Below, piece after piece: positions 1 through 64,000 of a stretch of 64,000 nucleotides of DNA (positions are counted from its first letter, which is position 1; every line of letters begins with the position of its first letter). Source of the stretch: Myxococcota bacterium (GTDB lineage: Bacteria > Myxococcota_A > Polyangia > Nannocystales > Nannocystaceae); assembly GCA_039028615.1 (NCBI GenBank), contig JBCCHT010000016.1:64001-128000 (forward strand). Direction: 5' to 3'. The position numbers and the translations under genes were made by a program. Below the pieces are notes generated by a model. It made no database searches. It saw nothing but the letters and a program-made list of their open reading frames with translations, and was not told where the DNA came from.

Positions 1-23
1 GACGACAATACCACGGCGTCCGG

Positions 24-635
24 CTACGGATTGACGTGCACGACCCGAAAGCGGTCGGAGCCCAGGGTGAACGCGCCCGCATTGGTCGCCACGCTCCCGC
101 CCAGGGCCAGCACGGGCAGGGCGAAGAGCAGGCCTGCGCCGCCCTGATCGGTGTCGAAGGCGGAGTCGAAGGACCACTCGCCGTCATCGGGACGAGCGAT
201 GAAGGTCTCGGGCGGACCGAGGGTGGTGCCCGCCTGGGCCCGCACCCCGATGTTCTGGCCGCGGGCGCGGATCCACGTGCCGTGGGCCTCGCTCTGGAAC
301 GACACGCTCTCGTCACCGAAGCAGGAGCACTGCACCGTCCACTGGAACTCCTGGAGCGTGCGACCCAACGCAGCCGCGGTGTTGATGTCGGCGTGCCGGA
401 CTTCGCCGCCGGGGTTGGTGTAGATGGCCGTGGCCTGGGGACGATCGAGGACGTTGATATAGACCGCCTCGCCGTCGAACTCGCGGCAAAAGGGATTGTT
501 GGCGCCGAAGTTCGCGGTGCGAACCGTGTCGTCGGCGAGATCTTCGTCGGCCTCCGGATCGCACGCGGTGACGGAGCCCAAGGCCATGGCCAAGGTGAGG
601 AGGATTCGGGTCGATTGTTGGAGAGCGCCGTACAT
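24..635 (-). CDS. Putative lipoprotein, possible fascin-like beta-trefoil domain
   Basis: Start moved to ATG 635 (MYGALQQ...). Hydrophobic signal ends in LGSVTAC. The segment 'VSFQSEAHGTWIRA...GPPETF...WSFDS' resembles fascin repeats. Confidence 0.5.
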   Translation of the reverse strand: MYGALQQSTRILLTLAMALGSVTACDPEADEDLADDTVRTANFGANNPFCREFDGEAVYINVLDRPQATAIYTNPGGEVRHADINTAAALGRTLQEFQWTVQCSCFGDESVSFQSEAHGTWIRARGQNIGVRAQAGTTLGPPETFIARPDDGEWSFDSAFDTDQGGAGLLFALPVLALGGSVATNAGAFTLGSDRFRVVHVNP

Positions 636-825
636 AGGGGTCCATCGAGAGGCCTCGCGGCGCCACCCCTTCGCCACTTCGCACCCGCGTCGTGGGGGGT
701 CACATCTCGCGAACGACCTGCGAAATGTCTGTTCCCCAGCCCCAGCCCGATTCTTCAACGCGCAGGAAAAATCGTCACGGCGTTGGGCTCGCCGCGACGA
801 TGAGTCACGGCCGGTAAGGTCCGCG

Positions 826-3800
826 TTACGCCGGTTCTCGCTCGCGGAGCCACGCCTCGACCGCAGCCCGATCTTTGCTCGCCTTGGCCTCGGGGACCTT
901 CTGATAGGTCTCGCGCGCGTCTCGAGCGAGCCGCAGCGCGCGGGGTCGAGCGCCGCCCGCGTCGGCCTCGAGTTCCCACAGCACCTGGGCGGCGACGAAG
1001 TGGCTCTTGGCGACCTCCTCGGGGGAGTCGTCGCCTTTGGCGACCAGCGCGAGTCCCCGCTCGGCATGAGACAGCGCGGCCTCGGTGTCGCCTTCTTCGA
1101 GGTACACGAGCGCCAGGCCCTGCGCGATGCGATTGGCGGCGCTGCCCTCGAGTCGCTCGGTCCCCTGTTGGAGCGACAGCGCGCGCTCGAGTCGCTGCCT
1201 GGCCTGGCGTCGGTCCCCGCGTTCGAGCGCGAGCTGGCCGATGCGGCTGAGGGGGCCGGCGAGCGACTCGTGCGTGGGGCCGTGCCGCTGGGTCATGCTG
1301 TCGAGCACTCGCTCGTAGAACTTCATCGCTTCGTCGTACTCGCCGAGCGAGGCCGCGATGGAGCCGAGGTGAGAGAAGGCCTTGAGCGTGTGCGGGTGCT
1401 CGGCGCCGAGCAGCTTCTCCAGCATGTCGGCGCCCCGCTTGCCCACCGATCGGGCTTCCGTGTAGTTGCCCCGCCCGTCGGCGATGAACGACAGGTTCAT
1501 CAGCGTGATCGCCATTTGGGGATGCTCGGGGCCGAGCGCGGCGCGACGGATCTTCAGGGCCCGCCGATGCTGGGCCTCGGCCGTATCGAGCTCACCCAGG
1601 CCTTGGTAGACGAGCGCGAGGTTGTTGAGCGCGGTGGCGATCTGAGGGTGCTCGGGGTCGACCGAGGCCTCGTAGAGCGCCAGCGAGCGCTCGAGGGCGG
1701 CCTTGGCCTCGTCGGCGTTGCCCATCCGATGATGGAATAGACCCAAGTTGCTCAGCGCCGCGGCCACCAGCGGATGGTTGGCCCCGTAGGCGTACTCCAG
1801 TCGCTCGAGGGCCTCGGTCTGGAGCTCGATGGCCCCCGGGAGGTCACCTTCCGCGTTGGCGCTCGCGGCCAGGTTACCGAGCATGGAGGCGACCTGGGGG
1901 TGGTCTTTGCCGAAGGTCTCCTCGCGAAGTCGACGCGCGCGCTCGAAGTTCTCGCGGGCTTTGTCGTGGTCGCCCTTGTTGAGGTAAATCGCCGCGACCT
2001 GGTTGGCGAGGTTGGCCGTGCGCGGGCCGTCGTCGGGCTCGAGCTTGCGGGCGTAGACCTCGGCGATCTTGGCCCAGGCGAGGCCTTCGCCGTGGCGGGA
2101 GCGTCGATACCCCACGACGTAGGCGAGCGAGGCCGAGGCCGTGGCCGCGGTCTCCAGGGCGTCGGCCACCCCGGCCTCGCTGAAGGCCTGGATGAAGGTG
2201 CGTTCGGCCTCCTCGTAAAGCCCCTGCTCGAGCTGAATCGTGCCGACCTGAGTGCGTGCCGCGGAGATGAGGGCCGGCTCGCCGAGCTGCTCGGCGAGGT
2301 CGAGGGCCTGCCGAGCCGCGCCCTCGGCCGCGCTGAAATCGGAGACCGCGTGCAGGTCCATGGAGCGAGCGATTCGCTCGTGTACCGACAGCACGGCCTC
2401 GCGGGCTTCGGGTGGATGAGAGGGGCGCAGACGCAGATACCGGGGATCGAGGCAGGACTCGAGCTGCGGCAGGCGAGCGGCCGAGGCCACCGCCTCGCTC
2501 ACCGCCTTCTCGTCCGGGTTCTGCAGTCGCGTGGCCAACAGCGGCAGGTGCAAGCGGTGGGTCTCGAGGCACTCGACCGCTCGCTCGGCGAGCTCGGGAT
2601 CGAAGCGCTCCTCGATCTCGGTCGCCATGCACAGATCGGTGCGATGGTCCTGCCACGAAGACGCCCAGCGAGTGATGCGAGGCAGCGCGTTCACGACCGC
2701 GTCGGGGGCGTAGACCAGCCCGGTGTCGAGCATGGCGCGGCGCGCTTGGGCTTCGGTATCCTCGGACCACTGCTCGGTGATCGCCGCGCCCAGGGTCTCG
2801 CATTCGGAGACCTGCTGCTGCTTGTGGTACTGGTGGAAACCTACCGCCCCCACCGCGAGGGCACCCAACGTTGCGCTCGCCAACAGCAAGGGGCGCCGAC
2901 GCCCGTGCCCGATGCCGGCCTCGATCGTGAGCAATAGATCGGCCATCGAGGGATGGCGGTCGGTCGGCTTTGCCGATAGGCCCCGCATCAGCGCGCGCCG
3001 CAGCCATCGCGGGCCCTTCGACGCGGTGGACACCTGGATGTCGCCCTGGACGACTATCATCGCCAGCTGCACGCGGCTCGACGCGCCGTAGGGGTGCTTG
3101 CCGTAGACCGCTTCCCACAGGGCGACACAGAACGCGAACTGATCCGCGGCCGCCCCCGCTTCTTCGCGGAGGTGCTGCTCGGGCGCCATATAGGCTGGCG
3201 TCCCGAGCACGCTGCCGACCTCGGTCAGCGGGTTCTCGAGGGCGTCGTTGCTCGGGACCGCCAGCTCGATGTCCTCGGGGATCGTCTCGTGGTCGATGCC
3301 GGAGCCGGTGGGTCGAGCCAGGCCGAAGTCGAGCACGCGGACCCGCCCGTCTTCGCCGACCATGACGTTGTCTGGCTTGAAGTCGCGGTGGACGATGCCC
3401 TTTTTGTGCGCCTCGGCCAGGCCGCGCCCCGCGTGCAGGTACATCTCGATGAGTTCTCTTTGGGGTCGCTGCTCCTCGCGGGCCCAGGCCCCGAGGGTCA
3501 CGCCCTCGACGAAGTCCATCGCGATGTAGACCCCGCCCTCGTACTCGCCGACGTCGTGCACGCTGACCACGTTGGGGTGGTCGAGCTTGGCGAGGGCTTG
3601 GGCCTCGCGGAGCAGGCGTCGCTGGGCACGTTCGGTCGAGGCCGGCGACGACCGAGTCACCGCGGGGTGCAGCAGCTTCAGCGCCACCCGCCGATCGAGC
3701 TCTGGATCGTAGGCGACGTACACCACCCCCATTCCACCCACCCCGAGCCGGCTGAGCACGACGTAGCGCCCCACCGTCTGACCGCGCATGAACGAAGCGG

Positions 3801-3912
3801 TCCGGCGAGGCGGCGGGCTGACCTCCTCGTCCGCGTCGGTGAGGGGGACCCCGGGAAGGGTGGGAGCGGCCTCGGAAGGTCCGTCGAAGTCTTGCTGATT
3901 AGGGGTACGCAC
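826..3912 (-). CDS. Ser/Thr protein kinase with TM segment and C-terminal TPR repeats
   Basis: GVGGMGVVY, VALKLL, HRDFKPDN, DFGLAR and GTPAYMAPE motifs; repeated 'GPEHPQ.A..L.NL' TPR units. Confidence 0.95.
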   Translation of the reverse strand: MRTPNQQDFDGPSEAAPTLPGVPLTDADEEVSPPPRRTASFMRGQTVGRYVVLSRLGVGGMGVVYVAYDPELDRRVALKLLHPAVTRSSPASTERAQRRLLREAQALAKLDHPNVVSVHDVGEYEGGVYIAMDFVEGVTLGAWAREEQRPQRELIEMYLHAGRGLAEAHKKGIVHRDFKPDNVMVGEDGRVRVLDFGLARPTGSGIDHETIPEDIELAVPSNDALENPLTEVGSVLGTPAYMAPEQHLREEAGAAADQFAFCVALWEAVYGKHPYGASSRVQLAMIVVQGDIQVSTASKGPRWLRRALMRGLSAKPTDRHPSMADLLLTIEAGIGHGRRRPLLLASATLGALAVGAVGFHQYHKQQQVSECETLGAAITEQWSEDTEAQARRAMLDTGLVYAPDAVVNALPRITRWASSWQDHRTDLCMATEIEERFDPELAERAVECLETHRLHLPLLATRLQNPDEKAVSEAVASAARLPQLESCLDPRYLRLRPSHPPEAREAVLSVHERIARSMDLHAVSDFSAAEGAARQALDLAEQLGEPALISAARTQVGTIQLEQGLYEEAERTFIQAFSEAGVADALETAATASASLAYVVGYRRSRHGEGLAWAKIAEVYARKLEPDDGPRTANLANQVAAIYLNKGDHDKARENFERARRLREETFGKDHPQVASMLGNLAASANAEGDLPGAIELQTEALERLEYAYGANHPLVAAALSNLGLFHHRMGNADEAKAALERSLALYEASVDPEHPQIATALNNLALVYQGLGELDTAEAQHRRALKIRRAALGPEHPQMAITLMNLSFIADGRGNYTEARSVGKRGADMLEKLLGAEHPHTLKAFSHLGSIAASLGEYDEAMKFYERVLDSMTQRHGPTHESLAGPLSRIGQLALERGDRRQARQRLERALSLQQGTERLEGSAANRIAQGLALVYLEEGDTEAALSHAERGLALVAKGDDSPEEVAKSHFVAAQVLWELEADAGGARPRALRLARDARETYQKVPEAKASKDRAAVEAWLREREPA

Positions 3913-4318
3913 GGGAAAACGTCACCGTTGGTCCGAAGCTCGACGTGCGCCGCCCGCCCCAGCGAACGCGCCGGGGCAAGTGTGGCCAGTTTCAACGTTG
4001 ACCCATACTGTCGCCCTCGTGCAACGCCGGGCCCAATGTTTCAGGGATTCCCCGCGAACGGGCCTGCAAATCGAGCAGGACGCCGATCTGCGGAATCTTC
4101 CGACTGTGCAGATTTCGGCCTCCGCTGAAAGGGCCGATCGCGTGCGCTCGGTTCGCCACCGGGAGCCGTAACATCGGAGGTCTTTGTTCCGGTTCGTGCA
4201 CATGTCTGGCCGGGAGCAGTGCCGGGCGCGAGTGGGCGGTTCGCTCGCCACCCGTGCCGCGGGACTGGCCCATGAGTGCGGTCGGCCGCGCGCTTCAACA
4301 ACGCAACGGAGCAGAGCC

Positions 4319-5248
4319 ATGGATGTCCTTCACAGTGTCCTCATCACGGGTGCCAACGCCGGCCTCGGCAAGGAAACCGCGCGTCAGCTGGCGCTCCAAG
4401 ACGGGATCGAGAAGATCTACCTGGGTTGTCGCAACGAATCCCGGGCCCTCGCGGCCAAGCAGTCCCTCGAGGAGTCTACCGGCAAGTCGGTGTTCGAGAT
4501 CGTGCTCATCGACGTGTCGTCGCCGGAGTCGGTGCGGGCGGCCGTCGCTTCGCTGGACGAGCCCGTCGACGCGCTGGTCATGAACGCGGGAGGCATGGGC
4601 GGTAAAGAGCCCGACGCTCGGACCGCCGACGGGGTCATACAGCTCGTCGCCGTCAACGTGCTCGGCCATGTCGTCCTGCTCGACGAGCTCATGGCCGCGG
4701 GCAAGCTGTCCAAGGTCGCCATCTATGCCGGGTCCGAGGCGGCGCGCGGCGTGCCCAAGATGGGCATCAAGCGGCCCACGCTCGCCAGCTCGTCGGTCGA
4801 CGACTTCGCTGCGATCTGCGATGGCTCGTATTTCGGAGACAAGAAGGTCGACCCCATGGTCGCCTACGCGCAGGCCAAGTACTTGGCGGCGATGTGGATG
4901 GCTTCGGTGGCGCGTCGTCACCCCGAGCTTCGCATCGTGACCGTCAGCCCGGGCGGCACCAACGGCACCAACATCATGGACGACCTGCCGCCCTTCATGA
5001 AGTTCATGTTCAGAGCTCTCGGCAAACGAGTGATGCCGCTCTTCGGCCTGATGCACTCGGTCGACGCGGGGGCCAAGCGCTACGTCGACGTGCTCAACGA
5101 CGACAACTTCCGCAGCGGGGTCTTCTACGCGAGCAAGGCACCGACGCTCACGGGTGAGATCATCGATCAGAGCTCGATCTTCCCCGACCTGAGCAACCCG
5201 CGATACCAAGACAACGCCAACGAAGCCGTGCATCGCTTCATCGCTTGA
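4319..5248 (+). CDS. Short-chain dehydrogenase/reductase (SDR)
   Basis: TGANAGLG Rossmann motif, NAG, YAQAK (YxxxK); start at ATG 4319. Confidence 0.9.
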   Translation: MDVLHSVLITGANAGLGKETARQLALQDGIEKIYLGCRNESRALAAKQSLEESTGKSVFEIVLIDVSSPESVRAAVASLDEPVDALVMNAGGMGGKEPDARTADGVIQLVAVNVLGHVVLLDELMAAGKLSKVAIYAGSEAARGVPKMGIKRPTLASSSVDDFAAICDGSYFGDKKVDPMVAYAQAKYLAAMWMASVARRHPELRIVTVSPGGTNGTNIMDDLPPFMKFMFRALGKRVMPLFGLMHSVDAGAKRYVDVLNDDNFRSGVFYASKAPTLTGEIIDQSSIFPDLSNPRYQDNANEAVHRFIA

Positions 5249-5294
5249 TGCTCGCTTCAGGGGCCCGGCGGGTGGCGAGGTGTCGTGATGCTTC

Positions 5295-6197
5295 GTGGTA
5301 CACCCGTCCGCGGTGACCCTCGTGCCGCCCGAGTTCGTCGAGACCGCGCAAGGTCGCTTTGCCGTGCTCTCGGTCGGAGACGCCGAGGCTCCGCTGGTGC
5401 TTTGCGCCCACGGCTTTCCCGATCACCCGCCGAGCTTCGGCCCGCTGCTGTGTAGGCTCGCCGACGCGGGATATCGGGCCGTCGCGCCGTGGATGCGGGG
5501 CTATCGGCCGTCCGTGCATCACGGCCCCTACCACGCCGACCAGCTCGCGGCCGATCTCCTCGCGATCGCTGATGCGTTGGGCGCCGACGAGCGCACCGCC
5601 ATCGTCGGCCACGACTGGGGGGCGGTGGCTACCTACGCCGCGCTGCAGCGGGCGCCCCAGCGTTTCCGTCGAGCGGTGACCATGGCGGTGCCGCACCCGG
5701 CCGCCTTTCTCGGCGCGGTCCCTCGGCGACCGAAGCAGCTCGTTCGCAGCTGGTACATGATGTTCTTCCAGCTGCCGCGCGTGCCCGAGCGAGCGCTCGC
5801 TCGCCGCGACCACGCGCTGATCCGCCGCTTGTGGCGAGACTGGTCTCCGGGCTACGCGCTTCCCGACGACCGATGGCAGGCCCTACGCGACTGTCTGGCC
5901 GAGAGCATGCCCGCGCCCATCGAGTACTACCGTGCCATCACTCGCCCCGCTGCCGAAGCGCTGGCGCGGACCCGTCGGCAGTTCGATGACGGCACCATTC
6001 ACACGCCGACGCTGTACCTCCACGGGGCCGACGACGGCTGTATCGCACCCGAGCTCGCCCACGAACAAGGGCAGTTCTTCGCCGCCGAGTACCAGCCGAT
6101 CGTACTGCCCGGCGTGGGCCACTTCCTGCAGCTGGAAGCGCCCGACCTCGTCGCCGACCACGTGCTGAAGTGGTTGGGCCCCGCGCGCTCTGGGTGA
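5295..6197 (+). CDS. Alpha/beta hydrolase (epoxide hydrolase-like)
   Basis: HGFP, GHDWG nucleophile elbow, C-terminal GHF. Confidence 0.9.
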   Translation: MVHPSAVTLVPPEFVETAQGRFAVLSVGDAEAPLVLCAHGFPDHPPSFGPLLCRLADAGYRAVAPWMRGYRPSVHHGPYHADQLAADLLAIADALGADERTAIVGHDWGAVATYAALQRAPQRFRRAVTMAVPHPAAFLGAVPRRPKQLVRSWYMMFFQLPRVPERALARRDHALIRRLWRDWSPGYALPDDRWQALRDCLAESMPAPIEYYRAITRPAAEALARTRRQFDDGTIHTPTLYLHGADDGCIAPELAHEQGQFFAAEYQPIVLPGVGHFLQLEAPDLVADHVLKWLGPARSG

Positions 6198-6201
6198 TCG
6201 C

Positions 6202-6966
6202 TCAGGCGAGCGAGCCGCCGTCGATGACCAGCACCTGCCCGGTGATGAACGAGGCGAAGTCCGAGGCCAAGAACGCCGCCGAAGGCCCGATGTCCTCGGG
6301 CAACCCCAAGCGCGTCAGCGGCTGGTCGCCGATGAGCTGCTTCATGCGGCTCTCGTCCTGCCAGTAGTACGCGGAAAAATCGGTCTTGATGAGCCCGGGC
6401 GCGATCGCGTTGACGCGAACACCATGGGGCCCGAACTCCCGCGCCCAGTTGCGGGTGAACATGATGAGCCCCGCCTTGGTGAAGCTGTACAAGAGCCCGC
6501 CCGGCTGGGGCTTGAGGCCGGAGATCGACACGATGTTGAGCACGGAGCCGCCGCTCTTTCGCTCGATCATGCGAGGCACGATGCGGTTGACCAGACGAAA
6601 CGCCGACTTGACGTTGACGTCGATCATCTTGTCGAGCATGTCGGTGTTGGTCTTCAGCGAGGGTCCCTGACCGATGTTGGTCGCGGCGTTGTTGACGAGG
6701 ATGTCCACCGGGCCGAGGTCGGACTCGATGCCATCGACCAACGCGTCGATCTGCTCGGGGCGCCCGACGTGGCACGCCCGCGGGACGACGCGCCCCGGCA
6801 GCCCATCGAGCTGTTGCGCCGTCTCGTCGAGGGCCTCCTGCTTGCGGCTGGCGATGACCACGGTGGCCCCGGCCTGCGCCAAGCAGCGGGCGATGTCGCG
6901 GCCGATGCCCCGACTGCCTCCCGTGACCAGAGCGACCTTGTCCTCGAGCAAAATCGAAAGCGCCAT
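6202..6966 (-). CDS. SDR oxidoreductase (DHRS4/FabG-like)
   Basis: [28 protein letters not shown]. Confidence 0.92.
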
Positions 6967-7052
6967 GACCCGCACGGTACCGCGGATCGTTCGGCACGCC
7001 GAGCACGTCGCCGGGCCGAAGTCACCGCGTCCGCGCAGGACGTACGCCGATC

Positions 7053-7634
7053 TCAGTCGTCGTGGAACCAACAGACCGGCTTGCAGGAGGTCTTTGCGAT
7101 GGCGTCGTCATGCTTGATGATCTCCTTTGGATCGGCACCCGCTGCGTTGCACGCTCCCTTGAACGCACCGGACGCGGCGGTGCAGATGATCAGCGCGAGG
7201 CCATCGGTCTCGAGATCCAAGGCCGCATTGCACGAGGCCCATAGGGCGCCGGTCGCCTCGCTACAGTTCCAGCCCAGGTCATCCATCACCTTGGCGGTGT
7301 CGTCGACGGAGGTCTTGATCGCGGATTTGCATATGCCGCAAATCCCTCCCAGCTCGGCCTTGTCGTCGAGATCGCAGACGAAATCGTCGCACTCGGGACA
7401 CTCGCAGCACGCCGAGTTCACGCAGCTGGTCGGAGCCTCCGTGGTCTGCGGGCCGTCACAGTAGTTCTCGACCCTGAACCCTCGGGGTTCGATAGGAGTG
7501 TCGTGGAACCGAAAATACGGATGAGAGCGAGGAGCGAGCCTCCTGTTTGGGAGTGCCCCGGCGGCGGAACTATTCAGAGCGCCCGCTCGTCCACCGCGCA
7601 GATTGTGGCGCCGCACCGTGGCCTCGGTTTCCAT
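7053..7634 (-). CDS. Cys-rich hypothetical protein (start uncertain)
   Basis: The C-terminal ~135 aa are Cys-rich and protein-like; the N-terminal part may be non-coding. Confidence 0.45.
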
Positions 7635-7663
7635 CCGGGAACGGTGGTACCCGCCGCCGAGGC

Positions 7664-8620
7664 CTAGCTGCGGGGGACATTGGAGATGGTCGCGCCGGGC
7701 TGAGCTTCCCGGAGGGCGTTGATCTCCTGCGAAGATGCGCGAGTCCGGGTCAGCACCACATGTTCGAGCTGGGGCAGCGCGTGCAACGGACGTAGATCGG
7801 TCACCGGGGTGTCGTCGAGACGAATCACGCGGAGTTCATGGCCCTCGGCGACAGGAGTGAGATCGGAGATGGTCGTGCAACACAACGATAGTTCTTGGAG
7901 CTTCGGAGCCGCACGCAGCGTGTCGATCTCGGTGATCGCGGAGTGATCGAGGATGAGATGTGTGAGCTGTGGCCACGTCCGCGAGGGCAGCTTCGGCGCC
8001 TGTACTTCATCGAGGTCGAGGTATCGCAGCGGGGCTGCTTGCAGCGGCTCGAGGTCGACGACCGCGCACGATGTCAGCTCGAGATGGGCGAGGTTCGGCA
8101 GTCCGTGAAGTGGGGAGAGATCGACCACTGCAGTTTCGTTGAGCAACAGAAATTCGAGCGATGGACAATGGGACAGCGGCTCGAGCCCGACTACCCGGCT
8201 CTCGTCGGCGTCGAGCGAGTGTAGCTGCGTGAGCCCTGCAAGTGGCGTGAGGTCATCAACCGCCGTGCGCCCGAGCTGAAGCAGGCGTAGCTCCGGCAGC
8301 GAGGCGATGGCCGTGAGGTCGGAGACCGAGGTATCGGCGAGCAACAACGTCCGCAGCGGGAGCCCGGCCAACGCGGAGAGATCGGACACGCCCGTGTGTT
8401 CGACGTCCAGGTGACGCAGGTTCTCGAGCGCGGCGAGTGGTGCAATGTCGGTGCACGAACCACGAACGAGGAGCTCCCGTAGCTCGGTGAGCTGCGATAG
8501 TTCGTGGATTTGTTGGTCGTCCGCCTTCCGCACCGACAGCTTCCGTCGTGCGCGCGGAACGGGCTGGCCACCCACGCGGACGACATCGGCGAGCGGCTGT
8601 CGGCGGGTCTTCGGCGGCAC
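7664..8620 (-). CDS. Leucine-rich repeat protein (internalin-like LRR)
   Basis: Repeated 'L..L.L..T.V.DL.PL' 22-aa units. Confidence 0.9.
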   Translation of the reverse strand: MPPKTRRQPLADVVRVGGQPVPRARRKLSVRKADDQQIHELSQLTELRELLVRGSCTDIAPLAALENLRHLDVEHTGVSDLSALAGLPLRTLLLADTSVSDLTAIASLPELRLLQLGRTAVDDLTPLAGLTQLHSLDADESRVVGLEPLSHCPSLEFLLLNETAVVDLSPLHGLPNLAHLELTSCAVVDLEPLQAAPLRYLDLDEVQAPKLPSRTWPQLTHLILDHSAITEIDTLRAAPKLQELSLCCTTISDLTPVAEGHELRVIRLDDTPVTDLRPLHALPQLEHVVLTRTRASSQEINALREAQPGATISNVPRS

Positions 8621-8739
8621 CCCCCGAGTCTAGGACATGTCGGCTTCAGCCGACCCGCGGTGGCGCGTCGGCCTCAATTGGCAACGCGGCCCTCGTCGAT
8701 GAGGGCCGCGTCGTCACTTCGTGAGGGGTTGGGATGAAC

Positions 8740-10254
8740 TCAGACTTCGTAGAGCACGTCGAGGTAGCGCTCGAGCACGTCGGAGATGGCTCCGCGCACG
8801 GGGAGCGTCCCGGCGAGGCCGTAGATCGGGGCCATGCCGCCCTCGCTCTTGGGCTGGGTCTTGACGTGCGCGACGGCGTCGCGGAGGTCGGAGAGGAAGC
8901 GCTCGGCCACGCCCTCCTGGGTGTGCCGCAGGGTGACGCACAGGTGCACGCAGGCGGGTCGGTGCAGGCCGTTGAGGTTCCAGCGCCGATGGGTCATGAA
9001 GTCGAGGATGCGGTAGATGTCGAGGTCGTCGGAGGCGAAGGCGATGACCCACAGGGGGTCGCCCAGCACCTTCAGGCCGTCGATCTGCTCGATGCCCGCG
9101 CGCACGGTGGCGGCGGTCTCGAGGATCTTCTTGGTGGCTGCCCGATAACCGTCGGCGCCGATCGAGACCATCGCGGCCCAGCAGGCGGCCGACAGCGCGC
9201 CCGGGCGGCTGCCCGCGAAGGTCGGCGACAGGTAGAGCCCCCCCGGCCAGTCGGTGGTGGTGTACCACTGGAAGCGACGCAGCTCGGGGCTACGGTAGAG
9301 CACGACGGAGGTGCCCTTGGCGGCGTAGCCGTACTTGTGGGTATCGGCGGAGATCGACGTGACGCCGGGCAGGCGGAAGTCGAACTTGGGCACGGGATAG
9401 CCGAGATCCGTGGCCCAGGGCAGCACGAAGCCGCCGAGGCAGGCGTCGACGTGGAAGCCGATGCCGCGGCTGCGGGCGAGCTCGGACAGCGACTCGATGG
9501 GATCGATGACGCCGTGCGGGAAGGCGGGCGTGGAGCCCACGACGACGGCGGTGTTCTTGGTCAGCGCCTTGCGAGTGGCGGCGACGTCGGCTCGGAAGTC
9601 GGGGCCGACGGGGACCTTGACCATCTCGATGCCGAAGTAGCGGCTGGCCTTGTCGAAGGCGGCGTGGGCGGTGGTGGGCACGACCATCTGCGGGTTTCGG
9701 ATGCCCCGCTTGTCCCGCGCGTAGTCGCGGTAGGTCTTCATCGCGAGCATGATGCTCTCGGTGCCGCCCGACGAGACGGCGCCGCAGACCTCGTCGTCTT
9801 CACCCACGTGGGCCGAGCCGAGCATGTGGCCGGTCATGGCGACGATCTCGGCCTCGTACTTGACCACGCTGGGCCACAGGTCGGCGTGCAGCGGGTTGGC
9901 CTGCGAGCAGCGGGCGTAGATCTGGTTGAGGAAATCGATGTGCTCGTTGTCGCCGTGGTAGACGGCGCCCGAGACGTAGCCGTCGCGCCAGCGCGAGGCC
10001 TCTTCGGACTGGAGGGTGTCGATCTCGTCGAGGATGTCCTGGCGGGCGCGGCCCTGCTCGGGCAGCCGAGTGACGCGCTCGAGCCGGTCGCGGTAGGGCT
10101 TGGCCGACTCCCGCATGCCCTCGAGCATGCTGGCGTACTCGGCCTCGAGGCGGGCGCGCACGAAGGGCACGCGCTTGGCGTAGCGGAAGGCGGTCGAGAG
10201 CACGCGCTCGCCTCGTTGGCGGAGGCGCTGGCGGGTCTGGTCGATGAGTTTCAC
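8740..10254 (-). CDS. PLP-dependent sphingosine-1-phosphate lyase-like enzyme
   Basis: [38 protein letters not shown] (PLP Lys), GSRPG, NGLH.P..H.CVT. Confidence 0.88.
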
Positions 10255-11849
10255 GGTTGTCTCCGTTCGTCGGCGTCCTGGTGCAGCCGGCTATAGATGG
10301 GCTTGAGACGCCGATAGAGGGCGCAGTACTCGGAAAATTGGCGGTCGTAGACCTCGCGGACCTGAGCGCGAGGGGTGAAGCGAGCGCTCACTCCGACGTG
10401 GTTGGGGATTTCGTCCACCCCGACCAGGCCGAGGCCCACGCTGGCGAGCAGGGCGGCCCCGCGGGCGTTGCACTGCAAGGCGTCCTCGACCTGCTCGATG
10501 TCGCGGTCGAGCACGTCGGCGTAGATCTGGCACCACAGCTTCGAACTGGCCCCGCCCCCGATGACGCGAATGGGGTCGATGCGCTGACCGACGAACTTCT
10601 CGAGGGCCTGCAGCAGCCAGCGGCTATTGAAGGCCACGCCTTCGAGCACGGCCCGCATCATGTCGGCGCGCGTGCTGGTGAGCGACAGGTTGATGAAGGC
10701 CGCTCGCACCGTGTGATCGGGGATCGGGCAGCGCTCGCCGTAGAGCCACGGCGTGAAGATGACCCCGCCCGCGCCCGGCTCGGACTCGTCGGCGGCGGCG
10801 TCGAGGCGCTGGAAGAAGTCGTCGGGCGCCGGTCCTCCGCCCAGGGCGTCCTCGGGATGCAGGACATTGTCGCGCAGCCAGGTGAGGCACGCTCCGGCCG
10901 TCTCCTGCTCGTTGGCCACGAAGTAGCGGCCGGGCAGCGCGGAGGGTAACGACGCCATGTTGTTGCCGAGGTCGGTCTTCTTGAAGGGCACGTGGCAGGT
11001 CAGCCACGACGAGGTGCCGAGATAGACGTGGGCTTGCTTGTCTCGCACCGCACCCGAGCCGACCGCGGCCGATTGCACGTCGGGGGTGCCGCCCACCACC
11101 TTGACCTCGGTACTCAGGCCGAGGTCCGCGGCCGCCTTGGCGGTCAGCGTGCCGACGACGTCGGTCGCTCCGCACAGCTCGGGCAGCTTTTCGCGGGGCA
11201 GCCCGGCCAGCCGCAGCAGGGTGGGGTCGTAGTCGATGTGGTCGATGTCGCGGTTGTCGGTGACCCAGTGCAGCGCGATCGAGTCGTAGGTCGCCACCGC
11301 CCGGCCCGTGAGCCGCTGGATGAGGTAGTCCTTGGGCTCCAGCAGCTTGGCCGCGTCTCGGTACTGGTCCGGCCGCTCGTGGCGAAGAAAGAGGATATGG
11401 GAGAGGGGCTCCTTGCCCACCAGGCTGGGGGCCCCGCCCGTGCGGCGGATCCAGGTCCACAGCTTGTTGGCGGCGTAGCCCTCCACCTTCACCAGGCCGC
11501 CCACGACCTCGTCGATGTACTTCGCTCCGCGCGAGTCCATCCAGATGATGGAGCGGCCCAGCGCGTTGCCCTCGGCATCGACGGGCACGGTGCCGGCCCA
11601 CTGCGAGGTCACCCCGACCCCGACCACCCGCTCGGGATCGGCCAGCTTCCGTGCATGCAGTTTCGCGGTGGCGCTGACGATGGCCGACCACCACTCCTCG
11701 GGGTCCTGCTCCGCCCCGCCGCCGTCCGACAGGTGCAGCGTCGTGGGGGCGGTCTCTCCTCCCAGCACCTGTCCGGTCGCGGTGACCAGAGCCACCTTGG
11801 GCCCCGAGGTCCCGAGATCGATAGCGAGGATGAGCGGCGATGAGGTCAC
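10251..11849 (-). CDS. FGGY-family carbohydrate kinase (xylulokinase-like)
   Basis: [41 protein letters not shown]. Its stop overlaps the next start by 4 bp. Confidence 0.9.
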
Positions 11850-11940
11850 GGCGGGTCCGGTGGTGCCGGGGATAGTGCCATGCGCGAGGCGCGAACGTGA
11901 GTTGGGAACTGGATTCGCTCCTCGTGCGTGTAAAGTAGTG

Positions 11941-12282
11941 ATGATGTCCCGTCGTGCCGTCGCCCTGGTGTTCGTCTCCGGCCTCTTTGCGGTGGGGTGT
12001 GCCGCCGCGACCGACACGCCGACCGCCGATCCCGAGGCGATGCGGCTCGATCCGCCGGTCACCATCGTCGAGGAGCCCGCCGAGCCGCCCGAAGAGGTGG
12101 CCGCTCAGGAGTCCGAGCAGCAGGCTGCCCTCACGGAGATCGCACGCGATCCCGATACAGAGGTGGTGACCTTCGAAGGCGAGGACGCCGATCCGGGGAT
12201 GGCCGACGAAATCACGGCGGCGCCCAAGCGGGAAAACCTGCCTTCCATGATGTCTGGCATCATCAAAGGCCCGAATAAGTAG
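11941..12282 (+). CDS. Small putative lipoprotein
   Basis: Signal peptide with lipobox-like FAVGC and an acidic body. Confidence 0.6.
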   Translation: MMSRRAVALVFVSGLFAVGCAAATDTPTADPEAMRLDPPVTIVEEPAEPPEEVAAQESEQQAALTEIARDPDTEVVTFEGEDADPGMADEITAAPKRENLPSMMSGIIKGPNK

Positions 12283-12610
12283 TTCCGGGCCCCTGTGCTC
12301 GCCCTCGTGGCTCGGCTCGAGGTCCCGCAGATGCGCAGCGCGCGGCGGCTTTGTTCGCGGTGCGCGCATCGTCGGGGGTGAACGCGCGGTGCTGGCGAAC
12401 GGTCAACTAGGCCATGCGGCCGCTTCAACGGTCGATTGGCCGACCATTCGGTAACCGTCCCATCCTGGTTCTTGATTGTCGGGTTTCCACTTGCAAGTGG
12501 GTGTTTCCCGCAATTCCTGGCAGTGGGGTACGTGGGATCCGGGGGTCCGTGACCTGACGCTATAGTGGCTTGGCGTACGATATTTTGTAATTTTGATTGC
12601 GTAAAACACA

Positions 12611-12629
12611 AATAATGATGATTATCACT
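12611..12629. promoter_or_regulatory. Fur-box-like site in AT-rich intergenic region upstream of ThDP/KAS III pair
   Basis: TAATGATGATTATCA (12613-12627) matches the 7-1-7 TGATAATnATTATCA at 12/14 positions. Confidence 0.4.
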
Positions 12630-12890
12630 GCGTTACCAGCGCTAACTTTCGCGGGGCAGATTTCGAAATGTCTTTGGAACGACCGTAATTTCAGTCGTTT
12701 CGCTGCCTCGGTCGAGCAGGACCAAACCGATCCTGCTGGCAACTTTTTCCGGCGCTCACTTGAATCCACGCGTGTTCTGCCGCAGATCTACGACATGTAA
12801 GGGGGCGTCGGAGTTCAAACCCTGGACCAACGCGGGGGCGCGGTGGTCGAATCAGCAGGGCGCGAACAACGGGCGACGCAGTTGGGGGCT

Positions 12891-14705
12891 ATGAGCAAAC
12901 TCTCCGAAGTACTTGCCATCGATCAGAACGTAGTGGGGGATGCGTTCGATCAAGGGCAGCAAGAAAAGCAGCACGACGAGCTACTGGACTTCGTCGTCGA
13001 GCCCGAGTCGACGCGGATGTCGGACGTGCTCGCGAACGTGTTGGCCGACCTGGGGGTCGAGTCCGCATTCGGCGTCGTTGGCGGCGGCATCGCTCCATTG
13101 AGTGATGCCCTCAACGGCTCGTCGATTCGCGTGGTCCATGCCCGTCACGAGTCGGGCGCGGCATTCGCTGCCGTCGAGGCTTCGCTGGCCAGTGGCCGAC
13201 CGACCGTGGTCTTCGCGACCACGGGCCCGGGCATCACCAACGCGCTGACCGGGCTGTTCGTGGCTCGCCGCGAAGGGGCTCAGGTCATCTTCTTGTCGGG
13301 CACCACGCCGCCGTCGCAGCGCGATCGCTGGGTTCTCCAAGAGTCCGGCCCGCATGCGATGCTCAGCGACCTCTATACGGCCGGTCCGCTGTTCCACTAC
13401 GCCACCGCCATCGAGCACGAAGATCAGCTCGACGTCGCGGTCTGTCGCTTGGCTCGAGGTCTACGGCGCCCGCACGGCTTCGTGGCTCACATCGCCATGC
13501 CGACGAGCATCCAGTCCAAGGAGCTGTCCCGGCCGCCGCGCAAGCTGGCCGCCGAGGAGCTTCGCCCGGAGCGCCTGGTCGATACGCACGACGTCAAACG
13601 CTGCGCCGAGCTGCTCACCAACGGGCAGATGATGCTGTGGGTCGGCTACGGCGCCCGCAACTGCTCGAGCCAGGTTCGTCAGCTCGCCGAGCGCCTGCAG
13701 GCGCCGGTCATGTCCACGCCGCGCGCCAAGGGAATCTTCCCCGAGGAGCATCCGCTCTACGTCGGCGTCACTGGCCTGGGCGGCCACATCGGCCCGGCCA
13801 AGGCGGCGATGTCGCTCGAGCCCAAGCACGTGCTGGTGCTCGGCACTCGCCTCGGTGAGCTGAGCTCCGGCTGGGCGTCCGAGCTGCTGCCCACCGACAG
13901 TCTGATCCACGTCGACATCGATCCCGACGTGCCCGGCTTGGCCTTCCCGGACATGCCGACCTTCGGCATCCAGGCCGAGCTCGAGACCTTCCTGAACGCG
14001 TTGCTCGAGGAGCTGCCGGCCGCTCACAAAGCCGAGCCGGTGCAGGTCGAGTCGCATAAGCGACCGTCCTCCCTCACGCCGCGACGGCTGGGCCAGGTGC
14101 GACCGCAGGTCCTGCTCGACGCCATCCAGCGCCTCATCGTCGACGAGACGGAGGCGATCATCGTGGCCGAGGCGGGCAACTCGTTCGCGTGGACCAACCA
14201 CCAGCTGTGCATGCCGCGAGCGGGCCGCTATCGCGCCAACATGGGCTGGGGCTCGATGGGCCACGGAGCGACCGGCGTGCTGGGAGCCGCGCTGCACCAC
14301 GCCGACAAGGCCGTGTCCATCGTGGGCGACGGCGCCATGCTCATGAACTGCGAGGTCAGCACCGCGGTTCAGTACAACATCCCCGTCATCTGGATCGTCG
14401 TGAACGACTCGCAGTACGGGATGGTCGAGCACGGGATGCGGGCCGCGGGCTACCAGCCCGTCGAGACCCCGATTCCCCGGACCGACTTTGCCGAGTTTGC
14501 CCGCTCGATGGGTGCCGATGGGGTGCGCATCGAGTCCGAGGAGGACCTCGAGGGGGCACTGACGGCCGCCCTCGAAGCGGCAGGGCCCTTCGTCGTCGAT
14601 GTGGTGATCGACCCGGACATCCCCGCCCCGGTGGGGAGCCGACTCAACAACCTCGCCGAGCACGGCGTGAACACTGACGGTGAAGGAGACGAGGACGACG
14701 CATGA
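12891..14705 (+). CDS. Thiamine-diphosphate-dependent enzyme (ScyA/CybE-like acyloin synthase, AHAS family)
   Basis: RHESGAAFAA, TTGPGITN, GSMG, GDGA...N ThDP motif. Confidence 0.9.
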   Translation: MSKLSEVLAIDQNVVGDAFDQGQQEKQHDELLDFVVEPESTRMSDVLANVLADLGVESAFGVVGGGIAPLSDALNGSSIRVVHARHESGAAFAAVEASLASGRPTVVFATTGPGITNALTGLFVARREGAQVIFLSGTTPPSQRDRWVLQESGPHAMLSDLYTAGPLFHYATAIEHEDQLDVAVCRLARGLRRPHGFVAHIAMPTSIQSKELSRPPRKLAAEELRPERLVDTHDVKRCAELLTNGQMMLWVGYGARNCSSQVRQLAERLQAPVMSTPRAKGIFPEEHPLYVGVTGLGGHIGPAKAAMSLEPKHVLVLGTRLGELSSGWASELLPTDSLIHVDIDPDVPGLAFPDMPTFGIQAELETFLNALLEELPAAHKAEPVQVESHKRPSSLTPRRLGQVRPQVLLDAIQRLIVDETEAIIVAEAGNSFAWTNHQLCMPRAGRYRANMGWGSMGHGATGVLGAALHHADKAVSIVGDGAMLMNCEVSTAVQYNIPVIWIVVNDSQYGMVEHGMRAAGYQPVETPIPRTDFAEFARSMGADGVRIESEEDLEGALTAALEAAGPFVVDVVIDPDIPAPVGSRLNNLAEHGVNTDGEGDEDDA

Positions 14706-15823
14706 AACCGGTAGGCTTCCGTTCACTCTCCGTTTCTTTTCCCGACACCGTTCGCACCAACGACTACTTCCGAGAGCAGAATCCCGAGCTCGTAGCGACG
14801 GCCGAGGAACGCACGCTCGCCAAGGTGTGGGCCAACCATGGGGGCGAGCCCTCCACCTTCGACCGCACCTTCGAGCCCTTCCGCGACGATCCCTTTCGTG
14901 GGACCCAGGAGCGCCGGGCGCTGCAGCCGGGCGAGAAGATGCTGCCGGTCGAGATCGACGCGGCCCGCAAGGCCGTCGCCGCGGCGGGACTCGAGCCGGG
15001 CGACATCGACACCGTGCTCGCGACCTCGTTCCTGCCCGACACCATCGGCATCGGGGCGGCGGTGTTCATCGCCAAGGCGCTCGGCATCAAGGGCGCGGCG
15101 TGGAACATCGAGACGGCGTGCAGCAGCGCCACCGCGGGCTTCCAGCTGGCCAGCTCCCTGGTGCGGGCCGAGCAGGCCAAGCACGTGCTGGTGGTGATCT
15201 CCTGCAGCTACTCGCGGGTCAGCGATCCCAACGACACCTTCGGATGGTTCCTCGGTGACGGCTGTGCCGCCTTCGTGGTCGGTGCGGTCGACGAGGGCTA
15301 CGGCCACATCGCGGCGCACACCATCAACACGGCCGAGACCTGCGGTGCCTTCTGGTACATGCTGGACCTCGATCCCGAGGGCAAGCCGTGGATTCGTGTC
15401 GAGGCCGGCGGCAAGGCGGGACGCTCGCTCCGCGACACGGCCGAGCCCTACCTTCGCCAGTGCGTCGAGGGGGCGGCCAAGGCCGCGGGCGTGGGCCTGG
15501 GCGACATCGACTTCTTCGCCTTCAACACGCCGACCGCCTGGTACGGGGAATTCTGCGTGCAGACGCTGGGCATCGATCGCGACAAGACGATCAACACCTA
15601 CCCGCTGTACGCCAACATGGGGCCCGTGCTGTGGCCGGTGAACCTGCACCACGCCGCGTCGCTCGGGAAGCCGAAGAAGGACGACCTGGTGCTGCTATAC
15701 TCGGTGGGCAGCGTGTCCTCGGCCGGCTCCATCGTGATGCGCTGGGGCGACGTGGGCCTCGGTCCGCTGCCGCAGCGGGTCCAGGACGACATGGACGCCT
15801 GCACCAAGCTCGTGGCCGTCTGA
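14702..15823 (+). CDS. 3-oxoacyl-ACP synthase III-like protein (furanolide synthase CybF-like)
   Basis: ETACSS catalytic Cys, GDG.AA, FNTPT (Asn in place of the FabH His), ANMGP; ATGA overlap with the upstream gene. Confidence 0.82.
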   Translation: MKPVGFRSLSVSFPDTVRTNDYFREQNPELVATAEERTLAKVWANHGGEPSTFDRTFEPFRDDPFRGTQERRALQPGEKMLPVEIDAARKAVAAAGLEPGDIDTVLATSFLPDTIGIGAAVFIAKALGIKGAAWNIETACSSATAGFQLASSLVRAEQAKHVLVVISCSYSRVSDPNDTFGWFLGDGCAAFVVGAVDEGYGHIAAHTINTAETCGAFWYMLDLDPEGKPWIRVEAGGKAGRSLRDTAEPYLRQCVEGAAKAAGVGLGDIDFFAFNTPTAWYGEFCVQTLGIDRDKTINTYPLYANMGPVLWPVNLHHAASLGKPKKDDLVLLYSVGSVSSAGSIVMRWGDVGLGPLPQRVQDDMDACTKLVAV

Positions 15824-15855
15824 GCCCGGGCCATGGGGCTACGGCCCCACGATCG

Positions 15856-15890
15856 AAGAAGGCACCCCAACGGGTGCCTTCTTTCGTTTC
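15856..15890 (+). terminator. Intrinsic terminator (likely bidirectional)
   Basis: Perfect 12-bp stem AAGAAGGCACCC-CAAC-GGGTGCCTTCTT followed by TCGTTTC, between convergent genes. Confidence 0.75.
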
Positions 15891-15907
15891 GGCGGGCCGC
15901 GAAGGGC

Positions 15908-16396
15908 TCAGGCCGGGTGGCGGTGATTCTCGACGAAGTCGGAGATCACGCTGGGGCTGAGCTCGGGCGCACCGCGCTGAGACAGGATGTACGGCATCCA
16001 CTCCGACGCGCTCTTCACCGTGGCGAAGGTGTTGGTCGGGTAGGGGCTGCGCGTCACGATGCTCATCGTGCGGGCCATGGCCCGCGTCAGGCCGCCGAGG
16101 ACACCCTGGACCTCGATGACCGCCGCCATGCCGAGAGCCGCCTCCCGATGAGCACGCATGGCCTCGTCGAAGGCCTGGCGTACGTCGGGACCGACCGGCG
16201 CACAGTTGGCGGTGATGATTGCAACGAGTGCAAAGCCGCGGCCGGCTTCACCCTCGAACTTTGAAAAGTGGCGCGCCGCCAACTTCGCCGTGTCCACTGT
16301 GGGCGTCGCTCTCCAGATGACGACCGCACAGTTTTCGATAGTTCCGACGAAGAGTTCGGGGCGGTCCTCGAACACGCCATGGCTCGGTTCAGTCAT
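15908..16396 (-). CDS. Hypothetical protein, STAS/SEC14-like myxobacterial family
   Basis: ATG 16396; alpha/beta pattern ending 'P...FATV..A..W'. Confidence 0.6.
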   Translation of the reverse strand: MTEPSHGVFEDRPELFVGTIENCAVVIWRATPTVDTAKLAARHFSKFEGEAGRGFALVAIITANCAPVGPDVRQAFDEAMRAHREAALGMAAVIEVQGVLGGLTRAMARTMSIVTRSPYPTNTFATVKSASEWMPYILSQRGAPELSPSVISDFVENHRHPA

Positions 16397-16557
16397 CGAG
16401 TTTGCCTGCGGCCGGGTCGGGGGGAAGCGGCCGTCCAAGTGCTCATCCATCTTACGCAGGGGTCCTAGGACGCGTCCAGCGAGGGAATTTGGGGCGAACA
16501 CGCCCATCCTCGTGGACCCGTCGGGTCGCGCTCTAGGCGCGTTGGTCCGGGGGTCGA

Positions 16558-17916
16558 TCAGCCCGCCAGGCGCTCGAAGACGCGGGTGAACGCCGTCATT
16601 CCGACCTTGGCTTGCTTCCAGTCGAAACGCTCGTTGGGTGCGTGGTAGCCGTGTTCCGGCAGGCTGAGCGGGAGGAAGTGCACGGGAACGCCCAGCTCGT
16701 TGGCGAGGATCGGTACCGCGCCAATCGATCCCCCCTCGCGAACGGTGACGGGGACGCGTCCGGTGGCGTCGGTGAGGCCTCCGACGATCGCGTCGTGGAT
16801 CTTCCCCTCGGTGGGGCCGCTATAGGGCCCGAGGTAGCCGGAGATCTCCACGTCGACGTCGGGGTTGAGGTCGTGCACGAACTTGGCGAGCCGCTCGCCG
16901 AGCCGCACCGGGTCTTGGTTGGGCACGAGTCGGAAGCTGACCTTCAGCTCCGCCTCGTTGGGCACGATGGTCTTGACGCCGGGACCGGTGTGGCCGCCGG
17001 CGAGCCCGTGCACCTCGAAGGTGGGGCGGGCCCAGATTCGCAGCATCACCTCGAGCGGGATGTTGGTCTCGAGTCGCTCGAGGTCGTGGGCGCGCTTGAA
17101 GTAGTCGATGTCGAAGCCCGAGCGGAGGTAGCCGTCGAGCTCTTCCTTCGACACGGGCTCCACGTCTTCGTGCCAGAAGCGGGCGCCGTCGATCGCGGTG
17201 CTGATGGCGGCGAGCTCTCGGACCGGGTTGCGAGCGGCACCGCCGGCGAGACCGGAGTGCGAGGGCTTGCCCGCCGTGCGCAGCCGGAGGATGGCCTGCA
17301 TCGAGCCACGGAGCGCGGTGGAGATGGCCGGCTGGGCGTCGCTGGGCCAGATGGTGTCGGAGACGATGACCGCGTCGCAGGCGAGCTGCTCGCGCTTGGC
17401 TTGGACCACCTCGCCGAAGTTGGGACTGCCGATTTCTTCCTCGGTCTCCCACAGGATCGAGATGTCGATGGGGAGCTTGCGCTGCGCGATCCAGCTGGCG
17501 GCACGCACGGCGGAGAGCCCGGGTCCCTTGTCGTCGGTGGTGCCGCGCGCTTTGTATAGCCACTCGCGATCGCCGTGCGCCTCGATCTCCATCGTGAACG
17601 GGTCGTCCTGGCGCCAGATGCTGGCGTCGGCCGGCTGCACGTCGAGATGGTTGTAGACGACGATATGGGCGATGGGCGAAGGATGTCGGAACTGAGCGAG
17701 GACGGACGGGGTGCCGCTGCACTCCACGAGCTGGGCGTCGGCACCCGCTTCTTGCATGATGCGGCAGGCCGCTTCGGCGCCTGCTCGGATCTCTGCATTA
17801 CCGGTCTTTCCGGGGCTGACCGTCTTGTGCTCGACGAGCGTTTTGAGTCGCTCGCGGAACCAAGGTTCGGAGCTTTCCACTGCTTCGTGTAGTTCGTCGC
17901 CCTTCGTCTCGCCCAT
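16558..17916 (-). CDS. M20 family metallopeptidase (dipeptidase/deacylase)
   Basis: HLDVQP, RGTTDDKG, EEEIGS, HSG, HAPNE. Confidence 0.92.
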   Translation of the reverse strand: MGETKGDELHEAVESSEPWFRERLKTLVEHKTVSPGKTGNAEIRAGAEAACRIMQEAGADAQLVECSGTPSVLAQFRHPSPIAHIVVYNHLDVQPADASIWRQDDPFTMEIEAHGDREWLYKARGTTDDKGPGLSAVRAASWIAQRKLPIDISILWETEEEIGSPNFGEVVQAKREQLACDAVIVSDTIWPSDAQPAISTALRGSMQAILRLRTAGKPSHSGLAGGAARNPVRELAAISTAIDGARFWHEDVEPVSKEELDGYLRSGFDIDYFKRAHDLERLETNIPLEVMLRIWARPTFEVHGLAGGHTGPGVKTIVPNEAELKVSFRLVPNQDPVRLGERLAKFVHDLNPDVDVEISGYLGPYSGPTEGKIHDAIVGGLTDATGRVPVTVREGGSIGAVPILANELGVPVHFLPLSLPEHGYHAPNERFDWKQAKVGMTAFTRVFERLAG

Positions 17917-18498
17917 TTTTTCTCCGGTTATGAACCGCGTTCCGCCACGGTTGCGCTTACCACCTGCGCTGCCTGGTCGCCAAGCGGGTTGAACCCTGAG
18001 TGGGTCTCGTGAGCCAGGCGTCGATGTCGGGCGAGGCTTCGAGCAAGAGACGGCTCGGTACTCGCCACGGGCGGCAGGGGTCCTCGACGGTGCGAGGCGT
18101 ACCGTATCGTGCACTAGGGGCGTTGCACATCCATCGCGGGTGATCGTGGCTACACGTTGGCCACATCGGGGGGCGTGTCGTGGTGTGAATGGAGGCGCGC
18201 ACACGAGGCACACTTCCAACGACATCTAGGCGCTCACGAAGTCCGCTGGCTGACGCGTAGATCCGTTGCGAGCAACGGCAACGCCGGAACATGTTGCTGA
18301 AACCGCACTGCTCATGCGACGCGTGCAATGAAGGCAGGAGCTTGGTCACGGTCGGTGTCGGTCGAGATCCATGGATCCACGGCTCAGCGCCGATCGCGTC
18401 GGCACAGGACTCGAATGTTCCGCGCCATGTTTGGTGAACTGGCGTCCGGGGCTGCTATGATGATGTTCTGCCAACTTTGACTAGCTTGACCTTTCGCG

Positions 18499-19626
18499 AT
18501 GTCTGGCCTCGACCACTGTGAGCCGCGTGCTCGCTCGCCCCGTTGGGCGCTTCCCTCCCTGATGCTCTTGCTCGCCGTGGGCTGTAGCTCGGCAGGAGAG
18601 GACGAAGGCGCTCCGTTTACCAGTGGCGGCGAGGCTCAAGATTCCCCGCTCGACGAGCCGGCGGGTGAGGTCGGCGGAGACGAAGAAGGAGGCGGAACCG
18701 GCGCTGCGGATGACGGCGGCTCCAGCGACGGCGCCGAGCCGGGAGACGCCGACGACGGCGGTGATGTTCCTCCCCCGCCGCGGCCCAGCGACGACGATGG
18801 TTCCTTTGCCGGGTGCCCGCAGCCGCTGCCGGGTGCATGGGTCTTTTGCGAAGACTTCGAGACCATCGCCGATCCGGGCGAGGTCATGCTCGACTACCAA
18901 GAGTTCGACGGGGCCTTCGTGCTCGTCGACGAGACGGGGGCATCGGGCGAGCGCTCGATGCAGGTGACCTACCGCGAGGGGGAAGAGGCCGCGGGGTGGA
19001 TGGTCCTGACCTTCGGTGCCTCGCCGCTCGATCACGGCGACCGGCCCACCTACGCCCCCGAGGGTTCGTTTCAAGAAGTGTACTGGCGGCTGCGCCTCAA
19101 GACCGAGCTCGGCTGGCCCGACCTCGGTCCCGGTCAGCTGACCCGCACCATCTCGTTCGCCGATGCCGACTGGTCCGAAGCCGCGGTCGCTCACCTGCGC
19201 TCGGCCGAGGGTGACGTCGTGCTCGAGGGCGAGCCCGCAACCTGCATCGCCGGAGGCCAAGTCGCCTGCAACGGCTTCGACGACGCCGAAGGCCAGGAAC
19301 AGCTGGGCCCCATGCTCGGCGAGACCGAGCTGTTCTCCGCCGAAGAGTCCGGCCGCTGGCACTGCGTCGAAGGCCGCCTGAAGCTCAACTCTCCGGGGGC
19401 GGCCGACGGCCTGTTCGAGTTCTGGGTCGACGACGAGCTCCAGGCCTCGCGCGGCGACCTCGACCTGCGCGGGTCGTGGACCGAGTACGGCATCAATGCG
19501 CTGGTGGTCGAGAACCTGTGGCCGGGTGGCGCTCCGCAGAACCTACGCCGCTGGATCGACGACGTCGTCGTCTCCACCGAGCCCATCGGGTGCCAACCCG
19601 GCCCCGCTGGCGCCACGCCGAACTGA
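18499..19626 (+). CDS. Lipoprotein with polysaccharide-lyase/ConA-like beta-sandwich domain
   Basis: LAVGC lipobox, acidic linker, 'FCEDFE...GRWHCVE...WVDD...WIDDVVVST.PIGC'. Confidence 0.7.
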   Translation: MSGLDHCEPRARSPRWALPSLMLLLAVGCSSAGEDEGAPFTSGGEAQDSPLDEPAGEVGGDEEGGGTGAADDGGSSDGAEPGDADDGGDVPPPPRPSDDDGSFAGCPQPLPGAWVFCEDFETIADPGEVMLDYQEFDGAFVLVDETGASGERSMQVTYREGEEAAGWMVLTFGASPLDHGDRPTYAPEGSFQEVYWRLRLKTELGWPDLGPGQLTRTISFADADWSEAAVAHLRSAEGDVVLEGEPATCIAGGQVACNGFDDAEGQEQLGPMLGETELFSAEESGRWHCVEGRLKLNSPGAADGLFEFWVDDELQASRGDLDLRGSWTEYGINALVVENLWPGGAPQNLRRWIDDVVVSTEPIGCQPGPAGATPN

Positions 19627-19644
19627 GCCGACGCTCGACCGAGG

Positions 19645-20220
19645 GTGTCGGCGCTCGACCGTGCTACGGTCGAAAAGGCCGTGTTCGACAAGCTGTTGGT
19701 GCTCGACTTGGATGAGACGCTCATCCACGCCACGACCCGCGAGCTGGCGGCGACGCCCGACTTCGAGGTGGGGCCCTTTGTGGTGTATCGGCGCCCGGGA
19801 GTCGAGCAGTTCTTGGAGTATTGCTTGGGGGCCTTCGCGGCCGTGGGCGTGTGGACGTCGTCGACGATGTCCTACGCGGCCGAAGTGATCGAGCACCTCG
19901 TCGATCCGAAACGGCTGCACTTCCTATGGGCGCGAGAGCGCTGCACGATTCGGGTGGATCCCGAGACCCGTGAGTACGAGTACCTCAAAGATCTGAAGAA
20001 GCTCCGTCGCCGCGGCTTCGACAAGCGCAAGATCATCGCGGTGGACGACACCCCGGCCAAGTTCCAGCGTAGCTACGGCAACCTGGTCAGGATTCGTGCG
20101 TTCGAAGGAGAGCCCGAAGATCGCGAGCTGCAGGTGTTGACGCGATACCTCCAGCGACTCGGCTCGGTGCCGGACGTGCGGGCCGTCGAAAAGCGGTTCT
20201 GGCGGACGCAGCAACCCTGA
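19645..20220 (+). CDS. NIF/FCP1-like HAD phosphatase
   Basis: LVLDLDETLIH (DxDxT), RPGV..FL, VWTSS, KDLKK, VDDTP. Confidence 0.88.
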   Translation: MSALDRATVEKAVFDKLLVLDLDETLIHATTRELAATPDFEVGPFVVYRRPGVEQFLEYCLGAFAAVGVWTSSTMSYAAEVIEHLVDPKRLHFLWARERCTIRVDPETREYEYLKDLKKLRRRGFDKRKIIAVDDTPAKFQRSYGNLVRIRAFEGEPEDRELQVLTRYLQRLGSVPDVRAVEKRFWRTQQP

Positions 20221-20358
20221 TCATCCGCGGGAAGAGCGAGTCAAAGCGCCCCAGTGGGGTCCCCTGCCGGTCTCGTTTGTGGGTGAGCCCCCCCGAAGGG
20301 AGGGGTGGAAGGGTGAAGAGGGCATGGCACGGTGCTTGCTGACCAAGGCGCCAAGCTC

Positions 20359-20622
20359 ATGACTCTCACCGGCATAGCCATCTACCTCCTCTTCGGTTTC
20401 ATCATCGGTGCCATCGCGCGCTTCGTCATGCCGGGCAAGGACCCCATGGCGTGGTGGCAGACGATCTTGCTCGGGATTACCGGGTCGTTCGTCGGCGGCT
20501 GGCTGGGGTCGTTCCTCCAGCTCGGCATCGGTGGGTCCATCCTCGGTGTGCCCGTGGCGGGCCTGGTGATGGGGACCTTGGGTGCCGTGCTGATCCTCGC
20601 CGTCCTGCGAATGCTGCGTTGA
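20359..20622 (+). CDS. GlsB/YeaQ/YmgE family membrane protein
   Basis: 'GFIIGAIARFVMPG...TILLGITGSFVGG' transglycosylase-associated pattern. Confidence 0.88.
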   Translation: MTLTGIAIYLLFGFIIGAIARFVMPGKDPMAWWQTILLGITGSFVGGWLGSFLQLGIGGSILGVPVAGLVMGTLGAVLILAVLRMLR

Positions 20623-20638
20623 CCCCGAACGCAGCGGT

Positions 20639-21217
20639 GTGACGTCGATCGACGTCGGACCCCGGGCCCCCGTGGTACCAGGAGCGGTGCACGCACGAGT
20701 ATGGATGCTCGGCTGGGGGCTCGGGGTCATATTGATCGGCGGATGCCCCGAGGGTGACTCGGGTACCTCGACCGACGGAGCCACCTCGAGTGCATCCAGC
20801 ACGACGGGAGACTCGGGGTCGACGCCCGGGTCATCGGTCTCGATGAGCAGCGGAGTCTCCGGGACGGACGCCGCCACGGCGGCGGACGGCGGAGGCTCGA
20901 GCGGGCAGGGGATGGGCTCCAGCGACGAAACAGGGTGTCTCGGCGTCGACGGATGCCCCTGCGTGGACGAAGACGATTGCCTGCCGGGTCTTTGGTGCCT
21001 TCAGGGATTGTGCGAGGCCGGCGGTTGCCCGGTCGGGGGAGAAACCTGCCCCTGTGGTCCTGCGGGGGCCTGCGACGAAGGCCTCGTCTGCATGTCGGAT
21101 CTTTGCGTCGAAGAGCCCTGCACCCCGGGGACGAAGCTGTGCTCGTGCCTGGGCTCGGGCACCTGCCAGCGCGGCCTGGAATGCAAGCAAGGCTTGTGCA
21201 TTCCAGCCGGCGGTTGA
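20639..21217 (+). CDS. Cys-rich putative lipoprotein (start uncertain)
   Basis: LIGGC lipobox, Ser/Thr/Gly linker, three 'C.G..C.C...C..GL.C...LC' repeats. Confidence 0.7.
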   Translation: MTSIDVGPRAPVVPGAVHARVWMLGWGLGVILIGGCPEGDSGTSTDGATSSASSTTGDSGSTPGSSVSMSSGVSGTDAATAADGGGSSGQGMGSSDETGCLGVDGCPCVDEDDCLPGLWCLQGLCEAGGCPVGGETCPCGPAGACDEGLVCMSDLCVEEPCTPGTKLCSCLGSGTCQRGLECKQGLCIPAGG

Positions 21218-21233
21218 GTCGAGTTCGCTCGCG

Positions 21234-22220
21234 TCAGCCCGCGTTGGGAAAGTCGACGCAGGCGGAATCGACCTGGCCTTCGATGGCGACCTCGAAGGCG
21301 GTCTCGAGGTCTCCCATGCACAGGTCCCAGAACATGCCGTTACCGTTGGCTTCGAAGAGCGCCGCGAGCTCCTTGGACTGCACCGCGTCGAGGGCGGTGC
21401 CGTAGGGCCCTTCGCACTCCGAGTCTCCGCCGACCCCGAGGTAGACGACCTTGCTCGCGTCGCCGCCCTTGGCCGCCACGATCCGATCGTAGATTTCCTG
21501 CGCGGACTCGACGTCGGCCAGCTCTTCGTCTTCGTCGGTGATGGCCACGATGAACAGCACCGCGTCCTCGCGCAGGAAGCCCGCATTGGCGCCGAGCAAG
21601 GCATCACCCGTGATCGCGTTGGCAGCGGTGAGGGCGGGCTGCTCGTCGTCGTCGGCGAAGTCGCCATCGTCGACGCAGTTGTCCGATTCGCCTTGGTACC
21701 CGTTGGGCGAGAATTCAGTCACACACGCGAACTCGTCGGCCAGCGTGGGCGAGCTGGAGATCATCATGTTGCTGCCGGTCGAGAAGTTGCACGCCCCGTC
21801 GAGGCCGGTGTCGTGGAAGTGAGCTGGCTTGGGGCAGGCGTCGATCACCGCGAGGTGGAAGTCGTCGATGCCCCCGTTGATCGCCAATAGCGTCTGCGGG
21901 AAGGAGTCGAACACGGGGCCGCGCAGGGCCTCGTGTTCTTCGACCATGCTGTCGGAGTTGTCGACGGCGACGATGACGTCGACCTTCTTGCAGCCCAGGG
22001 GGTTGTTGCCGTCGTCGGCCCCGGCGGTACCGTCGCCCCCCACGTCGAACTTGGGGCCGTCGTCCTCGACCGCTTCGGTCTCCGAGATGACGATGCCCGT
22101 CTGCGAGCCGCTACTGCCGCTATCGCCGGCTTGGCCGCCATCGTCGCCACATGCCAAGGGCAGCGTGCAGAGTCCAACCACGGGCCAGATCCGCACCTTC
22201 GGTGCACGAGCCTTCCACAT
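21234..22220 (-). CDS. Myxobacterial lipoprotein with vWA-like domain
   Basis: LPLAC lipobox, VDNSDSM (MIDAS-like), 'FLREDAVLFIVAITDEDE'. Confidence 0.8.
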   Translation of the reverse strand: MWKARAPKVRIWPVVGLCTLPLACGDDGGQAGDSGSSGSQTGIVISETEAVEDDGPKFDVGGDGTAGADDGNNPLGCKKVDVIVAVDNSDSMVEEHEALRGPVFDSFPQTLLAINGGIDDFHLAVIDACPKPAHFHDTGLDGACNFSTGSNMMISSSPTLADEFACVTEFSPNGYQGESDNCVDDGDFADDDEQPALTAANAITGDALLGANAGFLREDAVLFIVAITDEDEELADVESAQEIYDRIVAAKGGDASKVVYLGVGGDSECEGPYGTALDAVQSKELAALFEANGNGMFWDLCMGDLETAFEVAIEGQVDSACVDFPNAG

Positions 22221-22389
22221 GCCTTGGAGCATACGCGGGGGATTGCACCGGGGCACGGAGCCAATCTCCCTCGATGGCGTTGTCCCGGTGATTCCGTCGT
22301 ACGCGAGACTGATGTTCGTACGTCGACGTTAGGGCGGCCGTGATCTCGGTATTCGCGTTGGCCGTTTGGTCAATGTGGGAATGGGCGAT

Positions 22390-23550
22390 TCAGCGTTTTC
22401 GGCAGCGTGGCTCTTCGGGCCCGCACTTGATCCGCACGTGGATGTGCGTGTCGTGCCCCTTCGAGTGCCGCACGACCGGTCGGCTGTCGCCCGTCCAGCG
22501 CGGCCACTTGATCACTGCCTCGAGGCTCTCGGGGGTCTCGCCCATCGCTCGCGCCGCTTCGTACAAGAAACGATGACGGCTGATGTCGAGGAAGATGGTG
22601 TCGACTTCCCCCGTGTCGATGAATGCCCGCACCAGCCCCCACGATGCGTACCAGTCGATCTCGTCGGCCCGGGTGGAGCCCTTGCTGCGAATGCCGGGCC
22701 ACAGCGGCAGGCGGATGTCGATGTCGCGTCCGCTCTGATGAGACACGTGGGGAGAGAACCGACCGCCGCGCTTGCGGCTGAGGGCTCCGATGATCACTTC
22801 GCCCTCGAAGCCGGTATCGTGGCGGAAGTGGGCGAAGGCCCGGTGGATCTGCTCGATGGTGTGGCTGCTGCCCCAAAGCCCGCTCGTCTTTTCCTTGCGG
22901 GTGTACAGCGGACTGTCGGGGAGCAGCAGGCCGTCTTGCAGGCGACCGCGGTTGGGTCGACCCACGCTCTTGGCCTCGGCGGGGAGGTCGAAGTGTTCGG
23001 GTACGGCCGGCCCCGTGCCGGGCACGATGGTCTGCGGCCACCCGGGATCGATCCACAGGGTGATTGTTTGACCCGGCTCGAGGGTGCGGAGCCGCCAGTT
23101 GTACGCGTGGAGATCGCGATGCGAGATGCGGAACTTGGCGGAGATGTCCATCCAGTCCTCGCCCTCCTGCACCACGTAACGAACCTGCTGCCGCGGCGGC
23201 GGGAGGCGGCGGGCCTTGATCTTGAGCCAACGGCGGCGGGCGGGAGGCTGCGCCGAGTTGGGGTCGAGGCTCGGGTTCCAGCGCACCAGCTCGTCGCGGG
23301 TGACCGCATAGCGCACGGCGAGCTGGGTCAAGGTCTCGCGCGGCCGCACCCGGTGCCGGATGGTCGTGCGACGCTCGGGAACTACCGTCGGCGGGGCGGC
23401 ATCGAGCACGTCTTGCAGGCTCTGGACGATGGGGATCCCATCATCGTCGCTCGCCGTCGCGGCGGCCTCGGTAGGCGCGGACGTGCTCGGTGGCTCTAGC
23501 ACCGAGCCGAGTCCGAGGGTCACGAGGAGGGCAACGCATCCGGTGGGCAT
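22390..23550 (-). CDS. LysM-domain penicillin-insensitive murein endopeptidase (MepA-like)
   Basis: Two LysM repeats; HVSHQSGRDID and HDTHIHVRI motifs. Confidence 0.88.
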   Translation of the reverse strand: MPTGCVALLVTLGLGSVLEPPSTSAPTEAAATASDDDGIPIVQSLQDVLDAAPPTVVPERRTTIRHRVRPRETLTQLAVRYAVTRDELVRWNPSLDPNSAQPPARRRWLKIKARRLPPPRQQVRYVVQEGEDWMDISAKFRISHRDLHAYNWRLRTLEPGQTITLWIDPGWPQTIVPGTGPAVPEHFDLPAEAKSVGRPNRGRLQDGLLLPDSPLYTRKEKTSGLWGSSHTIEQIHRAFAHFRHDTGFEGEVIIGALSRKRGGRFSPHVSHQSGRDIDIRLPLWPGIRSKGSTRADEIDWYASWGLVRAFIDTGEVDTIFLDISRHRFLYEAARAMGETPESLEAVIKWPRWTGDSRPVVRHSKGHDTHIHVRIKCGPEEPRCRKR

Positions 23551-23630
23551 GGTCGCACGTGCATGCTTACCACAAGCGCCGGCCCGATATCCGCCCTGTC
23601 CAGGTCGCGGCGGGGGGCTACCATCGGTGC

Positions 23631-26186
23631 ATGTGCATGAGCCTTAGTGGAAGGTCGCGGGATTGGGTGCGCTGGCTGGGGGCGCTGGCGTTGGGGGTGA
23701 CGGGGTGTGGCGACGACGGGACGGTGACCAGCACCAGTACCAGCGACACGGACACGGCCGGCTCGACCGCTGCGCTGACCACGGGCGTCGACGACAGCAC
23801 CGATGGCACGGGAGCCTCGGCGACCGATTCCCCGCAGACCACGACCGGGCTCGATTCGACCGGCGGCATGGACACGACGACGGGCGGGGTCGATACCACC
23901 GAAGGCGAGTCCTCCGAGAGCTCGAGCACGGGCGAGCCCAACCTGCCCCCCGAGGCGATCGACGATCTGTACTTCGTCCGCGAGGACCTGGCGCCCTTGG
24001 TGGTGGACGCGTCCATCGGAGTGCTGAGCAACGACAGCGATCCCGAAGACGATGCGCTGACCGTGATGCCGGGCGCCATCATGAGCACGGCGGGCGGCAC
24101 GGTGAACCTGACCGAAGACGGCGGCTTCGACTACCAGCCGCCGGTCGACTTCGTGGGCACCGACAGCTTCGTCTACGCCGCGCTCGACGGGGGCGGCATG
24201 ACCGAGGCGACCGTTCAGATCTCGGTGGGCCCGGTGCAGGTCGACATGGCCGACGTGGCCGGCGGCGTCGGGGGCTTTGCCATCGACGGCGAGGCGGCCG
24301 GCGACGAGTCGGGCTACACGGTCGCGGGCGGCGGCGACGTGAACGGCGATGGCCTCGACGACCTGATCATCACGTCCAACCTCGCGGCGGGCGGGGTGGG
24401 TCGGGCGTGGGTGGTCTTTGGCCAGGCCGGCGGCACGACCATCTCGTTGGCCGACGTCAGCATGGGCATGGGCGGCTTCGTGATCGATGCCGAGTCCGCG
24501 GTCGACTCGGCCGCGATCGTCGGTGATGTGGACGGCGACATGCTGGCCGACGTGCTCGTGGGCGCGTCCCCGGCCGGCGGCGCGGGCCGAGCCTACGTGG
24601 TGCACGGCAAGGCCGACGGCACGGCGGTCGACCTGGCCGACATCGCGATGGGTATGGGTGGCTTCGTGCTGGACGGAGACACCAACGGAGAAGACGCCGG
24701 GTTTGCCGTCGCGGCCGCGGGTGATGTCAATGGCGATGGCCTGGCCGATCTGGCGATCGGGGCTCCCGACGGCGGACCGATCCCCGCGGGCGGTCGCACC
24801 TACGTGGTGTTCGGCAAGACCGACACCACCGCGGTGTTGCTCGCCGACGTCAACACGGGCGCCGGGGGCTTCGTCATTCGCGGCGCGGGCTTCGACGACA
24901 TGTCGGGCACGACGCTGTCTGGAGCGGGCGACGTCAACGGCGATGGTCTCGACGACGTGCTGGTGGGCGCCCAGGATGCCAATGCGGGCGGCGGCGACTC
25001 GGGTCGCTGCTATGTGGTGTTCGGTAAGACGGACACCGCGCTCGTCAGCCTCGGCTCCCTGGGGGCAGGCGGGTTCGCCATCGACGGCACCGAGGCGTTC
25101 GACCTCGCCTGCTCGGCCGTGGCCGGCCTGGGTGACATGAACGGCGATGGCCTGGCCGAGCTGGCGGTCGGAGCCGAAGGGGCCGAAGGGGCGCTGCCGG
25201 CCCAGGGCCGGATCTACGTGGTCGAAGGCAAGTCGGACGGCGCGACGGTGGAGCTTTCGGATGTCGCGATGGGGCTCGGCGGCTTCGTGATCGATGGTGA
25301 GCTGGCGGGTAACCTGCTGGGGCAGGCCGTGGGTGGCCCGGGCGATATCGACGGCGACGGCTTCACCGACGTCGTGGTGGGAGCACACCTGCTCAGCGAG
25401 CTGCCCGAGACCTTCACCGGGCGCGGCTACGCGGTCTTCGGCAAGCTCGATGGCGCGCCGGTCCTGCTCGCGGACCTCACCGTGCGCCTGGGCGGCTATC
25501 GGCTCGCGACCGAGGGCGGCAACCAGAACCAGCTCGGGTGGTCGGTGGCCGGGGCGGGTGACGTCAACGGCGACGGCTTCGGCGACTTCGTGATCTCCGC
25601 CCTCGGAGCCGATCCTGCCGCGGGCGCCAACGCGGGTCGAAGCTACGTCGTGTTCGGGGGCAACCACACCGGGGCGCTCAGCCACTTGGGCGGGCCGAAC
25701 GACGACGTCCTCGTCGGGGGCTCGAGCACCGACGTCATCGTGGCGGGCGCGGGCAACGACGAACTCCACGGCAACGGAGGCTCCGACATCCTCTACGCCG
25801 GGGCGGGTGACGACCTCATCGCGATCGAGCAGGGGGCGTTCTTCCGCATCCGCGGGGGCAGCGGCTTCGACACGCTCTCGTTCGCGGACGATGGTGTACA
25901 GCTCGATCTCGGGGTCGTCGCCGACGTCGCGTTGCGGGACATCGAGGCGGTCGACCTCACCGGGAGCGGCGACAATCAGCTCACGCTGGGTCTGCGCGAT
26001 CTTCGAGCCCTGGTGGGAGCTTCTCGCACGTTGCGAGTGATGGGCGAAGACACCGATCTTCTCGAGGTCGACCTCAGCGGCGGCGGGTTCATGGACCTGG
26101 GCTCGGATATGGGCGTGCAGAGCTGGTCGGACGGCGTGTTCACCCTCGAGGTCGTCGAACCGCTGACCGCGATGGTGACCTTGTGA
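23631..26186 (+). CDS. Surface lipoprotein with cadherin-like Ig domain, FG-GAP (integrin-alpha) repeats and RTX-type Ca-binding repeats
   Basis: GVTGC lipobox; 'GVLSNDSDPEDD' domain; about 7 'GDVNGDG..D' repeats; GG.GND.L nonapeptides. Confidence 0.88.
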   Translation: MCMSLSGRSRDWVRWLGALALGVTGCGDDGTVTSTSTSDTDTAGSTAALTTGVDDSTDGTGASATDSPQTTTGLDSTGGMDTTTGGVDTTEGESSESSSTGEPNLPPEAIDDLYFVREDLAPLVVDASIGVLSNDSDPEDDALTVMPGAIMSTAGGTVNLTEDGGFDYQPPVDFVGTDSFVYAALDGGGMTEATVQISVGPVQVDMADVAGGVGGFAIDGEAAGDESGYTVAGGGDVNGDGLDDLIITSNLAAGGVGRAWVVFGQAGGTTISLADVSMGMGGFVIDAESAVDSAAIVGDVDGDMLADVLVGASPAGGAGRAYVVHGKADGTAVDLADIAMGMGGFVLDGDTNGEDAGFAVAAAGDVNGDGLADLAIGAPDGGPIPAGGRTYVVFGKTDTTAVLLADVNTGAGGFVIRGAGFDDMSGTTLSGAGDVNGDGLDDVLVGAQDANAGGGDSGRCYVVFGKTDTALVSLGSLGAGGFAIDGTEAFDLACSAVAGLGDMNGDGLAELAVGAEGAEGALPAQGRIYVVEGKSDGATVELSDVAMGLGGFVIDGELAGNLLGQAVGGPGDIDGDGFTDVVVGAHLLSELPETFTGRGYAVFGKLDGAPVLLADLTVRLGGYRLATEGGNQNQLGWSVAGAGDVNGDGFGDFVISALGADPAAGANAGRSYVVFGGNHTGALSHLGGPNDDVLVGGSSTDVIVAGAGNDELHGNGGSDILYAGAGDDLIAIEQGAFFRIRGGSGFDTLSFADDGVQLDLGVVADVALRDIEAVDLTGSGDNQLTLGLRDLRALVGASRTLRVMGEDTDLLEVDLSGGGFMDLGSDMGVQSWSDGVFTLEVVEPLTAMVTL

Positions 26187-26215
26187 CGACCAGATCGCGA
26201 AATCCGTCGTAGCTT

Positions 26216-26668
26216 TTGCCACCTCGGGTCCGGGATAATCGGCCCGAGGTGTTCGAGGCTCCCGATTTTGCGGCGTCGCTCCACCGCTTCGTCCACGAGT
26301 ATCGAGGCTCGCGGCAGCGGGCGGTGGTGCTCGCGCCCGATGTCTTCAGCTTCTTCGCTCGCCTGCTGATCGACGAGCGCTTGCCTCGAGGCGCGCGCAA
26401 TGTGGTGACGTCCGTCTTGGCCTACTTCGTCGTGCCCGACGACGTCATGCCCGAGGCGGAGCTCGGGCCGCTCGGGGTCCTGGACGATCTTTATGCGGCG
26501 GCCTACGCCTACCGGATGCTGCGCCGCGAGCTGCCCATGCCGCTGCTGCAAGACGCGTGGAGCGGCGACGACGAGCTCGATGAAGCGATGAGCGTGGTCT
26601 ACACCGAGACCCGTGCCGAGCTCGGCAAGCGCACCAAGAGCGTCCTGCGCATGGCCGGCTTGTCCTGA
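26216..26668 (+). CDS. DUF1232/YkvA family protein
   Basis: 'LAYFVVPDDVMPE..LGPLGVLDD'. Confidence 0.8.
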   Translation: MPPRVRDNRPEVFEAPDFAASLHRFVHEYRGSRQRAVVLAPDVFSFFARLLIDERLPRGARNVVTSVLAYFVVPDDVMPEAELGPLGVLDDLYAAAYAYRMLRRELPMPLLQDAWSGDDELDEAMSVVYTETRAELGKRTKSVLRMAGLS

Positions 26669-26676
26669 GCCCGACC

Positions 26677-28176
26677 TCAGGCGCGGGGGTACAGCAGCAG
26701 CCCGGTGTGGACTGGGCGGACCGAGTCCTTGGCCTTGCCCGCCGCGACGATCTCGGTGCTCGCCAGGTCGAGGGCTCTGCCGTGGACCACCATGCGCTTG
26801 GAAGAGCCGCCGTCGAGGTTGGTGGCCTCCGTGCATCCCAGCGCCTGCAGCAGCCGAGCGACGCCGTGCAGCGTCATGCCCAAGGCGCGGTCGAAGTTGC
26901 GGCCGTCGATCGCGGCGAGGAGCAGATGACCCTCGGGGGTCGAACCGGCGGCCAGCCGCGGCAGCAGGTTTCGATCGCCGGTCTCGTCCTGGGAGAAGGT
27001 GACCGGCGGCGCCGAGCCCCAAAAATCCTCGCGACGCATGTCGAGCGCGAGCTCACCGTTGTGAAGCAGGACCGGGCCCCCGGCGATGCCCGCTCGGATG
27101 GGTCCGTGGGGCCCCGCGACCTCCGGGTAGGTGACGCGGTCTCCCGCCTGGAGCGAGAGTCCCGAGGGCAGGGGAACGACGAAGCCATTGAGGGGCACGG
27201 GCAGCAAGCGCCCGACCGCGACCACTTCGTGTCCGACGATCGCGGCGCTGGGCGTGTCGGGTCCGACGGAGGCCCGCGCCCGGTGCATCGCGCCCGTGGG
27301 CGTGAAGCGAGTCCCGTCGGGGGTCTGCATCCGTACGTGCGACAGACCCACGCGACCGATGCTCGTGGTCCCCGTGGGGCTGATGAGCACGGCGCCGCGC
27401 TCGAACACGGGCGGCGAGCGAACCTCACCGTCCTCCATGAGCAAACCGACCGGATCATGGCGGCGCGAGGGCGCTTCGATGTCCGGCTCGGAGTACAGGA
27501 AGAAGCCCCCCGAGATGCCCGCGGCGGCTCCACGGTCCTGCACGTGCGTGGCGAAGTCGATGCCTCGGGCGACGGCGGGCCGGCAGTCCTCGACGCGCAG
27601 CCGTACCGTCCCTGGGTCGACCCGCAGCAGGTTCACGTGCAGCGGTCCCAGGTCGCTCGCTCCCTCGAGCCGGGCATGGGCGAGTCCATCGGCGACCGGG
27701 GCCCACTCGACTCGACCCGCGAGATCTTCGAGCGACAGCCCCGCGCCACCGCGTCGTCGGTGCCGATGCAGCCCGGTGATGCTGTAGTAGAAATCGGCGA
27801 GCGCTCGGATGCGGATGGCTCGACCGGAGGGCGAACGCAAGATCCCTCGCGCTCGCAACCGCAGCCCGACTCGCAGGACCCGACCGGTGTCGTCGCCCAG
27901 CGCCGCGATGGACTCGTCCACGGCGCCCAGGCGCCGGGCGAACAGCTCGGCCTGGGGGCGGTCGACCTCGTGGAGGTGGTCGGCGACGGCTTCCAGCGGT
28001 TCGTTCAGGCAGTGTTGCTCCAGGGCGTCGAAGCTGTCGTCCCACGGGCCTTCGGGCGGAGCGGGAGGCCCCCCGCGCGGGTGGGGCCCGGCAAAGCAAC
28101 GGAGCACTCCGAGCACGTCGTCGCTCAGTCCGCGACTTCGGCCGAACTCCATCGCGACCTCGAGCCAGCTCGGCAC
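26677..28176 (-). CDS. Phosphodiester glycosidase (NAGPA-like) family protein
   Basis: SGGFF, AGGPVLL, PRLAAG, IDGR, NLDGGSS. Confidence 0.85.
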   Translation of the reverse strand: MPSWLEVAMEFGRSRGLSDDVLGVLRCFAGPHPRGGPPAPPEGPWDDSFDALEQHCLNEPLEAVADHLHEVDRPQAELFARRLGAVDESIAALGDDTGRVLRVGLRLRARGILRSPSGRAIRIRALADFYYSITGLHRHRRRGGAGLSLEDLAGRVEWAPVADGLAHARLEGASDLGPLHVNLLRVDPGTVRLRVEDCRPAVARGIDFATHVQDRGAAAGISGGFFLYSEPDIEAPSRRHDPVGLLMEDGEVRSPPVFERGAVLISPTGTTSIGRVGLSHVRMQTPDGTRFTPTGAMHRARASVGPDTPSAAIVGHEVVAVGRLLPVPLNGFVVPLPSGLSLQAGDRVTYPEVAGPHGPIRAGIAGGPVLLHNGELALDMRREDFWGSAPPVTFSQDETGDRNLLPRLAAGSTPEGHLLLAAIDGRNFDRALGMTLHGVARLLQALGCTEATNLDGGSSKRMVVHGRALDLASTEIVAAGKAKDSVRPVHTGLLLYPRA

Positions 28177-28247
28177 GGGGGCAGCTTGTCACCGAGGCGG
28201 TCGAGGAGTCGATGTCGCGGTGCGCGCGTGATAGGCTCACGCCCCGC

Positions 28248-28466
28248 ATGAAGGAGCTACGGTTCCATCGCGACCTGTACCCGGGGACGGCGCTCGACGC
28301 CGCGATCAACACCTACGCGTCGTGGGCCGAGATCCAGCGCGAAGAATCGAAGACCCATTGGATCGTAAAGATCTCGGCCGGGAGCACGGCCGCCGAGCGG
28401 CAGATCGCAGGAGAGCTGGCCAACTACGCGTTGGGCCTCACCGTTCGCGAGGGCGCGCCGACATGA
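28248..28466 (+). CDS. HxsD-like protein (His-Xaa-Ser system)
   Basis: 72 aa; 'LRFHRDLY...AI..Y...GELANYALG..VRE' resembles HxsD; sits next to an HxS-repeat ORF. Confidence 0.65.
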   Translation: MKELRFHRDLYPGTALDAAINTYASWAEIQREESKTHWIVKISAGSTAAERQIAGELANYALGLTVREGAPT

Positions 28467-28593
28467 GGGCAGCCCCTACGTCGCCTCCATGTAGAGAATT
28501 ACGCGGGCGCAGGTCGCGGACGCGCACAAACGAGCGAACTCGCGCCAGCGACGTTTTCGTTTTGGTATGATTCGGGCTCGCGGAGATTGAGGC

Positions 28594-28893
28594 ATGACGC
28601 AGGACAAACGCGCTCCTGATGAGAAAAAGGGAACCCAGGACCTCTCCGGGTTGCCTTCATTTTCCCGAGATCCCGCGGCCATGTTGAGTGGGTCGCAACG
28701 ATCCATCTCGCAAAAAGCCAAAGATCACGCGGACGAAAGCTCTCATTTTCCCCTGGGAGAGCAGGACGGCCCCTTGGCTGCGCCAACGCATTGTTCGCAC
28801 GGAAGTCATGGCTCTCATGGAAGCCATGGCAGTCACGGAAGTCATGGAAGCCATGGCAGTCACGGAAGTCATGGTTCCCATGGCAGCTGGTAG
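28594..28893 (+). CDS. His-Xaa-Ser repeat protein (HxsA-like precursor peptide)
   Basis: 99 aa ending HCS-(HGS)10-W; GGAG/GAGG RBS upstream; synonymous codon variation among the repeats. Confidence 0.8.
   Translation: MTQDKRAPDEKKGTQDLSGLPSFSRDPAAMLSGSQRSISQKAKDHADESSHFPLGEQDGPLAAPTHCSHGSHGSHGSHGSHGSHGSHGSHGSHGSHGSW
28789..28887 (+). repeat. 9-bp tandem coding repeat (HxS x11), including an exact 27-bp duplication at 28816-28842/28843-28869
   Basis: CAY-GGN-(AGY/TCN) units read directly from the sequence. Confidence 0.95.
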
Positions 28894-28922
28894 CTCGTCC
28901 GGTTGGGGCTGACCCACGCCAC

Positions 28923-31130
28923 ATGACCGAGTTCAATCCACCCAACCGACGTCGCACCGATGGCGACGATCTGGTCGAGCTCACCTCCACGAGCTCGGGG
29001 TCGGCTTCGCATGCCCGGCGTCATGTTCCGCCCGAGCCCGAGCGACGATCGCTTCGCCTGCTCATGGTGGGGTCCAAGCCGGAGGACCACAAACGCATCG
29101 TCGAGATGATGCGCAAGGTCGGCAGCCCGCTGGTGTCCGTGGACCACGCGGCCGACGATGCATTGGCCGTCGAGGCCTTGCGTTCGGCGCACTACGACGC
29201 GGTCATCTATCTCGATCGCGAAGATCGACAGAGCTGGTCCCGCTTCGTTCGCGACCGCCGAATCCCCCAGCTTCCCATCCTCTACGTCGACCACGACGGC
29301 CGCCCCATGACCCGGGCCCTGCGACGCTCGCAGGCGCTGCACGAGGGCGCGGCGGTCTACCTCGTCGACGAGGAACTCACCGGGCCTTTGCTCGAGACGG
29401 CCATCCACGGCGCGCTCGAGCACGCCCGGCTACAAAAGGCGATCAACGAGGTCCAGGAGCGCTTCGCCCTGGCCGTACGCGGCTCCAACGACGGCGTGTG
29501 GGAGTGGATGCTCGACTCGGGCGAGATGCACTTCTCTCGGCGCTGGCGCGAGCTGCTGGGCTACGGCGTCGATGAGCTCAAGGGCTCGGCCGAGGAGTGG
29601 TTCGACCGCGTGCACCCGGCCGACCTCATGGGGCTGCGGGCCGACCTCGACAACCACCTGGCGGGGCACAAGGCCTTCCACGAGTTCGAGCATCGCCTGC
29701 GGGCCAGCGACGGCACCTACCGCTGGGTCATCAGCCGCGGCGTGGTCCAGCGCGATGCCGACGGCAGCCCCGTGCGCATGGCGGGCTCGCTCACCGACAC
29801 CTCGAACTATCGGCTGCGCGAGCAGAAGCTGCTCGAAGAGAGCCGCCAGGACCCGCTCACCAACCTCCCGCGCCGCGAGCCCTTCCTCGAGCGCCTGCGC
29901 AACGCCATCGACCTGGCCAACGCCTACGACGACTACTCGTTCACGGTGATGATGGTCGACGTCGATCGCTTCCGCTGGCTGGCCGACAGCATCGGCCATA
30001 GGGCGGCGGAGACGATGCTGTCGATCCTGGCCCGGCGCCTGGTCGCCAGCGTGCGCCCCGGAGACACCGTCAGCCGCTTCGGCGGGGACAAGTTCGCGGT
30101 GCTGCTCGAGAACGTCGACGACCTCGAGCAGGGGGCGCTCATCGCCGAGCGGATCCGTCGCTCGGTCAGCGAGCCCTTCGAGGTCGAAGGCCAGACCGTC
30201 TACACCACGGTGAGCATCGGCCTGACCACAAGCCGCCGCGGGTACCAGGACGCCGAGGACGTCATCAACGACGTCGGCGCGGCCGCGCACAGTGCCAAGG
30301 AAGACGGCCACGACCGCCTGCGGATCTTCGAGACCAAGATGCGCGACGACGCCTTGTCGAGCCTGCGCATGGAGGTCGCGCTGCGCCAGGCGGTCGAGCG
30401 CAACGAGTTCGAGCTTCGCTACCAGCCCATCGTGGCGCTCAGCTCGGGCAAGCTCGCCGGGTTCGAGGCGCTGGTCCGCTGGCGTCACCCTCGACGCGAC
30501 CTGGTCAGCCCCGCCGAGTTCATTCCCATCGCCGAGCAGACCGGGCTCATCGTGCCGCTGGGGCGCTGGGTGCTGCGCGAGGCGGTACGACAGCTGGCCG
30601 ACTGGACCGCGATGCTGCCCAAGGGGCGCCGCCTCACCATGGCGGTGAACCTCAGCGGCCGCCAGGTGGCCGACCCGCGGCTGCTCGAAGAAATCTACTC
30701 GCTCGTCGACGAGCACCAGCTCGGCAAGGGGGCGCTCAAGCTCGAGCTCACCGAGAGCGTGCTGGTGAAGAACGCCGACGTCGTGCAGCGCTTCATCACC
30801 GATCTCAAGACCCGGGGCGTGCACCTGTGGGTCGACGACTTCGGCACCGGCTACTCGTCGCTGAGCTACCTGCACCGATTCCCCGTCGACGGGCTGAAGA
30901 TCGACAAGGCCTTCATCGACGCGCTCGACGGCTCCGACAAGAGCGCGGCCATGGTCCGCACCATCCTCAGCCTCGCCCAGAACCTCGAGGTCGAGGCCAT
31001 CGCCGAGGGCATCGAAGAGCACGTGCAGGCCGACCAGCTGCGCTCGTTGGGCTGCGTGTCGGGGCAGGGCTACTTGTTCAGTAAGCCGATCCCCGCCACC
31101 GAGGTCGAGACGCTCCTCGCCGAAGGCTGA
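28923..31130 (+). CDS. REC-like/PAS/GGDEF/EAL c-di-GMP signalling protein
   Basis: PAS 'GVWEW...HPAD', GGDKF (degenerate GGDEF), FEALVRW, DDFGTGYSS, AEGIE, QGYLFS. Confidence 0.93.
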   Translation: MTEFNPPNRRRTDGDDLVELTSTSSGSASHARRHVPPEPERRSLRLLMVGSKPEDHKRIVEMMRKVGSPLVSVDHAADDALAVEALRSAHYDAVIYLDREDRQSWSRFVRDRRIPQLPILYVDHDGRPMTRALRRSQALHEGAAVYLVDEELTGPLLETAIHGALEHARLQKAINEVQERFALAVRGSNDGVWEWMLDSGEMHFSRRWRELLGYGVDELKGSAEEWFDRVHPADLMGLRADLDNHLAGHKAFHEFEHRLRASDGTYRWVISRGVVQRDADGSPVRMAGSLTDTSNYRLREQKLLEESRQDPLTNLPRREPFLERLRNAIDLANAYDDYSFTVMMVDVDRFRWLADSIGHRAAETMLSILARRLVASVRPGDTVSRFGGDKFAVLLENVDDLEQGALIAERIRRSVSEPFEVEGQTVYTTVSIGLTTSRRGYQDAEDVINDVGAAAHSAKEDGHDRLRIFETKMRDDALSSLRMEVALRQAVERNEFELRYQPIVALSSGKLAGFEALVRWRHPRRDLVSPAEFIPIAEQTGLIVPLGRWVLREAVRQLADWTAMLPKGRRLTMAVNLSGRQVADPRLLEEIYSLVDEHQLGKGALKLELTESVLVKNADVVQRFITDLKTRGVHLWVDDFGTGYSSLSYLHRFPVDGLKIDKAFIDALDGSDKSAAMVRTILSLAQNLEVEAIAEGIEEHVQADQLRSLGCVSGQGYLFSKPIPATEVETLLAEG

Positions 31131-31229
31131 TCGCTCGCCGGTCGCCACCGAAGGCTCGTGGCTCGGCGGGCCTGCGCTCGTTGTGCCTTGACATCCCGGG
31201 GCGGTGGCAGAAGATCGATCGAGGTGGGG

Positions 31230-34124
31230 GTGAACGCGAAGCGAGGGCGGGCGGTCGATGACGCCGAGACCATCGACTCGCTGACCACACGGCGCGATGG
31301 TACCGAGCCGGCCTCCCCCGCAGTCGACCCGGTGAATCGGCTTCGAATCGGGCGCTACGTCGTCCTCGCCGTCCACGGCCGCGGGGGCGCAGGGACGGTC
31401 TACGCGGCCTACGACGATCGGCTCGATCGCAAGGTGGCGCTCAAGGTGCTCCAGCCCGGGCGACGCGGCGACGAGGACGAGCAGGCCCGGCTGTGGCGCG
31501 AAGCCCAGGCGATGGCCCAGCTGTCCCATCCCAACGTGGTGACGGTGCACGAAGTCGGGCGCGACGCCGACGGGGTGTTCGTGGCTATGGAGTTTCTGTC
31601 CGGCGAGTCCCTCAATACCTGGCGTAGGAGCGCGAAGCCGGAGCCGCAGCAGGTGCTCGACGTCTACGTGCGGGCGGGGCAGGGCCTGGCGGCCGCGCAT
31701 GCGGTGGGGCTCATCCACCGTGACTTCAAGCCGCACAACGTGGTGCGGACCGACGATGGGGCGGTGAAGGTCCTCGACTTCGGGCTGGCCCGTACCGCGA
31801 CCGAGACCTCGCTCGATGGCACCAACCCGAGGGACATGTCGCTGTCGCTGGCCTCGTCGCTCACGCGCTCGGGGTTGGTCGCGGGGACGCCCGCCTATAT
31901 GTCGCCCGAGCAGCACGAAGGCGGGCTGATCGATGAGCGCTCCGACCAGTACTCGTTCTGCCTGTCGCTGTGGGAGGGGCTGTGTGGGACGCGGCCCTTC
32001 GTCGAGGGCGACGAGCGCTCGCTATGGGACGCCAAGCGGCAAGGCCCGCCGCCTTGGCCCACGGGGAGCGCTCGGGTGCCCCGCGCCGTGGTCACCGCGA
32101 TCCGACGCGGGCTGGCGGTGGACCCCAACGAGCGCTGGCCATCGATGCACGACCTGCTCGCCGAGCTTGCTTGGGACCCGCGGCGTCGTCGGCAGCGCTG
32201 GGTGCTGGGTATCGTGGGTGGGGGCGTCGTGGCGCTCGGCGGCGCGGCGTCGTGGTCGTGGGCGCAGGCGAGGGCCGAGCGCTGCTCGGGGGCCTCCGCT
32301 CACCTCCAAGGGGTCTGGGACGACGAGCGCCGCGCTGAGGTCGAGGCCGCGATCCTGGGGATCGAGCGCCCCTACGCGGGGTCCGTGTGGCAGCAGACCG
32401 AGGGGGCCCTGTCGAGCTACGCAGGGGAGTGGGCGACGGCCCACACCGAGGCATGCGAGGCCACGACCATTCGTCGAGAGCAGAGCGCCGCGGCGATGGA
32501 GCTGCAGATGCGCTGTCTCGACCGCGCCCGGGTGGAGCTGCGAGCGACCGTCGACACGCTATCCGGTGCGGACGAAGGGGTGGTGCGTCGAGCCCATCAG
32601 CTGACGGGCGGGCTGCAGCCCTTGGCTCGTTGTGGCGACGTCGAGCGGCTACGCGAGCAGGAGGAGCATGGGCCGCCACCGCTCGCGGAGGAGGCCGAGG
32701 CGGTGGAGGAGGGCCGACGTCATCTGGCGGACGCGCGCTCGCTGATCCGAGGCGGCCTGTTCGACGCTTCGCAACGCTCGCTCGAAGAGGCCCGCGTCGC
32801 CCTGTCGGAGGTCGAGTACGTGCCCGTACGCGTGGAGCAGCAGCTGGCCGAGGGCGCGCAGTTCGAGGCGAAGGGCGACTACGCCGAGGCGGAAGCGGCA
32901 TTCGTGAGCGCACTCGAGCTGGGGTTGGGGCAGAACCTCCGCACGCCCGCCGCCAACGCAGCCATGAAGCTGATGTACGTGCTGTCGGCCGGCCATCGAC
33001 GCGCCGACGAAGCGCTTCGCTATTGGTCGCTCGTGCAGGGGTTGGTCGCCGGAGACGACTCCATGGAGATGGCCGCTCGGGGCTCCTACGCCATGCTGTC
33101 GCACACGCGGGGCGACTATGAGGCCGCGGAGGCGGAATTCCGGGCCGTGTACGAGTACTACCTGGACTCGCACGGGCCCCAGCATCACACCGTCGCCCGA
33201 GTGCAGCTCAACATCGCCAATGCGCTCTACGGTCGCGGTCGGCTCGAGGAGTCCGCCGCGGTGAGCCGAGCCTCGCTGGCCGCCTTCGTGGCCGCGCTGG
33301 GACCCCAGCACCCCAACGTCGCGGCGGCTCGACTGAACCTCGCGACGACGCTCGGCGATCTCGGTCACTTGGACGAGGCGGAGGCGGAGGCCCGAGCTGG
33401 TCTGGTCGCCCTCGAGGCGGCGCAGGGGGCCGAGCATCCCGATCTCGCCATGGTGCGGCTGAACCTCGCGAACCTCCTCGACCGCCAAGGACGGTCGCAG
33501 GAGGCGGACGAGGAGAACCGACGCGCTCTCGAGCTGTTCGAGAAGACGCTCGGGCCCGAGCACCCGAACGTGGCCACGCTGCGCCTGAACATCGCCGCCA
33601 AGTACGAGCGCGAGGATCGCTTCGACGAGGCCGAGCCGCTGATTCGCTCCGCGCTCGCGATCTTCGAACGGACGCTGGGCCCCGATCATCCCAACCTGGC
33701 CGTGCCCTACAACAACCTCGGCGCGGTGCTCGAGGGACGGGGGCAAGACGACGAGGCGGAGGTCGAGTACCGAGCCGCGGTCGAGCTGCGCGCGAGGGTG
33801 CTGGATGCCGACCACCCCAAGCTGGCGCGCTCGCGCTACGTGCTGGCGCGCTTCCTGCTGAAGCGCGGCGGCATCGTCGAGGCCTTGCCGCTGGCGGAAC
33901 AGGCCTGGGCTCGCCTTCGCCAGCCCGACAGCTCGGTGGAGGCACGGTCCAAGTGCGCCTTCGTGCTGGCTCGCTTGCTGTGGGCCCACGAAGCACCGCA
34001 GCGCGACCGGCAGCGGGCGCGCGAGCTGGCCGCGGCCACGGCGAAGCAGCTCCGCGCGTCGGGGGAAGACCACGCCGAGCTGCTCCGCGACGTGGAGCAG
34101 TGGATCACCGCGCACCCTCGATGA
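31230..34124 (+). CDS. Ser/Thr protein kinase with TM segment and TPR repeats
   Basis: VALKVL, HRDFKPHN, DFGLAR, GTPAYMSPE; TPR 'GPEHPNVA..RLN' units. Paralog of 826-3912. Confidence 0.95.
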   Translation: MNAKRGRAVDDAETIDSLTTRRDGTEPASPAVDPVNRLRIGRYVVLAVHGRGGAGTVYAAYDDRLDRKVALKVLQPGRRGDEDEQARLWREAQAMAQLSHPNVVTVHEVGRDADGVFVAMEFLSGESLNTWRRSAKPEPQQVLDVYVRAGQGLAAAHAVGLIHRDFKPHNVVRTDDGAVKVLDFGLARTATETSLDGTNPRDMSLSLASSLTRSGLVAGTPAYMSPEQHEGGLIDERSDQYSFCLSLWEGLCGTRPFVEGDERSLWDAKRQGPPPWPTGSARVPRAVVTAIRRGLAVDPNERWPSMHDLLAELAWDPRRRRQRWVLGIVGGGVVALGGAASWSWAQARAERCSGASAHLQGVWDDERRAEVEAAILGIERPYAGSVWQQTEGALSSYAGEWATAHTEACEATTIRREQSAAAMELQMRCLDRARVELRATVDTLSGADEGVVRRAHQLTGGLQPLARCGDVERLREQEEHGPPPLAEEAEAVEEGRRHLADARSLIRGGLFDASQRSLEEARVALSEVEYVPVRVEQQLAEGAQFEAKGDYAEAEAAFVSALELGLGQNLRTPAANAAMKLMYVLSAGHRRADEALRYWSLVQGLVAGDDSMEMAARGSYAMLSHTRGDYEAAEAEFRAVYEYYLDSHGPQHHTVARVQLNIANALYGRGRLEESAAVSRASLAAFVAALGPQHPNVAAARLNLATTLGDLGHLDEAEAEARAGLVALEAAQGAEHPDLAMVRLNLANLLDRQGRSQEADEENRRALELFEKTLGPEHPNVATLRLNIAAKYEREDRFDEAEPLIRSALAIFERTLGPDHPNLAVPYNNLGAVLEGRGQDDEAEVEYRAAVELRARVLDADHPKLARSRYVLARFLLKRGGIVEALPLAEQAWARLRQPDSSVEARSKCAFVLARLLWAHEAPQRDRQRARELAAATAKQLRASGEDHAELLRDVEQWITAHPR

Positions 34125-34129
34125 GGCCG

Positions 34130-34810
34130 CTACTCGCCCGCGGTGGCCCGGATATAGTCCTGGAGCGTCACCGGGGACACCAGCTCGAAGGTCGACTTGA
34201 GCGGCCGGATGGTGGAGATGCGATCGATCCGAAAGTTGCGGAAGTCTTCCCGCAGCTCGCACCACGCTCCCACCGTCCAGGTGCTGCCCCAGAAATACAG
34301 CCCCAGCGGACGTAGGGTGCGGCGCGTGGCCTTGCCCTCTCGATCGAGATAGCGAAGGCTCACCCGCCGCCGCTCGTCGATGCAGGTCCGCATGGTGCCC
34401 AGTCGCTTGCGAAACTCGGGGGGCACGCGGAACGACAGCGAGAACAGGGCGGTGTTGTTGATGCGCCCCCGCTCGGCCTCGGGCAGGGCCGCCTCGACCT
34501 TCTCGAGCACGCTCTGGGCGGCGCGCTGGAGCTCTTCATCGGCCCAGCTCTCGACCATGCGAGCGCCCAGGACCAGGGCTTGGATTTCATTGACGGAGAA
34601 CATCAGCGGAGGGAGCTCGAAGTCCTTGCCGAGGCGGTAGCCCACCCCGGCTTCGCCCTGAATGGGCACTCCCGAGAGGCTGAGGTCCCGTATGTCGCGG
34701 TAGACGGTGCGCTCCGAGACCTGCAGCCGCTCGGCGATCCTCGCCGCCGTGGTGATCCGGCGATGCTGGAGGATCTGGACGATCTGGAAGAGTCGGTCAG
34801 CCCGTCGCAT
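34130..34810 (-). CDS. YafY-family HTH-WYL transcriptional regulator
   Basis: MRRADRLFQIVQIL, VSERTVYRDI, GEAGVGY, W...AWCELREDFRNFRIDRI. Confidence 0.95.
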   Translation of the reverse strand: MRRADRLFQIVQILQHRRITTAARIAERLQVSERTVYRDIRDLSLSGVPIQGEAGVGYRLGKDFELPPLMFSVNEIQALVLGARMVESWADEELQRAAQSVLEKVEAALPEAERGRINNTALFSLSFRVPPEFRKRLGTMRTCIDERRRVSLRYLDREGKATRRTLRPLGLYFWGSTWTVGAWCELREDFRNFRIDRISTIRPLKSTFELVSPVTLQDYIRATAGE

Positions 34811-35207
34811 CCGCGATCGAACTTTGGGCGGATTCGTGGAAGAAGTCCAGGATCACCCCGTTGGGGTCGACCGCGGTGAAGCTGCGCCAGCCCCAGGGTT
34901 TGTCGCTGGGCTCGGACAGGATCTGCGCGCCGTGGCCTCGCATGGCCTGGTGTTTGTCGTCGGCGTCCTTGGTGGGGACGCTGACGATCAGCCCCTGGCC
35001 TCCGAAGGGCACCGTCGGGCCCATGGGCGTGTCGCCGCTGGGGCGCATGAACGCCAGCTCTGGTCGCGCCTCGTCGTCTCCGTAGCGGACCTGCAGGTAG
35101 TTGTCGTTCTCGAAGGTCACGACGAACCCCGCCTTGCCCGTGTAGTACGCCTTGGTCTCGTCGAGCTTGTCGGTGATGACCAGGGGAAAGAGCTTGTTCG
35201 GATTCAT
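34797..35207 (-). CDS. VOC/glyoxalase family protein
   Basis: 'KAYYT..AGF', 'PWGWRSFTAVDPNG'; overlaps the WYL gene start. Confidence 0.9.
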   Translation of the reverse strand: MNPNKLFPLVITDKLDETKAYYTGKAGFVVTFENDNYLQVRYGDDEARPELAFMRPSGDTPMGPTVPFGGQGLIVSVPTKDADDKHQAMRGHGAQILSEPSDKPWGWRSFTAVDPNGVILDFFHESAQSSIADATG

Positions 35208-35228
35208 GCCGAGCACCCTAGTGAACCC

Positions 35229-35295
35229 CTCCTGCCACCGGTGTGTCACCAGGGCCCGCGCCCCCCGGGGACTCCTGTCAGCGTTGTGTCAGGAG
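35229..35295. promoter_or_regulatory. Two near-palindromic sites, candidate WYL-regulator operators
   Basis: CTCCTGCCA-N6-TGTCACCAG (35229-35252) and CTCCTGTCA-N6-TGTCAGGAG (35272-35295). Confidence 0.55.
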
Positions 35296-35311
35296 GGCCC
35301 GCGACGGGCCT

Positions 35312-35358
35312 TCGAAAAGCAAAACCCCCGGAGTCTCGCGAGCGAGTCCCCAGGGGTC
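35312..35358 (-). terminator. Intrinsic terminator after the 35387-37063 gene
   Basis: Minus-strand GC hairpin (ACCCCTGGGGACTCGC...GCGAGACTCCGGGGGT) followed by TTTGCTTTT. Confidence 0.7.
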
Positions 35359-35386
35359 TGCGGCGTGAAGGCCGATGCGTCCCGGC

Positions 35387-37063
35387 TCAGAAGGTGACCG
35401 GGAAGTCCGTGCCCTGCTGCGCGCTCAGGAAGCGCGGGAAGGTGGCCTTGGACAGCTTGTCGGCCACGCACTGGCCCAGCGCATTGTTGTGCGGAGCCTT
35501 GGGCTCGGCCGACATGACCTTGCCGCTGTCGCCCTCGATGGAGAGCTTCACGTGCACGATCTCGCCGGGGCTCGCCCCGTGCTGCGCACAGCCACTCTTG
35601 GCCTTGCCCTTGGCCGAGCGCAGGGCCTTGCGGATCTGCGACTGGCTGAGCTTGTCGGGCAGGGTGGCGTCGAGGTCCTTGAGGCCCGGGCCGCCGCCCT
35701 TCTTGCCGACACAGCCCGGCGCGTTCGGGTTGAACACGCAGTTGGCCTTGCCGCCCTCGAAGGGATCGGGTCCGCCCTTGTCGTCCTCGCTGTAGTCGCC
35801 GTAGGGGGCACCCGCGCCCTTCTTCTTCTTGCCGCCCTTCCTCTTGGCGCGGGCGACGGTCTGGGTCGCACCCCAGTCGTCGTCGCCCTCGGGCTCCTCG
35901 CCGCCGGTCCCGGTCCCAGTGCCGGTATCGGAGCCGCTGCCCGAGGAGTCGCCCCCCGTGCTGCTGCCACCCATGACCGGCTCGGGCTCGGGCTCGGGCT
36001 CGGGTGCGGGCGGGGGCGCCGGCTTGGCGGCCACGGCGGGTTCCTTGGTCTCGGCGACCTGGGGCGCGGGCTCGTCGGGCTTTTGCATGGCGAACCAGAC
36101 GATGCCGCCGAGCAGCAGCACCGCGATGGCCACCAGGATGAGCTTGTTGTTGCCGCCCTCTTCGGACTTGCCGGCTGCGGCCGCACCTGCGCCCGCCGTC
36201 GCCGCCGAAGATGCGGCCGCGGCCTTCGCCGACTCGGCCACGGCAGCCGAGCTCGAGCTCGATGCGGCGGCGCCCGCCGACGCGGCGGCGATCGGAGCCA
36301 CGACCACGGCGCCACTGCTGTCGTCGTCGTCGTCGTCGTCGTCGTTGCCCGGGGCGAGCAACGTTCCCAGCGGATCGTCGTTCTGCTCCGCCTCGGCGGC
36401 TTTGACCTTGGCCTGCGCCTTGGCGACCTTGCGCTCGAGCGCTTCGTCTTCGGCGGTGGGCTGCGGTGCCTTGAGGACGGCGTCGATCGGATCGACGTCT
36501 CCCTCGTCGTCGGGCGTGACGATCGAAGTCTTCTTGGCCTCGGCGTTGGCGAGCTTGGCCTTGGCCTCGGCGAGCTTGGCTTGCGCTTCGGCGAGCTTGG
36601 CTGCTGCCTCGGCCTTGGCCAGCTCGGCCTTCACCCGCGCCAGCTCGGACTCCGGGTCGTCGGAGTCGGCCGCCTCGGGGGCGGGCGCAGGCGCTTCGGC
36701 CTTCTTGGCCGGCGGAGGCGGGGGCGGGGGAATCGTGCCCTTGGCTTTCGGCTTGGGGGCCTCGGCCTTCGGGGGGGGCGGTGGTTTGGGCGGAGCCTTG
36801 GGTGCCGCGTCGGCACCTTCGTCCCCCCCGACCATCGCCGCGGCAGCCCCTTGGCTCGGACCTACGCTATCGAGGTCGTCGTCATCGTCGTCGTCGGAGC
36901 CGAAGCCGTCGTCGTCATCGTCTTCGTCACCCAACGCCTCGCCCGCTTCGAGAATGTCCGTGAGGCCGGAGCTTTCCGAGTCGGCATTCTCTTGATTGTC
37001 CTGTTCTGAGCCGGTGTCCATCTGACTTACCTGAGTTGCTTCGCGTTGAGCAGACCGCGCCAC
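35387..37063 (-). CDS. Low-complexity membrane protein with C-terminal AgmX/TonB-C-like domain
   Basis: Acidic/Pro/Ala N-terminal region, coiled coil, one TM, C-terminal 'LSQSQIR...C...V.LSI.G.G.V...LGQCV...ATFP'. Confidence 0.7.
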   Translation of the reverse strand: MARSAQREATQVSQMDTGSEQDNQENADSESSGLTDILEAGEALGDEDDDDDGFGSDDDDDDDLDSVGPSQGAAAAMVGGDEGADAAPKAPPKPPPPPKAEAPKPKAKGTIPPPPPPPAKKAEAPAPAPEAADSDDPESELARVKAELAKAEAAAKLAEAQAKLAEAKAKLANAEAKKTSIVTPDDEGDVDPIDAVLKAPQPTAEDEALERKVAKAQAKVKAAEAEQNDDPLGTLLAPGNDDDDDDDDSSGAVVVAPIAAASAGAAASSSSSAAVAESAKAAAASSAATAGAGAAAAGKSEEGGNNKLILVAIAVLLLGGIVWFAMQKPDEPAPQVAETKEPAVAAKPAPPPAPEPEPEPEPVMGGSSTGGDSSGSGSDTGTGTGTGGEEPEGDDDWGATQTVARAKRKGGKKKKGAGAPYGDYSEDDKGGPDPFEGGKANCVFNPNAPGCVGKKGGGPGLKDLDATLPDKLSQSQIRKALRSAKGKAKSGCAQHGASPGEIVHVKLSIEGDSGKVMSAEPKAPHNNALGQCVADKLSKATFPRFLSAQQGTDFPVTF

Positions 37064-37152
37064 ACTTGCATCAACGACCCTGAGAGTCGTAACGACCCGT
37101 GATCCCTAACCGGTGCCGCGCCCGGGCGCAATTTTGCCGGGCGAAGATGCGC

Positions 37153-38706
37153 TTACGACCCGTCAGCTGTTGGTTTTGTGGGTTTCGGGGCAGTTGAATC
37201 CGTTCCGGGACGGGTACCGGGGCCTACGGATGGAGGCGGAGAACTCGCGGAACCCGCATTTGCCGGCGTCGCGGGGGGTTGTGCGCCGAGGGGAGCGATC
37301 TCCATCGTGGCCGGCGGAGCCTTCGATTCCTCGTCCTCTTCGGGCTCGTCGAGCGCCGACGGAGGCAGCTTGCCGTTGCGGCGCGCCTTGATGGCTTCGA
37401 TCCGACGGCGCCTCATCTCCTCGACTTCTTCGGGGGTCTTGCCCGCGATTTGCTGGGAGAAACCCGCGCCGTACTTCATGCCCATCTCGGCTTGGCCCGT
37501 GGTCAGCTCGCCTCGAATTTGGATGGACCGCGCCTCACGTTCGACCTCGAGTTTTTCGTAGATCGGTTTGACGTTGATGATGAGCCCCAAGTTGCTGCCG
37601 ATGGTCTCCCGCAGGTCCTTGCTCCACCACGTCTGGAACGCACGGGCATCCTCGACGGTGTCGAACTTCGTTCGGATGAGCACCTGGGGGTTCAGGTCGG
37701 ACGAGACGCTGATCTCGAACTCGTCGGGGATCTCGAAGGGCAGGGGGTTTTTGGTGACGTTCTTGCGGACGTCGGCGATGACGATCTGCAGCGCGGCCTT
37801 GGGCTGACGACGAGCGTAGCGACGCAGGTTGACCAGGTTGGCCACGAAGTTGCCCGAGGTCTTGCGCCCGTCCTCGGTGGGCCCCTCGATGATGTTGGGC
37901 AGGAACTCTTCGCGGACGTAGACCGCGATGTTGTCCTCGAGGAACACGAACCAGCGGTTGTCGGGATCGATCGCGTCGGGATCGGCGGGGCGCGGGTTGC
38001 CGCGGAGGAAGCCGCCGTCGTCCACCCACTCGATGACTTCGTTGCGGACCGCAGCCGCTCGCTCGATGCCGCGCTGGGCTTCCTCGCGCGAGACCTTGTA
38101 GTCGACGGCCAGGAAGGTCTGGGTCCAGTCGCGAATGTCGGGACTGGCGATCACGATGTGGTCGAAGTCCTTCAGCGCGTCGAAGCGGCCCTGATCGATG
38201 AGGTACTCGAAGTCCGGCAGCGGAGCCATGATGTCGAGGACGTTCTGCCGCAGCGGATGGCGGCGGAGCTTCCTCGGCACGAGCAGCATGTGGAAGGTGC
38301 TGGTCTCGGGGGCGAGCTTGCTGACGCGGGAGCCCTTGGCGGCGAACTTCTTCGGCTTGGGCTTTTCGGGCTCCGGCTCCGGCTCGGGCGGAGGCTTTTC
38401 CTCTTTGCTGTTCGGGTCCTCCGGCGTGGGAGGGGGCGGGGGTGCTTCCTCCGGCGGCTCGGGCTCGGGCGGCGGCTGTTCGGGCTCCGGCTCCGGCTCC
38501 GGCGTGGGTCCCTTGATGGCGTCGGGGTCGATGAGCTCGACCTCCGTGAACTCGAAGTCGTCGAACTCGGGGATCTCGATGCTCGGTACGCAGCTCATCC
38601 TGAACACGGGCGCGCCCACGATGGCCGTATGCGCCACGAAGGACACACCGAGGGCCAAGCGTTTGCGGAGGCGATCGCGCACGGGTTCGGGGCGGAACGA
38701 TAGCAC
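37153..38706 (-). CDS. Hypothetical protein with N-terminal anchor and Pro/Glu linker
   Basis: 517-aa ORF with protein-like composition; no family recognised. Confidence 0.75.
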   Translation of the reverse strand: MLSFRPEPVRDRLRKRLALGVSFVAHTAIVGAPVFRMSCVPSIEIPEFDDFEFTEVELIDPDAIKGPTPEPEPEPEQPPPEPEPPEEAPPPPPTPEDPNSKEEKPPPEPEPEPEKPKPKKFAAKGSRVSKLAPETSTFHMLLVPRKLRRHPLRQNVLDIMAPLPDFEYLIDQGRFDALKDFDHIVIASPDIRDWTQTFLAVDYKVSREEAQRGIERAAAVRNEVIEWVDDGGFLRGNPRPADPDAIDPDNRWFVFLEDNIAVYVREEFLPNIIEGPTEDGRKTSGNFVANLVNLRRYARRQPKAALQIVIADVRKNVTKNPLPFEIPDEFEISVSSDLNPQVLIRTKFDTVEDARAFQTWWSKDLRETIGSNLGLIINVKPIYEKLEVEREARSIQIRGELTTGQAEMGMKYGAGFSQQIAGKTPEEVEEMRRRRIEAIKARRNGKLPPSALDEPEEDEESKAPPATMEIAPLGAQPPATPANAGSASSPPPSVGPGTRPGTDSTAPKPTKPTADGS

Positions 38707-38874
38707 TCGGGCCCGGGTTCGCGGCGAAGGCCGAACGTGGGCTATCGCGCGGCGTTCGGCCTCTACGGCCGCGTCGAAGGCCGCAGGGCCACCGGTCGAT
38801 CGGTGACCACGACTAGAGCCATCACGGACATCTCGGGCGTGGCGGCGTACGCGAGGGCCGAGTCCCGAGCCGAC

Positions 38875-39450
38875 TCAGCTACCCCAGCGCTCGACGACGG
38901 CCTGCACCCGCTCGCGAAAGCCGGGTTCCTGGTGCCGCTGAAACTCTTTCCACGTGCACAGGGTCGAGGTGTCTTCGACGCGATCGACGAACAGCTTGCC
39001 GTCGAGGTGGTCGACCTCGTGCTGGAAGGTCCCGGCGGTGATGCCCCGGACTTCGCGATCGATGGTGTTGCCGTGGCGGTCGAGGGCCTGGACCCGCAGC
39101 TCGGCGTAGCGCGAGACGACCCCGCGCAGGTCCGGCACCGACAGGCAGCCCTCGTAGTTGTCGAAGCGCTCGTCCGACAGCGGGGTGAGGACCGGGTTGA
39201 CCAGGATGGTCAGCGGGATGTTCGGCTTGTACGGGTAGCGAGGGTTGTCCTTCACGTGCATCGCGACGACCCGGATCGGTCGGTAGACCTGGATCGCGGC
39301 GAGCCCCGCTCCCGAGGCGTCGTGCATGGTCTCGACGAGGTCGTCGATGAAGGTCTGGATCTCGTCGCTGCCCAGCGCCTCGGCGCTGACCGGCTCCGCT
39401 TGCGTGCGCAGGACGGGCGCGCCGATCTGGGCGATCTTGAGGAGCGTCAT
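38875..39450 (-). CDS. def: Peptide deformylase
   Basis: GAGLAAIQ, EGCLSVP, QHEVDHLDG. Confidence 0.95.
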   Translation of the reverse strand: MTLLKIAQIGAPVLRTQAEPVSAEALGSDEIQTFIDDLVETMHDASGAGLAAIQVYRPIRVVAMHVKDNPRYPYKPNIPLTILVNPVLTPLSDERFDNYEGCLSVPDLRGVVSRYAELRVQALDRHGNTIDREVRGITAGTFQHEVDHLDGKLFVDRVEDTSTLCTWKEFQRHQEPGFRERVQAVVERWGS

Positions 39451-41204
39451 CCCTTGACGATCTTGGCTTTGAGCGCGGCCTTGCCGTCTTTGACGTACAC
39501 GGTGAAGTTCACCCGCGCGACCTCGGGGCGCTTCTTCTTGATGTCCGACGCGTTCTTGGTCAGCTTCTGCGCGAACTTCTCGAAGGTCAGCTTGTCGGTC
39601 GGCTCGCCGCACTGGGCCTTGACCCGCAGGAACTCCTCGTAGACCTCGCGATAGCGTTCTTGCTCGGGCGAGGCGGCCGCGGCCGCAGGGGCAGCCGCCG
39701 GAGCGGCAGGGGCGGCCGGCTTGGGCGCGGGCGTGGGCGCAGCCGCACGGGGCGGCGGAGTCGGGGCCGCAGGCGCGGGGGCAGCCGGCTTGGGCGCGGG
39801 CGCGGGGGCAGCCGGCTTGGGCGCGGGCACGGGCTCGGGCTTGGCCGTGAGCGCGGGCGTGGTCTCCGACTCGGGCTCGACCATGGGTCGCTTGCGGACC
39901 CCGGAACCAGCGTCTTCGTTGCCCGCGGTCAGCGTGCGATAGGAACGGCTCCCCGGGCGGTTGGAGACGCCGCGGTGCGCCCGGGTGGCCCGGCGCGCAC
40001 GCGTGGTCCGAGGACGCGACCGGGCGTCGCTCGGGTCTTCCATCTCCTCTTCTTCCTCGATCTCGAGCTCGGCCAGGTAGGCCTGCCGCAGCGCCTCGTG
40101 GGCCGCGGCCGCGGCTCGGGCGACCTCACCCGCCGTCCCGCCGTAGCGATCGTGGAAGATCGAGTGCTGGGTTCCCAGGGCGATGGCGTTGAACTCTCGG
40201 CTCAGCCGCTGCATGGGCGTCAGGCCTTCGAGGCCGGGAAGGTAGAAGGCCAGGCCCACGGTGACGAGGAGCAGGCCGCCGAGCAGCGGCCAGTTGAGCT
40301 CGCTGGTGAGGCCCTTTTCGCGGGCCTGGGCCAGCGCCTGCGCCAGGTCTTGCTGACCGGCGGCGGCGGTGCGCGAGGACAGCACGACGAGCATCGCACC
40401 GTTGTCGCCCTGACCGGCCGGGCCGGGGATGCGACCGAGCGAGCCGAGGCGGGCGTTCATGCCGTCGCCGACCTCGAACACCTTGCTCGCGCCCTCACCG
40501 GGGGCGTCGCCCTTGTGATCCTTGGCCAGCGCCAGCAACGACTCACTCACCGGCTGGTTGCCGATGATGTCGCCGAGCATCTCGTCCTTGCGCACGACGG
40601 CGGCGGGGTTGTTGGAGCCGAGCACGCGTCGCAGCAGCGAGCCCGCCCCGGTCTCCAGTCGCTCCACCGCGATCAGCCGACGGCCCTCGGCGTCGGGCTT
40701 GAGCACCTTGGCCACATGGAGCTGGTCGGACAGCGCGAGGGAGAAGATCGTGTCCTCTTCGGCGGGGGCGTCTTGGAACGCCTCGGATGCGACGAGCTCG
40801 GGGACTTCCTTTTCGGCGGCACCGCTGGCGGCGACGACAGCCCCGGTCTTGTCGACCAGCGCGACGGTCATGTTCGAACCGGTGCGGTTGCGGGTCTCTT
40901 CGGCGACCTCGCCGAGCGTGTTGTAGACGTCGGCATCGCGCGCGTCGGGATCGTCTGGATCGGGCTCGGCCGACAGCGCCTCTTGCAGTCGCGAGTCTTG
41001 CATCACGCTGCCCGCCTGCTGCACGGGCGAGGCTTGGATCTGAGACTCGAGCGCGGCGACGCCGGCCTCGGTGACCGCACTCACGGCGGCGCGATCGGCA
41101 TCGGTGAAGCCTCCGCTCGTGTCGGCGGAGAGCAGGAACATGCCTGCGAGGCATGCGGTGGCGAGGAACGCCAGAATGATGGCCCAAGCTCTGGTCAGCG
41201 GCAC
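39447..41204 (-). CDS. MXAN_5187-like membrane protein
   Basis: Two TMs, periplasmic domain, Pro/Ala linker, C-terminal 'YEEF...K..CGE...LTFEKF..KL.KN...FTVYVKDGKAALKA'. Confidence 0.8.
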   Translation of the reverse strand: MPLTRAWAIILAFLATACLAGMFLLSADTSGGFTDADRAAVSAVTEAGVAALESQIQASPVQQAGSVMQDSRLQEALSAEPDPDDPDARDADVYNTLGEVAEETRNRTGSNMTVALVDKTGAVVAASGAAEKEVPELVASEAFQDAPAEEDTIFSLALSDQLHVAKVLKPDAEGRRLIAVERLETGAGSLLRRVLGSNNPAAVVRKDEMLGDIIGNQPVSESLLALAKDHKGDAPGEGASKVFEVGDGMNARLGSLGRIPGPAGQGDNGAMLVVLSSRTAAAGQQDLAQALAQAREKGLTSELNWPLLGGLLLVTVGLAFYLPGLEGLTPMQRLSREFNAIALGTQHSIFHDRYGGTAGEVARAAAAAHEALRQAYLAELEIEEEEEMEDPSDARSRPRTTRARRATRAHRGVSNRPGSRSYRTLTAGNEDAGSGVRKRPMVEPESETTPALTAKPEPVPAPKPAAPAPAPKPAAPAPAAPTPPPRAAAPTPAPKPAAPAAPAAAPAAAAASPEQERYREVYEEFLRVKAQCGEPTDKLTFEKFAQKLTKNASDIKKKRPEVARVNFTVYVKDGKAALKAKIVKG

Positions 41205-41312
41205 GGGCCGTCAGTTTAGGGGTTGGGCAGTGAAGGCAGCAAATACGACTCGTTCCGGGGCCGGGCGCCCGCGCTCGCGCAACGCCCCGAGGGTCGTGGT
41301 CGACAATCGAAC

Positions 41313-43232
41313 GTGCGTACGCTGGGCTCGTGGATCGTGGCCGGCCTTGCGGTCGCGATCGGGTACGCGGTGCTCGGGGCCGGCTTCGGGCCGCTCGCGG
41401 CACGAGATCTGGGTGTAGGGGCCCTTCTGCTCGCGTCAGCGCTCGGAGCCGTCGCGATCGCCCGAGCGTATTGTGCGCCGTACCGGGCCGGGTCGTGGTC
41501 GCTGGCTGCGGTTGTCGCACTTGCGCTGGCCCGCGGCCTCTTTGCGGCGGCAAACGACGATCCGCAGCGTTGGCGAGGTCCACGGGGCGCTCCCGCGGGG
41601 CTGCTCACCCTGCGGGTCGAGGGCGCGTCGCATCCGGGTCCGCGCTGCCGGGTGCGAGTGCGCTCGGGCGATGTCGCGCTGTGGATCGATGCGCCTCCCG
41701 AGTCCTGTCCCTTGGCGTCGGGCCAGCTCGTCCGGGTCCCGGCCGCCGCGCTGTGGCGTCACGAAGGGCCGATGCTCCCCGGCGCGCCCGAGCCCGGGGC
41801 CCTGGCGCACTCGCGGGGCGCGGTCGCGCGAGCCACTGTGGGCCGGGTCTGGCTGGCGGGCGGCGAGGCCTCGGCGTACTGGTCGTGGGTCGCCCGTCAG
41901 CGGCAGCGCGCCTGGGAGGCCACGCGGGGTCGCCCCGCCCGCGCCTTCGTGGTCGCCTCCGCGCTCGGGGTCCGCAACGCTCTGTCGCCCCCGACCCGAG
42001 CGCAGGTCCGACGCGCCGGTCTCGGTCACCTCATCGCCGTCAGCGGTCTGCACGTCGGGTTGGCGGCGTGGGCCTTGCTGGTGTTGTCGCAGCGCATCGG
42101 CGGTCGCTTCGGTGGTGCGCACTCGGTCGGCGTGTGTCTGTCGTGGCTTCCGCTCGTGGGCTACGTCCTGCTCACGGGCGCGTCGCCGCCCGCGGTGCGG
42201 GCCGGGCTCATGGCGGTCGGCATGGGTCTGGGTGCGATCTTGGGTCGTCCGCATCACGGGCCCGTGCTGCTCGCCGCGACCTGCGTGGTCATGCTCGTCG
42301 TGCGCCCGGCGTGGATCGGCGATCCCGGGTTTCAGCTCTCGGCCGCGGCCATGGCCACGCTCGTTCGGGCCGCGCCGGGCGAGGGCTTGCTGCGGTCCAC
42401 CTGGCGAGTGACCTGGGTGCTGCTTCCGCTGTCGCTGTGGCATTTCGGCCAGGCGGGGGTCTGGGGGGTGGTGTCCAACCTGGTGGCGGTGCCCGTGTTC
42501 ACCCTGTGGATCTTGCCCCTGGGTCTGGTGGGCTGGGTGTTGGCGCCGTGGCTCGGGTGGGGGGCGTTGATGCCGGCCGAGTGGGGGGCTCGTCTCGTGC
42601 TCGACCTGGCCGCCTTCGTTGCGCGCTGGCCCTCGCCGCCCTCGTGGATGGTGCTGCTCGTGGCCATCGTGGCGCTGTCGGTGGCCGTCCTTGCGGGGCG
42701 CCGCGATGCCCACGGCCAGCTGAGTCCGCGGTGGTCGTGGCTGCCGCCCGCTCCCGTCGCGCTCGCGGTGATCGTCGTGCTGGCGTGGCCGCGCGCCCGC
42801 GAGGTCCCGCCCGATCTTCAATGGTGGGCGGCGGGCAGCCCTCGCGCGCCCGCGGTGGTCACCGTCTCCTCCGAGTCCGATGCACCCGTGGGGTGTGTGC
42901 ATCAGGTCGCGCTGGCGCCCGAGCGCTGGCCGGCCTTGCTCGACGCCACCGGGCTCGACGGCGTCGGGTGGGCCTCGGCATCGGAACCCTTCGCTCCGCA
43001 CGAGCACGCGCTCGTGGCCGCGCTCGAGCCGGTCGGGCGCTGGCGCCCTTCGCCCCGCTGCGGTGAGGCGCCGCCGGTCGAGCGGGTCGAAGCCGGGCTC
43101 GAGGCATGTCGCCGCCGGGCGGGTACCCGCCACGCCATGATGGTGGGCACCGCCCGGGGCCCGCGCTGCTTCGTCGCCGGTCGCTGGGAGCCGGTTTTGC
43201 TAGACTCCTCCGCACTCGAGGTCTCGCCATGA
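41313..43232 (+). CDS. comEC: ComEC/Rec2 family competence protein (start uncertain)
   Basis: GLGHLIAVSGLHVG, SPPAVRA, GFQLS, NLVAVP. Confidence 0.85.
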   Translation: MRTLGSWIVAGLAVAIGYAVLGAGFGPLAARDLGVGALLLASALGAVAIARAYCAPYRAGSWSLAAVVALALARGLFAAANDDPQRWRGPRGAPAGLLTLRVEGASHPGPRCRVRVRSGDVALWIDAPPESCPLASGQLVRVPAAALWRHEGPMLPGAPEPGALAHSRGAVARATVGRVWLAGGEASAYWSWVARQRQRAWEATRGRPARAFVVASALGVRNALSPPTRAQVRRAGLGHLIAVSGLHVGLAAWALLVLSQRIGGRFGGAHSVGVCLSWLPLVGYVLLTGASPPAVRAGLMAVGMGLGAILGRPHHGPVLLAATCVVMLVVRPAWIGDPGFQLSAAAMATLVRAAPGEGLLRSTWRVTWVLLPLSLWHFGQAGVWGVVSNLVAVPVFTLWILPLGLVGWVLAPWLGWGALMPAEWGARLVLDLAAFVARWPSPPSWMVLLVAIVALSVAVLAGRRDAHGQLSPRWSWLPPAPVALAVIVVLAWPRAREVPPDLQWWAAGSPRAPAVVTVSSESDAPVGCVHQVALAPERWPALLDATGLDGVGWASASEPFAPHEHALVAALEPVGRWRPSPRCGEAPPVERVEAGLEACRRRAGTRHAMMVGTARGPRCFVAGRWEPVLLDSSALEVSP

Positions 43233-43696
43233 GTACGCCCCCTCCGCAGACGCCCCAGCTGGTGGAGCTCGACGGCCCCAACGCAGGCCGAGTGCATCCC
43301 CTGACGTACGGGTCGCATCAGGTCGGTCGCGGCGGGCGGGTCTCGGTGCGCCTCGACCACGACGACGTCTCCCGCCAGCACGCCAGCATCGAGGTCTCCG
43401 CCCAAGGGATGCTCGTACAAGACGCGGGCAGCAAGAACGGGGTCTGGAGCGACGGTCGGCGCCTCGAGGGGCCCACCATGTTGGTGCACGACGACCGCTT
43501 CTCCCTCGGGGAGCTCAACCTACGGGTCATCCACCCTGCGTCTCAGGTCACACGGGCGCTGGCGGCCGGGGGTGAGAGCACGGTCACCATCAACCGGCCT
43601 CCGCCCGAGCCCCGGCCCGAGCTACGCTCCCTGCTCATTCCCCTGGTCGGCGTCGTGATCTTTGGCACCCTGGTGGTCGTCATGCTCTTGCGCTGA
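43229..43696 (+). CDS. FHA domain protein with C-terminal TM
   Basis: VGR...VSRQHA...DAGSKNGV. Confidence 0.9.
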   Translation: MSTPPPQTPQLVELDGPNAGRVHPLTYGSHQVGRGGRVSVRLDHDDVSRQHASIEVSAQGMLVQDAGSKNGVWSDGRRLEGPTMLVHDDRFSLGELNLRVIHPASQVTRALAAGGESTVTINRPPPEPRPELRSLLIPLVGVVIFGTLVVVMLLR

Positions 43697-43713
43697 CCTC
43701 CCTCGCCTTCATC

Positions 43714-45105
43714 ATGCCTCGCTCCGAGCTCGCCTCTCTTCTCTCCGCGCTCCCCAAGGTCGACCAGGTCCTCGACGATCGAGCCCTGGCCGAGTCCGGG
43801 TGGCGGCGTTCCGTGCAAAAGCGCCTCGTCACCGATGCGCTCGACGACCTGCGTCGCCGCGTCCGCGACGGCGAGCGACCCGCGATGCCCGACGCGCCTG
43901 GCCTCGCCCAGTCCGTGCGCCAGACCCTCGACGGGTGGCTGCGGCCGCGACCACGGCCGGTCATCAACGCGACCGGCGTCCTGCTGCACACCAACCTCGG
44001 TCGCGCCCCGCTCGCTCGGTCCGCCCGCCAGGCCATGGTCGACGCCGCGGGCACCTGCGATCTCGAGGTCGAACTCGACGACGGCAAGCGAGGCTCGCGG
44101 TTCACCGCCATCGGCCCGCTGCTGCGCTCGACCATGGAGGCCGAGGACGCCCACGTGGTCAACAACAATGCCGCCGCGCTGCTGCTGGCGTGCACCGTGC
44201 TCGGCCCGCCCGGCGGGGTCGTGCTCTCGCTCGGCCAGATGGTCGAGATCGGCGACGGCTTCCGCGTCACCACCATGGCCGCGGCGGGGGGCTGCCCGGT
44301 CATCGGGGTCGGCAGCACCAACCGCACTCACCCGCAGGACTACGTGGCGGCGCTGCGCGGCGAGGCCCCCGAGTGCAAGGGCACGCCGGCCTCGGCCATC
44401 TTGTGGGCGCATCGCAGCAACTTCGAGCAGAGCGGCTTCGTCCAAGAGGTCGAGCTGCCGCAGCTCGCCGAGATCGCCCGGGCGCACGGCGTCCCGCTCA
44501 TCGCCGACCTCGGCAGCGGCTCCCTCGGTCCCGGCCTGCCCACCACCGAGCCCACCATCGTCGAGTACATCCAGCAGGGGGCCGACCTCGTGCTGTGCAG
44601 CGGCGACAAGCTCATGGGGGGTCCTCAAGCCGGCATCATCGCGGGCAAAGCCGAGCTGGTGCACCGCTGCCGTCGCCATCCCATGGCGCGTGCGCTGCGA
44701 CCCGACAAGACAGCTTTGGCTGCGCTCTACGCCACGTTCAGCGCCCACGCCCGCGACGGCGCCACCGACTTGCCGCTGCACTGCATGGTCGCGGTGAGCG
44801 TCGAGCAGCTGCGCGAGCGGGCGGCGGCGATGGCCGAGGCGCTCGGCTGGGACCCGGCGGCGGCCATCGTCGACAGCCACGCCACCATCGGCGGCGGCAG
44901 TCTCCCCGGCGACACCATGGCCAGCGTCGCGCTGCGGGTGCCCGGTGAAAAACCTGGGCGAGTGGCCAAGCGCCTGCGGCTGGGCGAGCCCGCGGTGGTG
45001 GGGCGCATCGAAAACGGCGCCGTGCTCATCGACCTACGCACCGTCGATCCCGAAGACGACGGCCCGCTCATCGACGCGCTGCGGGCCCAGTCCAGCAAGG
45101 GCTGA
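43714..45105 (+). CDS. selA: L-seryl-tRNA(Sec) selenium transferase
   Basis: VINATGVLLHTNLGRAP, VNNNAAA, VEIG.GFR, DLGSG, SGDKLMGGPQAG, RALRPDK. Confidence 0.93.
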   Translation: MPRSELASLLSALPKVDQVLDDRALAESGWRRSVQKRLVTDALDDLRRRVRDGERPAMPDAPGLAQSVRQTLDGWLRPRPRPVINATGVLLHTNLGRAPLARSARQAMVDAAGTCDLEVELDDGKRGSRFTAIGPLLRSTMEAEDAHVVNNNAAALLLACTVLGPPGGVVLSLGQMVEIGDGFRVTTMAAAGGCPVIGVGSTNRTHPQDYVAALRGEAPECKGTPASAILWAHRSNFEQSGFVQEVELPQLAEIARAHGVPLIADLGSGSLGPGLPTTEPTIVEYIQQGADLVLCSGDKLMGGPQAGIIAGKAELVHRCRRHPMARALRPDKTALAALYATFSAHARDGATDLPLHCMVAVSVEQLRERAAAMAEALGWDPAAAIVDSHATIGGGSLPGDTMASVALRVPGEKPGRVAKRLRLGEPAVVGRIENGAVLIDLRTVDPEDDGPLIDALRAQSSKG

Positions 45106-45119
45106 TGCGCCTGCGCGGC

Positions 45120-46592
45120 TCAGCGCAAGGCGAGGACACCATCACGGTACCCGGCCCCGTCGAGTTGGGGGGCAGCGTCGTCCGAGCGCAGGGCCTCGAG
45201 CGCGGTCTCGAGGGTGGGGTCGCGACCGGCGATCGTATCGGCGAGGCGCTCGTCGACGCGTAGGTGGGGCTCGACGGGGCCGGGCTGGCGAGGGTCTCCG
45301 CTGGCGCGCAAGAACGCCGCGCTGGAGATGGTCGCGGTGAGACCCGAGTGGGGCATCGCATAGGTATAGATCTCACCGAAGTAGGTCGGAGGAGACGAGG
45401 TGGGCTCACCGACGAGGAGGCCGAGCTCGTACTCGTGGATGGCATCGGCGAGCATCATCGCGGCCGACAGCGTGCCCGGGCCGATCAGGAAGGCCACGGG
45501 ACCATCGAAGCGATGCCGTGCCTTCGCCGGGGGCGTGGGCTGGATCTGCTGCAACAGGTCGTCACCGATCTCCGCGTCGAAGTATGCGCTCGAAGCGGGG
45601 CCGAGCTCCCGCAGGTGCTCGCGCATCGGCTCCGAGACCTTCCAGTGCTTCATCGCGAGCATCCGGTAGGGCCGCTGGGTGATATGGCCAAGCAGGGCGT
45701 CGGCCACGATCGTGCTCCCGCCGTCGTTGTTGCGAAGATCGACGACGAGGCCGCGGACCGGCTGACGCTCCAGCCATTCGAAGTGCTCGTCGAAGGCATC
45801 GAGGAGCGTGCGGCCATACTCGGCGGCAAAGGTCCGTACCGTGAGCACGGCGATCGACCCCGGCATCATGTGGAGCTCCATCGCGGCCATCTTTGGCGGG
45901 GGATTGTCGCTGAGACCAAGGTGAGCGCGGACCACGTCGCCGTTGGGGGTCGTGCCTTCGATGGACCACGGCGAGCCCAACCCGAGGGCGAGGCCGAGGG
46001 CAGGCAGAGCGCGTGGGACCCCGCGATCGAGCCCGACCTGGGTCTCGGCGCTGACCAGTCGGCGAGCCCACGGGACGATCTTGCTCGACGGATAACGCCC
46101 GACGCGCTGGAGGCACGAGCCGGCCGGGAGGTCCCCGACGGGGGAGGTCAGGCACAGCTCACCGTCTTCGACGAGCAGCGGGAGGCGAATCGACGCGAGT
46201 TCTTCGGGGTGGAGCAGCGTGGTGTGCGAGTCTCCGAGCCTGGCCGCGAGGCCTGCGGCCATCACGTAGAAGACGGAGCGGCTCATCGATGCGGGGAAGT
46301 GCCCGATGGCTTCGTCGATCTCCGCGCTCAGCTCGTCCTTCGTCAGCCGGCGCTCGGGATCGGGGTGGACTTCGTAGAGCCGTCGTTGCCAGTCGAAGAG
46401 GTCCTCCGCCGCTTGTTCCTTCGTCAGCCGCTGTGGCGGGGTCGCGGGGCGCCGAGGCTGCTCGCGTGTCGCGGATACCGTCGACGGCGTGGCTGAGCTC
46501 GCATCGCTTGGTTCACCCATCGCGAGCACGCCGAGCACGATCGCAACGCTCATCGAGATCAACGCCGTGGTTTTGGCCAGGAGCAGCGGCAC
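45120..46592 (-). CDS. S41 family peptidase
   Basis: Signal peptide, DSHT, VDLRNNDGGS, T.SAA, LVGEPT. Confidence 0.85.
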   Translation of the reverse strand: MPLLLAKTTALISMSVAIVLGVLAMGEPSDASSATPSTVSATREQPRRPATPPQRLTKEQAAEDLFDWQRRLYEVHPDPERRLTKDELSAEIDEAIGHFPASMSRSVFYVMAAGLAARLGDSHTTLLHPEELASIRLPLLVEDGELCLTSPVGDLPAGSCLQRVGRYPSSKIVPWARRLVSAETQVGLDRGVPRALPALGLALGLGSPWSIEGTTPNGDVVRAHLGLSDNPPPKMAAMELHMMPGSIAVLTVRTFAAEYGRTLLDAFDEHFEWLERQPVRGLVVDLRNNDGGSTIVADALLGHITQRPYRMLAMKHWKVSEPMREHLRELGPASSAYFDAEIGDDLLQQIQPTPPAKARHRFDGPVAFLIGPGTLSAAMMLADAIHEYELGLLVGEPTSSPPTYFGEIYTYAMPHSGLTATISSAAFLRASGDPRQPGPVEPHLRVDERLADTIAGRDPTLETALEALRSDDAAPQLDGAGYRDGVLALR

Positions 46593-46621
46593 GCATTCTC
46601 GGGTAGCATGGCGAATCTTAA

Positions 46622-46640
46622 ATTGAAAATGCTATTCAAT
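46622..46640. promoter_or_regulatory. Fur-family box 1
   Basis: ATTGAAAATGCTATTCAAT inverted repeat in an AT-rich divergent promoter region. Confidence 0.6.
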
Positions 46641-46717
46641 ATCAAAAATGAACGATCGCCCGATTTAATGAACGATTTTTATGATTTGGACCGATGAGCG
46701 GAAAATCAAATGTTGAT

Positions 46718-46736
46718 AGTGAAAATTAAAATCAAT
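46718..46736. promoter_or_regulatory. Fur-family box 2
   Basis: AGTGAAAATTAAAATCAAT, about 20 bp upstream of ORF 46758. Confidence 0.55.
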
Positions 46737-46757
46737 AAATGATAGGGTCCCTCCCAC

Positions 46758-47180
46758 ATGATGGCCACGGGCTCCCATGAGGCCAGCTGGAGCGGCTCGT
46801 TCGAACGAGAGACCTTTACCGTCGCGTTGGCCGACTTCGTGCGGGACATGGTCCCCGCCTTGCTGGAACGACCGCGGGTTCGCGATCGCTACTCGGCGTC
46901 GGAGTCGGAGCGCGTCTTGGCGGAGTTCGAGTTCGAGCGGTGGGGGCAGCTCGCGGTGTTGGCCGTCGGCGCCCGCGATCGCTTCGTTCTGTACGCGAAG
47001 CACGACGAATTCGAGCTGGTCACGCAAGTGGCGTTCGGCGAAGACCTCGTCTTCGACGCGCTGCGTATTGCGACCTTCCGTGGCGATCTGACGACCGCAC
47101 TGCTGTGGTGCCGCGCGTTGCGGGAAACGGTCGGACCTCGAGATCAGCGCCACCCGCGGTGGGCGGCGCATTTGCACTGA
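46758..47180 (+). CDS. Hypothetical protein heading the sodN operon
   Basis: 140-aa ORF directly after the AT-rich promoter region. Confidence 0.6.
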   Translation: MMATGSHEASWSGSFERETFTVALADFVRDMVPALLERPRVRDRYSASESERVLAEFEFERWGQLAVLAVGARDRFVLYAKHDEFELVTQVAFGEDLVFDALRIATFRGDLTTALLWCRALRETVGPRDQRHPRWAAHLH

Positions 47181-47199
47181 ACCAACGGAGACACGATCC

Positions 47200-47382
47200 A
47201 TGTCCCTAGTCACTCAATTGTTGGCCGCACATCCGGCCCCGCTTCCCCACGAACACGGCGAGATCCCCTGGATGGCCCTCGCAGTCATGGGCCTCATCGG
47301 CCTGGCGGCGGGTGTCATCCTCGCCCGCCGATCCCGGAGCGCACTGCAGGCTCGCAACGGCGACATCCAGGACGCGGCCTGA
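47200..47382 (+). CDS. Small single-TM protein with HEH motif
   Basis: GGAG RBS, one hydrophobic helix; its stop lies 2 bp before sodN. Confidence 0.55.
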   Translation: MSLVTQLLAAHPAPLPHEHGEIPWMALAVMGLIGLAAGVILARRSRSALQARNGDIQDAA

Positions 47383-47384
47383 TC

Positions 47385-47825
47385 ATGACGCTCACGGCTA
47401 GCGCGCACTGCGATGGACCCTGCGGCATCTACGACCCGGCCTCGGCTCGGGTTGCGGCCGAGGCCGTGCTGTCGATGACCCGAAAGCTGCTCGAGCTCAC
47501 TCCGCCCGCCAAGGGGCTGGAGGATCCCGCGTATGCGTCCTACCTCAACACCTTCAGCCGCTACGTGTCGATCAAGGAGAGCCAAGCCGAGCTGACCAAG
47601 CACGAGCTGCTCGTCCTGTGGACCGACTACTTCAAGCCGAAGCACCTCGAGGCGAACCCCGAGATCCACGAGCTGTTCTGGACGGCCGCGAAGTTGTGCT
47701 CCGCGTGCAAGCAAGAGGTGAACGGCGACAAGGCGACCGAACTGCTCGCCAAGATCCAGAGCATCCACGAGCTGTTCTGGAAGACCAAGGGACGTGACGT
47801 GCCTTGGATCAAGGCCGGCGGTTGA
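47385..47825 (+). CDS. sodN: Nickel superoxide dismutase
   Basis: Ni-hook HCDGPCGIYDP after a 7-aa leader; LWTDYFK, CSACKQ. Confidence 0.96.
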   Translation: MTLTASAHCDGPCGIYDPASARVAAEAVLSMTRKLLELTPPAKGLEDPAYASYLNTFSRYVSIKESQAELTKHELLVLWTDYFKPKHLEANPEIHELFWTAAKLCSACKQEVNGDKATELLAKIQSIHELFWKTKGRDVPWIKAGG

Positions 47826-48187
47826 TTCCCGAGGCCGGCTCCGACGGTTCCTTCACCGTGAAGGTGGAGGGATCGTCGATGTGGCCTGCCATCGAGCACG
47901 GCGCGCTCCTCCACGTGGTGGAAGGGGCGCAGTGCCGTGCGCTGGGCCATCCATGGCCGCCCACGCCTGGTGCTCTCGTCGTCGCCCATCACCCCTTTCG
48001 GCGCCGCCTCATCGTCAAGCGGGTCGCCGCTCGCGACGGGGAGCGGTTCGTGCTGCGTGGTGATGCCCCGGTCGAGAGCGAGGACTCGGGCACCCTGGGG
48101 GCCTTCACCGTCGATGCGCTGGTCGGCTTGGTGGTGAAGGTCGAGCCTCCATCAGCGAACCCGACGGCGGAGCACGAGCAGCGATAG
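47822..48187 (+). CDS. sodX: NiSOD maturation protease (S26 family)
   Basis: V.GSSMWP, VVA.HP, IVKRV, LRGD...SEDS; overlaps the sodN stop. Confidence 0.85.
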   Translation: MIPEAGSDGSFTVKVEGSSMWPAIEHGALLHVVEGAQCRALGHPWPPTPGALVVAHHPFRRRLIVKRVAARDGERFVLRGDAPVESEDSGTLGAFTVDALVGLVVKVEPPSANPTAEHEQR

Positions 48188-49690
48188 CAGCGAGGCCACG
48201 GGCCATGGCTCGGGGCCGCCGTCGGACGGGGAGGTCCGGCAGGCGCATCCCGAGCCTCCTTCGTCGTCCATGCCCGCGGAGCTCGTCGAGCCCGTCGTTG
48301 CCTCGTCCGAGTCCCCGGTGGTGGTCGTGTCGTCCGCTGGACCGTCGCCGCTGCCCGAGTCCGCCTCGGGTTCCTCGGGGATGGGGTCGATCTCGCAGGC
48401 CTCGACGTGCTCGAGCGGTCCCACGCAGACCCGAGCTCGGGTGGAGCTGTCGGCGACGACGGGGCGGCTGACGACGATCCAGTAGCCGCCCTCGGGTAGG
48501 TCTCCGGGGCCGACGGTGTGATGCCCGGCTTCGCTCGCCTCCCACTCGTCGATCGCGTCTCCGACCACGCCGTCCGCCGCGAAGTCGGCCACCGGGTGCA
48601 GGGAGAACACGGCGTGATCGAGGGCTTCGTCGGCACCGAATACGAGCGGGCCACCCTCGTGATCGATGCGCCAGTACTCGGTGCTCAGGGGAAAGAGCCG
48701 AAGGGAGCGATCGATGACCGGGCCTTCGACGATCGCGTCGATGCCCGGCAGCTGCGCCGCGTACTCGTGCGAGGTGGCCACGCCCGATCGTGGCCCGATG
48801 GCGAGGTTGAAGCGGGAGAAGACCGGCCACGCGTCGAGCAGCGGATCGCCCGAGTCTTCGAGCACGGTGGCCATGACCTGCTCGGGGGCGTCGTCGCTGT
48901 CGGCGAGCGCGACGAACAGGTCGATGAAGAAACCCTCGTCCAGGCGCTGATCGACGAAGTCCCACCACAGCGCGGAGCCGTAGGCGAAAGAGGGGACGGG
49001 ACCCAGCGGGGGTTCGTAGAGCGTGCGGTTGGGATTGATGAGGTAGCCCGCACACGCGTTGACGAAGTCGGGCAGGGTCGAGTCGTAGCGACGCGTGGCC
49101 CAGGTCGCGGTGCCTTCGCTGATCCAAACGGGAAGCCCGACATAGGCCGCCTGCACCGCATGGAACAGCTCGTGGGACGCCACGATTCGGACCGCGACCT
49201 CCGTGCTCGGGTAGCCATAGCCCGAAAAATCGTTCTCGAGCACGATGAAGCCCGAGCAAGGAAGGTTCGAGGGGGCGCAGTCGTCGGAGCCGTAGCGGCC
49301 ATCCGCGGCGCCCCCGAAGTCGACGAGGTACACGTCGATCGCCGCGTCGCCGCCGAGGTCCGGGTCGTCGGCCTCGGCGGTAGGCGCATCGAACCCGAAG
49401 TCGTCGACGTACAGGCCCAGCGCGTCGGCCGTGGTCGTGGCGACCAGCTGGGCGTAGTCGGGCACCATGTCGCCGTCGTTCGAGCTCAGCGGCGCCGAGT
49501 TGGGTCCTTCGACGCTGTAGTGCACGCGGACCTGCCCGGTCGGCTCGGCCCACGACTCGATGACGTCGGCGGGGTCGAAGCCCCAGATCCCTCCCGCGGG
49601 AGGCCGTGGTTCCGCCCTCGCGACACTCGGCCCCAGCCATGCCGCCAGCGAGAGTCCGCAGGCGAGGGTAGGGCGAGAGCGCAAGCGCAT
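48152..49690 (-). CDS. MXAN_6640-like zinc metalloprotease with MYXO-CTERM tail
   Basis: HELFH, WISEGTATW; C-terminal GCAC-hydrophobic-RRRVR. Confidence 0.85.
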   Translation of the reverse strand: MRLRSRPTLACGLSLAAWLGPSVARAEPRPPAGGIWGFDPADVIESWAEPTGQVRVHYSVEGPNSAPLSSNDGDMVPDYAQLVATTTADALGLYVDDFGFDAPTAEADDPDLGGDAAIDVYLVDFGGAADGRYGSDDCAPSNLPCSGFIVLENDFSGYGYPSTEVAVRIVASHELFHAVQAAYVGLPVWISEGTATWATRRYDSTLPDFVNACAGYLINPNRTLYEPPLGPVPSFAYGSALWWDFVDQRLDEGFFIDLFVALADSDDAPEQVMATVLEDSGDPLLDAWPVFSRFNLAIGPRSGVATSHEYAAQLPGIDAIVEGPVIDRSLRLFPLSTEYWRIDHEGGPLVFGADEALDHAVFSLHPVADFAADGVVGDAIDEWEASEAGHHTVGPGDLPEGGYWIVVSRPVVADSSTRARVCVGPLEHVEACEIDPIPEEPEADSGSGDGPADDTTTTGDSDEATTGSTSSAGMDDEGGSGCACRTSPSDGGPEPWPVASLLSLLVLRRRVR

Positions 49691-49696
49691 GAGGAT

Positions 49697-49715
49697 ATTG
49701 AAAATCATTATCGAC
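49697..49715. promoter_or_regulatory. Fur-family box 3
   Basis: ATTGAAAATCATTATCGAC, immediately upstream of the protease ATG at 49690. Confidence 0.65.
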
Positions 49716-51336
49716 TATTGTCAAGCGCGGACGTGGACGGCGTGGTCTTCAGCAGGCGTTCGACCTCGGCTGCGATCGCGTCGCCCTCCTCGGGCGTATA
49801 GCCGGCGTGGGTCGCGACGATGTTGCCCTGTGGTCCGACGATGAACGTAGTCGGCATCTTGGCCGGCTGCCAGCTGTCGGCGTGCCGTTGTTCGGTGTCG
49901 ACGATGATGGGGAACCCGACGCCGTGGCTTTCGACGAACTCCCGGGCGTCGCTTTGTTCCTCGTCCATGGAGACGCCGAGCACCACCAGGCCCTGGGCTC
50001 CGAGGCGCTCGTGCAGCTCTTGGAGCCGGGGCATGGCTTCGCGGCACGGACCGCACCACGATGCCCAAAAATCGACGACGACCACCTTGCCGCGGAGCTC
50101 GGCCAGGTTCAACGCGGTGCCGTCGAGGGTGACGCCTTCGAGTGGTGGAGCAGGGGCGAGCTTCTCTGGCTCTTGCTGCGTCGGTTCCGGGGGCGGCGGT
50201 GCGGCGGCGCGGGGCGGCCGTCGTCGGGCCTCCTCGGGTCCGCGGGCTCGGGGTCCGCGGATGGACAGGCCCACCGTCAACACGCGGAGACTGTCGTCCA
50301 CCGCGGCCGACCACCACGCCCCGCGTTCCGTGTAGCGCAGCGTGGCCCAGACCCCGCGACCGAGCCGAAGGTGCGCGCGTGCATCCAATGAAACGGCGAC
50401 GCCGAGGGTGTCGAGGCCGACCTGTCGGGCGTAGGGGTCGGGCACGACCAGCGCCAGTCCGGGGGCGATTCCGACGACGGCTCGATCGTCGCCCAGGTGC
50501 AGCACCAGGGGCGCTCGCACGCCGGCCGAGCCCACGCCGCGATTGCGTCCCACGCCCGAAGAGCCGCCGCCGAGGGCGGAGAAGCGCCCCATCACGCCGC
50601 CGCCGATCCACACGCGCACGGGCGTGTCGGGACCGACGCGGGTCATCGCGTCCAGGGCGAGGTCGAGCACCTGGCTGCGGATGGGTCGAGTGCGTTCGAA
50701 GCCGGGGCCACGCTCGACGACCCGGGCGGAGATGGTGCTCGCGTAGGTCATGGGCATGGCGAACGCGACGTCTCGCCGCCACCGTCGCTCGATCCACGGG
50801 GTCGCCCAGAGCTCGGCCGCCAGCCCCGGTCGCACGTCGAGCGACACCGGGCCCTCGGTCCACGCCGGACGTCGCATGCCGAGGCCCAAGCCCGCGCCGA
50901 CACGAAGCTCGAATCGACCCGGAGTGCGCGAGGGCGTCGAGGCGGGCTCGGGGGGCGTCGTCGATGAGCTCGGGGCGCGGTCGGTCGTGTCGGCGGACGG
51001 TGACTCGGCGTCGGGGCTCGAGCTGGCCTCGGTCTTTTCTGGCGCGGAGGCGTCGTCGTTCGAGTCGGGCTTGGATGGCTCGGAGTCGGGGTCGATCGTC
51101 TCCTGCTCGGAGGCTTCGCTCGACGATTCGTCGTCGTCCGAGTCGGGCTTCGACGCCTCGGAGTCGGGGTCGGCCGTCCGCGAGTCGGAGGCGTTGCTCG
51201 ACGGCTCGTCGTCGCCCGCTTCGGGCTCGAGGGTCTCGGAGTCGGTCTCCGTGGACTCGTCGCCATTGGGGGGCGGCTCGTCCGCGGATGGTGACATGGC
51301 GACCAACCACGCGCTGGCCGTCAGTCGAGCGATCAC
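49708..51336 (-). CDS. TlpA-family thiol-disulfide oxidoreductase fused to an N-terminal acidic linker and putative beta-barrel region
   Basis: C-terminal VVDFWASWCGPC...MPTTFIV; GTG start overlaps the DUF3570 stop. Confidence 0.75.
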   Translation of the reverse strand: MIARLTASAWLVAMSPSADEPPPNGDESTETDSETLEPEAGDDEPSSNASDSRTADPDSEASKPDSDDDESSSEASEQETIDPDSEPSKPDSNDDASAPEKTEASSSPDAESPSADTTDRAPSSSTTPPEPASTPSRTPGRFELRVGAGLGLGMRRPAWTEGPVSLDVRPGLAAELWATPWIERRWRRDVAFAMPMTYASTISARVVERGPGFERTRPIRSQVLDLALDAMTRVGPDTPVRVWIGGGVMGRFSALGGGSSGVGRNRGVGSAGVRAPLVLHLGDDRAVVGIAPGLALVVPDPYARQVGLDTLGVAVSLDARAHLRLGRGVWATLRYTERGAWWSAAVDDSLRVLTVGLSIRGPRARGPEEARRRPPRAAAPPPPEPTQQEPEKLAPAPPLEGVTLDGTALNLAELRGKVVVVDFWASWCGPCREAMPRLQELHERLGAQGLVVLGVSMDEEQSDAREFVESHGVGFPIIVDTEQRHADSWQPAKMPTTFIVGPQGNIVATHAGYTPEEGDAIAAEVERLLKTTPSTSALDNSR

Positions 51337-52430
51337 AGGGAAACTCCCAGGCTCGCGGTGAGCTCGAGCGCGGTCACGGCATCGAGCCCCACGAACGCGC
51401 GGTAGCCATAGTGACCCACCGCGGCCAACCCTCCGACGTTGAGCACCACGGAGTCGCTCACGGGCCAGCGGCCATCGAACATGGCGCCGCCGCGCACGTT
51501 CCACATCGGCGACAGCTCGCGGTCGCGGGTCACCCAGCCTTGCGAGGGCACCGAGGGGTAGGCCACGCGGTAAAAGTCCGCACCGCCTTGGGTGTAGCCG
51601 CGGCCTTCGAGGCCGAGGGTGATGGTCGGGGTGGGCCGCACGCGTACGTCGAGCTGGGCCGTGTGCCCCAGCACGCCCCAGCTGTCTGCGTACAGGCGAT
51701 AGGCCCCGCCCATCGACCAGCGCGAGCTCAAGGCCTGACGGAGCCGAGCGACCCCGGCGACTCGCAGGCGTCGTCCCGGGTGTTGCTCGGGGATGCACAG
51801 CCCGACCGCGTCGGCGCACACGCCCGAGGCCCCCAGCGAGACCCAGCGGTAGGGGCTGGCGAGGTAGCCCCACTGTCCGCGGACCTCGGCCGAGGCCTGG
51901 GCGAGGGTGGTGGGCGTGAGCACGTGCGTGTAGCCGAAGTACAGCCCGCCGTAGCCGATGGTGCGGCGGAACCCGGGGTCGCCCGCACGCCCCACGATGT
52001 CGCCGCCAGCAAAGGCTCGAGCATCGAAGGTCACCGTGCGCTGGAGCGCGTCCGCCTTCACCGACACCGCGCCGCTGTTGGACAGGTAGTCGTTCTCGTG
52101 GGAGATGCGATAGCCGACGGTCGCGACCCCCATCGACCAGTCGCGGTCGAGGCCGAGCCCGACCTCGTCGCGCTGCTCGTGAACCACGGGCGAGGCGGCC
52201 GTGCGCACGTCGATGGATGCGCTGCTCCACGCGTCCATGGCGTAGACCACGTCGACGTGGCTGTGTTCGTCGACGATCGGTGCCCGCACCCTCACTCGCG
52301 GCGAGATCACCGTGGTGTGGTCGGTGTCCGCGCGCACGTACAGGCTCGCCGCGGCCTCGTAGCGCTCGGGCTCCGCCTCGGGGGCCAGCCACGCCACCAC
52401 GGCCACCAGCCACATGTGAAAGAGCTTCAC
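51333..52430 (-). CDS. DUF3570-like outer-membrane protein
   Basis: D..SSAS.D..T.AS, S.ENDY.S, GYL.SPYR, E.HP..R.R, YRLY.DSWGV..HT, Y.Q..ADFY, T.D.ELS. Confidence 0.8.
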   Translation of the reverse strand: MKLFHMWLVAVVAWLAPEAEPERYEAAASLYVRADTDHTTVISPRVRVRAPIVDEHSHVDVVYAMDAWSSASIDVRTAASPVVHEQRDEVGLGLDRDWSMGVATVGYRISHENDYLSNSGAVSVKADALQRTVTFDARAFAGGDIVGRAGDPGFRRTIGYGGLYFGYTHVLTPTTLAQASAEVRGQWGYLASPYRWVSLGASGVCADAVGLCIPEQHPGRRLRVAGVARLRQALSSRWSMGGAYRLYADSWGVLGHTAQLDVRVRPTPTITLGLEGRGYTQGGADFYRVAYPSVPSQGWVTRDRELSPMWNVRGGAMFDGRWPVSDSVVLNVGGLAAVGHYGYRAFVGLDAVTALELTASLGVSL

Positions 52431-52477
52431 CGTCTTCGTCCCCGATGTGGCCTCGCCACGGAGCCGACTAGACCCTC

Positions 52478-52496
52478 ATTGAAAAAGATAATCAAG
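52478..52496. promoter_or_regulatory. Fur-family box 4 (divergent promoter)
   Basis: ATTGAAAAAGATAATCAAG between divergent genes. Confidence 0.55.
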
Positions 52497-52516
52497 TTCG
52501 ATAATTGCTTCAGCTC

Positions 52517-52981
52517 GTGGGAGACGTCGTTACCCGGTGGGCGCTCGGGCTGACTCTCGTGGCCGCCGTCGGTGGTTGCGACGACGTCGAGGACGCCTCG
52601 GTGCCCGCGCCCGACTACGACGCGTTCGAGCGCGACGTGTATCCCATCTTGTTGCGAGACTGCGGGTTCCCGGCGTGCCACGGCAACGAGGGGCGCCCCT
52701 TTCGAGTGTACGGTCCGGGGCGCTTGCGGCTGTCCGAGGAGTCCGAGGCCGACGATCCGCCGACCAACGACGAGGTGTGGCTGTCCTATCAGCGCACGCG
52801 CTCGATGTTGGTGACCAGCGAGCCCATCGAGGCGTCGTTGTTGTTGCGGAAGGTGTTGCCCGAAGGAGGGCACCGCGGGGTCGATGCGCTCGGGCGCTCC
52901 GTGTACCCCGATGCGCTCGACGAGTCCTACCTGATCCTCGCGCGCTGGGCGGCCGGAGAGCTGAGGTACGGAGACCAATGA
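52517..52981 (+). CDS. Lipoprotein with CxxxxCH motif
   Basis: AVGGC lipobox; 'F..DVYPIL..DCGFPACHG', 'SLLLRK.L..GGH.G'. Confidence 0.7.
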   Translation: MGDVVTRWALGLTLVAAVGGCDDVEDASVPAPDYDAFERDVYPILLRDCGFPACHGNEGRPFRVYGPGRLRLSEESEADDPPTNDEVWLSYQRTRSMLVTSEPIEASLLLRKVLPEGGHRGVDALGRSVYPDALDESYLILARWAAGELRYGDQ

Positions 52982-53682
52982 TCCACCGCGGACACTGGTT
53001 CGTGCTCGTGTTCGTCGTGCTGTGCATGGCCGGGTTCTCCACGCCGGCGTTGTTCGGCGAGCCCGCCACGGCAGGTGGCGGAGGCGGCCGCTACTTCACC
53101 GGCTCGGCCCGCGATGGCTTCGGCTGCGACGTCTGCCACGAGGGCAGCCTCGGCACGGGCGTCGAGGTCACGGGCCTGCCCGAGGTGTGGCGGCCCGACG
53201 CGACGTACACGTTGGAGCTGCGGTGGGCGGCGGAGCTGGGCACCGCGTCGTTCGTGGGCGAGGTGGTCGACGACGAGGGGCGCGGCATGGGCACGATGGC
53301 CACCCCGCCGCCCAGCGAAGTCCTGGCCGACGAGCGCTGCGCCAGCGGCACCCTGGCCGTTCGCTTGCAGGAACTGCCCGAGGACGAGCGTGCGGTGTTC
53401 ACCATGCCCGCGTGTGGAGCCACGCGAGCGCGGGTGCAGTGGACGGCGCCCGACTTCGACGAGGGGTCGGCGTGGGTCCACATCGGCTTCGTCCACGGCG
53501 ACGACTCGAGCTCGCCCCAGGGCGACCGGGTCCAGATGATCTCCCACGAGCTGCCTTCGGTCGCGACCCGCGAGGCTGGCTGTCGAGTGGGCACGGGATC
53601 GCGTTCGACGGTGGGCATGGGGTTGCTCGCTTGGCTCTGCCTACTCGGCTTGGGCTGGCCTCGGACCAGGAGACGACGATGA
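52978..53682 (+). CDS. Secreted CxxCH/Reeler-like protein with MYXO-CTERM tail
   Basis: CDVCH, 'VQWTAP', C-terminal GCRV-hydrophobic-RRRR; ATGA coupling on both sides. Confidence 0.65.
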   Translation: MIHRGHWFVLVFVVLCMAGFSTPALFGEPATAGGGGGRYFTGSARDGFGCDVCHEGSLGTGVEVTGLPEVWRPDATYTLELRWAAELGTASFVGEVVDDEGRGMGTMATPPPSEVLADERCASGTLAVRLQELPEDERAVFTMPACGATRARVQWTAPDFDEGSAWVHIGFVHGDDSSSPQGDRVQMISHELPSVATREAGCRVGTGSRSTVGMGLLAWLCLLGLGWPRTRRRR

Positions 53683-54782
53683 CCGGGATCTGGACCCGCC
53701 CCGCGGGGCGCTACTTCACCAACGGCGGTGACACCAAGCTCGCGCGACTCCTTCGCCACTACGAATGGACGGAGACGCCGCAGGCCAACGACGCGGACCT
53801 GCTGCTGCTCGGCTCGCCCCGCCACTTGTCGGAAGTGACCCGTCGCCCGAACCAGCGGGTGGACTGCGTCGCGGGGACCGAGCAGCTCACCCACAAGGCC
53901 AACCTCGCGCGCCTGTTGCGGGCCGATCCGCGCACGGCGGCTCTTCAACCCGAGACCTATCTCGTCGACGAGAGTCCGCTGGAGCGCGCGCGCCTGGCCG
54001 AGCGAGCCCGGGCCGAGCCCGACGCCGTATGGATCCGCAAGCCCGTGGCGCGGGGGCGTGGCATCGGGGTGCAAGTGCTGACCGACGTCGAGGGCTTCCT
54101 GCGCGAGTCGGCCGAGCGAGCCCATGGCTCCGAGCTGGTGCAGCGCTACATCGAGCAGCCGCTGTTGCTCGAGGGGACGAAATCGGAGGTGCGGTCGTAT
54201 GTGCTGGTCGCGAGCACCGATCCCCTGCTCGTGCTCTATCACGACGGCACGGTGCGCCTGACCAGCTTGCCCTACGAGACTGGCGATTGGTCCAACCCGC
54301 TGCGACATGTGACCAATACCTACCGGCAGAAGGAGGCCTCGGCGTCGCTGTGGAGCGAGCGTGGCGACGCCCTCAAGTGGACGCTGGGGCGCCTGGGGCA
54401 GGATGTGCACGCCCGCGGCCTCACCGATGACCCACAGTGGATCGATCGTCGCCTGCGACCCGCGCTCATCGGCATGCTGCACCAGGTCTTCGCGGTCGCG
54501 GCTCCGCACCTGCGGCCGCAACCCGGTGCCTTCCAGCTGCTGGGTATGGACACGATCATCGAGGGCGACCTCGAGAAGTTGTGGCTCACCGAGATCCAGC
54601 TCGGGCCCGGGTTGTCGATCGACAATCCGGTCAAGGCCACGTTGATCCCGTCGATGCTGCAGGAAGCGGTCTCGATCGCCCTGGAGGTCCACGACCGGAT
54701 CGAGGCGGGGCTCGATCCCACCGAGCTGAGCAGTCGTCGGCACTTCCGCTGGGTCTATCGCGGGCAGCCGGTCACGGGCTGA
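53679..54782 (+). CDS. Tubulin-tyrosine-ligase-like ATP-grasp ligase
   Basis: WIRKP...RG.G, VQRYIEQPLLLEG.K..VRSYVLV, HVTN, FQLLGMD, WLTEIQ..P. Confidence 0.85.
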   Translation: MTGIWTRPAGRYFTNGGDTKLARLLRHYEWTETPQANDADLLLLGSPRHLSEVTRRPNQRVDCVAGTEQLTHKANLARLLRADPRTAALQPETYLVDESPLERARLAERARAEPDAVWIRKPVARGRGIGVQVLTDVEGFLRESAERAHGSELVQRYIEQPLLLEGTKSEVRSYVLVASTDPLLVLYHDGTVRLTSLPYETGDWSNPLRHVTNTYRQKEASASLWSERGDALKWTLGRLGQDVHARGLTDDPQWIDRRLRPALIGMLHQVFAVAAPHLRPQPGAFQLLGMDTIIEGDLEKLWLTEIQLGPGLSIDNPVKATLIPSMLQEAVSIALEVHDRIEAGLDPTELSSRRHFRWVYRGQPVTG

Positions 54783-56919
54783 GCGCGTCGGTGATTCGAT
54801 CGACGAGCACGGGGACGTCGTCGTCGCTCACGCCGACCAGCCCGATGCGAAACTGCTGGGGGTCGTCGCTCGCGGCCGGGTACAGCTCGATGCCCTGGCC
54901 GCGGAGGCCTTCGATCAACGTCGCGGCCGGGATCTCGGCGCATCGCATGGCCAGCACGAGCGGCATCCGATGGGGGGCCTCGACGACGGGTCGAACACCC
55001 ACCGCGGACAGGCCCTCGACGATGGCGAGGGACCGCCGCCGATAGGCCGCCCCGCGTGCCGCCGGACCGCCCTCGGCCGACAGCTCCTCGAGCGCCACGT
55101 CCAGCGCCCGGATGGCCCCGGTCGCGCTGGTGAACGGACTCTGCCCGTCCTGCTCGAGGCGTCGCCAGTGAGCGGCGAGGTCCAGGGTTGCGCTCGGGCC
55201 TCCGGGAGCGGCCTCGAGCAGCGAGCTCCGGGTGAACACCAAGCCGAGACCGGCCGGGCCGTGGAGACCCTTGGCGGCGGAGGCAAAGGCGACGTCGATG
55301 CCCAGGGCGGGAAGATCGATCGGGGTCAGCCCCAGCGAACCCACGATGTCCACCGCCATCGCCACGCCGTGACGCCGAGCGACGGCGGCGATCGACTCGA
55401 TGGGGTGCAGGACGCCGGTCGAGGTCTCCGCGTGCACGAAGGCCAGCCACTGAAGGCCGGGTTTTGCGGTCAGGGCGTGGTCGATCACCGCAGGGTCGAC
55501 CGGGCGATCCCGCGGGACCTCGACGGGCACGACTTCGTGGCCCCAGCGGCGAGCCATGGCCGCGATGCGGGCCCCGTAGCGCCCGGCGACGACCACCGCG
55601 ATGCGCCGCTGCGTGGGGAGCAGCGAGCCCACGATCGCATCGAGGGCCGAGGTGGCGCTCCCCGCCAGCGGCACGCAGGCGTAGTCGTCGTCGGCGACCA
55701 TCTCGACCAAGGTCCGTCGAACCCGCGCGGTGCTCTGCGTCTGAGCCTCCGAGCGGGAGCCGACTTCGCGGCCCATCGCGCGCTGTGCAGCCAGCGAGAG
55801 TCGGCCGGGACCCGGAGTGAACAGCCGCGGGCCGACGGCCGAGCCCGGCTCGGTCGCGACGTCCCTGCGGGAGCCGGGTCGCGGCGGCACGGGGTCGGCG
55901 TGTGCTTCGATCTCGACATGCACGAGGGCAGGCCCGGGACGGGGATCGACGAGCGCGGCTTCCAGCTGGGTCGCGTCGGATACGGAGACCCCGCGACGGT
56001 AGCCGAGCGCCCGCCCCAGCGCGGCCCGATCGCTTCGACCCCATGGCGTGGACGTTCCCCCGACCGACTCGTGGCAGCCGTTGTCGAGCACCACGTGGAC
56101 GAAGTTCATGGGGGCTCGTCCCGCACTCACCACGGCCGAGCCCAGGTGCATGAGCGCCGCGCCGTCTCCTTCGATGCACACGACGGGGCGGGCGGGCTCG
56201 GCGAGCGCCAAGCCGAGGGCGAATGAGATGCCGTGGCCCATGCCTCCCGCGGCGAGCACGTCGTCGGCCGGCTCTGGGCGACGCGAAGCGAGTTCGCGTC
56301 CGACGTAGCCGACGCCCGCCACGAGACGCGCCCGCGGATCGATGACCCGTACGAGCGTGGCAATGGCGTCGCCCCGACCGAAGCCGTCTCGCTGGGGTCG
56401 CGGGGGCACGGTGAACGTGCCCGGGGTCACCAGTAGCGCGGTGGAGCGGCCATCGGCGTCGAGTCGGCGATACGCTTCGGCGACGGCATCGTCGATCCCC
56501 GCCGGGTCGCGAGGGAGACGATGGACCCGGAGCCCCGCCTGATGGCACATCGCTTCGGTGTACTCGCCGTGCCAGCGATGATGGGCGACGTCGGGCACCT
56601 CGGGGTGACCGCGCCATCCCACGATCCAGGGCACGGCCGCATCGAGCACGTCGGGGCCGACCAGTGACCCGTGCGCATCGATGGCGATCCCCAGGCCCGT
56701 GTTCTGCAAGTACACGGCCGCTCGCACTCCGCCCCGTCGCAAACCACTGGCCAGGGCGACCGCGCCGCCTTCGTTGGCGGCCACGATATGCCGAGCGCCC
56801 GTCGCAGCGAACCGTTCACCGAGCTGCGGCAGGGTGGAGTCGGGCACGCCCACCAGCGCCTCCACGCGGGCGTTGGCCAGGGCCTCGACCAGGGCGCCGA
56901 TATCGACCGAGGGGATCAT
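54772..56919 (-). CDS. Fusion: phosphonopyruvate decarboxylase + 2-aminoethylphosphonate transaminase
   Basis: N-terminal half GVPDS, ANEG.AVA, YLQN.GLG, GGMGH, GDGAALMHLG, DNG.HESVGG. C-terminal half LFTPGP, HAETSTG, SAAKGL.G.AG, FRIG. Confidence 0.88.
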   Translation of the reverse strand: MIPSVDIGALVEALANARVEALVGVPDSTLPQLGERFAATGARHIVAANEGGAVALASGLRRGGVRAAVYLQNTGLGIAIDAHGSLVGPDVLDAAVPWIVGWRGHPEVPDVAHHRWHGEYTEAMCHQAGLRVHRLPRDPAGIDDAVAEAYRRLDADGRSTALLVTPGTFTVPPRPQRDGFGRGDAIATLVRVIDPRARLVAGVGYVGRELASRRPEPADDVLAAGGMGHGISFALGLALAEPARPVVCIEGDGAALMHLGSAVVSAGRAPMNFVHVVLDNGCHESVGGTSTPWGRSDRAALGRALGYRRGVSVSDATQLEAALVDPRPGPALVHVEIEAHADPVPPRPGSRRDVATEPGSAVGPRLFTPGPGRLSLAAQRAMGREVGSRSEAQTQSTARVRRTLVEMVADDDYACVPLAGSATSALDAIVGSLLPTQRRIAVVVAGRYGARIAAMARRWGHEVVPVEVPRDRPVDPAVIDHALTAKPGLQWLAFVHAETSTGVLHPIESIAAVARRHGVAMAVDIVGSLGLTPIDLPALGIDVAFASAAKGLHGPAGLGLVFTRSSLLEAAPGGPSATLDLAAHWRRLEQDGQSPFTSATGAIRALDVALEELSAEGGPAARGAAYRRRSLAIVEGLSAVGVRPVVEAPHRMPLVLAMRCAEIPAATLIEGLRGQGIELYPAASDDPQQFRIGLVGVSDDDVPVLVDRITDALSP

Positions 56920-57830
56920 TGTTGGTCGATGAAGCGCAGCAGATCGGCGAAGGGCACACAGTCCGATTCCACCGCGTCGGCTCGGCCCTCTCGAAGGAGG
57001 GTCTGCGCCGTGTGCTGCATCGTCGCCAGTGCGGCTCGCAGCAGTTGGTTGGCGTACACCACCACGTCGATCCCCGCCTCGACCAGCTGCTCTTCGTGGG
57101 CATCGGGATAGCCGGTCGGCACCGCGAAGAGCGGGACTCGGATGTCGCTGGCTCGACAGCGGCGAGCCACCTCGAGCACCGGATCCGCGCTCGGGCCTCG
57201 GCCGTGGATGAGCAGCGCGTCGGCCCCCGCTCCCACGTATGCGTGGGCTCGCTCGAGCGCCGCCTCCACCGATTCCCCACGCAGCAGAGACTCGATACGG
57301 GCGACGACCAGCGGTCCATGGGGAGGCCGAGCCGCGACGGCGGCTTGGAGCTTGGTGCAGAACGAGGCGATGCTCGCGGCGGGCTGGTGCACGTCGGCGG
57401 CCGCTTCCAACGAATTGCGCTTGCGCCCCGCTTTGTCTTCGAACACGACGGCCGCGACGCCTAGCCGAGCCAGCCGCCGCACGAGACCAGCGGCTTGCTC
57501 GGGCCACCCCCCCGTGTCGCCGTCGAACACGGCCGGCAGGGGCGAAGCATCGAGAGTCCACGCCAGCGAGGCGAGCCGCGAGCCCAGGTCGACCATCTCT
57601 TCGTCGGGCTGAGCCCGCGTCGCGGAGTCGGCGAGGCTGCCGACCCACAAACCATCGAAGCGCCGCTGTTGCGGCCCGTTTCCCACGACCGCGGTCGCGG
57701 CGACGCGAGCCGAGAGTCCATCGTGGGCTTGGAGGAGCCGCAGAGGCCGTGGTCCCTCGGCCAGCCGACGGCGCAACGCCGCGGCGCCCGAGATGTGCTC
57801 ATTCGCCGGTGGCGGCGTCGTCGTCGTCAT
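56916..57830 (-). CDS. pepM: Phosphoenolpyruvate mutase
   Basis: AHDGLSA, DGDTGG, EDKAGRKRNS (EDKxxxxxNS signature), ARIES, GADALLIH, YANQLLR. Start is 57830 or 57842. Confidence 0.92.
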   Translation of the reverse strand: MTTTTPPPANEHISGAAALRRRLAEGPRPLRLLQAHDGLSARVAATAVVGNGPQQRRFDGLWVGSLADSATRAQPDEEMVDLGSRLASLAWTLDASPLPAVFDGDTGGWPEQAAGLVRRLARLGVAAVVFEDKAGRKRNSLEAAADVHQPAASIASFCTKLQAAVAARPPHGPLVVARIESLLRGESVEAALERAHAYVGAGADALLIHGRGPSADPVLEVARRCRASDIRVPLFAVPTGYPDAHEEQLVEAGIDVVVYANQLLRAALATMQHTAQTLLREGRADAVESDCVPFADLLRFIDQQ

Positions 57831-58173
57831 CGTCTTCGTCATCGCCGGTCCCCATGCCGCCGAGGTCCGGCAGTGGCGGGAGGCTGTCGTCGTCGGCCGC
57901 ATCGTCGCCGTTGCCGGTCGTGTCGCCTTGGGGCGCGCCGCTGGTCGTCGAAGACGGGCGGCCGCCGCTCGAGTCGGCCATGCCGTCGGCGCCGCCGGTT
58001 CCCGCACCCGTACCCGTCGCTGCGTCGCCTCCCGAGCTCGTGCCGCCGGTTTGTTCCCACGGCGGCGTCGAGTCGTCGCCCCCCGTGGCCGTGGCTTCGT
58101 CCGGGCCGTTACCGCAGCCCGAGATGAGCGAGGCGATGGCGGCGAGATCGACGATTCGTTCCTTGATTGGCAT
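57799..58173 (-). CDS. Small low-complexity lipoprotein with poly-acidic tail
   Basis: LISGC lipobox; Gly/Thr/Asp-rich; ends DDEDDDDDDAATGE. Confidence 0.6.
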   Translation of the reverse strand: MPIKERIVDLAAIASLISGCGNGPDEATATGGDDSTPPWEQTGGTSSGGDAATGTGAGTGGADGMADSSGGRPSSTTSGAPQGDTTGNGDDAADDDSLPPLPDLGGMGTGDDEDDDDDDAATGE

Positions 58174-58182
58174 ATTGAACTC

Positions 58183-59310
58183 TCACGGGCAGGGGGTGAG
58201 CACCATGACGTCCTCGAACGAGGGGCTCGCGTGGTGCTTCACCTGGCAACGGGCGGCGGTGGAGAACACCACCCCCGAGACGGGGCCGCGGGGGGCGCCC
58301 TGGTTGGAATTGTCTTCGGTGACCTCGAAGCGGACGACGTATTCGCCGGCTGGCATCACGTTGACGCCCGAGTCTCGTAGGTCCCACTCGACCAGGCGCG
58401 AGTGGTGCGACGACGCGGTCGCGGCGGTGATGGCATCGACCCGGTCGCCGAGCGAGCGCGAGAACCACGCCACGAGGTGCTCGCGGCGAACGTTGCCCCA
58501 CACTGAAAGCGAGCGCACGAACTGGCCCTGGATGTCCTCGATCCAGATCGCGCCCACGTTGTCGGGGGCATAATTGCCGCCGTAGGAGCCCGTGCGTAGC
58601 TGAATCATGACCACGTCGTTGGCCGGGGCGCCGTTCAGGCGCCGGAGCCGAGCGTCGAACACCACGTCCGGGGTGCCGCGCTGGTGAATCTCTGCCGCGA
58701 GCACGTGCGGCCCCTCGGCGGTGGCCGGAGGCGCGGGCAGGGCGATGAAGTAGGTGTAGCCATCGACGCTCTGGACTTCGTCGGGGACGGATGCGCTGGA
58801 GCCGGAGGTTCCGGGGGCGACGTTCCAGCGACCGACTTCGACGCCATCGAGGTAGGCGATCGCCCCGTCGTCACGGCGCAGGCGAAGCTCGAGGATGTCC
58901 TCGGGAGCGAACTCGGCATCGAAGGTATGTCGCAGATAGACGGAGCGACCGTCGCCGGGCCACTCGCTCGTGACGTCGTAGCCCGAGCCCAGCGGAGCCT
59001 CTCGCTCCTCCCACGCCGCATCGTCGAAATCCACCGCGGTCCAGCCCGAAGCCGGCGCCGCCGTCACGCGCCAGCGTGCTCCGCTGGGGACCAGCGTCGA
59101 GCCTGGGACTCCGCCATCGTCGCCTCCGCCCGCGCTGTCGAGTCCGTCCAGGCCACCCCCGGCCGGACCGCCGTCGCCGAAGCCGGTGGTCCCCGAGTCG
59201 GCTGCGGGCGCATCGGGGGCCAGCGGTTCTTCGATCGACAGGCCGCCGCTCTCGCAGCTAGCGATGAGAGCGAGGATCGAGGACACGACGACGGTGCGGA
59301 TCAGTTGCAT
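58183..59310 (-). CDS. Lipoprotein with beta-sandwich domain and C-terminal DUF2271-like domain
   Basis: LIASC lipobox; 'DDGAIAYLDG.EV'; 'YAP.NV.AIWIED..G.FVRSL..WG...DAITAAT...WDLRD..G.Y...E'. Confidence 0.75.
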   Translation of the reverse strand: MQLIRTVVVSSILALIASCESGGLSIEEPLAPDAPAADSGTTGFGDGGPAGGGLDGLDSAGGGDDGGVPGSTLVPSGARWRVTAAPASGWTAVDFDDAAWEEREAPLGSGYDVTSEWPGDGRSVYLRHTFDAEFAPEDILELRLRRDDGAIAYLDGVEVGRWNVAPGTSGSSASVPDEVQSVDGYTYFIALPAPPATAEGPHVLAAEIHQRGTPDVVFDARLRRLNGAPANDVVMIQLRTGSYGGNYAPDNVGAIWIEDIQGQFVRSLSVWGNVRREHLVAWFSRSLGDRVDAITAATASSHHSRLVEWDLRDSGVNVMPAGEYVVRFEVTEDNSNQGAPRGPVSGVVFSTAARCQVKHHASPSFEDVMVLTPCP

Positions 59311-59570
59311 CCGCACCCGCCTCCACCGCCGCCCCAACCACCGACGGACGCTTCGCGATACTCGTCGGCGTGGTCCTGACCGGCCGCGAGATCGGCGGGT
59401 CGCTCGAGCGTCATGTCCGGTTGGGCGAGTCGTCCACGCTGATACGGCGACACCGTGACGCATCCACCGAGGGCCAGTGCAGTCCCGATCAACCCGGCGC
59501 GTAGGGCCCGGGCTCGAACCGTTCGCACTCCAATGCGGACGGGCTCGAGGAAGTGGCGGACGAGGTGCAC
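59301..59570 (-). CDS. DUF4266-like lipoprotein
   Basis: LGGC lipobox, V.PYQRG.LA...M, H...YRE...GG.G..GGGCGCN C-terminus. Confidence 0.88.
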   Translation of the reverse strand: MHLVRHFLEPVRIGVRTVRARALRAGLIGTALALGGCVTVSPYQRGRLAQPDMTLERPADLAAGQDHADEYREASVGGWGGGGGGCGCN

Positions 59571-59592
59571 TGCGTTGGACGATATTGATTTA

Positions 59593-59611
59593 ATTGAAAA
59601 TGTAAATCAAA
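59593..59611. promoter_or_regulatory. Fur-family box 5
   Basis: ATTGAAAATGTAAATCAAA in an AT-rich patch about 22 bp upstream of the DUF4266 gene. Confidence 0.55.
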
Positions 59612-59786
59612 ATTGATTGGATCCTCACCATTAAAACGATGTTCATTGGCTATATTCGAGCAAAGGTGCCCTCTGTGGTCGAATTTTGACTTGAGGATTC
59701 ATCAAGAAAGCGCTGCTTGGGCTCACACGGCACCGCCACGAGTGCTGCGTAGCCGTCGTGCGACGCGTGGTCACGATGATGGGCGG

Positions 59787-61397
59787 TCAGCCCACGGGCG
59801 GCTGACAGATCCCGCCCGCCTCGATCTGCGCCTGCGTACGGAAGGTGTTCAGCTCGCCCCAGTGCGGGATCTCGACCGCGGGGATGGTGCCGTCCTCGCG
59901 GATGTTGGTCACGTGATACGTGTGCTGATTCCAGATTCGCCGCGCGGAGATCCATCGGTCCTGTACGTCGCGGATCACCTGGAGCGCGGGCGCGGTCTGG
60001 TCGTCGAACCAACCCGCGTTGGAGACCACGAGGATCTCGGCGGAGCCGTCGTTGTCGACGTCGGCGACCACCGGGTACTCGCTCAAGGTGCCGCTGCTGC
60101 GAGGGACCTCGAGCAGGACGTTGCCGTCGCCATCGAAGACATAGAGGTTCTGCTCGTCGCCGTACATCGCCTCGGCGATGCCGTCGCCGAGGAAGTCGAA
60201 GGCGGTGCCCGCCGCACTGCCGGTCACGTCGGTGACGGGGGCGGTCCACAACACGTCGCCATCGGACTCGAACACGGAGTAGATGCCGCCCGAGCTGGTG
60301 GCGAGCTCGGCCACGCCGTCGCCGTCGAAGTCGTGCACGGTCGGCGGGCGGATCCAGGAGGTGCCGTCGGACATGATGCCGCTGGGGCGAAGCCCGGCCG
60401 TCTTCACCGTGCCGTCGTGCTCGAGGATGCTGATGCCGTCGAAGCTCTGCACCACCACCTCCGGCTCGGGGTCTTCGTCGAGGTTGGCGACCAGCGGATA
60501 CCCGGTGGGGACCTCTTCAGTGCGGTAGTACTCGGTTCCGTCGGCGTGGAAGGCACTGCGCCCGAGTACGATCTCGAGCTCGCCGTCGCCGTCGAGGTCG
60601 GCCGCGGTCGTGGCGTTGCCCCACCCGGTGATGGTGGTCTCCTCGAGCATCAGGCTGAGCTGGCCTTCGGCGTCGAAGACGAGGTTGTCGGCCAAGATCT
60701 CCACCGAGCCGTCGCCCTCGAGGTCGGCCAGCGCCAGCGACGAGAACCCGAAGTCGAGCCAGGGCTGGTCGCTCTGCCAGGCCATGGTGCCGTCGTGCTC
60801 GAAGGCGAGGAGGAAGTTGATGCCGTGCGCGACGGCGACGATCTCGGGCAGCCCGTCACCATCGATGTCGCCCAGGGCGGGGGTGAACGAGGCGTCGATG
60901 ATGGCGTCGGTGCTCCAGTGTACGGCCCCGGTGGCGCCGTCGAGCACGTACATGGAGCCCGCGAAGTTGGCGTAGTTGGCGAAGGCGATCACCACGATGT
61001 CGGGTGTGTCGCACAGGTCGATGGTGCCGTTGCCATCGTCGTCGGTGAGGTTGGCGACCAGCGGGATGGCGATGGCCTGAGTGTTGGCCCCGTCGCCGTT
61101 CCAGCTCCACTGCACCTCGGGCTCGAAGCTGTCGGGCGGGGCGCTGTCGGTGCAGGGCCCGATGCCGCTCATGTCGTCGACGACGTCGCAGGTCGGGGCC
61201 GCGCCCACGTCGATGGTGCTGACGTCGAGAAACTCGTCGCTCGTGGCGGTCTCGTCGGCGCCATCGGTGGTCGATGCGGCGACGGTCGTCGTGCCGGGAC
61301 CACCGGTCGGCTCGGTGTCGAAGGGGTTGCTTCCATCGTCTCCGCAGCTGACGACCATTACGGCCGCCGCGAGCAAGGTCCCACGAGCGCTTCGCAT
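59787..61397 (-). CDS. FG-GAP/VCBS repeat beta-propeller lipoprotein
   Basis: VVSC lipobox; multiple D.DGDG..EI repeats; 'RRIWNQH.YHVTNI'. Confidence 0.88.
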   Translation of the reverse strand: MRSARGTLLAAAVMVVSCGDDGSNPFDTEPTGGPGTTTVAASTTDGADETATSDEFLDVSTIDVGAAPTCDVVDDMSGIGPCTDSAPPDSFEPEVQWSWNGDGANTQAIAIPLVANLTDDDGNGTIDLCDTPDIVVIAFANYANFAGSMYVLDGATGAVHWSTDAIIDASFTPALGDIDGDGLPEIVAVAHGINFLLAFEHDGTMAWQSDQPWLDFGFSSLALADLEGDGSVEILADNLVFDAEGQLSLMLEETTITGWGNATTAADLDGDGELEIVLGRSAFHADGTEYYRTEEVPTGYPLVANLDEDPEPEVVVQSFDGISILEHDGTVKTAGLRPSGIMSDGTSWIRPPTVHDFDGDGVAELATSSGGIYSVFESDGDVLWTAPVTDVTGSAAGTAFDFLGDGIAEAMYGDEQNLYVFDGDGNVLLEVPRSSGTLSEYPVVADVDNDGSAEILVVSNAGWFDDQTAPALQVIRDVQDRWISARRIWNQHTYHVTNIREDGTIPAVEIPHWGELNTFRTQAQIEAGGICQPPVG

Positions 61398-61488
61398 CGG
61401 GGGGACCGTGGCAGATTCGTGGCTCGCCCGCAAAGGGGGTGCTCGGCGCTTGCACCGAGCGCGTCGCGTTGCGAGCCTGGCTGCGGCC

Positions 61489-62631
61489 ATGGCCTCCGTC
61501 CGTGAAGACTCGGGACCGCACGCGTCCGTCATGGCTTTGCCCCAGCCCAGCCGACGGGCCCGTTTTTGGTGGTGGGTGGTGTTGGTGCTGCTCGCGTCGG
61601 GGTACGCCGCACTGCGGCTGACCATGAACGAGGAGTATCGGGTGGCGCCCTGGGCCGCGATCGTGGAGCTGCGGGCCCCGCTGCCCTTTGGCCACCGCGT
61701 GCTGGTGCCGCTGCTCGCTCGACCTCTCGTCGATGCGGGGGTCTCGTTGCGCCTGGTGCTCGGCGGGTTCGAGGCCTTCGCGACCGCGGGGTTGATGGCG
61801 GCGACGGCTTGGACGCTGCGTCCCCATGTCGGCCAGCGCCTGGCGATGGCGGCCGGGCTCGGGATTCTGTGCATCCTGCCCTGGCCCTATCTCCTGCCGC
61901 ACGAGTGGCCGATCTTTTATCCGTGGGACACCCCGGCCATGGCCCTTCTCATGGCGGGGCTGGGGGCGATCGACCGGCGGCGATGGGGGCTTTCGCTGGG
62001 CATCGCCGCAGCGGCCGCGCTCAACCGGGAGAGTGCCATCCTGCTCCCGGTCGTCGCGGTGCTGTGGGTGCCACCGCGCGCCGAGGACTGGCGCCCGGCC
62101 CTGGCTCGAGTGGCCGGGCTCGTTGCGGTGGTCTTGTTCGTTCGTATGGGTGTCGCGCTGACCCTGCCCGACAACCCGGGGCCACCCGTTCACTTCACCA
62201 TCGGTAAGGGTGAATATCGGGTGTTCAACAACCTGCGATGGTTGTCCGATCCGCTTCACGTGTTGGCGGCCATTCCCAGCCTCGCCGCGTGGCCCCTTTG
62301 TTGGCCGCTGATGAGATCGGCGGTCGCTCCACGCATGCGTCGTCTGTGGCTCGTCGCGTGGATGCAAACCGCCGGCCTCCTGCTCGTTGCGAATATCTAC
62401 GAGCCGCGGGCATTCGGCGAAGTCTTGGTCCTGGCCTATGTGCCATCACTGGTGGGCGGGGCGCGCTGGTTGGGTCTGGGACCCGAACACGAAGCCCACG
62501 CCTCACCGCGATGGCTGAGGGTCGTCGACCGCCACGGGGCGTGGCTCGTTGCGTTGGCATTCATTGCGTTCGTGCTTGCGCTCCAACAGTGGAGCTTCTT
62601 GCCCGTGGCTCAGTGGCCCATGCCTCGTTGA
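61489..62631 (+). CDS. Multi-pass membrane protein of unknown function (possibly GT-C-like)
   Basis: About 9-10 hydrophobic segments; 'PF..RVLVP', 'NRES'. Start uncertain. Confidence 0.65.
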   Translation: MASVREDSGPHASVMALPQPSRRARFWWWVVLVLLASGYAALRLTMNEEYRVAPWAAIVELRAPLPFGHRVLVPLLARPLVDAGVSLRLVLGGFEAFATAGLMAATAWTLRPHVGQRLAMAAGLGILCILPWPYLLPHEWPIFYPWDTPAMALLMAGLGAIDRRRWGLSLGIAAAAALNRESAILLPVVAVLWVPPRAEDWRPALARVAGLVAVVLFVRMGVALTLPDNPGPPVHFTIGKGEYRVFNNLRWLSDPLHVLAAIPSLAAWPLCWPLMRSAVAPRMRRLWLVAWMQTAGLLLVANIYEPRAFGEVLVLAYVPSLVGGARWLGLGPEHEAHASPRWLRVVDRHGAWLVALAFIAFVLALQQWSFLPVAQWPMPR

Positions 62632-62680
62632 CGAGGCGGGGCGCTCGGGCGCAGCCGAGCCGATGGACAGAGGAAAAGGT

Positions 62681-62811
62681 GATCGCGACGAGAGATGTGA
62701 AGACGTTTACGCGTTCTACCGATTGAACTACCGCCCCGAAGTGGTGGAGCGACCCGGACTCGAACCGAGAACCTCGTCATTGGAAATGTAGTCTTCACTG
62801 CATTCGCGATC
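62681..62811 (-). ncRNA. YrlA-like Y RNA with circularly permuted tRNA-like domain
   Basis: Terminal stem GAUCGCGA/UCGCGAUC. Inside: T-arm CUCGG-UUCGAGU-CCGGG, acceptor stem closed by ACCACUUC, D-arm GUUC-AAUCGGUA-GAAC. Downstream of TROVE. Confidence 0.85.
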
Positions 62812-62830
62812 GAAGATCGATGAAAAAGGT

Positions 62831-62895
62831 GGCTGCGACGAGGTGTTCGAAGAGACGGTCGGTAATGGATGTAGTCTCTTCGGGCATTCGCGGCC
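62831..62895 (-). ncRNA. Short (65-nt) Y-RNA-like unit
   Basis: Same scaffold (CGAAUG...AGACUACAU-loop-CGUCU...GUCG, then ACCUUUUU) with an 11-nt loop. Confidence 0.7.
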
Positions 62896-62914
62896 GAAGT
62901 CGTTGAAAAAAGGT

Positions 62915-62979
62915 GGCTACGACCAGGTGTTCGAGGAGACGCATTTTTCCGGATGTAGTCTCCCCGGGCATTCGTAGCC
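62915..62979 (-). ncRNA. Short (65-nt) Y-RNA-like unit
   Basis: GGCUACGA/UCGUAGCC terminal stem, same scaffold, different 11-nt loop; starts 8 nt after the TROVE stop. Confidence 0.7.
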
Positions 62980-62987
62980 GAAGGGGT

Positions 62988-64000
62988 TCACAGGGCGATG
63001 GAGTCGATCTCGCCCACCCAGTGCTTGCTGTCGATCCCGTTGTCGATGAACGAGCCTACGAGGTCGAACACGGCGTCGGAGAAGCCGCCCACGTTGAGGA
63101 TGTCGTCCCGCTCGGGGGCCTGGGTGTTGGGGTAGGGCTGGATGTCGATGCAGACCAACTTGGCCTTGGGGTTGCGACGCTTGTACTTCGTCCACTCGGT
63201 CATGACCTGCGTGCCGGGGTTCCAGCTGCGGGTCTCGTCGATCCACGACTGGTTGTCCGAGACGAAGACCACCAGGTCACCCGTGGCCTTTTGCGCGTTG
63301 AGCCGAGCCAAGGGGGCCGCGCACTTGGTGCCGCCGCTGGGCAGCGAGGCCAAGCGATTGGCGTTGGTCATGATGCTGTCGCGGGGGTTGAGGGGGCAGG
63401 GCTGGACGCGATCGTGGAAGGGCAGGACGTTGGTCTTAGGGTTGGTACGCAGGAACGCGGCGGCGATGAGGGCCGCGATGTCGATGCAGCGGACCACCGA
63501 GGTGGCGCCGGGGCGGTGACCGGTGGCGGCCGAGTGCATGGAGCCTGAGATGTCGGGCAGCACGTGCACGGTGCCCTGGGTGCGAGGCACGTTGGCCACC
63601 GCGATCTCCATGGCATCCTGCAGGGCTTCGCGAACGGGCAGCGGGACTCGCTCGTCGAGCTGGGTGTAGGCCACCATGAGCTGGTAGGGGAACACTCGGG
63701 CGCGACGCACCTCCTTGGGGGATGCGAGCCGTCGCGCGATCATGCGTACGGTGTCGGGGTTCTCGAAGACGCCGTGGCGGGCGAAGGTGTTGAGGTTCAT
63801 GCGGGTCATCTGCCAGCCGGCATCGCGGGCGATCTGCGTCCACGCCGAGGTGTCGAGCGACAGCGCGGTGAGGAGCTGGAAGGGGACCTTGGGGATGTGC
63901 GTGGTGTGCCCGTTCTTGTACGCGAGGTAGTCCTTCACGATGGTGGGCAGGGCGTCGGGGTCGTGGGGGCGGCCCACGAGGTAGCCATACAGGGCCCGGC
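62988..64000 (-). CDS. Ro60/Rsr-like TROVE domain RNA-binding protein (5'-truncated by the window edge)
   Basis: 'WQMTRMNLNTFARHGVF', 'ARVFPYQL', vWA MIDAS DISGSM, SDNQSW, 'NVGGFSD.VF'. The frame stays open to the window end. Confidence 0.93.
   Translation of the reverse strand, partial: RALYGYLVGRPHDPDALPTIVKDYLAYKNGHTTHIPKVPFQLLTALSLDTSAWTQIARDAGWQMTRMNLNTFARHGVFENPDTVRMIARRLASPKEVRRARVFPYQLMVAYTQLDERVPLPVREALQDAMEIAVANVPRTQGTVHVLPDISGSMHSAATGHRPGATSVVRCIDIAALIAAAFLRTNPKTNVLPFHDRVQPCPLNPRDSIMTNANRLASLPSGGTKCAAPLARLNAQKATGDLVVFVSDNQSWIDETRSWNPGTQVMTEWTKYKRRNPKAKLVCIDIQPYPNTQAPERDDILNVGGFSDAVFDLVGSFIDNGIDSKHWVGEIDSIAL

Follow-up and report, generated by a model that had tools for sequence, protein, structure and literature searches.

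Three predicted Y RNAs beside a Ro60 orthologue in a Myxococcota RNA-repair locus, and anticodon loops on related Y RNA scaffolds

Introduction

The role that bacterial Y RNAs play in RNA-repair operons is described as open in 10.1101/312249 and PMC7790460. The closest described relative of the longest RNA reported below is YrlA (Rfam RF02553; Chen 2014, PMC4201824; Wang 2018, 10.1101/312249), with which it shares the CGAAUG core, the YUAY motif, the order of T arm, closed acceptor and D arm, and a place less than 4 kb from rsr on the same strand. In Table S1 of Chen 2014 (PMC4201824), Plesiocystis and Sorangium each have a YrlA entered downstream of rsr. The hairpin that precedes the T arm is called a variable loop in the available text of both papers, where YrlA is said to lack an anticodon loop (PMC4201824, 10.1101/312249). 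At least two Y RNAs per species are reported to arise from polycistronic precursors, and polycistronic sets that pair a tRNA-like Y RNA with a hairpin one have been published (Chen 2014, PMC4201824). The hairpin members, YrlB of Salmonella and M. smegmatis and Yrn2 of Deinococcus, resemble the short units described here in being a second Y RNA of their locus, with a long hairpin, a small loop and a polycistronic precursor (PMC4201824). In Salmonella the rsr-yrlBA-rtcBA operon is governed by RtcR and sigma-54 and is activated by cleavage of anticodon loops, and YrlA, which the damage-induced nuclease does not cut, has been proposed to act as a competitive nuclease inhibitor (Hughes 2020, PMC7790460).

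Here we analyse a stretch of 64,000 nt (the window; positions 64,001 to 128,000 of contig JBCCHT010000016.1, hereafter C16) from a member of the Nannocystaceae. An earlier note, made from the sequence alone, had read at its end a tandem array of three Y RNA-like units downstream of a Ro60 gene and had presented this as a polycistronic, modular cassette. The Y RNAs beside Ro60 stand, but the novelty of the array had been overstated, since Chen 2014 already reports at least two polycistronic Y RNAs per species. The Y RNA array is real, and the RNA-repair locus around it is of a familiar kind; what is new, provisionally, is what its RNAs and those of its relatives display. The first reading had not recognised what the inserts are: loops of the tRNA anticodon type, extended in unit 3 to a whole predicted permuted tRNA whose acceptor is of the alanine type. 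We found no published description of anticodon loops or of alanine identity in bacterial Y RNAs in the literature compared, which also took in passages of PMC12135203 and PMC7824862; the novelty is provisional to that extent.

Results and discussion

The rsr gene and its RNA-repair neighbours

The window ends within rsr (62988..64000, minus strand), of which it holds the 3' two-thirds; the start lies outside the window at C16:128544 according to the ORF list. The 518-aa product is a Ro60 orthologue that carries both a TROVE domain (PF05731, 28.2 bits against a Pfam cut-off of 23) and a vWA_Ro60 domain (PF25045, 65.6 bits against 27.7). Its best PDB match is the Rsr of D. radiodurans (2nvo, E 2.8e-25, residues 13-499 aligned), and its closest titled relatives come from Nannocystaceae and Myxococcales. 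On the same strand and 5' of rsr lies rtcR (C16:128751-130364, minus strand, above the NCBIfam cut-off), beyond which rtcB (C16:130439-131761, plus strand, above the Pfam cut-off) and rtcA (C16:131763-132815, plus strand, above the NCBIfam cut-off) point the other way. One sigma-54-type -24/-12 site is found 51 nt 5' of rsr and a second precedes rtcB, so that genes and sites together mark an RtcR-controlled RNA repair locus. The same genes and sigma-54-type sites occur in the Salmonella operon (Hughes 2020, PMC7790460), from which this locus differs in being arranged as two divergent units with rtcR between them, in having three Y RNAs, and in an Rsr that scores 85 bits in the NCBIfam Rsr model, whose cut-off is 900. 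We found rsr in 10 of 41 genomes of relatives, and an Rsr of the same kind in 7 of 301 genomes of the phylum, which makes the locus patchy rather than core.

A three-unit array directly 3' of rsr

Three minus-strand units have their 5' ends at 62979, 62895 and 62811, 84 nt apart, and measure 65, 65 and 131 nt with inserts of 11, 11 and 80 nt. Each is preceded by CUUC and followed by ACCUUUU, and the first begins 8 nt past the rsr stop codon; unit 3 begins 177 nt past it on the same strand. This geometry had been read correctly in the earlier note, as had the terminal stems (with one C-A mismatch in unit 2) and the position directly 3' of the Ro60/TROVE gene. In every unit the two ends, 5' and 3', are predicted to form the long stem with an internal loop that is typical of Y RNAs. 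The CGAAUG core is exact throughout, and the leading G of GNCGAAN0-1G is replaced by U, C and C in units 1 to 3, at a position that covaries in relatives. The array is not a product of chance, as judged by folding z-scores against shuffles (-3.4, -3.9 and -1.7 for units 1, 2 and 3), by the Rfam match of unit 3 and by the rarity of the strict head pattern, which occurs five times in the 12.3-Mb genome, three of them within the array. Units 1 and 2 have scaffolds that are 87% identical to each other and 62-68% identical to that of unit 3, and we therefore attribute the equal 84-nt spacing to a duplication.

The units are separated by U-rich spacers that end in CUUC (62896..62914 between units 1 and 2, a putative processing site, and 62812..62830 between units 2 and 3, both on the minus strand), and the ACCUUUU tail behind unit 3 occupies 62672..62680 (minus). 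No sigma-70 promoter was called within the array and no intrinsic terminator between its units, which together with the closeness of unit 1 to the rsr stop codon suggests that the array is transcribed polycistronically with rsr. The unit parser found no unit at the locus besides these three; upstream of rsr, outside the window, where the earlier note had proposed a scan, neither the parser nor a covariance model of the short units found any. That model matched units 1 and 2 only in the genome (150 of 4172 first-pass candidates scored), and ARAGORN called no tRNA between 58000 and 64000. Four other matches of the YrlA model in the genome, at no more than 34 bits, were considered as further Y RNAs and rejected, being by eye tRNA genes, two of the four matches being tandem pairs.

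Unit 3, a predicted permuted tRNA

Unit 3 (62681..62811, minus strand, 131 nt) aligns with the whole of the Rfam YrlA model (RF02553, model positions 1-114) at 61.3 bits (E 1.6e-12), below the gathering score of 69, and is therefore classed here as a YrlA-like variant. The Rfam search that had been proposed earlier was thus borne out for unit 3 over the full model, though under the cut-off, and gave no family match for units 1 and 2. The predicted Ro-binding scaffold of unit 3 consists of the helices 62811-62804/62688-62681 and 62798-62791/62704-62697 (minus strand, as are all parts of the unit). Set upon it, in the permuted order of YrlA, are a 5-nt variable region with a T arm (62753..62774; 5 bp, loop UUCGAGU), a closed 7-bp acceptor stem (62731..62752; G1 at 62737, A73-CCA at 62745-62742) and a D arm (62713..62728; 4 bp, loop with GG), the T and D arms being placed by the Rfam alignment and their helices. 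The acceptor pairs are G1-C72, G2-C71, G3.U70 and G4-C69, and ACCA is encoded within the closing loop. Unit 3 accordingly has all four of the bacterial alanine determinants given in PMC9976931 (A73, G2-C71, G3.U70 and G4-C69), a type of acceptor that goes unmentioned for YrlA in the available parts of PMC4201824 and 10.1101/312249.

Ahead of the T arm lies an anticodon arm (62775..62788), which falls in an 11-nt insertion relative to the RF02553 model and whose loop UUUCCAA (62786-62780, anticodon UCC) is one mismatch from the loop of the genome's own tRNA-Gly(UCC). The loop has the canonical form of seven stem-closed nucleotides, Y32-U33-NNN-R37. Two local pairs and three formed with 62711-62709 make up a composite stem of 5 bp, which the scaffold leaves between tRNA positions 29 and 30. 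Unit 3 differs from YrlA as described in print by having this anticodon loop of 7 nt, which is in register and sits on the composite stem. The fold that contains the anticodon stem lies 4.6 kcal/mol above the computed minimum and its pairs have probabilities of only 0.22-0.32, so that the arm is supported by comparison rather than by energy; its weakness in the folding ensemble counts against the decoy role discussed below. Unit 3 is thus predicted, from its sequence, to be a circularly permuted tRNA with an alanine-type acceptor, carried on a Ro-binding scaffold. Another non-canonical tRNA mimic with an alanine-type acceptor is tmRNA. The permuted tRNA genes of algae and archaea resemble unit 3 in their closed acceptor loop and in having their ends at the anticodon stem (10.1101/312249). 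Unit 3, by contrast, has no tag reading frame, and its ends are predicted to form a Ro60-binding stem.

Units 1 and 2, minimal hairpins

Unit 1 (62915..62979, minus strand, 65 nt) is laid out as an 8-bp terminal stem with CGAAUG, an internal loop, a 9-bp inner stem, UACAU and a short loop, and scores 66 bits in a model to whose training set it belongs. Its 11-nt insert (62942..62952) can form a 3-bp hairpin with an A-rich loop of 8 nt that differs from the Phe(GAA) anticodon loop by one mismatch, a nearness equalled or bettered by 925 of 2000 shuffles. Unit 2 (62831..62895, minus strand, 65 nt) is a duplicate of unit 1, and its 11-nt insert (62858..62868) could form a 7-nt loop with two closing pairs that lacks U33 and a purine at 37 and is two mismatches from the nearest real anticodon loop. 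Both fail the strict form of the anticodon-loop test that unit 3 passes, and their loops are no closer to real ones than chance, the shuffles matching their nearness about half the time or more. It follows that the array of the window shows one canonical loop only: the window illustrates unit 3 well and the short units poorly. Units 1 and 2 belong to a class that displays anticodon loops in relatives, but their own loops look degenerate or mimic something else. As regards the second of these, rRNA mimicry was considered and dropped after a weak test in which the inserts had no excess of 8-10-mers in common with the genome's partial 16S and 23S sequences.

Long hairpins with a small loop and no tRNA module, units 1 and 2 resemble YrlB and Yrn2 in architecture. 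They differ from these in sharing the exact scaffold of the neighbouring YrlA-like unit and in being shorter (65 nt), and the minimal class to which they belong mostly shows anticodon loops in relatives.

Y RNA cassettes across rsr loci

To place the array in its family, 185 rsr loci were parsed and 125 were retained as non-redundant (below 85% Rsr identity). These hold 393 units on the strand of rsr and none on the opposite strand, with at least one unit in 118 of the 125 loci and at least three in 80. The parser gives 52 matches on both strands of 12.3 Mb, from which about two chance matches are expected among the 393 units; the counts are lower bounds, as the final parser overlooks some units (four found in locus L019, against seven by an earlier parser). 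By class, 121 units are YrlA-type, 109 minimal, 92 have a T arm without a recognised D arm, 10 are D-loop-opened and 61 are other.

The covariation of terminal stems, first noticed within the window, extends to many loci: across 53 aligned short units 94.5% of stem cells pair, against 67.9% when shuffled and 35-56% in slid registers, and 14 of 16 stem pairs have changed on both sides. Likewise the modular design that had been proposed, with a common scaffold and exchangeable inserts, is seen in relatives as short-loop, T-arm-only, full tRNA-like and D-loop-opened inserts; with the number of units per locus and the stem covariation in relatives, this makes the cassette both real and widespread. 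The covariance model of the short units matches in 9 of the 41 relatives, all of them rsr-positive and with the matches adjoining rsr, and gives no match in the 31 relatives that lack rsr; these blanks are the sole control for the model, since most of its positives are its own training sequences.

Anticodon loops on Y RNA scaffolds

The loops of these units were compared with the 65 distinct anticodon loops of the tRNAs in the window's genome and with the motif Y-U-N-N-N-R-(A/C/U) closed by at least two pairs. Among the minimal units, 102 of which entered the test (the other seven of 109 having inserts shorter than 9 nt), 54 carry a motif loop, where 300 shuffles give a mean of 5.8 and a maximum of 14, and 28 are identical to a real anticodon loop, where shuffles give 0.6. 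The predicted hairpin loop has 7 nt in 46 of the 109. For YrlA-type units the register was set by the T arm (positions 32-38), leaving out 30 of 121 that fall outside a spacing of 13-24 nt between scaffold and T arm; of the remaining 91, the motif is present in 50 and an exact loop in 24, while eight other offsets give 0-2 exact loops. Here the 3' strand of the anticodon stem divides its pairing between the scaffold side and bases 3' of the D arm. In 38 of 59 units the local and distal pairs total exactly 5; the distal mean is 2.4, compared with 1.1 when permuted. This split pairing indicates that many YrlA-type RNAs are complete permuted tRNAs, in which the predicted Ro-binding stem emerges from the anticodon stem's 5' strand.

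Forty anticodons are represented among the 116 qualifying loops, and the other loop bases go with the anticodon as they do in tRNAs. G37 accompanies G36 in 12 of 21 loops and is found in 4 of 95 otherwise (12 of 17 in real tRNAs); exact loops number 54 of 116, against 38.5 +/- 3.7 when the context is shuffled, the observed number being reached in none of 5000 shuffles; and anticodons unused by bacteria are underrepresented (15 observed against 26). A coupling of C38 with C36 was not significant (p 0.14), and the absence of repeated anticodons within arrays (0 of 40 pairs, 1.3 expected) is uninformative. Relatedness among the loci and the choice of the 116 loops by motif make the p-values overstated; the main signals persist in a set thinned to 70% Rsr identity (18 of 45 minimal units with a motif loop, 9 of 45 exact; G37 with G36 in 6 of 7 loops, against 1 of 36). 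Up to 12 different loops occur on one stem, which argues against the copying of whole arms from tRNA genes. By eye, 4 of 11 rows of the Chen alignment, those of Streptosporangium, Gordonia, M. smegmatis and Gloeocapsa, have an anticodon loop in register at the "V loop", and the Salmonella YrlA row has none (PMC4201824). From these comparisons the "V loop" of YrlA often appears to be an anticodon arm in tRNA register. So read, YrlA mimics a full tRNA whose anticodon can be exchanged and no longer the elbow alone, the minimal Y RNAs, which are uncatalogued, gain a defined payload, and the role of Y RNAs becomes directly testable, also on the YrlA of M. smegmatis, which is known to be expressed and bound by Rsr. 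The anticodon-loop signal is strong at the level of the family; the function assigned to it is our interpretation, and two of the three units of the window lack the clean feature.

Possible decoys, tethers, relics and sentinels

The interpretation that we favour, possible rather than probable, is that such an array would be a Ro60-tethered, damage-induced panel of tRNA decoys for anticodon-cutting nucleases. By analogy with work on Salmonella, Mycobacterium and Deinococcus, damaged tRNA would activate RtcR, upon which the three predicted Y RNAs would likely be co-transcribed with rsr. As in those systems, the transcript would probably be cut into separate units that load on Rsr through their common stem; the tethered decoys would then, as seems likely, divert anticodon nucleases during the repair of nicked tRNA by RtcA and RtcB. 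Expression in the source bacterium, binding and the decoy role are what we infer here; the parts read from sequence are the covarying scaffold, the rsr, rtcR, rtcB and rtcA context, the permuted tRNA of unit 3 and the roughly 40 anticodons of relatives. The loop counts, the G36-G37 coupling and the composite stems given above speak for decoys, as does the competitive inhibition by YrlA proposed in Hughes 2020 (PMC7790460).

Against decoys speak the loops of units 1 and 2 and of the 48 of 102 minimal units in relatives that fail the test as well. The short loops of the window, which look degenerate, would fit with RNAs that tether Rsr to an effector such as PNPase (RYPER type) or that block its cavity, the tRNA shape merely stabilising the RNA or offering an elbow and the identity of the loop being incidental. 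Deinococcus Yrn1 has been shown to act in this way and Salmonella YrlA is reported to (PMC4201824, 10.1101/312249), and such tethering or gating would suit the seven of 109 minimal units that have almost no insert. It leaves unexplained why exact anticodon loops sit on hairpins with no other part of a tRNA, and why G36 and G37 are coupled, and we consider it an unlikely, if serious, account of these arrays.

How the anticodons change bears on the decoy reading too. In 20 close pairs of units the anticodon positions differ at 21 of 60 sites (6% outside the loop), and the four-fold sites of rsr differ at a rate of 0.28, near that of the anticodons. Diversifying selection or an arms race on anticodons gained no support from this comparison, change being about neutral, and the near-neutral turnover weighs against decoys. 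It would be at home in a history in which YrlA arose from a tRNA dimer, the loops and the alanine-type stem being leftovers and the minimal units deletion products whose loop has no role. The dimer origin has been proposed in print (10.1101/312249), and the tandem tRNA pairs of this genome match the YrlA model. Under drift, though, changed anticodons would not be expected to land on real tRNA loops, nor the G36-G37 rule to be kept on unchanged stems, as both are, and we regard the relic explanation as very doubtful.

For the decoys that we favour, a target nuclease encoded nearby might be looked for, but none recurs beside the arrays among the 70 of 120 neighbouring ORFs scanned (one PIN, one HNH, one Uma2 and one barstar gene), and this counts against them, as does the uncut Salmonella YrlA, although its aligned row has no such loop. 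The RNA-repair context speaks for them: at least one of rtcR, rtcB and rtcA is present in 47 of 75 rsr loci with sufficient flank, and 37 of 93 related loci have a sigma-54 motif no more than 150 nt upstream of rsr, where none of 1000 control windows has one. The presence of rtcR itself in 37 of the 75 is consistent with loops that are meant to be cut, the nicked but still-paired RNA with its 2',3'-cyclic phosphate binding RtcR and sustaining the operon, or with a unit that serves as a built-in RtcB substrate and times the shut-off. Nicked tRNA that is circularly permuted, with its acceptor closed, serves RtcR well as a ligand (PMC10159003), and the topology of unit 3 is similar. Within the flank covered, however, rtcR is absent from the other 38 loci; the minimal units have no tRNA body, and RNAs produced only after induction cannot be the first sensors. 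A sentinel or amplifier of this kind therefore seems to us quite improbable.

Alanine-type acceptors in relatives

The alanine-type acceptor of unit 3 answers no obvious need in a decoy. In relatives a 7-bp acceptor stem is in register in 101 of the 121 YrlA-type units, and G.U occupies pair 3:70 in 31 of these stems, against 1-12 at other pairs. A73 accompanies G3.U70 in 25 of 31 cases (20 of 70 without it) and G1-C72/G2-C71 in 27 of 31 (12 of 70), while pairs 4-7 take 14 different forms. As is the case for tmRNA, which AlaRS charges with alanine irrespective of any anticodon, one could imagine that unit 3 is charged: RNase P would open its acceptor loop, trimming would bare the encoded CCA, and AlaRS would act regardless of the anticodon, the charged RNA then reading codons left hungry by tRNA cleavage or bringing Rsr to stalled ribosomes. 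The four alanine elements of unit 3 and the ties of G3.U70 to A73 and to G1-C72/G2-C71 agree with such a rescue mimic, and the YrlA of M. smegmatis is cut by RNase P and gains CCA (PMC4201824). On the other side, 70 of the 101 stems lack G3.U70 and an encoded CCA is not enriched with it (6 of 31, against 6 of 70); unit 3 has U at the loop position of G20, the attachment of the scaffold to the anticodon stem makes a clash in the A site likely, the minimal units lack an acceptor, and Salmonella YrlA is uncleaved (PMC4201824). We give the rescue mimic little credence.

More speculatively still, and with very little probability, rsr loci could be tRNA-damage kits of programmable tRNA mimics, in which unit 3, opened by RNase P and charged with alanine whatever its anticodon, would replace cleaved tRNA at hungry codons, and in which a Ro60 handle would carry the minimal units as anticodon cassettes. 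RtcB-dependent loss of the Ro-binding stem might then possibly yield a true tRNA from a permuted bacterial gene.

Permuted tRNA mimics and tandem tRNA genes

Among the 125 non-redundant rsr loci (<85% Rsr identity) we found 10 units in which the Y scaffold is attached to a complete tRNA mimic through the D loop, representing a second permutation in which the anticodon arm is intact and the acceptor closed (loci L024, L029, L040, L042, L070, L088, L092, L093, L108 and L131). The YrlA model (Rfam RF02553) was found to match tandem tRNA gene pairs, spanning the T arm of the first member and the D arm of the second, at two sites in the source genome (L003, contig C23:6477-6552; L004, contig C1:247419-247527). 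This match is as predicted by the published model in which YrlA derives from a tRNA dimer. Many extra tRNA calls were also seen in this genome, some with odd loops.

Tails, loops and inserts of the Y units

ACCU directly follows the 3' end of all three predicted Y RNAs (window 62907-62914, 62823-62830 and 62672-62680), and this tail is common among close relatives but not among distant ones. It resembles a discriminator plus CC tail.

Among minimal units (short hairpin Y RNAs) lacking a 7-nt anticodon-type loop closed by at least 2 pairs, a non-canonical type of loop with ACC or CCC at its end recurs (L064, L082, L091, L118 and L123), of which the unit 2 insert (window 62858-62868, minus strand) may be a member.

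Conserved inserts without tRNA likeness, of at least two recurring types, were also seen on Y scaffolds, immediately 5' of rsr in L020, L021, L023, L024, L088 and L094, and further in L070, L097 and L167; word comparison, a weak test, returned no rRNA match for them.

Neighbouring genes

A DUF6847 gene adjoins rsr in two unrelated loci (L183:2258-2710 and L184:5284-5742). Within the window, a minus-strand ORF (59787-61505) carries approximately 9 short Asp-rich repeats, which resemble FG-GAP or calcium-binding repeats; repeats of this kind are typical of exported proteins in myxobacteria. Judging from motifs recognized by eye, the minus-strand ORFs at 54772-58007 resemble genes for phosphoenolpyruvate mutase, phosphonopyruvate decarboxylase and an aminotransferase, and could constitute a phosphonate gene cluster.
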